The notes under the pieces: generated by a model
Told to the model about the DNA's origin: nothing
The model's database searches: none
The model's input: only the letters and a program-made list of their open reading frames with translations
Translations under genes and position numbers: made by a program
DNA from: Piromyces finnis finn
Lineage: Eukaryota; Fungi; Neocallimastigomycota
Length of the DNA stretch: 64,000 bases
Direction: 5' to 3'
Assembly: GCA_002104945.1 (NCBI GenBank)
Contig: MCFH01000001.1
Location: 1,984,001-2,048,000, forward strand
Shown here: piece by piece, positions 1 to 64,000 of the stretch
Position numbering within the stretch: the first letter of the stretch is position 1
Layout of the letters: each line of letters starts with the position of its first letter

Positions 1-1514
1 TCATTATTAAAAAAGTAAAAAATAAATGAATAGATAAATAATTATATAGGAAAGTAAATGAATGAATAAATAAAAAACTAATTAAAAAGAAAAAAAAGAA
101 AACTAATTTAATATTAATTTATAAACTATTATTAATATAAGCATTATCTTCTTCATTTATTAAACTATTTATTTCTTCAATATTTTCCTTTTTCTTTTTT
201 TTTTTCTCTTTTTTTGTAAACTTATTTCATAATTTAAAAATATTGGGATTAGATATATAAAGTATCAATGTTTACAACATTTAACTTTACCAAATAACAA
301 AAACATTATATATATTTTATTGAAACAAAAACATCATTATTAAATTCTATATAACTATTTTTTACAATTTGGAATTTTAAACTTTTATGTGAAATCATTC
401 TTTCACAAATGAATACTATATGATATAAATTTTTCTATTGACATAATACTGTTTTCTTTTTTATAATATTAAAATAACAAATAACTTTTTATTCTAAAAA
501 AAAAATAGACTCCATATTTTTAAGTTATAAAATAAAATAATATAAATTCAAACATGAATTGATATATAATTGAGTTAAAAAAAACATGTATTTTATATTT
601 TAACTATTTTTTTTTTTTTACAAAGGTTTTATTATTATCATATACATTTTATAGAATTTATAAAATAACAATTTTTGATAAAAAATATCTCATAAATATT
701 TCGTCATCCAACTAAATATCTTTTATTAGCAACAATAATAATTAATAATTACTCTTTTTATTTTCTTCAATACATGTTGCTATTATAAACTAAACATACC
801 AATACTAAAACTTTATATGTTATGTAAAGTAAACATTACTATTTTTGTATATATATGTATATAATTCTGTAACAGCGACAACAAAAAAGAAGCCAATTTA
901 TGTTTATTTGATTACAAAAAAAAAAAAAAAGAAAAAGATAATAATATCGATAATTAAATTTCTGTAAAATATATTATTTATAAATAATTAGAAACTAAAA
1001 AATTTAACATTATAATTTTTCAATAAAAATCTATTATAAATATTTCTTTTCATAAATTAAAAAAAAAAGGAAATAGTAATATATAGATTTTATATATATA
1101 TATATATATATTAAACATTACATATTTTTTAAAAATCTAAAATATATTTTATATGTTGATTCATATAAATATTATTTTCGATACTCAATTTATTAACAGT
1201 AATAAGAATAAAAATTATTCTTTATTATTTTATTATTATCTCTTTTATTGATATATAAAGATTTTTGATTTTTTAATATTTTTAATATAATTTTTTTTTT
1301 TTTTTTTTGAATAAGTTTGCGTTTTTCATTATAACGATTTTTCAAAATATAATAATTTTCTTTAAAATAACATACATTTTTACTACATTTTTAAAATAAG
1401 AATTTAATTATTTTAAAACTTTAAAATTATTTAAAAAAAACTAAAAAGTGGATATAAACTTCAAATAAATTTTAAAAAGACATTCTTTTTTCTTTTAAAA
1501 AAATAAGAATAAAA

Positions 1515-2775
1515 ATGGACATTGACTGTGAATGGTGTATTTGTGGAAAAAAAACAACTGTAAGTAAACTATAAAAATTTAAAAAAAGATATATTTCTAA
1601 AAAAGAAAAATAATTAAAAAAAAATAATCTTTTTTTTTTTTTTTTTATTCTAGAACGGAAGACTTTATTGTTCAGAAGAATGTAAACTCTCTGATTGTAC
1701 TTCTGATTCTTCTACTAATTCAGATTATTCTCCTCTTTCTAATCATTCACCCAATTTTATACCAAAGTTTTATAGTACTTCATCAAAAAAAATGAATAAA
1801 AATTATATTCAAATAATGAAAGGTGGCAATAATAAGACCATGACTCACAATTATAATTATAATTATATTAATGGTTCTGTTCATAAAAAAAGTAGTTTTC
1901 AAAATAAGATTTCAAATTCTTCACCCATGAATCAAAACCAAATCCCCCTAAAAACCAAATATAATCAAACTGATTTAATGAAATCTTACAGTGGTCTAAT
2001 AACTTCTCCTATCATAGGAATGAATATGAATACTACTGTTGTCACTACCCATGTTAATACTTCTGGTCATATTATTCAAGCCTCATCTTCGGCTCCAAAA
2101 ATCACTGAAATGGATCCTTCAATGATTCCTTCAACCAATATGTATTATAATCGTCGCTATTCTTTACCAATCGGGCATTCTCATCAAATTAGTATTGGAG
2201 CTAATACCCTCAACCATATTTTAGTTAATGTAAATGTACCAGATGAAAATCACATTTCTCTTAATAACTTGGAGGAGGATAAAGTTTTGATATCAACTTC
2301 CTCCCATCTTCCTAGTAAATGTGAGAATGCTATTACTACAAATAATAGTGATAGTAAGCATCAAAAGGATGATAATAAAGCTCTTTATTCTGAACAATCC
2401 ACAAATTATAAAAATAATATAAATAGTTTAGAAAAGACATCTTATCCTATGAATCCTCATTCTTCCGTTACCAAGATTATAAAAAATAACCCAAAAGTAA
2501 TAGTATCTCAATCTGATACCACCAATACTACTTTTAAAAATAGTGGTGGTATTAGCTCAATGATTTCTTCTAATTCTACTCATGAGAATAGTTATACCTT
2601 ATATAAAACTAGCGCTTCCACTAATCTTTGTGCCTTAAATAACACCTCTAACAATATATTATTAAAAAATCGATCCAATTACAATTTTAAATTAATGAAC
2701 AGTGGAATAAAACTTAAATCTAATTCAATAGAATCGGTAGTTTCCAATACGACCGTAACCCCCATCTATTTCTAA
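1515..2775 (+). CDS. Ecl1/2/3-family zinc-binding protein with long Ser/Asn/Thr-rich tail; 2 exons (1515-1559, 1654-2775), about 388 aa
   Basis: Exon 1 MDIDCEWCICGKKTT, intron GTAAG(1560)...TAG(1653), then NGRLYCSEECKLSD in frame with the 1792..2775 ORF. The W-C..C-G-K..LYCS..C motif matches the Ecl1 family and the paralogue at 22385. Confidence 0.8.
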
Positions 2776-3452
2776 AGAAAAATAAAAAATATAGTAAAAA
2801 TTCTTTCTTTCCCATAAAGGTAAAAATAAAAGAAATAAAATAACCTTTAATGAAAATAAGATTTCAATTTTAATACTATATATTATTAGAAAATAATAAT
2901 AATAAAATAAAAAAAAAAAGAGAAAGAAAAAAGGGTTTACTTTAAATGGAAGTAATAAATAATATTATCGTTTTTACTTGAATACTATTGTTATTATTTT
3001 TATTAATATACATATTTATTCAACCATTACCACCTATTAAATTTTATTAATAAAATTCAAAATTCAAAATAATAAAAACATAAATTTTGATAATTAATAT
3101 AAATTAATTACAAGAAAAAACAAAATAAAATAAAAAAAAAAACAAAAAAAAAAAAAAACACCAAACCCATATTTTTGAACCCTTTCTCCATTTTTTTAAT
3201 TAAATATACCTACATCTAAAAACCCAAACCAAAATATTTTTCTTCCTATGTCATGTTACTCATAAATTTGAATTTTATTATTGAAAAATGATAAAAAAAA
3301 ATAATAATAATAAAATAAGCCTTTTTTTTTTTATTTTTTTGTGGATCAATAGTATTTATTATTATCATTTCTTTTTATCTTGTTCTTCATTTTTCACATA
3401 CTATACATTAACATATTATGTATAAATTTTTGAAAACTATCAAATGAAGGAA

Positions 3453-3492
<40 letters not shown>

Positions 3493-4860
3493 AAACTTTT
3501 TCTGTTGTTATTTCTAACTTATTCTCCATAATATATTGAACTTAACATAAATTTATTTAATAAATATATAAATACCTAACCAATATAATAATAATTTTGT
3601 TTTAATGAAGGAAAAAAAACATAATATTATTTTAATAGAAGAAAACTATTAAATTGATTTTAATTTTAATACCTCTTTTTCTCAATAAAAAAATTACTAT
3701 CATTATTATCATTATTATATCTAAAATAGCCTTTGAAAAAATTTAATTACTGTTTAGATCCAATAATGACAACATTAATAATAAGAAAAATTTTCATTTC
3801 GTTAATTTTAGATATTTCCAATTTTTTTGAAGTAATACTCATATCATAATCTAGTATTTTTCTTCTTCTTTGTTTTGCATCAATCATTACATCATATGCA
3901 ATATAAAGTATCTTTTTTATAAATCTTTTCTTATTTTCATATACTTCACTTCTTTCATTACCTATAGTCTAAAGAAATTGTATTGTCATTGCTCTCTTTA
4001 AAAACATAAAAAGATTCAAGTTTTTTATTTTCTTTTTTTATTTTTTTTTTTTTTTTGTAGTTCATTTTGTATTCTCTTATTGAATTTAATAAATCTGCTT
4101 GTAGATGAGAACTTAAATCATTAAAATTTTCTATATTTTTTAAAAAGCATCATAATAATAACCATTTTTATTTTATAACTGAATCATTACTTCTACATAG
4201 ATTTAATTTCTCTAAATTAAAAAGTTCGCTTATATAAGCATTTCTAAATTCAATATTACGTTTACTTTTTAAATTTACATTTTTTTTTCTTTCATTGATA
4301 ACGTGACGTTTAGTTAGAGTACGATTATAATTTTCAATGATATATTTATTAATTTCACTTGATATCATTAAATACATTAAATATTCTAATGTCTATTTAC
4401 AATATTAATATAATCTTCTTCTAATTAATCTTCAATCTAAATTGCAATTTATCAATAATGGTTTCATAATTATTAATACATATATTTGAAAGAATTATTT
4501 TCTTTTATACTTAAATAACTTTATTAAATCCTTTAAAATTATAATTCTTAATTAATATTTAATATTTATTAATTAATAATATAATCAATAATAATTTGAT
4601 GAGTAAAACTTAACCACCATCATCATTTACTTTTAGTAAAAGACTTTTTATTTTTTTAATAAATAAATCAAAAATATTATTTATATTTATTATATTTTAT
4701 TATAAATATATAATAAACGAAAATAATATATATTTTTAATTATTATCAACAATATAATAAAATAAAAGTTAAACATTTTAAAACTAATTATAAAATTATA
4801 AAATTAATTATAATATTAAATAAATATAATCATTGTATTTTATTTTATTTATTTTTTTGA

Positions 4861-5951
4861 TTAAATTTTTATTTTTTTTTCTATTATTTTTACTTTCATC
4901 ATCTTCATTAGAAGTATTATAGGAAAGTTTAAAGGAATCACAAATTTTATAAATATACTTGGCATCAATATTTAATTTTTCGGCTAAATCTGTAGTATTA
5001 CGTTCAGATTTCTTTAAAAATTCATCAATAATTTTTATTTCATTTTCTGGAAGTTCAGATAATGTTTTAATAAAAGATAAATCTAATTTTGAATGGAAAA
5101 ATTTAAATGTAGTTTTAATTTGACTTTTTTCTTATTCCATTCCTTTCTCCAATTTCTTTTCTTTTTTTTTAAACTTTTTTTTTTTAACTACCGAGTGCAT
5201 TTCAATGGTGGTTCTTAGAGAAACGTTGGCTCATTCCTATTGCTAGGTGGTTGTGACCCCCTCCTGATCTGTCATACTGTATCTTCGGCTTCGACGCTCT
5301 CTTAATCCATATACATTAGATGCATGCCGTTGTACGATATTTCCCATTTTTTGTATACATCTTCTGTATCTTCATATCTAAACATTGAATCATTTGGATT
5401 ATTTAAAAATTTGACATCATTTATATCATCTTTGTCATCATTTTTTTTATTATTATATAATAATTTATCTAAATTATCATTGTAAACATTATCGTCATTA
5501 TTGTTTTTATTCTTAATTTTAAATTTAGGTAATTCAATAAAGTGAATTGTTGATAATTTACAATTACAACTATCATTATCCATTATTATTTCATTACCCT
5601 TTTTGTCAATGAGAATATTCATTTTTTCGTCGATTAACTTTCCATTGACATTTTGATAAAACTTTCCTTTATAAAAAGCTACACCATTTCTAGGAAAGTA
5701 TCTATAGCCGATTCTATCGTCAAACATTTTATAATTTAATATATTAATCATAATGATTTCTGGAATAACTTCATATGCCCGTCCTTTTGATACAGTATTG
5801 GACATTAATCTTGAAGCATAAAATTCAGATCGATAAAACATACTACCTACATTTGAAACATGAATTTCAATGTTTATGAGTTCTTCGTCATTCTCTTCTG
5901 AACCATCACCTGATAATAATTTTCTTTTTTTTAATCTTTTAAATTTACTTA
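4861..5951 (-). pseudogene. Truncated, interrupted copy of the Rpn/PD-(D/E)XK_2 nuclease gene
   Basis: Near-identical by eye to 24500..25927 from SKFKRLKKRK onward. The 5' part is missing and about 166 bp (relative to the 24.5 kb copy) is replaced by a foreign insert. An extra A at ATAAGAAAAAAGTCA shifts the frame. The C-terminal part is still alignable to the stop at 4861-4863. Confidence 0.9.
5160..5346 (-). mobile_element. About 185 bp GC-richer insert with A-rich tail; probable 5'-truncated retroposon 3' end
   Basis: Absent from both intact Rpn paralogues. On the minus strand it ends ...GCACTCGGTAGTT followed by A11-GTTT-A9. One frame reads ...RERRSRRYSMTDQEGVTTT*. No target-site duplication seen. 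Confidence 0.6.
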
Positions 5952-7284
5952 TAAAATATAAAAAAGAAATTTATTAATTTAAAATAAATAAATAAATATA
6001 TATATATATAAATATATAAATAAATAAATAAATAAATAAATATATAAATATTTACTATTGCTGTGTAAATATAGTATCTTTTTTTTTATATGTTTAAATT
6101 AAATATATAAATAAATAAAACATTATATTATTAATATATATTTACACATTACACATATTATTCTTAATTAATATTATGGTTGAACATTTAGAATATTTGT
6201 GTGAGTTTGAATAATTAAGTAAAATATAAATATATATAATGTAAGAGGAATCTATTAAAATTTGAATAAAATTGATATATATAGCATTGATAAATATAAT
6301 GATAAATATTTCAAATTAATAAAGGTATCACACTTGATGAAGAGAGTCTTTGGTCATTATATGAAAGAAATAAAGAATATTTTGGCGAGGATATCATTAA
6401 AAACTCATATTTCAGTATGGCTCTTTTATACCGACAAATAAATGTTAATAAATTATTGACCGACCGTGGAAAATTATACAGATATTTTTTATGAAAATGG
6501 TATTACCATTATATATAAATGGATTTATTTACTAAATTGTTAAGTATTATTCTAGAAAGTATGGGAATTAATTTAGAACCAGACTATGTAATGAATCTAT
6601 TTACTGTCTGGAATTTAACTTTTATTAAATTCCAGACAGTAACAAAGCTATTGCTTCATTTTAATCAAGTATAAAATGTTACATAAATAATAATGATAAG
6701 GATAAGGATGTGAATTTATACATTGTTTCCAACGTCATTAATAGCTATATTTATTATAATTATAATGAATAATCAAAAAAATACAAAATGAATGAAAATT
6801 ACGCAGTAAAGGTATATGAATATTTGATGAAAATAAAAAACAATAATTCAAAATTCGGTGGTTTAAATAGTATTAAGTAGATTGGATTATATTATAAAAA
6901 AAAATATTATAAAAATTTAAAATGTCATTACAAATGATTATGATTAATATTATTCCTAATACTAATTGTTATTAATACAAGATTTGTTTTATTTTTTTTT
7001 AAATAAAATTATAATGGATACCTAATTTAAACTAAAAATATTCAATAAATTAATATAACAACTATACAAGTTAGAAAATCAGTAATTTTATAATAGAAAC
7101 CAATTAAAAAAAAAATAACAAATATAGTCTATCTAACATATATTATATTTCATGCATTCAAAAAAAAATATAGTAGAAAACACAATACATATTCAATATT
7201 TATGATATCATTTAAGATAATCCTTAAAAATAGAAAAAAACTTTTTATATATCATCTTTTAGATTTTACAAATGATTTTTGTAC

Positions 7285-7322
<38 letters not shown>

Positions 7323-8086
7323 CGAATATCATTTGAAATTTTCCAATACATAAAAATCAAAAGGTTAATGGCTACTTTTTTTCATTAATGATGAAATATT
7401 CAAATTCTTTGAAGTTTAAATATATATAAGAAATATATGAAAAATAGAATTTTTTTTTAATTATACAAAGTTTTACCAAAGATTTTTATAGAAATGATTT
7501 AATACAATAATAATTTTTTTTTTTTATTTTTAATAGTCTATATTCTTTTAGGAATATTCACATTAAAAAGGCAAATTTTATAGATTATATAAATATTATA
7601 GTGATGTTTTTCTTTTAAAAAAATATGCGCATCTATGATTAATTCTTTATTAACGGTTAGAACAAATATAGCTTATTTTATAAATAATATAATTGAAATA
7701 TATAACATTCTAAATTAAAGGTAATTAAAAGATATTTGATAAAAATTATTAAACAAATATTTTATAAAATATAATTTATATATATAACCATGTTTGTAAA
7801 TATAATGTTTAAAAAAAAAAAAAAAGATTATTATGAATACATATACTTGATATTTGATTTATAATAATAAATTATTAATGAATCAAATAATGATAATAAT
7901 AATGCATAAAAATGCATAATAATAAATATATAGTAATATTATGTTATATAGTATTATTTTTCAAATTTAAATTTTTTTTTTTTTTACACATTTCATTTTT
8001 TTCCATAGATGGGTAGTTAAATTTTTAGAAAATTTAATTTTATATTTCAATTTTTTGATATATACCTATTCCTATCAATTTTTTAT

Positions 8087-10133
8087 TTATTCAGCTTTGA
8101 TTTTATGTTGTTCTTCTTTTGGTAAACTATAATATTTTAATACTTCTTCTCTCATTTCTTCATTACTTTTTGAATACCATTTTTTATTTGAACAAATATG
8201 ATCACGGAATGTTTTTGCTTCTGTATCTTTATTAACATGGCCTGCAAGATGTAATAGGAAATCACCATCTTTATTTAATCCAATATAACTATTAAACCAG
8301 TTTTGTGGTACCACAATATAATGATCATCTTCTTTTGATTCAACCAAAACATTATTCATAGAGGATTGATCTGCATATTTCAAACCTTTTTCAGAATGAT
8401 AATAGGAATAAGACATAGCTCTCATTAAAAAATTGAGTGACCATGGATGAACTCTAATGAGGAATGTACCTGCATTAAGTCCATTAAGATCATCTGCTGC
8501 AATAAGATGAATTTTATTCATTCCTTCACCTGGTAAAAATGCTTCTAATCTAATATTTGGATTTGCAAGAATAACATCACTGTCAACCCAACTATTTTTT
8601 TAATAATACCCAATTATAGGAAAAATAAAAGTATTAAATGATAAAGAATTAGTCATTAAAATAGGTATATGTAAGTGTATAATTACATATTTAATTTAGA
8701 GGATATATAATTTATATTTTTTATATTCTATAATTAAAAGATATTGAAGAGAGTTTAAAAAAAGTTTAAATATTTTTTTTTTTTTAATTTTTATACATAC
8801 AAAATCCAATCAATATTCTTTTCTTTTAATCCAGTGATCATTTTTTCTAGAATGGAATTGAGTTTCATGAAAAATACTTGTCTCTCAGTATCATATTTAA
8901 ACGAATTAAATTGGAAAACATATCCATGAATGGATGCATATTGATAAAATTCACTAATGGCATTTTCATAGATAGAATTAACTTTAATAATATTACTAAA
9001 CATGACAATTGAAATTTTTTCTTTTTTTATTTCCTAATATTCAAAATTATATAAAAATATACATATATATATTATATATATTATCAATTAATAAATGTTA
9101 ATATTTTATATATTTTTTTATTTATAAAAATATATTGAAATATATTGTCATATAGAAGTATTTTATAGAAATATTTTATAGAAATATTAATGAAAATATT
9201 ATGAAAATATTATGAAAATAATAGAAATATTATTAAATTTAAAAAAAAAAAAAAATAAAATAAAAAACTTACTTGTTTCTTAACACATTCATATTTAACT
9301 TGAAGATATTTATGTTTGGATGGACAACTATCTGTAAAGTGTGAACCTCCTGGTCTTAAAGTACAGTAATCTTTTCCTTCACAAATTCCTTTAACATATT
9401 CAATAGGTTCACTAACACATTCTTCATTTACAAGAAGATCTTCTAATTTTGCTTGTTCTCCACCATATCGGATATTACAATGTTTTGTATCGTTTGCATG
9501 TCGACCATAGAATACTTTATTTACTTTTATACTATAGTAAGTAGGACATACAATATCATATCCTTTGTAACCTTCTGGAGGTCTATTAGTTGGTAATTCA
9601 CAAAAGTAAACATCTTTTTCTTTTTTAACATCTTCGAGGGTTTCAAATTTTTTATTATCATAATAGAAAGAGTCATCACTTTTCTTTGTATATGAATAAA
9701 TATTTAATTTTGTTTTATCATCTTTTTCTCTATCAACAGTAATTGGACCTTTTTCTTCCTTTTGGTCTACAAACACAAATCCTTCAGGTAACGGTATTTT
9801 TAAAGTAGTATTCTTTTCATTTTTATCAATATCAATACTGATATCATAAATATCATTATTAATATCATTAATATTGATGGATTTCATATTTTTAGGTTGT
9901 TCTGTCTTTACCGTTTTATTTATGGATTCATCTAATATATCATTTAATAGTGTATTGTTTATTTCAGCGTCATTGGATATATTTATATGAACTATTAATA
10001 AGATAACTATGGTCGATAAAATGATAATAATAATACTTTTAAATCTTTCTACATTTGAATTTTTATATTTAACTCTATTATTCTCTAAAAGAACGTATTC
10101 TTCTTCTTCTTCGGCAAAATTTACCACCGTCAT
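8087..10133 (-). CDS. Type II membrane protein: TM + stem + SUEL/Gal_lectin + GT34 (GMA12/MNN10-type) glycosyltransferase, copy A; exons 10133-9273, 9033-8801, 8591-8087; 532 aa
   Basis: Splicing at GT-AG sites joins three track ORFs in frame and rebuilds the GT34 motif DWIFWVDSDVILANP. LNAGTFLIR and DQSSMN follow. The lectin shows YGRH and DSCPSKHKYLQVKYEC. Confidence 0.9.
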
Positions 10134-12017
10134 TTATTAATTTAAATAAATTATTACTTTAAAAGTTGGTACCAAAAAAAAAAATAAAAAGTATAAATAG
10201 ATAATCTTCGAAAAATTTTTAATATAATTAAAAAAAGAAAAAAAAAATTATCTTTTGAAAGTTTTTAACTTTTTTTTTTTCCATTAATTAAAAAAAAATT
10301 AATTATATTTTAATATATTATTTAAATATATTAAAATCTTTTTTAATTATAAAAAATTAATAATTAAAAAGTATTAGCTATCCAATTCCAATGTAAATAT
10401 TTTTTACCAACATTTGATTTTTCTTCTTTTTTTTTTTAATATTTATTTTTATTATATTATAATTATACAATAGATATATATTATATATATATTATATAGT
10501 TCAATAGATATATATATAATCAAGTAATAAGCAATATGTCATAATTCAATATAATATATTCAACTACTTAAAACATGATATAATATATATATATTTTCCA
10601 TTATTTTATAAAAATATTTAAATATAAAAATATATACATAATATATTTTATATTTACTAAAAAAAGTAAATATTAATTTTAGATATAATGTATATTAATT
10701 TTATTATTAAAATATTAATAGAATAAAAGTTATCATGATAAAAAAAAGTATTATAAAAAAAGAAATTATATCGTTTATATTATTATTATTTAAAATATTT
10801 AAAATACTTTTATTATTTCAAAAAAAAAAAAAAAAAAAACTTCCTATATAATTATTAAAAATAAAACATTCCAAGAATTTATTTTATACCTTTAATTCAT
10901 TTATAGATAAGATTTGGTAAAGAATTTTTCTTTATTTTTGGAAGAATTGTATATAAAAGGGAATTAGAAAATAATATATTAAATGCATTATTTAATTTAA
11001 TATAAATAATAATAAAATATATAATTAAAAATATTTTCATTTACATTTTCATAAATGTATTTTAAATAGTCAGGTATTTAACAAAATGAAAAATATATAT
11101 TTTCAGGGACTTTTATTTTATTTAAATGTTAATTTTGAAAAATAAAAAGATTTTCAATTAAATTCTTTCAATTTTATAAAAAGTGTATAATTAAAAAATA
11201 TATATATATATATATATAAATAATTTTAACACTTTTTTTTTTTTTTTTTTATTATTTTTATTTATTTTATAAAGTGAATTTAACTTTTATAAAAATGTTA
11301 ATACATTTTGATAGTCTTAAAAATATATTTAATAATAGACTTGAATTAACATCTCTCTACTTTTAATGATGATTGTAGTAGATTCTAATTTTTGATATTT
11401 TATCATGTTTAATTTCTAATGTAATTAATAAATATTAAAATGATAGTTTATATAAATTGAATAAATTAATAAGGAATTTAAAAATATAATGTCTAGGTTG
11501 TCTTATTAAATATACCATTACTAGTTTGTTAATGTTATAATTAAAATATACGATAGAATAAAAGTTTTTAAAAATTATTAAATAAATATTTTTAAAAGAT
11601 ATAAAAAAAATTTTTTTTCTATTATCTTAAAAAAAATAAAAAAAAAAATTTGCATTGTTCTAATAATTGATTCATATCTGCTTTATAATAATGAAATATG
11701 ACATGAAAACAAAAATTATTAATAAAGTTATTAATGATGATAATAATGCATAAAAATGCATAATAATAATAAATTTGTTAATATTTATCTTAGATTTTTT
11801 GAAAATAATATTAATTTATGTATTATTATTTTTCCAAGTTAAATATAAAGTTTCTTTCTTACAGATTTCATTATCTATTTCAGTTTTTAAATTATCTTTG
11901 AAAATTTATAATTATTTTTTTCTTTTTTTTTTTTTTAAAGATAAGTAGTAAAATTTTTGAATATTTAATTTTATATTTCAATTTTTTGATATATACCCAT
12001 TCCTATCGATTTTTTAT

Positions 12018-14068
12018 TTATTCAGCTTTGATTTTATGTTGTTCTTCTTTTGGTAAACTATAATATTTTAATACTTCTTCTCTCATTTCTTCATTACTTT
12101 TTGAATACCATTTTTTATTTGAACGAATATGATCACGATATATCTCTGCTTCCTTATCTTTTTTAACATGGCCTGCAAGATGTAATAGGAAATCACCATC
12201 TTTATTTAATCCAATATAACTATTAAACCAGTTTTGTGGTACCACAATATAATGATCATCTTCTTTTGATTCAACTAAAACATTATTCATAGAGGATTGA
12301 TCTGCATATTTCAAACCTTTTTCAGGATAATAATAGGAATAAGACATAGCTCTCATTAAAAAATTGAGTGACCATGGATGAACTCTAATAAGGAATGTAC
12401 CTGCATTAAATCCATTAAGATCATCTGCTGCAATAAGATGGATTTTATTCATTCCTTCACCTGGTAAAAATGCTTCTAATCTAATATTTGGATTTGCAAG
12501 AATAACATCACTGTCAACCCAACTATTTTTTTAATAATACCCAATTATAGGAAAAATAAAAGTATTAAATGATAAAGAATTAGTCATTAAAGTAGGTATA
12601 TGTAAGTATATAATTACATATTTAATTTAAAGGATATATAATTTATATTTTTTATATTCTATAATTAAAAGATATTGAAGAGAGTTTAAAAAAAGTTTAA
12701 ATATTTTTTTTTTTTTTAATTTTTATACATACAAAATCCAATCAATATTCTTTTCTTTTAATCCAGTGATCATTTTTTCTAGAATGGAATTGAGTTTCAT
12801 GAAAAATACTTGTCTCTCAGTATCATATTTAAACGAATTAAATTGGAAAACATATCCATGAATGGATGCATATTGATAAAATTCACTAATGGCATTTTCA
12901 TAGATAGAATTAACTTTAATAATATTACTAAACATGACAATTGAAATTTTTTCTTTTTTTATTTCCTAATATTCAAAATTATATAAAAATATACATATAT
13001 ATATTATATATATTATCAATTAATAAATGTTAATATTTTATATATTTTTTTATTTATAAAAATATATTGAAATATATTGTCATATAGAAGTATTTTATAG
13101 AAATATTTTATAGAAATATTAATGAAAATATTATGAAAATATTATGAAAATATTATGAAAATATTATGAAAATATTATGAAAATAATAGAAATATTATTA
13201 AATTTAAAAAAAAAAAAAAATAAAATAAAAAACTTACTTGTTTCTTAACACATTCATATTTAACTTGAAGATATTTATGTTTGGATGGACAACTATCTGT
13301 AAAGTGTGAACCTCCTGGTCTTAAAGTACAGTAATCTTTTCCTTCACAAATTCCTTTAACATATTCAATAGGTTCACTAACACATTCTTCATTTACAAGA
13401 AGATCTTCTAATTTTGCTTGTTCTCCACCATATCGGATATTACAATGTTTTGTATCGTTTGCATGTCGACCATAGAATACTTTATTTACTTTTATACTAT
13501 AGTAAGTAGGACATACAATATCATATCCTTTGTAACCTTCTGGAGGTCTATTAGTTGGTAATTCACAAAAGTAAACATCTTTTTCTTTTTTAACATCTTC
13601 GAGGGTTTCAAATTTTTTATTATCATAATAGAAAGAGTCATCACTTTTCTTTGTATATGAATAAATATTTAATTTTGTTTTATCATCTTTTTCTCTATCA
13701 ACAGTAATTGGACCTTTTTCTTCCTTTTGGTCTACAAACACAAATCCTTCAGGTAACGGTATTTTTAAAGTAGTATTCTTTTCATTTTTATAAATATTAA
13801 TACTGATATCATTAATATCAATGTTTTTACTTTGTTCCGTTGTTTCTGTAAAATTTAATGTTTTATTCAATGCATCATTTAATAGAGTATCATCTGCTCC
13901 AGTTTCATTGAATGTACCAATATAAATTACTAATATAATAACTATAGTCGATAAAATGGCAATAATAATGTTTTTAATTTTTTCCACATTCGAATTTTTA
14001 TAATTAACTTTATCATTCTCTAATAATGTGTATCCTTCTTCTTTTTTGATAAGGTTTTCAACACCCAT
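12018..14068 (-). CDS. SUEL/Gal_lectin-GT34 glycosyltransferase, copy B; exons 14068-13238, 12965-12733, 12522-12018; 522 aa
   Basis: Same exon structure and motifs as copy A, about 3.9 kb away. The N-terminal TM/stem region is diverged. Confidence 0.9.
13122..13185. repeat. 11-bp intronic minisatellite (ATGAAAATATT), 6 units; 3 units in copy A at 9190-9220
   Basis: Units counted directly. The intron 1 lengths (272 vs 239 nt) differ by exactly 33 nt. Confidence 0.85.
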
Positions 14069-14669
14069 TCTTTATATTAACAAATTATTATTTTATAATT
14101 TGACTGATAAATGTTAACATATATAGATTTATACAATAATATTAAAGTTAAAGAGAGAAAGGAAAAAAAAAAAAAGAATTAATCTCGAATTTTAGCTTTT
14201 AATCTTTAATTTCAATTCTATTTTATATATATATATATATATATTATTTTTTCTATTTTTTTACTGTTAATGTTATTATTAAATTTTATGTTGTGATCTT
14301 CTAATAAATATGATTTTTTAGGGTTTATTACAATTATATATGATAATGAAAATACAAAATTTTAAAAACTATTATTCACATTAATATATATTTTGAGCAT
14401 TACAAAATATAATATTTTAATAATGATGAATATTAAATATAATATTATATAATTTATAAATTATTTATATATTTATATATTATAATTATAATAATAATTA
14501 TAATTACATATACTATATTTTGATTAGATTAAGTAAATTTTTGTTTAAAGAGAAGTATGACATTTAAATTTTTTATTTTATATTCAAACCGATATTCCTA
14601 TTTTATTGTACATTAATTTCTTACATTTTGTATACAAAAATATATTTTATCTAATCTTGTCAAGTTTTA

Positions 14670-14815
<146 letters not shown>

Positions 14816-15124
14816 TTACATACTAAATTTTTCATTCACAATAAAAATAATATTTTAAAATAAAAAGTATGACTATATATGACTTAATACATTTACAGTA
14901 ATGATATTCTATTGCTTTAATAGAACATAGCTACATAATAATATAGTTCTATATTATCATAAAAAAAAATAGTAATTAAATATCTCTAAAAAAATTAATT
15001 TTTTTTAGGAAATTTTAACCAATTAATTTTTAATAATATTAAATAAAATTGAAATACTTTTTTTAAAATGTTTTTTTATATTCCTCAATTTCTAGCAAAA
15101 CTATAATAAAAGAATTAGAAAAAT

Positions 15125-15241
15125 AAAAAAGAAAAGGAAAAAAGTATTAAAGCAATAATATTTTTTATTATATAAATAAATAATTATTAAAAAAGAAAAG
15201 GAAAAAAGTATTAAAGTAATAATATTTTTTATTATATAAAT
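15125..15241. repeat. About 52-bp direct repeat (2 copies) upstream of the methyltransferase
   Basis: AAAAGAAAAGGAAAAAAGTATTAAAG(C/T)AATAATATTTTTTATTATATAAAT occurs twice with one mismatch. Confidence 0.85.
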
Positions 15242-15427
15242 TACTTTTTTTTAAAAAAAAAAAGAAATTTTAATTTAAATAATTAATTAAAATATTACGG
15301 AAACTGAGCGAATAAAAATAAAGCAATAAAAATTGTACTAAATTTTAAAAGAGGGATAAATAGAAGAAAAATGCATTAAGTATCATAATATCATATTTCT
15401 TTAAATAAAAAAATTTCAGTTTCAACT

Positions 15428-16261
15428 ATGGTTACTACTATTGCGATTTGTCCAGAAGAAGTTGATTTAGGAACTGTCCAAGAAACTTTATTAATTCCTT
15501 TATACTTTAGAGCTGTAGAATCAAAGAAGGAAAACCCAAGAATTAAAGATGATATTGCTATAGAAATAATCAAGAATATAAAATATGATTTTTCAAAATT
15601 TGATTCTGGAACATTAAGTTTTCATGGAGTAATTTCAAGAACAATTATTCTTGACAGAGAAGTTCAAAATTTTATTGATAAACATCCAAATTCAGTCATT
15701 ATATCAATTGGTTGTGGTCTTTGTACTAGAAATCTAAGACTAGATTTAAAGAACTCAGATTGGTATAATGTTGATTTATCTGATGTTATGGAAGTTAGAA
15801 ATAAATATTTAAGTACTATAGAAACAAATGAACATTATTATAATATATCAAAATCATGTTTTGATGAATCATGGCCAAAGGATATTAATGCAGAAGGAAA
15901 AGATGTCTTGATAGTTATTGAAGGTGTCTTAATGTATTTTACCGAAGACGAAATAAAACATTTAATTAAAATTATTAAAGATAATTTTAAACATGTAACA
16001 GTTATTGCTGAAATTATGCATGCAATGCTCGCCAATAGAACCAAATATCATGATACTGTAAAGAAAACAAATGCTGAATTTAAATGGGGAATTAAAGATT
16101 GTAAGGAAATTGAAAATTTAGACTCAAATATTAAATATATTACTGAATGGAATATGTTAGACTCACTTTCATCATATAATTTCAAGTTTAAAATGATGAA
16201 CAAAATTAAATTCCTTAAAAATGTATTAGAAAAAATAGTATTATTTGAAATTTCTCAATAA
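15428..16261 (+). CDS. Class I SAM-dependent methyltransferase, LCM/TcmP-like, bacterial type, intronless
   Basis: QETLLIPLYFRA, RTIILDREV, SIGCGLCTR, WYNVDL and IVIEGVLMYF are typical of TcmP/leucine-carboxyl-methyltransferase-family proteins. Confidence 0.85.
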   Translation: MVTTIAICPEEVDLGTVQETLLIPLYFRAVESKKENPRIKDDIAIEIIKNIKYDFSKFDSGTLSFHGVISRTIILDREVQNFIDKHPNSVIISIGCGLCTRNLRLDLKNSDWYNVDLSDVMEVRNKYLSTIETNEHYYNISKSCFDESWPKDINAEGKDVLIVIEGVLMYFTEDEIKHLIKIIKDNFKHVTVIAEIMHAMLANRTKYHDTVKKTNAEFKWGIKDCKEIENLDSNIKYITEWNMLDSLSSYNFKFKMMNKIKFLKNVLEKIVLFEISQ

Positions 16262-17643
16262 TTCGGTCAGCTTTATCATTATTTTAAAATAACATGTATA
16301 TTTTAAAATATACACTTTTTTTTCCTCTTTTTTTCACATTAATTTCGCTTGATAAAAAAATACTTTTAATATTTATAATACTAACAAATATAAATATTAA
16401 TTAGAAAACACGATTGAAAAAAAAAAAGAGTAATAAATTTATTATAATAATTAATCTATGATCATGAATATGATACATAATACTAAAAAAAATAATAATA
16501 ATAATTTAATTAATGGAAAAATTAATTATTAAATATTAAATATTAAACCTATCAAAAAAATATATATATATCTAAATGGTATTTAATACTATTAGCAAAA
16601 ATAAAACTACAATTTATCTCATTCATAGATTTTAGTATATATTTATTAAAAGTATATCTCTAATAATATTGTATATTTGCAACATATTATTATTATTATT
16701 TTAATAATATACACTAAATCTTTTTCTATACACTATTAAAAAAACAATATATATCTATCATCAAAAAAAATTAAAATCAAAATAAAAATTTAAATAATTA
16801 AATAATTATTTCAATGTTAATGTGTTTTTATTTATATTTATGAATAAATAACAGGTGGTATTAATAAACTTTTTTTTTATATATATAAACAATTGAATTT
16901 TAAAGAAATAATTAATAATTTTAAGATTAAAGTTTATTCATTTTGATCATGCTGTATTTTTATTAGTTTATTATATATATATATATTTTTTTTTATAATA
17001 ATCTAATTAAAATGTTTAATTTTTTTTTTACTATGTCATCTGAAAAAAAGTTTATTTTTTTTTTTCATTTAAACTCTCGTTAGATTTAAAAGAATATTCT
17101 TTTTTTTTTTTTTTTCTTATAATTGTCTCTTTTACTTGAATAATAAAAATAAGGATGATGGAAGAGCATAGGTTCAAATTTAAAAAAGTATTATAATAGC
17201 CATCAATACAAAAACCAAAAACAAAAATATAAATCACAGCATTTACTTATCTTTTAGTTTTGAACCAATATTTTAAATGGTGAAATAAATGATAAAGATG
17301 TTTTATTCCTCCTATCAAAGTATATTTCTAAAGGGATATAGGATAAAAAGAAATTGCTACAATAAACTAAAACTATTATTTAATAATATTAATAATAAAT
17401 AATAGAGCACAATAAAAAAAAACAAAAATATGATATAAGTTTGTAGTATAAAGTTTTAAATTTAATCATCTCTAACCTTAAAATTGCATTTTTTATTTAT
17501 TTTAATTATAAATAAATATTAATTTATGATACTTCAATTTAATTAGTTTCTTATATATAATTATATATGATACAATAGTAAATTAAAAAAATTTAAAATT
17601 TTTTTTATTTTTTATTATTTAACGTTGAACATAATTATTAGTA

Positions 17644-18126
17644 ATGAATAAAATTAGAATAGATGGAAAAATGGAAACTAAAAGTAATACATTTCAAATA
17701 AGAAAATTAAAAAAAGAGGATTTGGATGAAGTAATGAACATTTGGTTATCTTCTAATTTAGATGCACATTCCTTTATATCTGCTGATTATTGGAAAAGTA
17801 ATGCTGAAATGGTCAAGGAAGCCATTGCAGCTGCGGAAGTATATGTTAGTGAAGATAAAGATAGTATTATTTTAGGATTTATTGGTATAGTTCCTGATGA
17901 TTATGTAGCAGGACTCTTTGTTAGACGTAGTCATCGATCTTTAGGTATTGGAAAGTCTCTAATTCACTACTGTCAATCTATTCATCAAAAACTTGCCTTA
18001 AAAGTATTTACAAAAAATTCAAGAGCAATACAATTTTATAAAGGAAAAGGATTTAAAATCCAAGAAGAAACTTTTGATCCTACTACTAATGAAAAGGAAT
18101 ACTCTATGTTATGGAAGAATATATAA
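17644..18126 (+). CDS. GNAT acetyltransferase, YjaB-like, bacterial type, intronless
   Basis: IWLSSNLDAHSFI, LGFIG, the acetyl-CoA motif HRSLGIGKSL and NSRAIQFYKGKGF. Confidence 0.88.
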   Translation: MNKIRIDGKMETKSNTFQIRKLKKEDLDEVMNIWLSSNLDAHSFISADYWKSNAEMVKEAIAAAEVYVSEDKDSIILGFIGIVPDDYVAGLFVRRSHRSLGIGKSLIHYCQSIHQKLALKVFTKNSRAIQFYKGKGFKIQEETFDPTTNEKEYSMLWKNI

Positions 18127-21100
18127 TATATATATAATATATATAATACACATTGATTTATTATCAATAGTCTACTTCTTCTTATCTTGATTTGATATTA
18201 CATAATAAACTTACTCCTATTATATTTTTATCATTTTTAATATTCTTTTTATTCCTCTCCTATTTCTTTCTTTTTTATTCTAATCAGTTATAGATAAATA
18301 TCTCTTATTTGACATGTTTACAAAAAATTTTCCTTTTTTTCTCTTTAATTTTCCTATAATTATTAATAATTTTTGTTATTCTTTTAACTTTTGTTTTTTC
18401 GTCTTCTATGCAAAGGAGAATTTTTTAAAGCATAAAAAATATTGTTATCTTAAAAAAATAAAGGAGCTTGAAATTATCACTTTTTACATGATTTAATTAA
18501 TTAAAACCCCAAAAACTAAAATATGAAATAATAAAATAAAAAGATCTTTTTTATTTCTACACTATATTTCTTATAATAATCATTTAAAACGAACTTTTAT
18601 AAAAAGTATTCCTTTAAACAATCCATTTTGAACTTTTTTTTTTTTTTGAAATAAACAATATACTTTATAAAAAATAATAAACTTAATAATAGTTATTAAT
18701 AATTAATCAATAATAATTAATTAATTAATAATTATTCTTAATATTAAATTAATTATTATTGATTATTTTTGTACATTCTATTCCTTCTATAGAGTAATAT
18801 TTTAGAATAAAATAAATCGTCCGTTAAAATTATTTAAAGGGGATGTAATAAAATATTATATATTAATAAATAACTTTAATATATTAATTTAATTTAATTA
18901 ATAATTATTTGTGTTCAAATTTCATTTAATATAATCTAAAGTAGTACAAAATAATTATTATTCTAAATGCAATGCAATGTAATAAAATGTATACAAACTC
19001 TAAAGAATACTAACTAAAATATAGGAGAATTAAAAGCCATCTTTATATTTTTATTTATTAGTATTCAAAAACCAGTGATTGTTTATTTCAATATTTTTGT
19101 TTGTACTATAAAGTATACAAAGTATAGGTATGACTAATTCATCCCATGAATAAGTTATTGATTTTTATTACCTTTAGATCAAAGTATAACATTTCACAGT
19201 TTTATTGAATGTATTAATAATGTAATTAAAGTTTGATCTAAAATTTTTTTATATGTTGTCTTCCATTTTACACTTTTTTTTTAAATTTTTAAAGTTTTTA
19301 AAAAAATTAATAATAATTAAACTTTTTATATAAATAAACTAATATTGTTATAAAAGGAAATATTGATTTATTTCTTTTTATCTATTTTGGAAATTATTAA
19401 TTACGTATTAGAATACATTATTTAATACACTGTTTTTCTAATGTAATTTAAAAAAACTTGTGAAATTTTAAAAAAAAAATTAATTTACCAATTTATTAAT
19501 TAAAATGTCAAATGAATTTAATTAAAATTAAAAAAATAAACCATTTTATGAAAAGGTTAATTATTTTATTATTTTTAAAATAAATAATAATAAATTATTA
19601 ATATTTATTATTATTGTTGGTTTATTGATATTATCTAAAAATATATTTTTTTAACTATTGTTAATGGTATTATTCACTTTTTATTAACTATTATTGTTCT
19701 TTTATACTTTTCAATAAAAATTTCACAAGATGTTATTATCATTTAATGCTAAAATTCTCTTTTTTTAATATAAAAAATTTATGAAATTTTGTATTAATGG
19801 CAGTTTAGCTTTATTAGACTTTATCTGCATAATAGTAATATATACAATATATGTAAATAATATAATAGAGATTTAAGCTATTGTGAATATTTATATAATT
19901 GTTGATTTAATATTTATCAATATGATTTAGTAATAAAGGTAGTAATAATAAATTTAAAATACAATGATTAAAAAGAATAACAGTTTCTTTTTTACGTAAA
20001 TGATGATTATAAAATAATCTATTACAATGAATCTTCTTAGTAAATAATCATTGCCATTTACTTTGAACATTTTATATTTTACACCTTTTTTTTAAAAAAA
20101 AACTCATAATATAAATTTAATTTAATAAAGTAATAATAATAAAAAAAACAATATTATAATTCATAAAAGAATATTATAGCCATTATCACAATACTTTTTA
20201 TTGAAAAGGAATTATTAATTTTTATTAATTAAAGAGTTATTTTATTTATATTTTTATTAAATTTATTTAAATATATTTCATATTTAAATTGAAACTTTCT
20301 TATTTATTCCAAAAAAAATTAAATCTACTTTAACATACTTTACTAAAATAATAGTAAACCTAAGAAATTAAGTAAAAAAAAATAATAATAGAGAGAAAAT
20401 GTCTTTTAAATTGCTTTTTTTTTTTTTTTTTTTACTAACAAATTTACCAAAAACTTTTTTCAATTTTGTATAAAGTCAAAGATTGAATTTTTAAAAAATA
20501 AAAATAACATCTTTCAAAGTTAACTTTATTTCTAATAAAAATTGGCATCTTATGATTTAATGAATAGAATATTAAACTTTTATATTTTGTAAATAATATA
20601 TTAAAGAATATTAATAGCAGATATAAATAAATATATTTAAAAATTTATTATCCATAAATTAATGTTGAAAAATAATAAATAAATGTTTTTATATTATTCT
20701 CATATATTAATATTGAAATTTCATTGGATAAGAAATTCATTCTTTCATGTAAACTAAAAATTTAAAGTATGGAAGATGAACAAATACTTGCTAAATCTTC
20801 TATGAAATGAAATGGAAAATTATTTGAATAATAAACTCATTAATAAAAATTTAAATATATTCTAACATATATCCATAATATAATAATCAATATAAATATA
20901 TCTAATTATTATATAGTAACATATATTATTATTATATAAAGTTTTTATATATTAACATTTCAATGGAAAAATTTTATGTCTTATATTCCGTGTTTATTTG
21001 TAATATATTATTTTAAATAAAAAACAGCATTTAATATATGATATGGTTATACTTGTTTAAAATCGAAAGTTTATAGAATAATGAAGTTTTTTCTTGGATT

Positions 21101-21889
21101 TAAACTTCAAAAATAACTAAAAATGATGATATAAACATTAATTAAAAAAGTTAATAATAATATATTCCCAATATATTCAAATATACACCAATAAATATAT
21201 AATAATTATTTAATATACTTAATATTAAATAATAAAACATCCCTTTTTTTCTATATTAAATTAACTCAAGGTATTTTTAATTAATTTTAACTAATGTTTA
21301 AGAAATAAATTAAAATATAAAAAATTGGAATTTAATAAATATTCAATTATAAAAAAAGAATATATTAGAATACAGTGCGAATATATGATATTTTATAATA
21401 AAATTAATTAATAAAATTATTTGATTAATATTATTATATAGATAGTAGTATTATAATAAACTATATATACATATATATAATATTATTATATAGTAGTATT
21501 ATAATAAATCATATATAAATTTAAATAATAAATATATAATATGTTATTGATTTATAAATATAATATATTAGAGAATTCAATGTAAAATAGCTTTTTATTA
21601 TTAATAAATGATGGCCAACCTACTACAATTTATTTTATAATATTTAAAAAAACAAATAATTTTATTATTAAAAAAGTTTATTTTTTTTATTAATAAATAT
21701 TTTATTGTTCCAAAGAATTGATATAAAAAGAATTAAAATCTCCTCGAATTTTTGGAAAAGTAAATTATATTTTATTTTTTTTTATAAACTATAATATTTT
21801 AAAAAAAGCCAAATACATATATATAATATTTTAAAATAAAATATATATATTATATAAAAAAAACGTTTAAAATTATTAACACTATTAAG

Positions 21890-22000
21890 ATGAACTTTAC
21901 CAAGAACATTACTATTATCAAGTCTGAAAGCAACATTAACTCTGAAAACAAAACTAACACTATTAATAGTAAACAAAAATCTGAAATTTTCATCGATTAA
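21890..22000 (+). CDS. Candidate 36-aa small ORF or uORF (MNFTKNITIIKSESNINSENKTNTINSKQKSEIFID)
   Basis: ATG 21890 to TAA 22000. It is an island of C/G-ending codons (AAC, ACC, AAG, ATC, TTC) in very AT-rich flanks, 384 bp upstream of the 22385 gene on the same strand. Confidence 0.35.
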   Translation: MNFTKNITIIKSESNINSENKTNTINSKQKSEIFID

Positions 22001-22384
22001 AAATAAAAAATAATTTTAAAACGTTTATAATAAATTAAATAGTAATAATAATAAAATTAATAAATCAGTTTATAAATAAAATTTTTTAAAGTAATTAATT
22101 TATAATAAATAAAACCTTTTTATTTATTATTAAAAATAATAATTCAAATAAATAATAAAATAAAGGTAACTATTAATAATATAAAACATAGAGATAATAA
22201 AATAAGATATTAATAAATATTTTTTTAATATTATATTTTTCATTAGCTATAACTTACAATAATAAATAAAAAGATATTTATTAATCTTAAAAGCAGATAA
22301 TTACTCAAAAGAATAATATAAAAAGTTTAAAAAAAAAAAGAAAAATAATTTTTTTACTAAATATTATTAAAAAATAATAAAAAA

Positions 22385-23002
22385 ATGGATATTGATACTG
22401 ACTGGTGTTTAAATTGTGGTAAGCAAACCAACGGCGAGTTATATTGCTCTTCACAATGCAGAAGCCAAGATGAAAAAGGTTACAAACATGAAACTACCCA
22501 AAGCTTTGGCTTTAGAACTGATAATGAAAGCATTCACAACAGTGGACGTAGTAGTCCAGTAATGAGTTCATGTAATGCTACATCAAAATATTTGAATAAC
22601 CCAGATAAACTTTTATATTATCAAAGTTATGATTTGAAATTTAGAAACAGACCAAGCTATGATGCTGGTTATTATAGCCCATGCCTTTCTAGTGGTTTAA
22701 ACCAATGGTTAAATCAAAATGTCAAAATGTTGACACCTTCAACTCTTGAACAGAATAGAAAATCATATATGATGGAAACTGGTCGTTACCATCACCATCA
22801 TCACCAATCCAATATAAAATTTACTAGTGGATTTAAGGGTTCCTATTCATCAACATCTTCTGAAAGTTCCTATTCAAGTTCTTCTGATACTATAATTTTT
22901 GGAAGTAGCTCAAGCTCAAACCCAAATAGTCTTTCAATGAAAGGACCAAACTATCCATGGAATAAAATAGAAGATGATGACGATATTTCTCTTTATGAAT
23001 AA
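22385..23002 (+). CDS. Ecl1/2/3-family zinc-binding protein, intronless, Ser-rich tail
   Basis: N-terminus MDIDTDWCLNCGKQTNGELYCSSQC, with C-x2-C...C-x3-C spacing. Confidence 0.82.
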   Translation: MDIDTDWCLNCGKQTNGELYCSSQCRSQDEKGYKHETTQSFGFRTDNESIHNSGRSSPVMSSCNATSKYLNNPDKLLYYQSYDLKFRNRPSYDAGYYSPCLSSGLNQWLNQNVKMLTPSTLEQNRKSYMMETGRYHHHHHQSNIKFTSGFKGSYSSTSSESSYSSSSDTIIFGSSSSSNPNSLSMKGPNYPWNKIEDDDDISLYE

Positions 23003-23589
23003 AAGAAAGGTATTATTATAAGTTGCAAATAAATGCAATTAAAGCAAACATATTGTTTATTATATAATGTACTATTCATTTTCAAATGATGAGAATGGAA
23101 TAGTAAGAGATATTTAGTAATTTTTTATTTTCTAAATTATATTTTAGTATTTATAAATCCATATAGGTTTAACAATTTTTTATAATTATTTTAAGAAAAG
23201 TTTTTAAATTTAATTATATAGTTTTAAATAATTTTAAATAGAAATTAAAAAAAAAAAAAATTCAATTAAAAATCACAAAATATAAGTAGTATTTTTTTAT
23301 AGTTTAAACTTAAAAATAAGTATTTTAATCATAAAATTTTAAAAATTTTATAAAATGGAATCACCATTTAAAAAAAAAATAATAAAATAAAAAATTAAAA
23401 CTAAAGTAGAATTATTATCATTTACATTTTTTTTTATAAAAAAAAAAAAAGCAAAAAAGTAAATGAGCTAAAGTAAATGAGTAATAATAATGGTGAATTT
23501 CAATATTATTTATTAACAAAAATAAATAAATAAACAAAAAAAAGTAATTAGTAATTAAATAAAATAAAGCAATTAAAAAAAAAATATAA

Positions 23590-24200
23590 AATTTATGGTA
23601 TTTATTGGATGAGTATACTAAATAAAATGTATTTTTAGGAATAAGTGTATAATATGGCGTAGAAGTGAATTAGATAATGAATAAGCTTAAAAGGCTAAAA
23701 TTAAATTAGATGGACAATATTCAAAGTCTTAATATTAAGAAGGGTGTATGTCAAGGATGTCTATTCTCACTAATTCTTTTTAATCTGTTTATTAAAGAGT
23801 GTAAAGATCTTGGTGTTAGTTTTAAAGAGGTATGCAGATAAGATAATGTAGTTCTTCAATAAAATACTTAAAAAATTTCTGAAAGAATAAATAATTAATA
23901 AGGAAATTGATTTTAGTATCAATAAATGTTCAACAATGGTAATTCGTCCAGGTGTAATAAAAATCCAATAATTTATTTAGTTGGAAAATTTATTCCAACG
24001 ACAGATTGTTTATACCTTCCTTGGTATACTATTTGAAAAGAATGTGACATTCACATTCTTAATAAATCACTTAAAAAGTAAGGATTTAATTAAATTATAT
24101 TATAATCACCTCTAGTTTTCCTATGGCTACTACTGGCTATTGAAAGAAAGAAATGGATACAAAAGTTGCTAAAGAGTGCTCAATTAGTTGATCTAAGTTA
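23590..24200 (+). mobile_element. Decayed, internally deleted LINE relic related to the 55-60 kb element
   Basis: Collinear matches to the RT and C-terminal region of the intact LINE: AAATTAGATGGACAAT, GTCAAGGATG, AAATGTTCAAC-ATGGT-ATTCGTCC, ATTCCAAC-AC-GATTGTT and CTATGGCT-CTACTGGCTATTGAAAG. Many frameshifts and stops. Confidence 0.85.
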
Positions 24201-24499
24201 TCCCTTATTACTATCTCTGTGTGCAAAAATTATTATCAAAATATTCAACGTTGTTTAACCATATATCCAAAATTTTAAAAATACGAAAAATATGTATATA
24301 AAAAAGTAATGATTTATATATTTTCATATATAGTTTTTATAAATTATTAAATTGTTTTTAAAATTTTTTCTTTTTATTTATTTATTTGTTTATTTTTATG
24401 AACATATAAAAAAAAGTAAAATACATATTTGTGGTAAAAATATATAATTAACTCTATATAAAATATAATAAGCTATTAAAAAATTAACAATTTTTTTGA

Positions 24500-25927
24500 T
24501 TAAATTTTTATTTTTTTACTGCTTTTACTTTCATTATCTTCAATAGATGTATAATAGGAAATTTTAAAAGAATCACAAGTTTCATAAATAAAATTGGCAT
24601 CAATATTTAATTTTTCGGCTAAATCCGTAGCATTACGTTCAGATTCCTTTAAGAATTCATCAATAATGTTTATTTCATTTTCTGGAAGTTCAGATAATGT
24701 TTTAATAAAAGATGAATCGAAATTTGAATGGAAAAATTTAAATGTAGTTTTAATTTGACTTTTTCTTATTCCTTTCTTTTCTCCAATTTCTTCTCCTTCT
24801 TTTCTTCCTTCTTTTCTTCCTTCTTCTCTTCCTTCTTCTTTTCCTTTTTTCCAATAATGCTGTTTAGATGATTTTTCTGTTATTATTGAATCTATTCTAC
24901 TATTATATTCTTTTTTAAATTTTTCATCATCTTGTAAAAGTAATAATTCAGATCTTGCTTTTTTGTATACATCTTCTGTATCTTCATTTCTAAATATTGG
25001 ATCATTTGGATTATTTAAAAATTTGATCCATAGATTTTCCTCTTCATCGCTAATATCATCATCTTCGATATCATCTTTGTCATCATTTTCGATATCATCT
25101 TTGTCATCATCTTTGTCATCATCTTTGTCATCAACTTCGATATCATCTTTGTCATCATCTTTGCCATCATCTTTGCCATCATTTTTTTTATTATTATATA
25201 ATAATTTATCTAAATTATCATTGTAAACATTATCGTCATTATTGTTTTTATTCTTAATTTTAAATTTAGGTAATTCAATAAAGTGAATTGTTGATAATTT
25301 ACAATTACAACTATCATTATCCATTATTATTTCATTACCCTTTTTGTCAATGAGAATATTCATTTTTTCGTCGATTAACTTTCCATTGACATTTTGATAA
25401 AACTTTCCTTTATAAAAAGCTACACCATTTCTAGGAAAGTATCTATAGCCGATTCTATCGTCAAACATTTTATAATTTAATATATTAATCATAATGATTT
25501 CTGGAATAACTTCATATACCCGTCCTTTTGATACAGTATTGGACATTAATCTTGAAGCATAAAATTCAGATTGATTTAACATACTACCTACATTTGAAAC
25601 ATGAATTTCAATGTTTATGAGTTCTTCGTCTTTCTCTTCTGAAACATCACCTGATAATAATTTTCTTTTTTTTAGTCTTTTAAATTTACTTACTAATATA
25701 TCAGCATTAGGAAATTCCTCTTTTAAACTCTCTGCCCTCAATTCCTTATCAATAAATTTAATATTGTTAATATTAAAATCAAAATGACCATAATATTTTA
25801 ATATACTATTTAAGAAATGAACCAAAATTTCTTTATTCTTTTCATTACCAAATAATCTTTTAAAAACAATATCAACAGTTGGTTTTATAGTAATGACTCT
25901 TCTATTATTATAATTTAGATAGTCCAT
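24500..25927 (-). CDS. Rpn family / PD-(D/E)XK nuclease family transposase (PDDEXK_2-like), copy 1, intronless
   Basis: IKPTVDIVFKRLFG, LVHFLNSIL, ADILV...INIEIH, IIMINILNY, IHFIELPKF, LWIKFL and EGREEGRKEG repeats are the hallmark blocks of bacterial Rpn/PDDEXK_2 proteins. Confidence 0.88.
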   Translation of the reverse strand: MDYLNYNNRRVITIKPTVDIVFKRLFGNEKNKEILVHFLNSILKYYGHFDFNINNIKFIDKELRAESLKEEFPNADILVSKFKRLKKRKLLSGDVSEEKDEELINIEIHVSNVGSMLNQSEFYASRLMSNTVSKGRVYEVIPEIIMINILNYKMFDDRIGYRYFPRNGVAFYKGKFYQNVNGKLIDEKMNILIDKKGNEIIMDNDSCNCKLSTIHFIELPKFKIKNKNNNDDNVYNDNLDKLLYNNKKNDGKDDGKDDDKDDIEVDDKDDDKDDDKDDIENDDKDDIEDDDISDEEENLWIKFLNNPNDPIFRNEDTEDVYKKARSELLLLQDDEKFKKEYNSRIDSIITEKSSKQHYWKKGKEEGREEGRKEGRKEGEEIGEKKGIRKSQIKTTFKFFHSNFDSSFIKTLSELPENEINIIDEFLKESERNATDLAEKLNIDANFIYETCDSFKISYYTSIEDNESKSSKKIKI

Positions 25928-26481
25928 TTCTTTTTTTCTTTTCTTTCTTAGTATTTTAAATAAATAATCCTAAGAAATAATTAAAATAATATAAAAAAAA
26001 ATTTTTTAACAGAAAATCCAGCTACTTTTTTATTTCTAAAAACTTTAATTTATATTATTTTATTTATTAATTTGTTAATATTATTTATTTGTTAATGTTA
26101 CAAAATAAATAATATTTAAAATTAAGCTAGACTTCTTATTGTCTTTGAATAGAATCAATGTAAATGGTGGCTAAGTTTTATTCCTTAAATTATTATTAAT
26201 TATATTAATAATTATTAATTAATAAATATTAAATATTATATACTAAAAGAAAAAGTAATTTGAGTGATAAATAATTTCATTAAATATATTTAACAAAAAT
26301 CAATCAATAAATAAATAATTGAATAAATGGATAAATAAATTAAATAATAAATATTAAAGTTTCTGGACATACTAGAATCTATTTTATTATATAAAGTCTT
26401 TTTTTTTTTTTTTTAATTTTAATAAAATATTTATTCCGTGGGATTATTAATAAAAAAAAAAAGAAAGAAAGAAAATAAGAA

Positions 26482-28041
26482 ATGGACTATCTAAATTATA
26501 ATAATAGAAGAGTCATTACTATAAAACCAACTGTTGATATTGTTTTTAAAAGATTATTTGGTAATGAAAAGAATAAAGAAATTTTGGTTCATTTCTTAAA
26601 TAGTATATTAAAATATTATGGTCATTTTGATTTTAATATTAACAATATTAAATTTATTGATAAGGAATTGAGAGAAGAGAGTTTAAAAGAGAAATTTCCT
26701 AATGCTGATATATTAGTAAGTAAATTTAAAAGACTAAAAAAAAGAAAATTATTATCAGGTGATAGTTCAGAAGAGAATGACGAAGAACTCATAAACATTG
26801 AAATTCATGTTTCAAATGTAGGTAGTATGTTAAATCAATCTGAATTTTATGCTTCAAGATTAATGTCCAATACTGTATCAAAAGGACGGGCATATGAAGT
26901 TATTCCAGAAATCATTATGATTAATATATTAAATTATAAAATGTTTGACGATAGAATCGGCTATAGATACTTTCCTAGAAATGGTGTAGCTTTTTATAAA
27001 GGAAAGTTTTATCAAAATGTCAATGGAAAGTTAATCGACGAAAAAATGAATATTCTCATTGACAAAAAGGGTAATGAAATAATAATGGATAATGATAGTT
27101 GTAATTGTAAATTATCAACAATTCACTTTATTGAATTACCTAAATTTAAAATTAAGAATAAAAACAATAATGACGATAATGTTTACAATAATAATTTAGA
27201 TAAATTATTATATAATAATAAAAAAAATGATGGCAAAGATGATGGCAAAGATGATGACAAAGATGATATCGAAAATGATGACAAAGATGATATCGAAAAT
27301 GATGACAAAGATGATATCGAAAATGATGACAAAGATGATATCGAAAATGATGACAAAGATGATATCGAAGATGATGATATTAGCGATGAAGAGGAAAATC
27401 TATGGATCAAATTTTTAAATAATCCAAATGATCCAATATTTAGAAATGAAGATACAGAAGATGTATACAAAAAAGCAAGATCTGAATTATTACTTTTACA
27501 AGATGATGAAAAATTTAAAAAAGAATATAATAGTAGAATAGATTCAATAATAACAGAAAAATCAATTCGAGAGTATGATAAAAGAAAATATTTAAAAGAA
27601 GGCGAAGAAATTGGAGAAAAGAAAGGAATAATAAAAGGAAGAAAAGAAGGAGAAGAAATTGGAGAAAAGAAAGGAATAATAAAAGGAAGAGAAGAAGGAA
27701 GAAAAGAAGGAAGAGAAGAAGGAAGAAAAGAAGGAAGAAAAGAAGGAAGAAAAGAAGGAGAAGAAATTGGAATAAGAAAAAGTCAAATTAAAACTACATT
27801 TAAATTTTTCCATTCAAATTTCGATTCATCTTTTATTAAAACATTATCTGAACTTCCAGAAAATGAAATAAACATTATTGATGAATTCTTAAAGGAATCT
27901 GAACGTAATGCTACGGATTTAGCCGAAAAATTAAATATTGATGCCAATTTTATTTATGAAACTTGTGATTCTTTTAAAATTTCCTATTATACTTCTATTG
28001 AAGATGATGAAAATAAAAGTAGTAAAAAAATAAAAATTTAA
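26482..28041 (+). CDS. Rpn family / PD-(D/E)XK nuclease, copy 2, divergent from copy 1
   Basis: Near-identical to copy 1 apart from repeat-number differences; start codons are 554 bp apart. Confidence 0.88.
   Translation: MDYLNYNNRRVITIKPTVDIVFKRLFGNEKNKEILVHFLNSILKYYGHFDFNINNIKFIDKELREESLKEKFPNADILVSKFKRLKKRKLLSGDSSEENDEELINIEIHVSNVGSMLNQSEFYASRLMSNTVSKGRAYEVIPEIIMINILNYKMFDDRIGYRYFPRNGVAFYKGKFYQNVNGKLIDEKMNILIDKKGNEIIMDNDSCNCKLSTIHFIELPKFKIKNKNNNDDNVYNNNLDKLLYNNKKNDGKDDGKDDDKDDIENDDKDDIENDDKDDIENDDKDDIENDDKDDIEDDDISDEEENLWIKFLNNPNDPIFRNEDTEDVYKKARSELLLLQDDEKFKKEYNSRIDSIITEKSIREYDKRKYLKEGEEIGEKKGIIKGRKEGEEIGEKKGIIKGREEGRKEGREEGRKEGRKEGRKEGEEIGIRKSQIKTTFKFFHSNFDSSFIKTLSELPENEINIIDEFLKESERNATDLAEKLNIDANFIYETCDSFKISYYTSIEDDENKSSKKIKI
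27229..27372 (+). repeat. Coding minisatellite: five 24-bp units (DDKDDIEN) preceded by two 12-bp units
   Basis: GATGACAAAGATGATATCGAAAAT at 27253, 27277, 27301, 27325 and 27349. The unit order differs in copy 1, and the array is almost absent in the pseudogene. Confidence 0.9.
27598..27775 (+). repeat. Coding EGRK/EEIG repeat array
   Basis: 12-bp GAAGGAAGAAAA-type units plus a duplicated EGEEIGEKKGIIKGR block; the array is shorter in copy 1. Confidence 0.85.
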
Positions 28042-30518
28042 TCAAAAAAATAAATGAAACAAAATTCAATGAATATATGTAGTTAATTTTATAATTAATT
28101 TTATAATGGTTAACTTTTATTTTAATATATTTTATTTATATAGTTCATTATATTTTTATACTTTGAATATGTATTTTATTTTTCTTATCATTCACAAAAA
28201 AATAAACAAATAAATAAAATGTAATATTTTAAATGTAAATAATAAAATTATAAAAACTCTATATATGTATATATAAACTATTATTCATTTTTTTATTTAC
28301 AAATATATATTCATATTTTTATAGTTTTTAATTTTAATAATGATATCAAACTCAAGGAACTCTCGTAAGTTCTTTATGAAATGTTTTTTAAATGGAAATA
28401 ATAATTTTGTTTTAATTTTAATTATAAAAGAAACAAATTTCGATATCAACTTTTAAAATTCTAATCAACAAGTAGTATTAAAAAACATCAAATTAAAATT
28501 AACAATGTAATGTAATAATAATTTATTCAAATAAACTAAATTAAAAAAAAAAAAATACTATACAAAAAAATAAATGGAAAAAAATATTTTTTTTGAATTA
28601 ACAAAAATCAAATTCTTACTTAAATTTTTTTTTTTGATAATTATTATAGAAAAATAGATTACGACAAGTCTTAATATATCACTATAATTATTAACTTTTA
28701 TTTGGTTAATAGTAGCTATGATAGATCCTAAAATTCATAGAATAAACAAGAAATATCAAAATATATATTAGTAAAAAAAAAATATATTTCTACTGATATG
28801 AAAAGTATATTATCTTTATTAATATGTAATCTTTTAATGAAATTTTAAAAGTATAAAGTTTTTCATTAAATACAGATAAACCTTTTAATTCAATAAAAAT
28901 ATGAGTTCATTTAGTTTTCCTACTTTATCATAAACAAAAAAAGAAAAACTCTACATCATTTAATGAAAATTAATAAATAATTTGATTTTCTAATAATCTA
29001 TCTATTAATCAAATAAATTTATAGTATTTTTAGTAATGCTATATCGAATTGAAATTCCGTGTCATTTACTTGACATCTAAAAAAAATAAAGTTTTAATCT
29101 CTAATTTCATTTATATAACATTTCAAAAAAAAAAAAAAATTGATATGGTAAATTGATTAATCATTTTTTGTGTGTATGGGTATTGTTCTCCAGATTCATA
29201 TATTAATGAATAAATTTTTCAATCTGATATTTCTCTTTCTCTATCAAAATAAAAATAATAAAAAAGAAAAGATCCTCTAAAATAAATTTACTCATGATAA
29301 AATAAATATATGCATGTATACAAAAAGAAAAGGAAGATTCAATCAATTTTTTTTTTCAAAGCGTTATAAAAATAAATAAATAAAAATTGTTTATTTTTAA
29401 AACCAGAATTTCATTTATTTAATTAAAAAATTAATGTTACACAAAAATTTAAAAACAAAAATGAAATTTAGAAAAGTTAAACTTTTTATTGATTGCACTT
29501 AAACAAAAAGGTAGTTCAAAATTCATCTGGAATTCTTATTACTCTTTCAACATGGAATTAACAAAAACAAAACCTTACCTAATAATTAACCAAACATTTT
29601 AAAAATAAAACTTCTAAATTTCTTAAAATAATTTATATTTTTTTTTTCTTTTAGTTGCTACTACCTAGTTCATTCTTTTTCTCCAACAATTTTATACACA
29701 TACACCCATTTTTTTTTTTTTTTAATTTTTTTATTTTGTGAGAAATTTTATCGTTTTTTTTTAAATATAATTATAATTTTTCTATATTTCCTATTTTATG
29801 TAATTTATATATAAAATGGTGGTGATGATGACCTATTCGAAAACATTTTTCTTTATAGATTCAGAAAAATTATAAAATATTTTAATTATCAAATTTTTTT
29901 TAAAATTTTGAATAAAAAAGTTTTTAAGTTTTATTTGTAAAAGTTAATTGTAAATCGAATAATAACGAAAAAAAAATGTAAACAGTTTAAAAAATAAAGG
30001 TTTGACTACTTCAAATATTTTATATAGCTTACATATAAAATAGTAATTATTACTACTATTTTTCAAAAAATAGATATAGTATTTTTATACTAAATTTCTA
30101 AGTTATTTAGACGATAACTATTTTCCCCTTTATAATCTTATTTGTTTCATAAAATATCAAAGGTTTCAATGGTTTAATTTTATAAATATGTTTAAATTTT
30201 TTCTTTTTAATGAGGCCTCTTTTTTTTTTTTTTCTTAATTTTTTTCAAACAAAATTTTTGAAGAAATATTAATAATTTCTTGAATTATAGGTATGATAAA
30301 CGCTTTTTGTTGTTAAAAAATAAGTTGTCAATATAAATATTTTATAATTTTCAAAAAAAAAAAAGATAAATTTTTTTTGAAAAGTCTTCCAAAACTAATA
30401 AAAATTATTATTTTAAATAATAATAGTCTTTATTGTTTTATAAAACTTTTTTTATCTTTTATTTTCACAATAATAGATATATTGTATTTTAGCATAATTT
30501 TTTCTTTTTTCATCTCCT

Positions 30519-30692
30519 CTAGTACTTGCAAATAATGTATAAGGCGTGAATAATACCAGGTATATCACCTAATAGAGTTAAGATAACGTTGATCCAGAAA
30601 TCAGTGCATATACCTCTTTCAAAGAAGACACCAAGTGGTGGTAAAATGAAAGCAGCAACAATCTTACAGATATCAGAGCAAGTGAAAGGCAT
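30519..30692 (-). CDS. PMP3: Plasma membrane proteolipid 3 (PMP3/RCI2 family), 57 aa; missed by the ORF track
   Basis: Reverse complement translates to MPFTCSDICKIVAAFILPPLGVFFERGICTDFWINVILTLLGDIPGIIHALYIICKY*, with the PPLGVF and PGIIHA motifs. Confidence 0.92.
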   Translation of the reverse strand: MPFTCSDICKIVAAFILPPLGVFFERGICTDFWINVILTLLGDIPGIIHALYIICKY

Positions 30693-32565
30693 TTTTTGTT
30701 ATGGATTTATTAAATTACTTATGAATAATAAAATACTTTTTTTTTTTTTGGTGGTCTAAAACAAAGTTATTTATATTCCAAAAAAAAATGAATAATAAAA
30801 AAATAAAAATTAATTTCATAAGCCTTTACATTTTAATATATATAAATTTTATATTGATAATAGATTTAAAAATATATTAATTATTTTATCCTAAAGATAA
30901 AAAAATAAAACGTCATTTATAATTATTTAATTAATGCTTTATTTTCTTAATTATAAAACATAATTAAATAGAATTAATTGGACATAATATATGATGAATA
31001 TATATTACATTCAATTTAAAATATATGTAATTACTATTTACTTTTAAATTGTTCATTTTTTTTAAAAAAAAATAATTAATAAATCTACTGAGTTAATTCT
31101 ATTTAAATAGATAATAAACATTTCTATTTAAATGTATTATCAAACCAATATAAATAATATTATTAATTATATATATAATAATATATTATTAACAAAGTTG
31201 AATTTAACAAATAATATATTAAAATAAAATCATTCATTTTTAAATTTTAAACTTTAATTATTAATAAATTATTCTATTTTCTTCTATTTCCAAGGAAATA
31301 AACTTTGAATGATAATACTAATTAAAGGTATCATTTTATATTAAAATCAAATGGGTTTTACATTTTTTTAAAAATATTATTGTTATATATAAATAGATAT
31401 ATTGATCAATATATTATAATATATATAACAATATTTATGTCAAAAGAAAAAAAAAAGGATTCTCTATAAATAATCCTTTATTCTATTGGTTAACTGGCAG
31501 TAAAAAAAGTTTTAACAAAAAGGGCACTTTTTGATTTTATTTATAGTCAGTTGCTTTTTTTAATGATCAATACATTAATGTAATACAAGGTGACAATGTA
31601 ATGTACCATGAAAGGTATCTTTTTTTACAGAAAAAAAAAACATCAAACGTACCGTAAAGTGAAGTTTTTTTTAAATAAAAAAGTAATAACACTTTCTATT
31701 GATAGAAAAAGTAAATAGTTTATTAAAGCTATGTATCTTCTAATTAATACAATAAAAATAATTTCATTGATCAAAAAAAAAAAGGAATATTATCATTTTA
31801 TACATATTATAAAAATTCAATATCAATATATTTATACCATTGGAATTGCTCATAGCATGTATCCATTCTAATTGAATTACTCATCATGAAAAAATTGAAA
31901 ATTAGTGATACTACCTAAAGTAAAAATACGATTTTTTATGGTCTATCTTTAAATAAATTGATAAAACTTTTCCATCAAAACTTTAAATAGTTTAGTTTTT
32001 TAAAATAAAGATTAGTATTATTCTGCTTTTCCAAGATAACATGTTATATAAAGGAAAAGAAAAGAAAGCAATCCTTAAACAATAAAAATCAAACCTTTTT
32101 TTTATATTGATATTACAACTTTTTTCATTTATTTAAATGTAATAATGTATTAAAATGTAATGTAATTTCAACAATTATCAAAAACATATCTTTTATTATT
32201 TGTTTCAATTTATTTATTAACTATTTATTACATTTAATTTTTTATATAATTTATTATTGACTATTGACCATTGTTGATGATGTTTTTTAATTAGCATCCA
32301 TTACTATCGGCTATTCTTTTTATTGTCATCACTTATTATTAATTTTATCGTCCATTGCTATTATGACTAATGACATTGACTATTATCACTTTGTTGTTGT
32401 TATGGCCAACATAGCCAAAGAATAAAACAAATAATGAATTTTATTAAATGTTTCAAAATTAATAAAAATGGTTTTGACAGGTGGAATGCCTAAAAAGAAT
32501 TTTTTAAATTGATTTTACCTTTATATTGCATTCGATTTTAATATATAATAATTTAATATAATTTA

Positions 32566-32597
<32 letters not shown>

Positions 32598-33475
32598 ATT
32601 TTTTATTATAACCAAAGTTTTTTTTGGTTATGATTAGAATGTGTTTAGCCACAATAATGTTTGAAATGCAATATATTATAATTTATTACAAAATATATTA
32701 GTATAATATGTTCTTGTTAATTCTAAATTAAATAATATATGGTTTATTAAATTTCAATTCAAATGTTAAAAGTATTTATTACGAATTGGATACATTTTAT
32801 ACATTTACATTGTATTGGTATGTAAATGTATGTAATATAGTTTTATTAAAATGTTAATGATATAATTACATATAATTACATTGTGTATGTTATTAAATAT
32901 ATAATATTAATACTATTACTACTACTATCACATTTTAAAAGTCATTTTATAAGCATATAAATACTATTTTTTTAATACTTTTTATATGTTTTTTCTTAGA
33001 AATCTTCTATTGATGGCTTATTTATTATTTTTTTTAAAAAAAAAAGTTTAATAATTGAAAAGAATTTTATTATAACATGGAATGAATTTTTAAACTTTTT
33101 TTATATAAACACTTTTTAATTATTATTATTATTCCTAATAGTAATAGTAATCATTAAAATTATCATAATAGAATGTATTATCATATTGTATTAATTGTAT
33201 GTTTATTATTTCATAGTGGTCTGGTGGCATTTTCCATTTTTAAAATATTATTTAAAAAAAAAAAAAGAAATTTAAAAAATTCATTAAATGCCTTTTCTTT
33301 TTTTTTTTATTGTTGAATATTCTTTTATGATTTTTTTAATAAATAAAAATTTAAATTTAAATGAAGCTAGTTTTTTTTCTACCATTGGAAAATTCTTTGA
33401 ATTAAAAATATGGCTTACTTTTTTATAATTAAAAATTATTTTAATTAATTGTTTATGATTGTTGCTTTAGTATTG

Positions 33476-33689
<214 letters not shown>

Positions 33690-36199
33690 ATTTTTTCTCA
33701 CTAACTAGTCATCAACTGTTATATTTTTATATAATTTCTTTTTTTTTTTTTAATTCTCATCTATTCATTTATTTTTCTATAATAATAGTATTAAATATTA
33801 AATAGAATAGATAGCCCTAATTATAAACTACTTTCTTTTTTCATTATAATTACAAAATATTATTTGTTAATTTTAATAAAGCAACCACTCTATATATTAC
33901 TTTTAATAACATTATATAAATACAATATACTAAAAAAAAAGGAAATTCAAAATTAAAACTTTAAATATTTTTATATATAATTATAAAAAAAAAAAACATT
34001 TTTTATTACTTTTACTTTGAAAAAAAAATTATTTCAAATGTATAAATATAATATATATTATATATATATATTGTTAATCCAATACACCAACACTATGTTT
34101 GGTAAAAAAAAAAACAAGCATTGTTAATTCACTAAACCTTTTTTTTTCATCTGAATTAAATATCATAATAACTAATATTATAATATATATTTTTTATATT
34201 GATGACCAAGTTTTTGTTAAATTACCTTTTTTTTTTTTTTTTTTTGAAAATAAAATAGAATAGAAAAGTTACTACTTTTAAAGTTAAATTAACCAATGAA
34301 CAATAACAATACATTAAGTTATTCACTTATTAAAACTATTTAGTTATTACAAAAAAAAAGAAGGGAATGTAATATTGAGATTATTGTTTTATGAATAAAT
34401 AATAATAATAATAAAAGCGAAATAAGATTTCATTATTATACATAATTTTTACTCCATTTAATTTTTATTAATAAAAAATTATTGTTTGCTTATATAAAAA
34501 TTTAAATATTGAAATTATAAAAAATTAGAAATGATATTAAAATGCTTTTTTCTATGTATATATATATATAATACTTTAAAAGCATTTATATTAATCCTTA
34601 GTTTATGAAATTGACTTGTCTAATAATAAATACTATTAAATTCTTTATTTTCTATAATTCCTAATAATTTTTTTATTTCATTGTCACAACATTTTTTATT
34701 ATAGCACAACCTGACTTTAATTGTTGTTTACATTTCTATAAATATTCTAATCACTATTGGTTAATACACACCGCCAACATTTTTTGATATTAATTAAAAG
34801 TATATTTAATAATAAATAAATAAATAAATAAATAAATAAAAATTGATCCACATTTTATTAATAAATAATATTTTTAATTATATATAATTTTTTTTACAAT
34901 ACACAATGCATTACAATATTTTTACAATATATTGTATATAAAAAAAAAAGCATTAAAGCATATGCATAGCATTAAGACATCAAATATAATAAAAAAAATA
35001 ATAATAATATATCAATATTATAGGATTTTTTATCAATTTAATATTTAATATTACAATATTTTATTTTTTTTTTAAAAAAAAATAAAAAATATTTTATGGA
35101 ATACAAAAACATACATACAAAACATTTATAACCAAAAACTAATAATAAAAAAAATTGGATAGAATTAAAAAAATTAATATATATTTAAATGAGTAAAAAC
35201 ATAATAATATAAATAAATTTTTATTTAAATACTAAAAATTAAAAGATAGACTTTAAAATCAAATTTCAAATTAAAATAAAAAAATAAAATAATTAAAACA
35301 TAAAATATTTATGAAAAGAAAATAAAAAAAAAAAAAAAAAAAAGAGGACTATTATTATTTATTCAAATACAAAAAAAGGAGAAATTTTTAATCAAATATA
35401 CATATATGTGCAAAATTTAAATACTATTCTTTGATTAATAATTCATTAAAAATTAAAGAATTTTACAAACATCGATAATATTATGTATATGTATAAAAAA
35501 TAATAAAAAGAAGAAATTTCGATTCAATTAAAAGTTTGTCAATAAAACTTAAATATAAATAATTGAACAATAAAACTTAATCGAAAAAAAAATTGATTAT
35601 AAAAAAAAACGAATTTCTTATAATTAAATATAATTATATATATATTATTATAAGAAGAAGAAGAAAAAAAAAAATATCATCGCCAAAGAAAGAATAATAA
35701 TTATCTTTTTTTCGAATAATACCTTAATATAAAGAATAATATTTTTTTTTCATTTTATTCAGTATTTAAGATAAATCATTATATTACAATAATTATTATT
35801 TCATAAAAAAAAAAGAAAAGAAAAAAATAAAATAAAATTAATTTAAAATAAAAATAATACTTGTTACTCTTATACCAAAATTAGTAACAATCAATATAAA
35901 AATTAATATATATTACAATTGATTTTACGCAAAAGCACTAATTAATATAATATAATATTTCCCCTTTTTAAAAAAATATATATATTAACAAGTTAAAAAA
36001 GAAATAAATAAAATTAATCAAAAAATAATGAAAATATAATTTATTCATTATTTAACATATAACTCAAAAAAAAAAAAGTTAAATTTATCTAAAATTAAGA
36101 GTAATAATATAATATCATACTAACAACAATAAAAATAAATAATCGACAATAAAAAAAAAAAACATATATGTAAAAATTAAAGTTAAAAAAAAAAAAACA

Positions 36200-36388
36200 A
36201 TGACAAGTAATTTTAGAAAAGCCTATTATGGTTCACTAGGGGTACAAGTAGTTGAAATTAAACCTTCGGTTGAATCAGCGTTATCCGATGATGAACTTGG
36301 TTAGCTTTTTTATTTTATTATAAATTTTAAAAAAGAAATTTTAATTTATATAAATTTCAAATGAAATGGGATTTCAATGAAATTCAAT

Positions 36389-36422
<34 letters not shown>

Positions 36423-37401
36423 AATTTTTAAAATACGAAATAAACCATAAATATTAATAGACACTCTTTTTATTATTGTATACAAAAGATCTTGAAAAAT
36501 TAAGCAAACTTTGTCTATGGGTAAGAATTCCACATTCCTATCGTTCAACAGTATGGAAAGTTTTATTAGGTAAATCGTTATTAATTGTCCAATATTTTAT
36601 TTTAAACAATAACTAATTAAAGGGAAAATAGGAAGGAAAAATAGAGAAAGTAATATAAATAATAATTTATTAACACAATATATATATTATCAAACTTTTG
36701 AAAAAAAAATGTTTCAAATAAATCTTTATAGGTGTACTACCGACTTATAAAGTCACCTGGGAATTTGCTGAAAAGCAAAGAAAAGAACAATATGATGACC
36801 TTAAGAAAACTATCGCGTTTATTTTTCCAGAAAAATATAATAAAGAAATGTAGATATAAACTTTTTTTTTTTTTAATTATTATATAAATTGTCATAGCAG
36901 TTGGTATAATGATAGAATAAAAAATAATACATCAAAACAGAAATTTATATATATATCATTTACTTATATTAATGATTTTTTATATATATCTCAATATATA
37001 TTTATAGTAAAGATGATGATATTACACCAGAAATACTGATTCAAATGATGATTATTTATTATTTGTCAAAATTTCCAACAAAAATAATAAAGGTTCCTAT
37101 TCATAATGATTTTGTTATTAAATTAAATATATATATATTAAGTCAATAAATTTTATTAAAATAACATTATTGTTTATCTTAAATACATTTAATACTATAA
37201 TCTTACTAAATGGGAATAAAAAAAAAAAAATAGCTATCGGATTATCAAGTAAATAAAGCATATCTTTCCATGGCAAAGGCTTTCTTAGAAATTTGTGATA
37301 ATAATGCTGTAGATGCCTTTTGGAATATAACTTTTTTCTTTAGATTACAAGTTCTTGCTCAGGATGATATGTCATGGATATTTGAAGAAGAAATGGTGGT
37401 A

Positions 37402-37434
<33 letters not shown>

Positions 37435-38619
37435 GTTTATTATTATTATTATGTTTATTATTATTATGTTTATTATTATGTTTATTATGTTTATTATTAT
37501 TATTATTATTTGATAGTTTATTTGAATAAATTCCAATAATTTATTCATTTTTTTTTTTTTTTTCATGAGAATTGTCTTGTAAAAAAATCTTTAATAGAAT
37601 ATACCGAATAATGAAAAAAAAAAAAAAAAAGTTTAATAATTTTTATTTTTTTATTTAAGAATTCTTTTAAAAACTATGTATTCACTATTCCATTTTAATT
37701 TATTTATTGTACTGTATACTTTAATAGCAACAACCTACTTTAATATCAGATGTCATTGTACTTGATAAACTATTACATACAAGAGAACCCTCTCTTTGGA
37801 GACATTTTCAAAGTTTGAATGTTCAACTGGATAATATTTATGCAAAGTAAATAAATGATACAATAATCATTGATAAATTTATTGCTATGTCATTATATAA
37901 TTACTCCTAGATACTTTGATAAATAAATAATAAGAAAATTGATTAAATATAAGATGTACCTATCTAATAATTTAAATTTCTTTTTTTTAAAAAAAAAAAA
38001 AAATCCTTAGATGGTCACAAAGTTGTTATGCTGATATTTTACCAAATCATTGCTTAGAAAGGTAAGAAGAAGAAGAAGAAGAATAAAAAAAACTATTAAA
38101 AGTAATAATTATAATGATAAGAATAATTACTCATCATTTATCCCATAAAATACTATTTTTTTTTAAGAATATGGGATATTATGATTGGTGGATCCCAAAC
38201 AATTCTAATCTATATAGCGTTAGGTATCATTACATCTTGTAAAAGCGAACTTTTAAAAATTACATCTGCTAATGAAGTAGAAAGTGTTTTCACCAAGGTA
38301 AGTTTATTTTGTTGTAAATATAGTAAGGATAATAGAAAAAATGAATGTTTCAAATTTCAAAATTTCTAAATCTAAATATATACATTATAGCAAATGAATT
38401 ATCTCGATTATGATGCTGTTACCACAAAGTCCATTTATTTATGGTAAATATCCTTGAGTATTAAAAATCAATATGTTTAATAATAAATAAAAAAATAAAT
38501 TTATTATTAATCATTTATTCATTTCATATCATTTCTATATTTCATACAACTTTTTATAATTTACAAAATAAAGGGAAAGAAGTCATCCAGGATTTGTATC
38601 TAACCAAATTGTCGAATAA
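36200..38619 (+). CDS. TBC1D7: TBC1D7-like protein (TSC complex subunit), about 10 exons
   Basis: Spliced pieces MTSNFRKAYY, DLEKLSKLC..RIPHSYRSTVWKVLLGVLP, RKEQYDDL, DAFW, IWDIMIGGSQTILIYIALGI and DAVTTKSIYLW are collinear with animal TBC1D7 as recalled (NFRSVYY, YRALVWKVLLGILP, RKEQYLD, IWDKVVSGS). The exon 4 donor is uncertain. Confidence 0.85.
37404..37510. repeat. Intronic (TAT)n/(TATGTT) microsatellite
   Basis: Directly visible after the exon 5 donor of TBC1D7. Confidence 0.9.
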
Positions 38620-41600
38620 CTTTACACTTTATATATTAAAATATTATTAACACGATATCAAAAGTAATAATCTATTAAAAAAAAAAAAAAAAAAAAAGAC
38701 AATATATATAATTAATAATATTATTAAATTATCATTATCCTAATCATATTTAATTATTCATATACTAAACTTTTTTTTTAAAAAAAAAAAAAAAAGAACG
38801 ATAATGATAATAATAACATAACTTAATTATAATTTTTTTTAAACCAACTACTATGATAGTAATAATCTTTATAAATATATATTTATGAACAACCTATATA
38901 TTTAATATTACCAATCAATTTTTAATAATACTATAGCATAGAGCAATATTACAACAATAAGAGAGGGAAAATAGTACTTTTTTTCTTTCTTTCTTTTGTT
39001 GTATTGTAAATACGAAAAGTCAATGAAATAATAACAATGAAAATAATAATAGTCATAATAAATAAATAAAAAAAAAATAAAAAAAAAAAAAAGAAAAGTT
39101 TTAAAAAAAATAAAAAAAAATAAAAAAAAATTAAAAAAGAATTCTTTTCATTTTTATGTATTCCCTTTATTTTTTTACATCAACTTTATAACAGATTACT
39201 TTATACATTGTTTTTTTTTTTTTCTTTCTTTCTTTGTTTATATATTTGTTCTTATTAAATAATGTCTAGAATAGTAAATTTTAATAGTTAAAAATCCATT
39301 TTGTCAATGAATACAACACTTTTTTTAATTTGAATTATTTATTAAAAACAACCTAGTCATAATCATGAATCATTAAATTTGAGGGCTGAATTTTCAAATT
39401 AGAAAATCACGAAAATTACATCATATAATAATTAATAATATGGTGGCTCACATAATTTTTAGAAAAGAAAATAAATATGGTATTCTTTAATTATTATTAT
39501 TCAAAGTGGCGTTAGATTTCCATTATAATTATATATTGTATTAATTACTATAAATATAAATAGAAGAAACTACAATACTTTTGTATCATTATTGACTACT
39601 AGAAATAACAACATCCAAATCTAGTTATTCTTTTTGATGTTGTCTAAGAGATAATAATAATAAGGAATATCAAGAAGATGAAAAGGTATATGCATAATAT
39701 ACATGATATTAAGACAATTCAATGTATTAAAATGTATTTGTACCAATACATAATGTATTATAGTGAAAATAAAAAAAGAGAATTTTTGTTTCTTATTTAA
39801 CAGCGGTACAAAATTTAGAAAGCTAAACTTTAATAATAGAACAAAATTTTGTATATATTATAATTTGTATTATAAATATACTATAAATATAATAATTCAT
39901 TAATAATCAATAATAATATGACATGACCATGAAAAATGCAAACTTTCAATTTTTTTTTTTTTTTTGTGTATTCAACTTTCTAGTAGTATGATAGGAAAAG
40001 AAAAAGAACCAATAAAATTTCAGTATAAAAAATTGGTAGTAAAAAGATAATATTATAAACTTTTATTATAAAAAAAAAAAAGTGACAATGATGATGATGA
40101 TGATGATGATGTTTATTACTTTTTTGTTTTTCAAAATGTATTATTAGCATCATTTGCCTCTATGCTATAGTGTTATGATTTATAAATTATGATTTCTAAA
40201 TCTTTTTTTTTTTTTTAATTTTGTATATACCCTATTTATATATTATTTTCAATTATACAATCATTAATGGTATCTAAAAAAAAAATAATAAAATACTATC
40301 TTTTTTAATACTATTAATTAAATTATAAAGCTCATTATGTCTCTACTATTCATTTTAGTTTTTAGCTATAAAATATTTAATAATAAATATGGTTTAATTA
40401 AACTTTTATTATTAATTTTAAAATAATAAAATGAATAATAACAACAATAATAAAATAAAATAAAAAAAAAAGCCATAGAGAAAAAAGGATATAATATAAA
40501 CTTTAAATTTAATTAGTTTATTATTAATTCTATATTTTAAATGAAAAAAATAAAACTATAATAGTTATGCTTGATGTTTATAAAAAAAAAAAGTAAATAT
40601 TGTTGCTTTAATTGTTACTTTAATTGAAAATAGTAATAGTAATAACAACTAAATAATTCAATAATCCACTCCACTGGTCATTGTGGTTGTGGTTGTAAAA
40701 TTTATAAAGTTTTTTTATATGAAAATTTACTTTAATTAAACTTTATTAATATAATAAATTGTGTAACATTAACCAAGGAAACTCAAAAGTTTATTAATTA
40801 AACTATTTTTTGAAATTTCTGTATAATAATAAATTTATATTTTTTCATTTTTTTTCTATCTTTTTAAGAAAAAAAGAAGTATAAGAAATTAGGATGATTT
40901 TTTAAAAAGGTTTATTCTATCTATTTAATTATTATAAATAACGTAAAAAAAAGTATTATTAAAATATTTAAATAAAACAATTTTTTTTATTATTTTATGT
41001 TCACATGGATTTATAACTTTATTAGGATATGGAAGGATAATAAATTAATTTTTTTTTCTATTATTATGATTAAATAATTTTATTTATAGATAGTATCATC
41101 CATTATCCATTATCATTAAAAAGTTAATATTATTCAAAAACTATTTCAATTATGGTTATATTGAATATTAAAAAATTATTCATTTCACCACTTATTACAC
41201 TTTATTACTAATAAAACTACTACTAATAGTTATACCATAATAAAAATATTTTCTCATTTCATTTGTAGCATGAGTAATTAGTAATATTTTTTTTTTACCT
41301 TTGGCTATTTTACATAAAAAGTTTATATTTGTCAGCCAGAATACTATTGAAAGAAAAAATAGAAATTAAAGTTTGAATTCAAAAAAATTCATTCATTTTT
41401 ATTAATTAATAAAGTTTGAATTCATTTCATTACCATTTATTATCTAACAAAAAATTAATTAAAAAAAACTATTTTTTTTCTATTAATGAAACTTTAATAA
41501 AATAGAACATCATAATTCAATATATTATTCATTATAATATTATATTAGGGAATATATACGGAGCATTTATTTATTGTATATATTATTATGATTCATGAAT

Positions 41601-42952
41601 AAAATTAATTGATTTTTAAAATTTGTATTAAAAGAATATTTGAAATTCTTTGGTAGGACAAATTTATTATCAATTTAATAAACGAATCTATTCACTATTT
41701 TATTCACTCTATTTCCCACATATATTAAACAATATGAGAAGAATATAATTTTAATTTAGTATATATAATGATAATAAAAAATAATATATAATAAATGTAT
41801 TCATCAGTCGATGTTAATTAAATAAAATAATAAAAAGTTAAATAATAATATATTAGCATAATATATTTAAATTAATCATACTATTTTAATTAAAAAAAAT
41901 TCATTTTTCATTTTCAATAATATAAATAAAGAAATTTTCCATTGTTTAATCTTTTTTTTTTTAAAGGAAAAAAAAAAACAAATAAAAGTTAAGAATTAAA
42001 GAAAGAAAACTAATTTTAGTATTTAGTAGGAGGGTCAAACTTTTTTTTTTCATGTTACTTTACATTATATGGCTATAAGAGGAAATTAAACTTTGATTCA
42101 GTAGAATAAATTTTTAGTTTAATAAATTAAAAAGAAATCCTACACAAAATATTTAAATTTTAAAAATAATAATAAAATAATCAATTCATAAAAAAAAAAG
42201 TATTTGTACTATTTAAAAAGTTTAAATTTTTTTTTTTTAATAATAATAATATTATTAACTTAAAATTTAAAATTTATTCTTTAAACAAAAAAAAAATATC
42301 AATTTTCTTTTGAACAATAACAAAAAAAATATATTTATAAAATAGAAAGATAATTGTTCAATTTTCAAAATATATTTATACCCTATATAAAAATAAATAA
42401 ATACATTTCTTATTTATTTATTCAATATATCTCAATTATAATATATATAACACAATAATAAAACATATTTATATTAATATAATTGTAAATATATTTTTTT
42501 ACTTATTTTAATGTTAATCGAATCAAACTAAATTAAATTAAAAGTATATAAAAAAAATAAAATAGTATTTATTATATTAAATAATGAAATTAAAATTACA
42601 TAATTTTTAAATATAATAATTGTAATTATAAATATTTTATACAAGTTATTGTAATAAGATATTTACAAATACCAAAAAAGTGTAACAAATAGTAATTGTA
42701 TAAACGAAATAATATAAAAATTTCGAATTGTAATTATAATATTTATTAAATACTTTTTTTTTTTAAGATAATTTTATTTTTTTATTCAAATTGGAATATT
42801 TTTTTTTTCAAATTTTAAATGAAATTACCAATTTGTTAAAATTTATAAAAAAAGAATAATACTTTATGAAAAGTTATAACATAGTATCTTAATTTAATTT
42901 TTTTTTTTTTTTAATAATAACATCAAAAGAAAATATATATATTTTTTCAATA

Positions 42953-44302
42953 ATGTATTGGAAACATAATTACAGTAAAGTTTTATTTTTTTTAAATTTT
43001 ATTGTTATATTCAATAATAGTTTAGCCCATTATATCAATAAAGAAAATATAAATGACATACAAATAAATAATAATTCACCAAAAAGAATACCAATACTTT
43101 TCAAAAAAGAAGTAAATATTATTATTAAGGAATCGAATAATTGTATCAAAAATGAAGATTGTGATAATGGTTACATCTGTCTTAATAAGAAATGTAATAT
43201 TGATTACACTGATAAAAAATGTGAGATGAAAAGTAAAAATAACAAATGTCCAGAACCATTTATTTGTATAAAGAATGTATGTCAAATCAATGATAATGCA
43301 AAATTTATTTCTAATATCGGCAATGGAAACAATTTCATATTAACAGAAAAAGGTTTAATATTCATAATTTGCTTCATCGTATTTTTAATAATTGTGTTTT
43401 TTTCCGTCCTTCATTTTGCTTCGAAATATAAAATAGATATTGATAAAGTAAACAAACAGCAAGAACAAATAAATAGCAATATAAGTTACCCACCAAATAT
43501 GTTAAATCCTTCAGAAGAACGAAATGCGTATATTCGTTCTTTGAAAGAAAAAGAAAGTAAACTAACGAGTCAAAATGATGTTGATACCTATATTAAGAAT
43601 GATGATATATTGAACCAATTTAAATTAAATGATCCATACACTACCATAAATTCAAAAAAGGATTATGATATTGCTGGCAATATTTATCCAAAAACTCCAC
43701 AGTCTGGCTCCACCCTAATCAATAAAAGCTATTCTTCAACCAATAATCTAATCAATAAAAATAGATTATCGGAAAGAAGTTCAATCCACAATCCTAATTA
43801 TAGAAAATTTAGTACCGGGGCAATTTCTGCAATGAAAGATCCCTCTTTCTATAGTAGTTCTATCCAAGATTTTAATACCTCAAATTCATTTTCCTACATT
43901 TACCCTTCAGAAAATAAAATATATAATCAACAATATAATTCTTATAATAGTTCACCAGCATCACCTCGAGCTGTACATCATCAATCCCTTTCATTAACCA
44001 TCCCTAGAAAATTATCTACATTTGAATCACCCATTTTACATGGTCATACCACTTATCTTCATGAAGGCATTCCTTCCACAAGTAATCATATACCATATAT
44101 ATTAGAAGATGATGAAGAAGATGACGATCAACAAACCACATTATCATTTGATTCCGGTGTACTTAAAGTAGCTTCTTCTTCATTTAAGAAGAATAAGGAA
44201 TCCATAATATATTCCTATTCTGAAGATTTCAATGCTTCAAAAGAATGTATCATTCCTTCCCCTGATACTCCTACTTTAAATAAAAAATATATAGATAATT
44301 AA
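42953..44302 (+). CDS. Uncharacterised single-pass membrane protein: signal peptide, two 4-Cys modules, TM, long Ser-rich cytoplasmic tail
   Basis: Hydrophobic N-terminus; C-x5-C-x5-C-x4-C and C-x8-C-x5-C-x4-C; TM LIFIICFIVFLIIVFFSVLHF; 449-aa open frame. Confidence 0.75.
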   Translation: MYWKHNYSKVLFFLNFIVIFNNSLAHYINKENINDIQINNNSPKRIPILFKKEVNIIIKESNNCIKNEDCDNGYICLNKKCNIDYTDKKCEMKSKNNKCPEPFICIKNVCQINDNAKFISNIGNGNNFILTEKGLIFIICFIVFLIIVFFSVLHFASKYKIDIDKVNKQQEQINSNISYPPNMLNPSEERNAYIRSLKEKESKLTSQNDVDTYIKNDDILNQFKLNDPYTTINSKKDYDIAGNIYPKTPQSGSTLINKSYSSTNNLINKNRLSERSSIHNPNYRKFSTGAISAMKDPSFYSSSIQDFNTSNSFSYIYPSENKIYNQQYNSYNSSPASPRAVHHQSLSLTIPRKLSTFESPILHGHTTYLHEGIPSTSNHIPYILEDDEEDDDQQTTLSFDSGVLKVASSSFKKNKESIIYSYSEDFNASKECIIPSPDTPTLNKKYIDN

Positions 44303-45098
44303 AATATTATCTTGTATTATTAATTTAGCAAAAAGAAAAAAAATAAAAAATAAAAAAAAAATACAAATACAATTAATAATAAAAATAAAAGTTAAAAAGA
44401 AAAAAAAAACAGTAATTAAAAAAAAATAGTATGTGTATATATAAAGAGGAAAGAAAAAAAAATAAATAAATAAATATCAATTCTTTCTTCATATATCATA
44501 TATTTTATTTTTCAATAGAAAAAGAAATACTATTAAAAAATGATTTGTTTCTATATTAAATTATTTTTAAAATACATCATTTGATAAATTTTAATAGATA
44601 TAAAAATATAGAACCACTTTGAAAGAATTAATTTTTTTTTTTTTTCAACATAATCCTACTATGTTGAAAAAGAAAAAGAAAAGGAGGATAAGGAATAAAC
44701 CCTATTATTAGTTTAGTTTACTTTTTAAAAAAAAATTAGTTCATGAATTCAAAAAATAATAGGTTATTCTTTAACGATTTATCATTTTTAATACTATTTT
44801 TATCTTAAAAATAAGTAAATAAACAACAAAACTTTTAAAAAGAAAAAGGACAATTAATACACTAATTTTAATTTTTTTTTTTTTTTTTTTAACAATGTAT
44901 ATTGGAATGAAATAAATCATATGAAAAGCAGTAAACCTATAAAAATTTATTTTTTCTTTATAATTTAGTTTTTTGGTGATTTAAATAATTATATATAATA
45001 AAAAAAAACTCTAAATATTAAAATAGTTTAAAAAAAAAAAAAGTATAATTCTTATTATAAAATATTAAATCATTTAATTATACTCTATTGAATTGGAT

Positions 45099-45135
<37 letters not shown>

Positions 45136-45948
45136 CATTTTAAAGTTTAAATATGAAATTCTTTAATAATATATTGTTAAGTAATTAAGGTATCATCTCT
45201 ACCACATTATAAATTTTAATTATCGTCATGATAATGATTTTAAAATGAATTTTATATATAAAATTATGGATAATTTTATTTCATTTTTTTAAACTTTTTA
45301 AGCTATTTGATATGAAATGAAAATGCCTCAAATGTAATATAATTTATAATAATTATTTAATAAATTTAAAGAGAAATTAAATCAATAATTTTATTTGATT
45401 TATAAAAAAAACTACGAATAATTTTATTTTCAACGATGCAAATTAAAAAATTATTATATCCATAGTCAATAGAATAAAAAAAATAAATAAATAAATAAAT
45501 AAATAAAATAAACTTGATATAAATATTTTTTTTTTTTAACTATTATTTTATTCTATTTTATATAATTTTGTAAATCTATAATTAAAGAAAAAGTTTATTA
45601 ATTATTAAATTGTAAAAAAAAGTAATTGTATATTTCAAATTTAAATAAAAACATGGATTGAATAATTTTTTTTTTCTTTTTTTTTTTTTTTTTTTTTATT
45701 GTTATTATTATTATAAAATAATAATTTAAATAGAAAATTTTTTTTTAAAAAAAAAAATAGTTTGAAACTACCTGAAAGAGAAATTTATTAATATATATTA
45801 ATAATATATATATTAATCCTATATATTATTTACATAATTTTTGTAAATTGATATTCATTTCCTCTTACTTAAAGGTTTATTCCCTGAAAAGTTTTTAAAT
45901 TATATAAAAATAAAATAAATAAAAAAATAGAAAAAAAAAAAAAAAAAG

Positions 45949-48137
45949 ATGATTGAAATAAAACCACAGGTTTCACATATCAATGAAAAGGATAATGATG
46001 TAAAGGAAACGAACCCAATTAACTTGAAAAACAAAATATTAGAAAAGGATACAAAGTTAAATAAAACAATCTCTACTAATGATTATGAAGTGAACTTTTC
46101 ATTATCCAATAAAAAAATGTGTATATTTAATGAATTACCCAAGGAAACAAAAGCAGCATTATCTATGAATAGATATAATTCTACTGGAAATATTAAATTT
46201 GATGCGAATGATTCCACATTATCAAAAACAAATAACACTCTCAGAAATAGACAAAATGTTCTAGAAAAAAAGAAACCATTAGAAAAAAAATTTGAATTAG
46301 TTAAAAATCAAAGTGTATCAAATTTAAGAGTATCCCTTTTAAGAGAAGAAGTTGGTCTAAGACATTCCTCCAGTCTATTATATATCCCTTCTGTTGAAAT
46401 CAACTCTCGAGAAAATGAAATAAGAAAATTAAGAAAAACATTTACAAATCCGCATCTTAGTGAATCTTGTAATTCATTATATTCTGATATGACTTCTTCT
46501 GAAAGTATCATGTCCAGTACTTTTACTCTTGATTCAAATTATAGTATTTGTGATAGTTGTGATAGTATCTGCGAATCTATTCTTGATTTATTAGCAAAAA
46601 AGGATACCAAACGTTTTACAGAAATGGAAAATGGTCACTTAAAATTAATAAAGTTTAGTCAATGTCCGGATTGGCTTTCAGATAATCCCTATATTGTTTC
46701 CAATTATAGACCTCCTTGTTATTCCTATAAAGCTTGTTATAAATCATTGTTATACCTTCATAATGAAACTGTAAGTATATTAAAAGAAGAATATATATAT
46801 GTTATACAATCAACTATTAAAAAAAAAAACAATATGCTAATCAACTTTTTCCAAAATTATTTATTCTATATAAACTAGGGTAATATCTATTCCCATATAA
46901 TAGGAGCAATACTATTTACATCATTTTATGGTTTTACGGCCTATAAATATATTCCATCTTTTAATGATTTAGATTCTTTACAAATTCTCTCCATTATCAT
47001 GTCTGTTATAGGTGGATTTATTTGTATGTTTTTTTCATACCATTTCCACATGTTCAGTTCTCACTCTTTAAAAGTCAATAGAAATTGGTTAACTTGTGAT
47101 TTCATTGGAATTGTTTCATTAATTTAGTAAGTAATTGATTTTTAACTATAATACTATTTTATAAAATAGTTAATAGATAATAATTCATATATAATGGATG
47201 AAAATGTTATATACCTTAATCTGATGTATCGTTATTATTAATCTACTAATAATTTTTCTAATATTTTTTTAATTACTTATAGTACTACTGGTTTACCATT
47301 ATCCTACTACTCCTTCTATTGTTTACCAGATTTTAGAGTAAAATATATGGCAGTATCAGCTATTATTGGTGCAATTTCGGTAAATATAAATAAATTTCAC
47401 TTTTATACAAAAGAGATAAAGAATTATAATAACTTTTTTTTTTTTTTAATTATTAATTATAATAATAATAATAAAAAATGAAATGAAAAGCTTTTATCCA
47501 TGCTTAATCCAGTATTTTCTAGAGATGAATACAGACTTGTTCGTTCTGGTCTTTTCTTATTGCTTGCTATAAGTGAATTATTACCAGTTTTATATGCTGT
47601 TATCAACTTTAATGTAAATATATATTTTCTTAAAAAAAAAATATTTATTAAATCATAAATATTTAATATGAATATAAAAATATATATAATATAGTATATA
47701 TAATTATATTGAATACAATTTCTAATTCTAATAAATACGTACTACTTTCAAATATTTTTAAAAATAGAATGATATTTTAGTAAACTATTTATCAATACAC
47801 TGGACAATTTCTGGAGCATTAATGTACTTACTTGGTTTATTTTTATATGCCAAACGTATTCCAGAAATTTATTTACCAGGAAAGTTTGATGTTTGGGTAA
47901 GAATAGAATAAATGAAATAAATTTTTACAGTTTGAAATATACTAGTTTATCATAAATTTAAATATATATATATATAATAATAACTAATTTTCATCAAATA
48001 AACAAATATAATAGGGACATTCTCATCAATTATTCCATACTTTAATTGTTTTTGCTTCTGTTTCATTTTACATTGGTATCATGAAAACCGTTAAAAGTTA
48101 CAACATGGATGAAGATGTCTGCTCAAAATTATATTAA
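45949..48137 (+). CDS. PAQR / haemolysin-III family (adiponectin receptor / IZH-like), multi-exon, long N-terminal extension
   Basis: PDWLSDNPYIVSNYRP, HNET|GNIYSH (intron 46771-46878), FHMFSSHS, CDFIG, YAKRIPE..PGKFDVW|GHSHQLFH; stop at 48135-48137. Confidence 0.9.
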
Positions 48138-48898
48138 ACATAAATACACCCTTAAAAAATTCCATTATAATATGATTCATTATCAGTAAAAGTATAATGT
48201 ATATATATCTATATCATTATACTTTTTTGACATTTTATTAATATTATAAGAAATATATAAATATTTAAAAATATGTATTATTGTTATCACTATTATTATT
48301 ACTATCATTATTATTACTATTATTTTTTTATGATATGCTTATATAAGCACTTTTACAAATTAATATATAATTTATGCTATTATATATTAAAAAAGGAAAT
48401 AACTTGTCTATATATATTAGAGACAAATCATTATAGGAACGAAATACCATTTTTAAAAATTTTATTTATATATTTTTTCATTAATAAAATTTTATCCTTA
48501 ATACAACTATTTCCTTTTTTTCTTTTTTTATATACCCTTTGTAACAAAAACAAAACTTTTTTATCTATTATCTTTTTTTTTAAAAAAAAAGAAAGTGTAT
48601 AAACTTATTAATCAAAGGCTATTTAAAAAAAAAGCACTGTTAAAAAAACCTATTTAACATAATACATAATTAACATTACTTTAAAAAAAAATTATATATT
48701 AATATTGCTAACCTTTTTCTTTTTACACATTTTTTAAAAATTTTAAAAAATAGAATTATTTATTGCTATTTATCCAATCATAATAATATAAAATTGAAAT
48801 TTAAATTCTCCTTTTTAAAAGTTTTTATATTATAAAAAAAAAAAAAAACTTGTAATAGTCCATTTAATTATAATTTTAATTTAAAAAAAATATTAATA

Positions 48899-49321
48899 AT
48901 GGGTGATATAAATGTTAATGGAAATAAAGACTTAAAGTCATTAATTAAAACTTGTTTCATTTTAGATAATCCACCACCTACACTAAAAAATTTAAATTTA
49001 AATGAGTTAAAAGCAGAAGCTCATTTAAAATTAGGAAAAGAATATTTAAAACTTGGTCAGTGTCAAAAATCTCTTGGTGAAATTAATATTTCTATTTCTA
49101 TACTAGAAAAATTAGTTCCGATAAAAACCAAAAAGGGAAAAAATAATAATGAAAAAGTAAATTCTAATAGTGTACCAAATATAAAAGAAAGTCATGTTAA
49201 TTTATTAATACAAAGCTATGAAATTTCAAAAGATATTTATGAATCGCAAGGAAAAACCGTCATGATTCAGAATATGCAAAATAGAATAAATAAAGTTAAA
49301 ACCCTTTATTTAAATAAATAA
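48899..49321 (+). CDS. Hypothetical helical protein, possible TPR-like repeat
   Basis: 140-aa open frame; AEAHLKLGKEYLKLGQCQKSL resembles a TPR helix pair. Confidence 0.55.
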   Translation: MGDINVNGNKDLKSLIKTCFILDNPPPTLKNLNLNELKAEAHLKLGKEYLKLGQCQKSLGEINISISILEKLVPIKTKKGKNNNEKVNSNSVPNIKESHVNLLIQSYEISKDIYESQGKTVMIQNMQNRINKVKTLYLNK

Positions 49322-50837
49322 TTCTACTTATGCTTATATATATAAATATATGTAATATATAATATACATTTAATTTATATATATTTAACAAATTTTCTCA
49401 CATCCCATTCATTTTTACTCCTATTTTATTTAATAACATCTATTTTATTTAATAGCATATTATAATTTTTAATAATTTCACAAAAAAAATAATAATAACG
49501 TTAACCGGCCGGCTTAATAATTAATTATATTTTTTTAAAAAAAAAAAACGACTACCAAATACTTTAATTATCATAATTTACTATTCTATACCTTATCAAT
49601 TAATAAAAGTGTATAAAAATTTTTTTTTAATTCATTATTATTATAATATAAAAATTAAAAATTATGTATATATTAGCAATTTATACACAATCTAAAACAA
49701 GCATACAAGTATGTAATTTCTAAATTAGAAATTAAAAAATTATGAATAAACAAATTCAATAAAAATGTTTTACATCATTAATATAATAAGTATAAAAAAT
49801 GAAATGATAATTTGTTTATTTAAATTATGTATTTAGTCTTTTAACTATTTTTTAAATACTAAATATTATTATTAATTATATATAAATATTTATTACTCAA
49901 AAAAATAAAAAAAAAAAAAAAAACTCCTTATTAAATACCAATAAAGTTATAATTGACTGGTTTATAAGCTGCTTAACCTGTCAACAACACAACAATAGAG
50001 TAAAATATTTTTTTTTTTATTTATAAATTTTTTACAGAAGGAATTGATACGACATAAAAGTGAATAATCTCTTAATGTATATTAAGCTAAAATAACATTA
50101 TAATAATGCTCCTTTTTTTTTTCTCATTTATTTGAGATATATAGTAAAACTGTTTATAAATACTTAATACTTTAAATACATTTGAAAGATTTGTTTAGTC
50201 TTTATATAGAATTTTTCAAATATGTTTAATTTTTTTTTAATTATTTACTAAATATTTATATATATATTTATTTATCTTCCATTATTCCAACTTAAATAAG
50301 CATTTTCCTTTTTTATTTAAAGAAAAAATAAAATTTTGCTGAAGTTCATTATCTTTATAGCTTATTTTCTCAAATGTACCCAAATATATTTTTTTTTTTA
50401 ACAGAACCAGCAGCAGTTCTAAAATGATAATTTCCTTTTTCTCAAAAAAAAAAAAAAATTAATATTTATAATTTTTTTTAGAAAAATCGATAATAATTAT
50501 AAATAATAAAATAAAAAAAAATAATTAATTAAAATTTAATTTTCAAGAAAAAATTTCATTTAATTGTAAAACTCTAAATTTTATTTAATTTACATTACCA
50601 CAACTTTCTATATAAATACCTTTATAATTTACACTCATTTTTATTATTTGAAATTTTTACTTTAATATAAAATTAAAAAAAAAAAGGTATAGGAAATACT
50701 GCATTTCTTTTATACTAAATAACAAAATAAATAGTAATATTAACTTTATTTTTTTAATTGAATTTTTGAATAGATAAATATATATTAGAAATAACAATTT
50801 ACAAATATTAAATTATAGTTTAAAATAAACTTTAAAT

Positions 50838-51184
50838 ATGGAAAAAATCATTGAATACAGAAATAAGTCTCAACAATACCCAAGACTTTTTAAAATTACT
50901 AAATTAATACATCCAAAAACAAAAGAAATTATTGAAAGTTTTCATATTCAAGAAAGTGCATTTAAAAGAAGAGATATTATCCCTTTCCCAGCTAGAGGAT
51001 GTTTTGTTTTACCAAAAACTAATGAAATTATAATTAGAGGCTATGATAAAGTAAATTTCTTTCTTTTTTTTTTTTATTTAATTCATTTTATAAGTATATA
51101 TATAATTTTATTTTTCAATTTGTAAAATAAAAGTAAAAATAAAAAAAAAAAAAAAAAGAGGAGCAAAGAATATATTTAGTATTA

Positions 51185-51224
<40 letters not shown>

Positions 51225-54119
51225 CTTAAAAGATCAGACCTAATGAATAAAATTTATTAAATATATATATATAAATTTATCTAGTTTTTCAATGTTAATG
51301 AAACTGATGATACCCAATGGATAAATATTGAAACTCAAACCGTCGGTCCATATGAACTTACTTTAAAAGAAAATGGTTGTATTATTTTCGTAGGTGTATA
51401 TGAAGATGATTTATTAGTTACTAGTAAGCATAGTTTCACCAAAATTAATAATGCTACAGGAAATTTAGAAAAGAATGAATATTCCGATTTAGGTGAAGAA
51501 TGGTTAAATAAGTATATTGGAGATAAAAGAGAACAACTTATAAAATATATTAAAGAAAAGAATATCACCTTAGTCTTCGAGGTAAGTACGCCTAACAATA
51601 ATTAAAATTTAATAATGTAAAATAAAAGTCAATTAACAATATATATATTTTTTTAAAAAAATTCTTAAATATTTATATATTATTATAATAAAAAATAAAT
51701 AAATTAATAAAATGATAGTTGGTCGATAATGATTTCCAAGAACATGTTTTAGAATATAAAAAAGAAGAAAATGGATTATATTTACATGGTGTAAATGAAA
51801 ATTCAACTGAATTTAAATCATGGCCTAGTGAAAAAGTTAAAGAAGTAGCAAAGGAATTCAACTTATTAACCGTAGAATACATGACATATAATAATATTAA
51901 AGGTATGTATATTATAATTAATTATATATACTAAAAAAAAAAGGTATAATATTCAGGTATTAATTATTTTAATTATTATAATACAATATAAATTAAATAA
52001 ATAAAGAATTAAAAGAATTTGCAGAAAGTTGTAATGGATATTATAATGGAAAAGCAATTGAAGGTTGGGTAGTTCGTTGTACAAAGAAGGACAATGGTGA
52101 AATTTTCTTCTTTAAGTATAAGTAAATATAGAGAATAAACTATTTAGTTTTATTTATAGTAATAATAATAATAATAAAATATTACAAATATTTTCATTAT
52201 ATAAGCAAATTATACATATTTTAATAAAATATTGTAATTGAAATTTATTAATACGAATTATTATTTAATAATATTATTAAAAAGGTATGATGAACCATAT
52301 TTACTTTATCGTGAATGGAGAGAAGCAACTACAAGCTACATTAATCGAAAGCCATTAAAATATAAATTCATGAAAACTTATGGTTATATGGAATGGATTA
52401 AGCAAAAATACGAAACCAATAAAGAATTATTTGTAAATCTCAAAAACAAAAAAGGTATTATTAAATTACGTAATTTATATTTACAAGAAACTGAAGGAGG
52501 AGATTCTATTCCAAAACATGTAGAACCTGTTACCAAAGAAACTGCATTATATAAATTAATTTTACCTATTAGTGTTATTGGATTTGGTAAGACCACTGTT
52601 GGAAGAATGTTAAATATTTTATATGATGTTGGCCATGTTCAAAGTGATAATATTCAAAAAAAGAAACCTGCTCCAGAATTTATTGCAAATGTTTGTAATG
52701 CATTTGATACTAAAAAAATTGTTATTGCTGATAAGGTTTGTAAAATAAAGAATAATAACAGTAAAATAATAAAAAAACGAAAAAGAGGAGAAAAAATAAA
52801 AAATAAAAAGTAAATTACTTTAAAAAAATTAAGTAATTGATATTAAATGTACTTTGACTATATATGTATATATATATATAAATATAAATTTTGAAATATT
52901 ATGGATGTAGAACAACTTTTTAAGAGATCATAGAAGCGAACTATGTGAAAAGTTAAAGTCTATTTACCCAACCTCTTTATGGATTATTGCTCTCTATTGG
53001 AATATTGAAACTGTACCAGAAAATGATATTTTAGAATTTACAAGAGAAAGAATTGAACAACGAGGTGAAAATCATCAAAATCTTACCCCAAATAAAACTG
53101 CCAATTATCTTCAAATTATTAAGATGTTTTTAAAGAATTATCAAAATCTTGACCTTAAGGAACAAGGAGATGATTTAATTGATGAAGTAGTCGAAGTAAA
53201 ATTCAAAGAAGATAGTATTAGTATTGTAAAGAAGCTTATCGAGACTTTAGACCTTGAACCAAAAACAGAGGAAGAACTTCAAGATGCCTTAAAAAAAGCC
53301 AATGAAATGAAGCCAGAAGTTAGTGCCAAAAGTAAAAATGTTGCCCCAATTTATTATGGATTAAGAATGAAATACTTTAATTGTAAAGATTTTGCTATAA
53401 AGGTACTTCAGAAAAATTTAGAACAGCATAGTGAATTTGCTAAGGAATACGAAGATATTAAATTTACACTAGATAATTCCAACTTTTTGCAAAGAGACCA
53501 TGTCACCATGGCATTCCGTAAAAGAGATCCAAAAGATATGATTAACTATTATGACAATTTAATTAAAGGAAGCAATCAAGTGGACCATTTTAATGATCCA
53601 AACTTGGAAGTTACCATGGTTGTTTCCAGTATCGTATGGACTAATAAACTTGTATTTTTACCTGTAGATACCATTGAATCTGATAAAATATGGAAACCAT
53701 CTGATACTGAAGATACTGAAAAGGCATTATCCAAGGATAATGTATCTGCGAGATCAAGTCAAGATGAATCCTTATTCCATATTACTCTTGCAAGTTACGG
53801 TGACGCAAAACCAGTAGAATGTCGTTTTACTTTACAAAAAATTAATGAATATTACGAAAAGCATAAAGATGTCAAGCCAATGTCAAATTCTACGAACCAA
53901 AACCTAAATGTTATTGATGAAAACTATTGTATTGATCATACCAATCAAGAAGAAAAAGAAAGCATAATTCATCCATCCACCCTAATTCAATTATTACCAC
54001 CATCAATTAAAGATACTTCATTTATTAAGATTGGAAAGTGTGTCGAAGGACCAAATTGGAAACAATTATTCTTTGAGCCATTTAAATTTAAGGGTTTCTA
54101 CACAAAATTCTTTTATTAA
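50838..54119 (+). CDS. TRL1: Fungal tRNA ligase (ligase + polynucleotide kinase + cyclic phosphodiesterase), about 6 exons
   Basis: ARG.F...RGYDK|FFN, the adenylation motif TLKENGCII, SKHS, E|LVDNDFQEHVLEY, EGWVVRC, FFKYKYDEPYLLYREWRE, the P-loop GFGKTT, DK|NN, and the CPD motifs HVT and HIT. Confidence 0.95.
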
Positions 54120-54681
54120 ATTTCAAAAATAAAAAAAAAAAAAAAAAAAAAAACATTGTATATCTTTTTTTTTTTTTCTGTTTATTTGTTTTTTTGTTTA
54201 ATTATATAAAGTGAAAAGCTTAAATTAATTATATATATATTCATTATTCTATTTCAATACTATTTGTTTTTCTCCTCAAAACTTTAAATAATTTTAAAGT
54301 ATTTATTATTAAATTCTTTATGAATTATATAATTATTATCGCATTATAATGATATGTATATTAATATTATTAAAGAAAATAATAATAATATAACTTGTTA
54401 GCATGTAATAAAAACTAGAAAAAAAAAACATTTTAAGACAATCTATTTCATTAACGAATTCTCACATTGTTATATCATTATCTAATAATAAAGTAACCAT
54501 TAATAACAAAAAAAATTTTTTTTTAATTAATATCTTTTGATAATGAGTATTATAAAATCCAAAGAAATTATTTTTACTTTAAATAATATATTTTTTGGAT
54601 ATTTATATGACCCTTGGATAATATGAAATATATATGATATATGATATATATTAAAATGTGAGAGAGTAGAAAGAATTAAAT

Positions 54682-55050
54682 CCAAGTATTGCGCAATGGA
54701 TGCTTGGTTAGTCTTTAAGGGAAAATTATTAAGACTAAGCTCATGGTACTGAGCGATTAAAAAACATTTTATTCATCGAATTTAAGTATTTGATGAATAA
54801 GTTAAATGTTTGATATTCAGGTAAGTTTGTATAGTATTTAATTAGAAGAGTAATACATTTTGTTGCTGTATTTTTTCTTTTATTCATGTATTCATGTAGT
54901 ACTACTCTTCTCTTGTAAGAATCCAATGTAGTTAACTTTAGCATTTGCATTGTATTTTTATATTCATGTAGCTATTGTTGTATTGTTCTTGTAAGAGACT
55001 GATTCACTCTACATCATGTAAAAATACTATTCACAAGCTTTCTGGTGTCA
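54682..55050 (-). other. Decayed coding-like fragment ending in three abutting stem-loops; possible retroelement 3' end or structured RNA
   Basis: Minus-strand ORF 54741..54950 with broken upstream frames. Stems are CCAAGTAT/ATGCTTGG, TTAGTCTT/AAGACTAA and GCTCA/TGAGC (plus-strand sequence) at 54682-54754. Confidence 0.35.
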
Positions 55051-55259
55051 ACATTCTTGATTCAAATTTTTTACCAATTTAAATATTTAATGAAAAGTAA
55101 AGTCAAACAATTTTAATGTCAAAAAGCGAATCGAATTTACTAACAACAAACCAAAACTAGAATTTTTAAAGAAAATTTACAACTAGAATTCAAAAAAGAA
55201 ACTTTAAACAAAGCATCGTAACAATTTTTGTACTATCCAGTACTTTTAAGAAGAGAGAG

Positions 55260-58200
55260 AGAGACAGATTTTTTCCATATACGTTATAATTATAATTTTT
55301 ATTAGTATTTATTTTATATTCAATATTTTTTTAATTAGAATTTATTATCATGTCAGTCCTTTATATTAAAGATAAGAATTATATCAGACGTGGTACCCGG
55401 TCTTATGGTATCCCCTTAGATGATATTCGCTCCTTCTTTATCCGTGGTATTCGATCATGGTCAGTAAATATGCTATGGGAAAAACTCGAGGTTATTCTAG
55501 AAGATAAATTTAATTCAGTTATTAGTGTTAAATATTTTCAAACTTTCAATGATCACTTTTTCTTAGTCAAGGTTCATGGTTCATCAAAAGATTGTATTAA
55601 AATCTTACACATGTTAAAGAAGAAACTTTCAGTTACCTCAATTTCCTTTTCAGCTCGTAGTAGAAGGAATCACAAATACACTTTTTCCACTCTCAAACGT
55701 AAAATTTTAGTTTCTAATAAACATCAACATTCTATTCAACAATCATTTCAACAATCAGTTCAACAATCTCATCAACAATCCGATCTTCAACAAGATCTTC
55801 AACAAGATCTTCAACAAGTTTCCCATCATGAAAATATTCCAGATCTACAGCAAACACAATTTCAATCTCAACATTCAACAATTAATTCTAATAGTTCTAT
55901 CAACTCTGATAACAGTTCAATAGTTGATAGTTCTTCAGTTTCACAGCCATCTAGTAATAGTTCAACTTATTCCTCTGATGCATCATCCATTAATAACGAT
56001 GACTTTAATAATAATAATAATAATAGCAACGATTCTTCCTCATCCAACAAGCCTGATAACTTTTCTTTTTGTCTTAGTTGGAACACCAATGGGTGGAATC
56101 ACGAAAAGAGAGATAGTATTAGCTATTTCACAGCTATTTTCAAACCATTATTTTTATGTTTCCAAGAAACTGGTAATGGTTCTGGATCGAATACAGATTA
56201 TCCTTGTCGTGTTACTTTGCGAAACTATAGACACTTTTTCAAGAAAGCTGACGAATCAGTTCCGGGAATGAGAGGTTTATATTTAGGTTTTCACAATTCG
56301 TGTCAAGCCTCACTTGAAAACTTCTCTGGAAAGTATATTATTTCTATTTATACTTTTAGTCTTTGGAATAGATTCAAATGCTCGATTGGAAATGTTTATA
56401 TGCCTCATAGTCATCACAACATCTATGTTGATCATGCAAAGTTAGAAGTTCGCTTGTGGTTACAAACTCATTCATCCCATCCATCGATTCTTGTTGGTGA
56501 TTTTAATATGTCTAAAGTAAAATTATCCAACTGGTTATCAACTAATGGATTAGGAGATTGGGAAATTCTTCCGCTTAGAGGGTCTACTATCTCTTGGACT
56601 CGAGGTGATCAATCTTCCGACATTGACCATGCTCTTATCAATTCGAAGATGAAAGATCTTATTCACTCAGGATCATTTATAAATAATTTTTATCCTGTAT
56701 CAGACCATAAGCCACTTCTTATTAATGGTAAAATTATTCCTATGGAAGATTTTTCTAATGACTTTAATGTTCCTAAGAAAATTCTGAAATGGAATAGATT
56801 AAAATATATTGAGGAAAAGGAATCTATTCTCAGTCATAATAAATTCAAAATACTTTCAGCAAAACTCAACGATCCTAATGTTTCTACAGATGAACTTTCC
56901 AAAGAGTTTACTTCAACTGCTTTTTAAATTGCAGACGAGCTCAGTATTACCTCAGCAAATAATGTTATAAAGTCTTCATTTCATATTTCACAACAAATTT
57001 TTAATCTTCAAAAAATCAAAATGAAGTTGTATAAGAGATTTAAAAAAGAAAGAATTTATGATATAGATGAATTTATTAAAAGAATTAAAATCTACCGTAA
57101 GCTCATTGATTACATCCACAAAAGATGTAATGAATTTAGGAAACAAGAATATCTTCATTGGATTAAAACAGGATGTGAGTATATGAAGAGTCATAATCCT
57201 AAGAAGGCCTGGAAATGTATCAAGAAAACTGCAAAAATTGGAAAAGATTCTTTCTTTATTGCTCAACCAATTAAAAATAAAAATGGAGAATTAGTTGTTG
57301 CTACAGAAGAACAACTAGAAGTGTGGCATGATCATTTCGAAAACCTTGCATCAGATCCAAGTGGTGTAAGTCTTGATTTGGAGCATTGGTATGAAGAACC
57401 AATGAATAAACGTTTTTCACTTCCTATGCTTGATGAGTGGGATATCAACCAAGATATTAGTATTGATGAAGTCAAGTCAGCTATCCTCTCTACTCCAAAT
57501 TATAAAGCATCAGGTCCGGATGGTATTCCAATTGAATTTTACAAAGCATTAATTCCATCAAGTAATGATTCTAATAATGCTACAGATAATAATTCTTCCG
57601 GTAATACCACTTCAGATAATGATGCTCATGGTTTAAATTTTATTCTTAAATTATTCAATCGTATTTGGGATGGAGACTTCCCCAACTCATGGAATGAATC
57701 CAGTATTGTTTCTATTCCTAAGAAGGGAGATTTGACAGATTGTGATAACTATCGAGGTATATCACTTATCAATAATGGTATTAAGTTGATTTCCAAAATT
57801 GTCACAACTAGAATCTCAGAATATGGTCTAAAGAATAATTTCATTAGACCTGAACAATTTGGTTTTCGAAAAAAGGAAGAAAGTATTAGTCTTTTCATTT
57901 CAATCCAAGAAATATGCCGTAGACGTCAATTAGATAATAAAGAGACATATTTGGCCTTTTTAGATCTCAGGAAAGCATACGATTCAGTCCCAATCGGTAA
58001 TATTCTCCATAAATTAGATTGTTTAGGAATCCGAGGTAAGAGTTTACAATTCATCAAAAATTTATATTTAACATCTAAGGCTAATGTCAAATTAGATGGA
58101 CAATTCTCGAAATCTTTTGATGTGAAGAAAGGAGTCCGTCAAGGATGCCCTCTTTCTCCTATTCTCTTTAATCTCTTTATTAATGATATATTTAAAGAGT

Positions 58201-59940
58201 GCGAAGATCTAGGAGTCAGTTTAGGTGACACTCGATGCTGTGGTGGACTTTTTGCAGATGATATAGTTATTTATGCTCCAACAAGAGGATGCTTAAAAAA
58301 GATGCTAAGAAGAGTTAATGAATGGGCCTTGTATAATGAAATGGAATTTGGTATCCAGAAATGTTCAACGATGGTGATTCGTCCTGAATCAATAGAAAAT
58401 CAGAACAAGAGAGATCCAACATTTTACTTAGCAGGACAACCCATTCCAACTACTGATTGTTATACTTATCTTGGTGTTCCGTTTGATAAGAATCTGTCCC
58501 TTAAACCAATTATTAAAACTCTTAATAACAAAGTTTTGAAAGGACTCTTTTCAGTCAGTAAATTCTTAATAAATCCTAATATTCCTATTCCCTTCAAAAA
58601 GCTAGTACTTAACTCACAAGTGATTAGCAGAGTTTCATACTTTGCACCATTACTTGGATCCAACAAAGCCAGGTCTAGAATTGCTCAGAAGCATATTAAC
58701 AAAGGAATACGATGGATTGCCGGAGTTCATAAAGCTGTATCGTTTATATCTTTATACTCTATCTCAAAAGATTCGAATATTCCTCCATTGTCAGCCAAAT
58801 GTGCGTTAGCTCAGGTTAGATGTTTTAACAAATGGAAAAACTCGAATTGTATTATCTCACACCTTGTCAATTACATTCCTAAATTTAGAAAATACACATG
58901 GTGCAAATCAAGTAGGACACTTGATAAAAAACTAAAGAAGCATGGAGATATTAAAGCAGTTAAAAACTTTTATTGGAAAGATCTCAAAGGGAATTCAATC
59001 AAAGCGCAATATTATGATGATAATAAATTTATTGAAACTAAAGATTTTATTAAATTATGTTATGAGTACCCAGAGTTTGCCTATGGCTTCTACTGGCTAT
59101 TGAAAGCAAGAAGCGGATACAAGTTGGATGCTAGAGTTGCCAAAGCTGCTAAATTTGTTGATCCAGTTTGTCCTAACTACTGTCCATGTTGCAAGTGTGG
59201 AGATCAAAGTATTAAACATTGGTTATTAGATTGTCCAACATTTAGAGATATCCGTATTAAACATTATGATTCTATAGTCCATCTATTAAATTTTTTCAGT
59301 CAACGTAATTCCAATAGTCCTATCAATAATAATGAAAATGTTAATATCAGTAGAAATAGCAATAACAGTAATAGTAATAGTAATAATAGTAATAATAACA
59401 ATAGTAATAATAACAATAGTAGTAATAGTAATAATAACAATAGTAATAATAACAATAGTAGTAATAGAAATAATAATATTAGTAATGATAGCAATAGTGA
59501 TGATAATAATTCTAATTTAGATAGTAATTTAGTTGATGATAGTAATAGTTCTAATAATCCGGTGAATATTAATGTGTATGATTATTCTAGTGTGTGCAGT
59601 AAAATATTTAAATTCCTTCTTGGGGGAAGAAGTTTTAACAATATTAATTACAATTCAAGGGAATGGAAAGAACTTTGTAAGCGTCAGATTCAATCTGGTA
59701 CTAACGAAGGAACATCATTCTTGACGGTAACCGCGGAACTTCTAACCAAAATCATGCCTTTTGCTATTGGCCAGCAATGGTCAATGTTCAAAAGGTTTGA
59801 AGCAACATCCAAGAGCGTCAATGCTGAAGAAACAGTAAGACAGGCCAGGAGGGCCAGCGCAACCAATGGAGATCATAATTTTGTTCCATGACAAAATTTT
59901 GATCTTTGGCTCGGTGTCCCATTGGAAGTCAAATACAATT
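55260..59940 (+). mobile_element. Near full-length non-LTR retrotransposon (LINE): one frame 55350-59891 encoding N-terminal domain + APE endonuclease + RT + Cys/His knuckle, interrupted by one TAA (56925-56927)
   Basis: APE: SWNTNG, FQETG, VGDFN, IDH, SDHKP. RT: GPDGIP, NYRGISL, QFGFR, LDLRKAYDSV, GVRQGCPLSPILF, FADD, YLG. C-terminus CPCCKC...HWLLDC. Both track ORFs share a frame and the 93-nt gap has no stop. Element ends are approximate and the clade is unresolved. Confidence 0.95.
59330..59560 (+). repeat. Asn/Ser-coding AAT/AGT repeat inside the LINE ORF
   Basis: In-frame poly-N/S tract after the zinc knuckle. Confidence 0.9.
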
Positions 59941-60127
59941 ATTATACTTTAGTATGATAGTGGCTTTCTTACTTTAATTAAAATTACTAGAATACATTAT
60001 ACCCAATTTTATTCATTTGTGTTTATTTAAACATATTTTTTTTTATTTTTATTTTAATTTTAATTTTTTTACTACATGTATTATAATTTTAATTAAATTA
60101 ATAATAAAGTTTAAAATATTTGATGCC

Positions 60128-60166
<39 letters not shown>

Positions 60167-61366
60167 TTAAAATGAAAAAGTTGTTCAACAGATAAATATT
60201 ATTTTTTTTAATAGCTTTTATTCTTTTAGGTATATCATGAATTTTAATTAATTTAGATTCCATAAACTTAAAAAAATATGAATTATAATTACATTATTGG
60301 AAACAAATTAAAAAGATGGCTTTAAAAAAAAAATTATCACCCCTCACACTCTATTGATTTCTTCCAGTTTATTCTTTTCTTTTTTTTTTTATAAATATAT
60401 AAAGTTTTATAAAAAGTTTTATATCTAGTAAATAGCGTAGATTATATAATTAATCCTTTCTAAAATATAATTTTATAGCATTATTTTATTTTTTATTATT
60501 AAAAAAATGAAATGAATTGATATTTATTATTTTTTTTTGTTTAATTATAATAGTGACTTTTCCATTTAACATTAGATTATAATAATATTCATTTGGTAAT
60601 AAAAAAAAAAAAAAACAATTCATAATGAAAAATAACTTTAATTCTTTAATAATAATTATGTTTTTCAAATTACTAAAGGTTAGGTTAAATAAAATCATAC
60701 CACATATAATAAAAAATTTAAGATTTTAATTTATTTATTTATTTATTTTTTTTAATAAATTTTAAAAAAAAAAGTAAAGGAAGAAATAATAATAATAAAT
60801 AGAAAAAAATAAAATTAAATATTAAATAATAAAGGATAGAATAAAAAAGGTAAAATATTGAATACAATAAAATCTCTAATATATCTTTCTTGTTATTATT
60901 ATTATATCGTAATTTGTTTTTTCATTACTAGGAAGTAGTTATTTAAAATATTAAAGCATTTCAAAATAAATTTCGAATTATGGACAAATAGTAAATGTAC
61001 CAATGATTTTATATTTAATGGACAATAATGGTTATTTTAGTAATAAATGTTGTTGTGAATAATAAAAATGGGTAGTCATGTAATTTTTGTTTGAAAAAAA
61101 TATATTATGTTATTATTATATATTTATAAAAGAAATGAATAAAGTCAAAGAATCAATGAAAATTTGGAGCATTTATAATAATTCCTATATATATACTTTT
61201 TTCATTTAAAAATTTATCAATTTCATTGAATTTAAATTTGGAATTACTTTAAAAAATAATATTACTTTCAATTATTATTACAATATCATTAACCATAATA
61301 TATGTTTATTGAAAAACTATTTTTTAGGGTAAAAAAAAAAAAAATAAAAAGATAAAAAAAAAAAAA

Positions 61367-62320
61367 ATGAAGAAATATTCTTTTATAGTACTATTGTTAA
61401 TTTCAATATTTATCTCTTCTGTAAAATCTTCTATTGGTGATAATGATAAAAGATTTAATGAATGTTTAGACTATTGTAAGGTCAATATATGTGAAAAGAA
61501 ACCACCAAAGCTTTCTTTACCATTACGTTTAACTTTTTGGTCATGTGAAGCAGAATGTAAATATCAATGTATGTTCAAAAATGTTTGGGAAAGAGAAGCC
61601 AATAATGAACCAGTTGTTCAATATTATGGAAAATGGCCATTCTATAGATTTTTAGGTATACAAGAACCAGCTTCAGTATTATTCTCCTTTTTCAATTTAT
61701 GTATGCATTATATTGGTTTAAAACGTATGAAGAAAGTAACTCCAAAAAGTTACTATTTACGTAAAGTTTATATTATGAATTCATTAATTGGTATATATTC
61801 TTGGATTGCATCAATGATATTTCATACTAGAGACACACCTGTTACCGAAAAAATGGATTATTTTGGAGCTAGTGCATCTATCATTTGTAATTGCTTTGTT
61901 ACAATAGTTCGTGTATTTAATATTCGTGAAATTAAAAAAATAAGAGCTGTCTTTGCCATTTTATTCCTTTATTATCTTGGTCATATTTCTTATCTTAGTT
62001 TTTGGATGTTTGATTACTCCTATAATATGTTTGCTTGTACTGTTTTCGGTATTTTACAATATTCAATTTGGTTATATTGGGCATACAAAAATAAGCGTCG
62101 TTCCTATACCAAACAAATTGTATTCACAGTACTTTTTACTTTCTGTGCTATGATGCTCGAACTTTTTGATTTCTCACCTTTCTTCTTTTCTATTGATGCT
62201 CATTCACTATGGCATTTATGTACTGCCTTTATTCTTAACATCTTTTATGCTTTCTATGTTAATGATGTTCGTTATGAAACTCGTAAAGGAAAAGAAATTG
62301 ACAGTTCCTATTACGATTAG
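61367..62320 (+). CDS. PER1: Post-GPI attachment remodelling factor Per1/PGAP3, intronless
   Basis: Signal peptide, Cys-rich N-terminus, YGKWPFYRFLGIQEPASVLFS, FHTRD...EKMDYF and IDAHSLWH. Confidence 0.95.
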   Translation: MKKYSFIVLLLISIFISSVKSSIGDNDKRFNECLDYCKVNICEKKPPKLSLPLRLTFWSCEAECKYQCMFKNVWEREANNEPVVQYYGKWPFYRFLGIQEPASVLFSFFNLCMHYIGLKRMKKVTPKSYYLRKVYIMNSLIGIYSWIASMIFHTRDTPVTEKMDYFGASASIICNCFVTIVRVFNIREIKKIRAVFAILFLYYLGHISYLSFWMFDYSYNMFACTVFGILQYSIWLYWAYKNKRRSYTKQIVFTVLFTFCAMMLELFDFSPFFFSIDAHSLWHLCTAFILNIFYAFYVNDVRYETRKGKEIDSSYYD

Positions 62321-64000
62321 ATATTGAAATCTATATCAATAGAAAATAATTTTATAAATAAAATTATAATATCAATCAATAGACTACTTTTTTTTTTATC
62401 CATTCAAGAAAAGAAAACAATAAATAATAATTTTTTTTTAAAAAAAAAATAGAAACTATAAAACAATCAATAGATAAATAAACAAATAAATATATTAACA
62501 AATGAATAAATAAATTACTGATTTATAATATCAGTTTATATTTATATAAAGGATATACACCACTAATAATATTTTTTATACCATTTAAATCTTTTTAGAA
62601 ACTGAAAAAAAAAAAAATTTAAAACATTTAAATAATAAATAAATAATAATAATATCAATAGCTATTAGTAAAAAAAAAAAAAATAAAAGTAAAATTATAA
62701 TTATAAAACATTAAAATATTGATGTTAATGATGTAATAACTTATTTTACAGTGTAAAAAGTATATTAAAAAAAAAAAAAACATAAAGTTATTATTTTTAT
62801 CATTTTTAAGAAAAGCATTAAGGATATAAAAATTTAATATATTTTTAGTTAACTAATAATGGGAAAAAAGAAATTTTAAAATAAAATAATGAAAATGGTT
62901 CAAGGTATTATTTATTTAATATGTTCTTTCTTGGTGGAACGCTAAGCTAATATGATGAAATAAAGTTATTTAAATGATCAAATTTATAGTTTATCGAGGT
63001 TTCATGATCCGTAGATAGAAAGTCTTGCGACTCTTCTTATTACTACAATCCTTATCATTAGTAGATTATTGAAGGTTTTTTTTTGATAGGTTTAGTAAAT
63101 AACACCTAATATAATCATGAGTATCGTACTCGTACCAATATGGTAAAAGAACATTCTAATGTTCCGTCCACAGGGTTCAATGGTGAAAATTCAATGAATG
63201 AAATTATAAATTTATAGGAGAATTTTAGTGAACTACCACACTATACTCTACCTACCCTACCTGATATTATTTCATTTCATATATTAGGAAGGGATAACTT
63301 TATAGTTTACATAGCTTATTCAACTATGATACGACTTTACATAATATATTTTATATTTACATTTTACATTTTCATTCTTAATCATACATATATACATATT
63401 ATTATTATTTTTTTAAATATATATTATCACCAAATACACATTTAATTAGATACTCTCTAAATTTATTTATTTTTTGTATATATATAATAGTTTTTTTTTT
63501 AAAAAAAAAAAATTAAAAATATACAGAAATAATACATTTTTGTTTTTCCTTATTTAATTATATTTATAATTATAAATTTTTATGTTTGAAATTTAATAAT
63601 AAAAGTGTATTTTTCCTTTTTTTTTTTTTTAATTAATGATAAATAAAGCCATCAACAAAATCATATGGTATAAAGGAGGAGGAGATATTCCATGTAGATG
63701 TAAAAATAGAAAAAATAAAAAATGAACAACAATCTTTTCTATCAAAAATTATAAATTATGGCTTAGAGATAGTATCCTAATATCAATTATAAAAATAGGA
63801 TTTGCCTAAAGATATTAAATGATATTATCATCACTATCTATTCAAGATTATCCATCCTTAAAATTTTTCATTCTATGTCATGGGCAAGCAATCTATACAA
63901 ACAACACACCTACACCCTACACAACACATCCATAAAGTGTGTAAATAAGATTTTTTTATATTTTTATTCTTTTTTTTTAAACTTCATAGTAAATAAAATT

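Follow-up and report, generated by a model that had tools for sequence, protein, structure and literature searches.

A head-to-head pair of Rpn/PDDEXK_2 genes in the gut fungus Piromyces finnis is probably a local inverted duplicate within an old bacteria-derived family

Two genes that lie head to head in the genome of the anaerobic gut fungus Piromyces finnis encode full-length relatives of the bacterial Rpn proteins, and the explanation that we find best as a whole is that they are probably a local inverted duplicate within an old Rpn family derived from bacteria. To our knowledge, Rpn proteins have been known only from bacteria. There, recent work identified them as nuclease toxins that carry their own antidote and protect against phages. 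Here a whole eukaryotic lineage appears to have long retained full-length relatives with a variable repeat helix and with additions of a eukaryotic type. This offers a test case for how bacterial genes for defence or toxins are tamed once a eukaryote has acquired them, and the family lets one ask if a pairing code based on repeat number works outside bacteria.

The pair lies in a 64-kb stretch of P. finnis DNA, referred to here as the window. ORF A (24500-25927, minus strand, 475 aa) and ORF B (26482-28041, plus strand, 519 aa) are both uninterrupted frames, oriented divergently on either side of a 554-bp spacer (25928-26481). With stop codons expected at 9.7% of random codons in the window, chance would supply about 1e-16 open frames of this length per 64 kb. 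The two are 98.6% identical over aligned coding positions (20 mismatches), and their difference in length is due to in-frame changes in repeat number. These coordinates and this identity confirm the original prediction of two open, near-identical, divergent frames. The family assignment made in that prediction holds as well. Both proteins score above the curated cut-offs of PF12784 (ORF A, E 1.1e-20 and 74.8 bits; ORF B, E 2.4e-21 and 77 bits; cut-off 27.4) and TIGR01784 (72.9 and 67.3 bits, respectively; cut-off 52.1), and the fungal proteins are collinear with bacterial Rpn proteins over their full length.

The N-terminal part of each protein appears to be a PD-(D/E)XK nuclease core of bacterial design. 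Its motif, found at 26707-26808 (plus strand) in ORF B and in the same form at 25601-25702 (minus strand) in ORF A, consists of D76, a basic insert (residues 81-94) and E107-I-H109. An alignment of the Rpn family shows D76 to be invariant and E107 and Q109 each to be at least 90% conserved. All five intact P. finnis copies carry H at position 109 in place of the family Q; the residue is Q in Piromyces sp. E2 and Neocallimastix and K in a fungus from a rumen metagenome. Because the third motif residue is H and not Q, the nuclease activity of the P. finnis proteins is uncertain. Sequence and structure searches were run with the N-terminal parts, the part after the repeats and database paralogues as queries. 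The model of the N-domain is mediocre (pLDDT 68.7), and its top structural matches are nearly all PD-(D/E)XK nucleases, at levels below significance (Foldseek E of at least 0.16; VIA Z 6.0, rmsd 3.2-4.5 over 94-121 residues). Foldseek returned nothing at E ≤ 0.001 for either the N-domain or the C-terminal model, and a sequence search of the PDB gave no match. A PADLOC scan also gave no match, but this result says nothing, because its models do not cover even the bacterial Rpn relative, which likewise went unmatched.

Despite the collinearity with their bacterial relatives, the fungal frames are longer (400-519 aa, compared with ~280-330 aa for bacterial Rpn), and the fungal lineage seems to have gained several elements of its own. 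Specifically, the basic insert at residues 81-94 within the nuclease motif is found only in the fungi and resembles an NLS, and a 35-aa insert is likewise fungus-only. An acidic, D/K-rich linker of low complexity, missing from the bacterial homologues, spans 84 aa in ORF B (27145-27396, plus strand) and 76 aa in ORF A (25037-25264, minus strand). In addition, all fungal members share a C-terminal extension that is absent in bacteria; in ORF B it comprises 45 HTH-like residues with a basic end (27904-28038, plus strand), and its counterpart in ORF A lies at 24503-24637 (minus strand). The extension gave a TrmB profile match below the cut-off (E 0.024) and only weak matches to HTH-type folds.

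Apart from the fungal homologues, which besides P. finnis are found in Piromyces sp. E2, Orpinomyces, Neocallimastix and rumen metagenomes, the family is bacterial. A bacterial origin had been claimed for the pair, and a phylogeny with gut-bacterial homologues is in line with this. The 13 fungal rows form a single group (UFBoot 97 / SH-aLRT 90), which adjoins a clade of gut and ruminant Clostridia that includes MAGs from roe deer, sheep and the human gut (96/90), in a tree where long branches are joined and where a low-GC amino-acid make-up may draw the fungal branch to low-GC bacteria. This placement fits one old transfer of the Rpn family from bacteria to fungi, in which the ancestor of the anaerobic gut fungi would have taken it up once, long ago, most likely from gut Clostridia. 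A tblastx synteny comparison of the window with the Piromyces sp. E2 and metagenome loci showed only low-complexity noise. Our literature searches did not find the Rpn family in anaerobic fungi, and it is not named in the text or the searched supplements of 10.1101/487215 (Murphy et al. 2019) and PMC11291939; in the latter, a survey of transfers into Neocallimastigomycota, a PDDEXK_3 + AAA_19 cluster is the only entry of this kind (Ciach et al. 2024, PMC11291939).

The two genes form the arms of a high-identity inverted repeat. The left arm (24490-25958) contains ORF A and the right arm (26451-28051) ORF B, each with 31 bp upstream and 10 bp downstream, and the arms align as two inverted-repeat pairs of 97% and 95% identity. 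Farther out, diverged homology continues in the 3′ flanks (24377-24467 paired with 28128-28218; 78% identity). On the inner side, identity drops to ~80% from 31 bp off the ATG, compared with a coding dS of 0.027. The AT-rich spacer itself is the upstream region of ORF A set directly against that of ORF B. Its part at 25928-26246 has a homologue upstream of a copy on contig C157 (L007), and its part at 26037-26481 has homologues upstream of the further copies L004/L005 and L009. The two halves match each other at ~80% of aligned positions, as against the 98.6% of the coding sequence, and an upstream region of this type is also present at other, unpaired members of the family. Gene conversion between the inverted arms probably keeps the coding parts almost identical while the flanks drift apart. 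Because the arms seem to be homogenised by conversion and the flanks have drifted, the head-to-head layout can be read as a by-product of duplication and not as an evolved regulatory unit; judged by its sequence, it resembles a local inverted duplication more than a designed unit.

The original prediction had suggested possible co-regulation of the pair from one bidirectional promoter, and for this we find no support. The layout is not conserved among paralogues or relatives: the remaining intact P. finnis copies are arranged as a direct pair, with 6.9 kb between its members, and a tail-to-tail pair, and Piromyces sp. E2 and a fungus represented by rumen-metagenome contigs have single genes. 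The spacer, as described above, is two copies of the family's upstream region. A co-regulated pair is thus unsupported, and in our view it is not the interesting part of this locus.

The amplification proposed for the family is real. The P. finnis genome holds five intact copies, and five or more others have decayed; copies or fragments are spread over six contigs, with intact and dead ones mixed, and all five intact copies lie within ~80 kb of one contig, which is what local segmental duplication predicts. The window contains one of the decayed copies, and the earlier description of a broken third copy at about 4.9-6.0 kb proved correct. It is a 5′-truncated pseudogene (4877-5955, minus strand) whose nuclease part is 94-97% identical to ORF A and ORF B. 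It covers residues about 78-257, 309-332 and 416-516; it has lost the first ~77 codons as well as the linker and repeats, and a stop codon interrupts the tail. Another copy, on contig C178, retains the C-terminal half alone in an open frame; we rejected it as a stand-alone C-terminal gene, since none of its ORFs that open with a start codon reaches 80 aa. These observations suggest that the family grew by ordinary DNA-level duplication of gene-sized units, each probably comprising the upstream region, the ORF and ~200 bp downstream, into a mixture of intact and dead copies.

The genes might be functionless relics of an old transfer that are drifting to decay, with A and B open as young or converted copies. 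Several observations lean this way. Among the P. finnis paralogues dN/dS is about 0.65-0.9, not significantly below 1 (all Fisher p > 0.18); for ORF A versus ORF B alone, the probability of finding no stop under neutrality is 0.31; at least five copies have decayed; and Q109 has become H in all five intact ones. We nevertheless consider this explanation unlikely. Two independent P. finnis lineages have stayed open through 113-141 substitutions, where 6-7 stops are expected and 0 are seen (P 0.0003-0.002; the test is weakened because the intact copies were picked from about eleven, and correcting for that choice gives roughly 0.03), while the similarly diverged copy on contig C157 has 10 stops. 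Four genera carry intact orthologues, pN between species is far below pS (N-domain omega 0.37, Fisher p 2e-7), and the indels between intact copies are all in frame. A dN/dS near 1 had been named at the outset as evidence against a retained function; it is nearly reached among the paralogues (0.65-0.89) and is not seen between species. Judged from these substitution patterns, amino-acid constraint is weak among paralogues and clear between species. The C-terminal part of the paralogues gave an omega of 1.4-2.4 on only 2-5 synonymous changes (p 0.28), and we do not accept positive selection there. In sequencing runs from the same organism, which are RNA by guess only, 8-34% of words are present, suggestive at most of expression.

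The dispersal of intact and dead copies over six contigs, together with weak purifying selection, could also be the mark of a selfish nuclease, a gene that spreads through breaks or recombination promoted by its own product and passes through a cycle of birth and death. In bacteria, Rpn proteins stimulate RecA-independent recombination and have given rise to arrays through duplication, but an autonomous PD-(D/E)XK transposase is not known (PMC10400941). We regard such an element as improbable. The original prediction had noted that terminal inverted repeats and target-site duplications are absent, and this is upheld: apart from the gene arms as such, neither was detected, the copies lack defined ends and the limits of homology differ from copy to copy. 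In addition, relatives have single copies, and the close clustering of the five intact copies is as local segmental duplication predicts.

Variable numbers of four-residue repeats in the C-terminal domain are a hallmark of bacterial Rpn (PMC10400941), and the fungal proteins retain them. The long C-terminal helix of ORF B carries fifteen xGxx repeats (27598-27777, plus strand) and ORF A carries seven (24764-24847, minus strand); across five P. finnis paralogues the counts are 15, 7, 7, 7 and 3. The C-terminal model of a paralogue (pLDDT 89.1) contains a 50-residue helix. A homodimer model of paralogue P0003 (residues 270-385; pLDDT 86) scored 0.39 against 0.02 for the best control. The value is in silico and for a paralogue only, and could stem from the predictor's recall of the solved RpnA-S dimer. 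Of solved homodimers, 21 of 30 passed the mark applied to this score, and of monomers none of 23. Contacts agree between runs of the model to 97% or more, and the interface coincides with the repeat stretch (residues 292-333). The solved RpnA-S structure is absent from the top Foldseek matches of the C-terminal model. These models suggest that the repeat helix of the A/B-type proteins most likely forms a dimer interface, with a small helical bundle after it. We infer that the proteins may act as nuclear, dimeric, DNA-binding endonucleases in which repeat number sets the specificity of pairing; their cellular role might lie in defence, in recombination or in selfish persistence.

Whether gut fungi keep a working nuclear system of the Rpn type, with repeat number as its pairing code, is a bolder proposal to which we give little chance. 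If it were true, dimers would form separately among paralogues with 3, 7 or 15 repeats, or only matching partners would neutralise toxic full-length forms; the family would then be the eukaryotic counterpart of a toxin-antitoxin that bacteria use against phages, directed against mycoviruses or foreign DNA, or an addiction module. We hold it very improbable, in particular, that the family is a toxin-antidote or defence module in which the nuclease is checked by a C-terminal domain, a paralogue or a truncated copy, with repeats coding the fit. The repeat-bearing C-terminal domain has been kept, no two paralogue groups have the same repeat number and the dimer model puts the interface on the repeats, all of which would suit such a module; in E. 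coli, RpnL is blocked only by RpnS of the same repeat number (PMC10400941), and the C178 copy keeps only the C-terminal half in an open frame. E. coli RpnA-E are described as an RpnL toxin with an intragenic RpnS antitoxin (Zhong et al. 2023, PMC10400941), and an RpnS-type product would be a separate C-terminal protein made from an internal start and beginning 8-20 residues before the repeats. However, neither ORF A nor ORF B has an in-frame AUG after residue 202, that is, in the C-terminal 273 or 317 residues, which makes an AUG-initiated RpnS equivalent impossible for either. The toxin-antidote arrangement of enterobacteria, raised as a possibility in the original prediction, therefore lacks its sequence prerequisite here, and the C178 fragment offers no start codon for an ORF of at least 80 aa.

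That the locus belongs to a genuine fungal chromosome, as originally assumed, is well supported. GC is 12-33% throughout the window, the GC3 of ORF A and ORF B (0.14-0.15) matches that of the host, the neighbouring genes are eukaryotic (SUEL lectins, LCM, Ecl1 and a LINE) and the proteins are annotated in P. finnis. Bacterial contamination or an artefactual palindrome, which might be suspected since the family is otherwise bacterial and long-read chimeras can generate inverted duplicates, is already close to refuted: the pair sits between fungal genes well inside a 2.6-Mb contig and fits the host in composition and codon GC3, the closest bacterial proteins are merely 25-34% identical, the arms differ by 20 substitutions and several repeat-number changes around a spacer that is an imperfect palindrome, and paralogues and orthologues are present in other fungal assemblies.

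The pair resembles three known systems in different ways. Like divergent gene pairs with a shared promoter, it consists of two genes head to head, 554 bp apart; unlike them, its layout is not conserved and its spacer is made of two separate upstream regions of the family. The likeness to bacterial Rpn (RpnA-E, TIGR01784/PF12784) extends from the sequence family to the core with motif D + E and the IELPKF strand, the long C-terminal helix with a variable number of four-residue repeats and a predicted dimer through that helix, as well as the absence of TIRs and TSDs and the formation of arrays by duplication. In contrast to bacterial Rpn, the genes here are in a eukaryotic host, with frames of 400-519 aa, H for Q at position 109 and no in-frame AUG for an RpnS-like product, and they carry the additions described above (the basic insert within the motif, the 35-aa insert, the acidic linker and the 45-aa HTH-like tail). 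With the known transfers from bacteria to Neocallimastigomycota (10.1101/487215; PMC11291939), the family shares the recipient lineage, likely donors among gut Firmicutes, a fully ameliorated base composition and duplication after transfer; those transfers, in contrast, mostly brought metabolic and carbohydrate-active enzymes, not nuclease or defence-type genes.

The gene pair and its family are real, and two long, near-identical, divergent open frames and a third, decayed copy lie exactly at the positions of the original prediction. ORF A (24500..25927, minus strand, 475 aa) and ORF B (26482..28041, plus strand, 519 aa) are uninterrupted and divergently transcribed across a 554-bp spacer; the third copy (about 4877-5955, minus strand) is broken, being without its first ~77 codons, linker and repeat region and having a stop in the tail. 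With the window at 81% A+T, 9.7% of random codons would be stops, and chance would yield about 1e-16 open frames of A/B length in 64 kb. The coding sequences of A and B are 98.6% identical at aligned positions (20 mismatches) and differ mainly in repeat number, the 44-residue length gap being made up of in-frame changes in two internal repeats. A purine-rich repeat stretch (24786-24854) lies inside the four-residue repeat region of ORF A. The deposited P. finnis models of the family (P0002, P0003 and P0004) are 354-385 aa long, as against 400-519 aa for the uninterrupted ORFs; they seem to splice out pieces of continuous coding sequence, and the public proteins are probably mis-modelled.

Bacterial contamination is ruled out for practical purposes: the closest database proteins are annotated P. 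finnis hypothetical proteins from a contig of 2.6 Mb, the bacterial proteins that come nearest share only 25-34% identity, and the GC3 of the ORFs (0.14-0.15) is like that of host genes. The window (G000:C1:1984001-2048000, from an assembly of 56.5 Mb in 232 contigs) has a GC content of 12-33%, and nearby lie ORFs for two SUEL-lectin proteins, a leucine carboxyl methyltransferase and an Ecl1-family protein, as well as a LINE that has endonuclease and reverse transcriptase. The lectins, SUEL-type galactose/rhamnose-binding paralogues 3 kb apart in the same orientation (9210-10133, minus, 307 aa; 13175-14068, minus, 297 aa), both have the lectin domain at the C-terminus. At 55350-59891 (plus), the window's GC-richest stretch (28-34%), adjacent ORFs of 525 aa (endonuclease/exonuclease/phosphatase domain) and 956 aa (reverse transcriptase) look like an apparently intact LINE-type retroelement. 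A false palindrome is also unlikely, because substitutions and unequal repeat numbers separate the two arms and the spacer does not form a palindrome.

Both genes belong to the Rpn/PDDEXK_2 family, as had been proposed, with profile scores exceeding the curated cut-offs of PF12784 (PDDEXK_2, Pfam; A 74.8 bits, B 77 bits, cut-off 27.4) and of TIGR01784 (NCBIfam, Rpn family recombination-promoting nuclease/putative transposase; A 72.9 bits, B 67.3 bits, cut-off 52.1). In alignment, the fungal proteins are collinear with bacterial members over the entire bacterial protein: the DxxFKxxFG motif at the N-terminus is followed by the invariant D76, the NIEI(Q) strand and the invariant HFIELPKF strand, then by the W-x-x-F and KKA motifs, a charged repeat punctuated by glycines and a small helical unit at the end. 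Across 52 aligned N-domains D76 never varies, and conservation reaches at least 90% at both E107 and Q109; position 109 is H in all five P. finnis copies, Q in Piromyces sp. E2 and Neocallimastix, and K in a rumen-metagenome fungus. The AlphaFold model of the N-domain is mediocre (pLDDT 68.7), and its best structural matches, nearly all PD-(D/E)XK nucleases (McrC, NucS, Can2/Card1 and type II restriction enzymes), fall below significance (Foldseek E >= 0.16; VIA Z 6.0, rmsd 3.2-4.5 over 94-121 residues). The assignment therefore rests on the sequence profiles, from which the N-terminal part is predicted to adopt the PD-(D/E)XK nuclease fold.

The proposed horizontal acquisition holds up, with the identity of the donor only likely. 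The eukaryotic matches in the searches all come from anaerobic gut fungi (Piromyces finnis, Piromyces sp. E2, Orpinomyces, Neocallimastix 'constans', N. lanati and rumen-metagenome sequences), all non-fungal search matches are bacterial, and every one of the 40 ESM-Atlas neighbours is a PDDEXK_2 cluster, of bacterial origin in each case with a recorded taxon. A maximum-likelihood tree (LG+C20+F+G4) built from 73 proteins puts all 13 fungal rows together (UFBoot 97, SH-aLRT 90) and joins them to a ten-sequence clade whose named members are Clostridia (96/90), among them MAGs from the abomasum of roe deer, the duodenum of sheep and the human gut. Long branches meet in the tree, as the tool warns, and the low-GC amino-acid make-up that the fungi share with the bacteria of the clade could attract them to one another; a clostridial donor is thus likely rather than shown. 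The single origin receives independent support from a 45-residue C-terminal extension that is present in both fungal clades and in no aligned bacterial sequence, and the transfer is old, given an identity of only about 28% between the two fungal clades. The Rpn family goes unmentioned in the searched text and supplements of both main surveys of transfer into these fungi (10.1101/487215, PMC11291939), the latter listing a PDDEXK_3 + AAA_19 cluster only, and our literature search returned no paper linking PDDEXK with anaerobic fungi.

The family has also been amplified, as predicted. A six-frame search of the P. finnis genome found five intact copies, all on the contig that carries the window. 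The three outside the window (loci L003-L005, G000:C1:2078078-2087991) are a direct pair of near-identical 432-aa copies 6.9 kb apart (C1:2078078 and 2084968) and a 400-aa copy (C1:2086789-2087991, minus) that lies tail to tail with the second of the pair, with 522 bp between stops. Decayed copies or fragments, some with up to 18 stops, occur at 4.9-6.0 kb of the window and on contigs C157, C174, C2, C24 and C178; the last of these (L008, G000:C178:967843-968529) is the C-terminal half only (residues ~276-519), an open 237-codon frame with no usable start codon. Just upstream of it lies an ORF of 372 aa with much N/S low-complexity sequence. The sequence shared between copies comprises the ORF, up to about 300-450 bp of its upstream flank and about 150-250 bp on the downstream side, with limits that vary from copy to copy, and the comparison confirmed that no terminal inverted repeats or target-site duplications are present among the copies compared. 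In this the fungal copies resemble bacterial rpn arrays, which arise via duplication, not transposition (Zhong et al., PMC10400941).

The head-to-head layout had been taken to suggest co-regulation from one bidirectional promoter, a reading that the evidence does not support. Spacer positions 25928-26246 are homologous, in A's orientation, to the region upstream of the C157 copy, and positions 26037-26481, in B's orientation, to what lies upstream of the C1 and C174 copies. The spacer is thus no unique sequence: each gene has a family upstream region to itself, and the two abut. Nor is the layout conserved: the other intact P. finnis copies are direct or tail to tail, and a single intact gene, with no partner within the flanks read, is found at the Piromyces sp. 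E2 locus and on six rumen-metagenome contigs of another fungus. On one JGI metagenome contig (Ga0216348_1001230; L032 1072-1390) a short dead fragment lies 1.7 kb upstream of the intact gene in the same orientation, which indicates local duplication and decay in another species as well. A plain recent duplication would leave flanks as similar as coding sequence; however, the 98.6% coding identity of A and B (dS = 0.027) ends 31 bp from the ATG, beyond which about 80% of the aligned 5′-flank positions match, and the 3′ flank falls off less abruptly, being 89-93% identical at aligned positions over its first 200 nt, with many gaps, and lower farther out. Gene conversion between the inverted coding arms would be the simplest explanation of this contrast, and the most plausible reading of the pair is an inverted duplicate whose arms have been kept alike in this way, rather than a co-regulated unit or an established toxin-antidote system.

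The family is under selection to stay open, or recently was. When the 113-141 substitutions observed between the two P. finnis clades were scattered at random with their spectrum kept, 5.8-7.2 stops were expected on average and the frame stayed open in 0.03-0.2% of trials; as the intact copies are chosen out of about eleven, a fair probability is nearer 0.03. The C157 copy, at comparable divergence, has 10 stops, and the same test has no power for A against B alone (P 0.31). A dN/dS near 1 had been named as evidence against the original prediction. Among the five intact paralogues, NG86 ratios are 0.65 (A-B) and 0.78-0.89 (A/B against the other three); the nuclease part by itself gives 0.61-0.67, and the C-terminal part values above 1. 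No ratio differs significantly from 1, and these ratios are upper bounds, since GC3 near 0.14 probably leads synonymous change to be underestimated. Between species the ratio is clearly below 1, with pN far below pS: omega is 0.46 overall and 0.37 in the N-domain against the rumen-metagenome fungus (Fisher p 1e-7 and 2e-7), and 0.67 against Piromyces sp. E2 (p 0.014). Amino-acid constraint is weak, as is common among defence, selfish and recently redundant genes. Sequencing runs of the same organism hold 8-34% of sampled words, their status as RNA being a guess.

By sequence, the fungal genes are a eukaryotic offshoot of the bacterial Rpn family that has gained parts of its own. Alignment with bacterial members reveals four fungus-only additions: a basic insert between D76 and E107 (residues 81-94 in A/B), a ~35-residue insert after the NILNY strand, 76-84 residues of acidic D/K low-complexity linker after IELPKF, and the 45-residue C-terminal tail, at whose end basic residues cluster. 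Both this cluster and the basic insert resemble nuclear import signals and may act as such. A confident model (pLDDT 89.1) of the C-terminal 151 residues of the 400-aa paralogue comprises a 50-residue helix, two short helices and two further helices in the tail; its structural matches are weak (E > 1) and nearly all helix-turn-helix DNA-binding domains, and the tail has a sub-threshold TrmB match (E 0.02-0.03).

The suggested toxin-antidote role invites comparison with bacterial RpnL, a toxic endonuclease blocked by its own C-terminal domain, RpnS, which is made from an internal start located, in the enterobacterial design, 8-20 residues ahead of the repeats (PMC10400941). That design does not carry over to A and B: their last in-frame Met is residue 202, with none in the C-terminal 273 (A) or 317 (B) residues, making an AUG-initiated equivalent of RpnS impossible. 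A short C-terminal product could still come from initiation at a non-AUG codon, from an internal transcript or from proteolysis. In the RpnA-S dimer each subunit is a three-helix bundle, the first helix containing four-residue repeats of widely variable number, and only an RpnS of equal repeat number blocks its RpnL (PMC10400941). A homodimer model of residues 270-385 of the 400-aa paralogue scored 0.39 (best control 0.02), passing a mark that 21 of the 30 proteins with a solved homodimer structure attain but none of the 23 with a solved single-chain structure; contacts agreed by at least 97% between runs (pLDDT 86), and the interface (residues 292-333) is the repeat stretch. The modelled dimer supports the likeness to RpnA-S, and its pass may reflect memory of that structure. 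Phasing on glycine gives 15 xGxx units for B, 7 for A, likewise 7 for each 432-aa copy (one unit without glycine) and 3 for the 400-aa copy, and other fungal members likewise differ by whole units. Expression, nuclease activity and repeat-coded pairing, if true, would sharply raise the interest of the family. The fungal proteins, like bacterial Rpn, keep the repeat helix.
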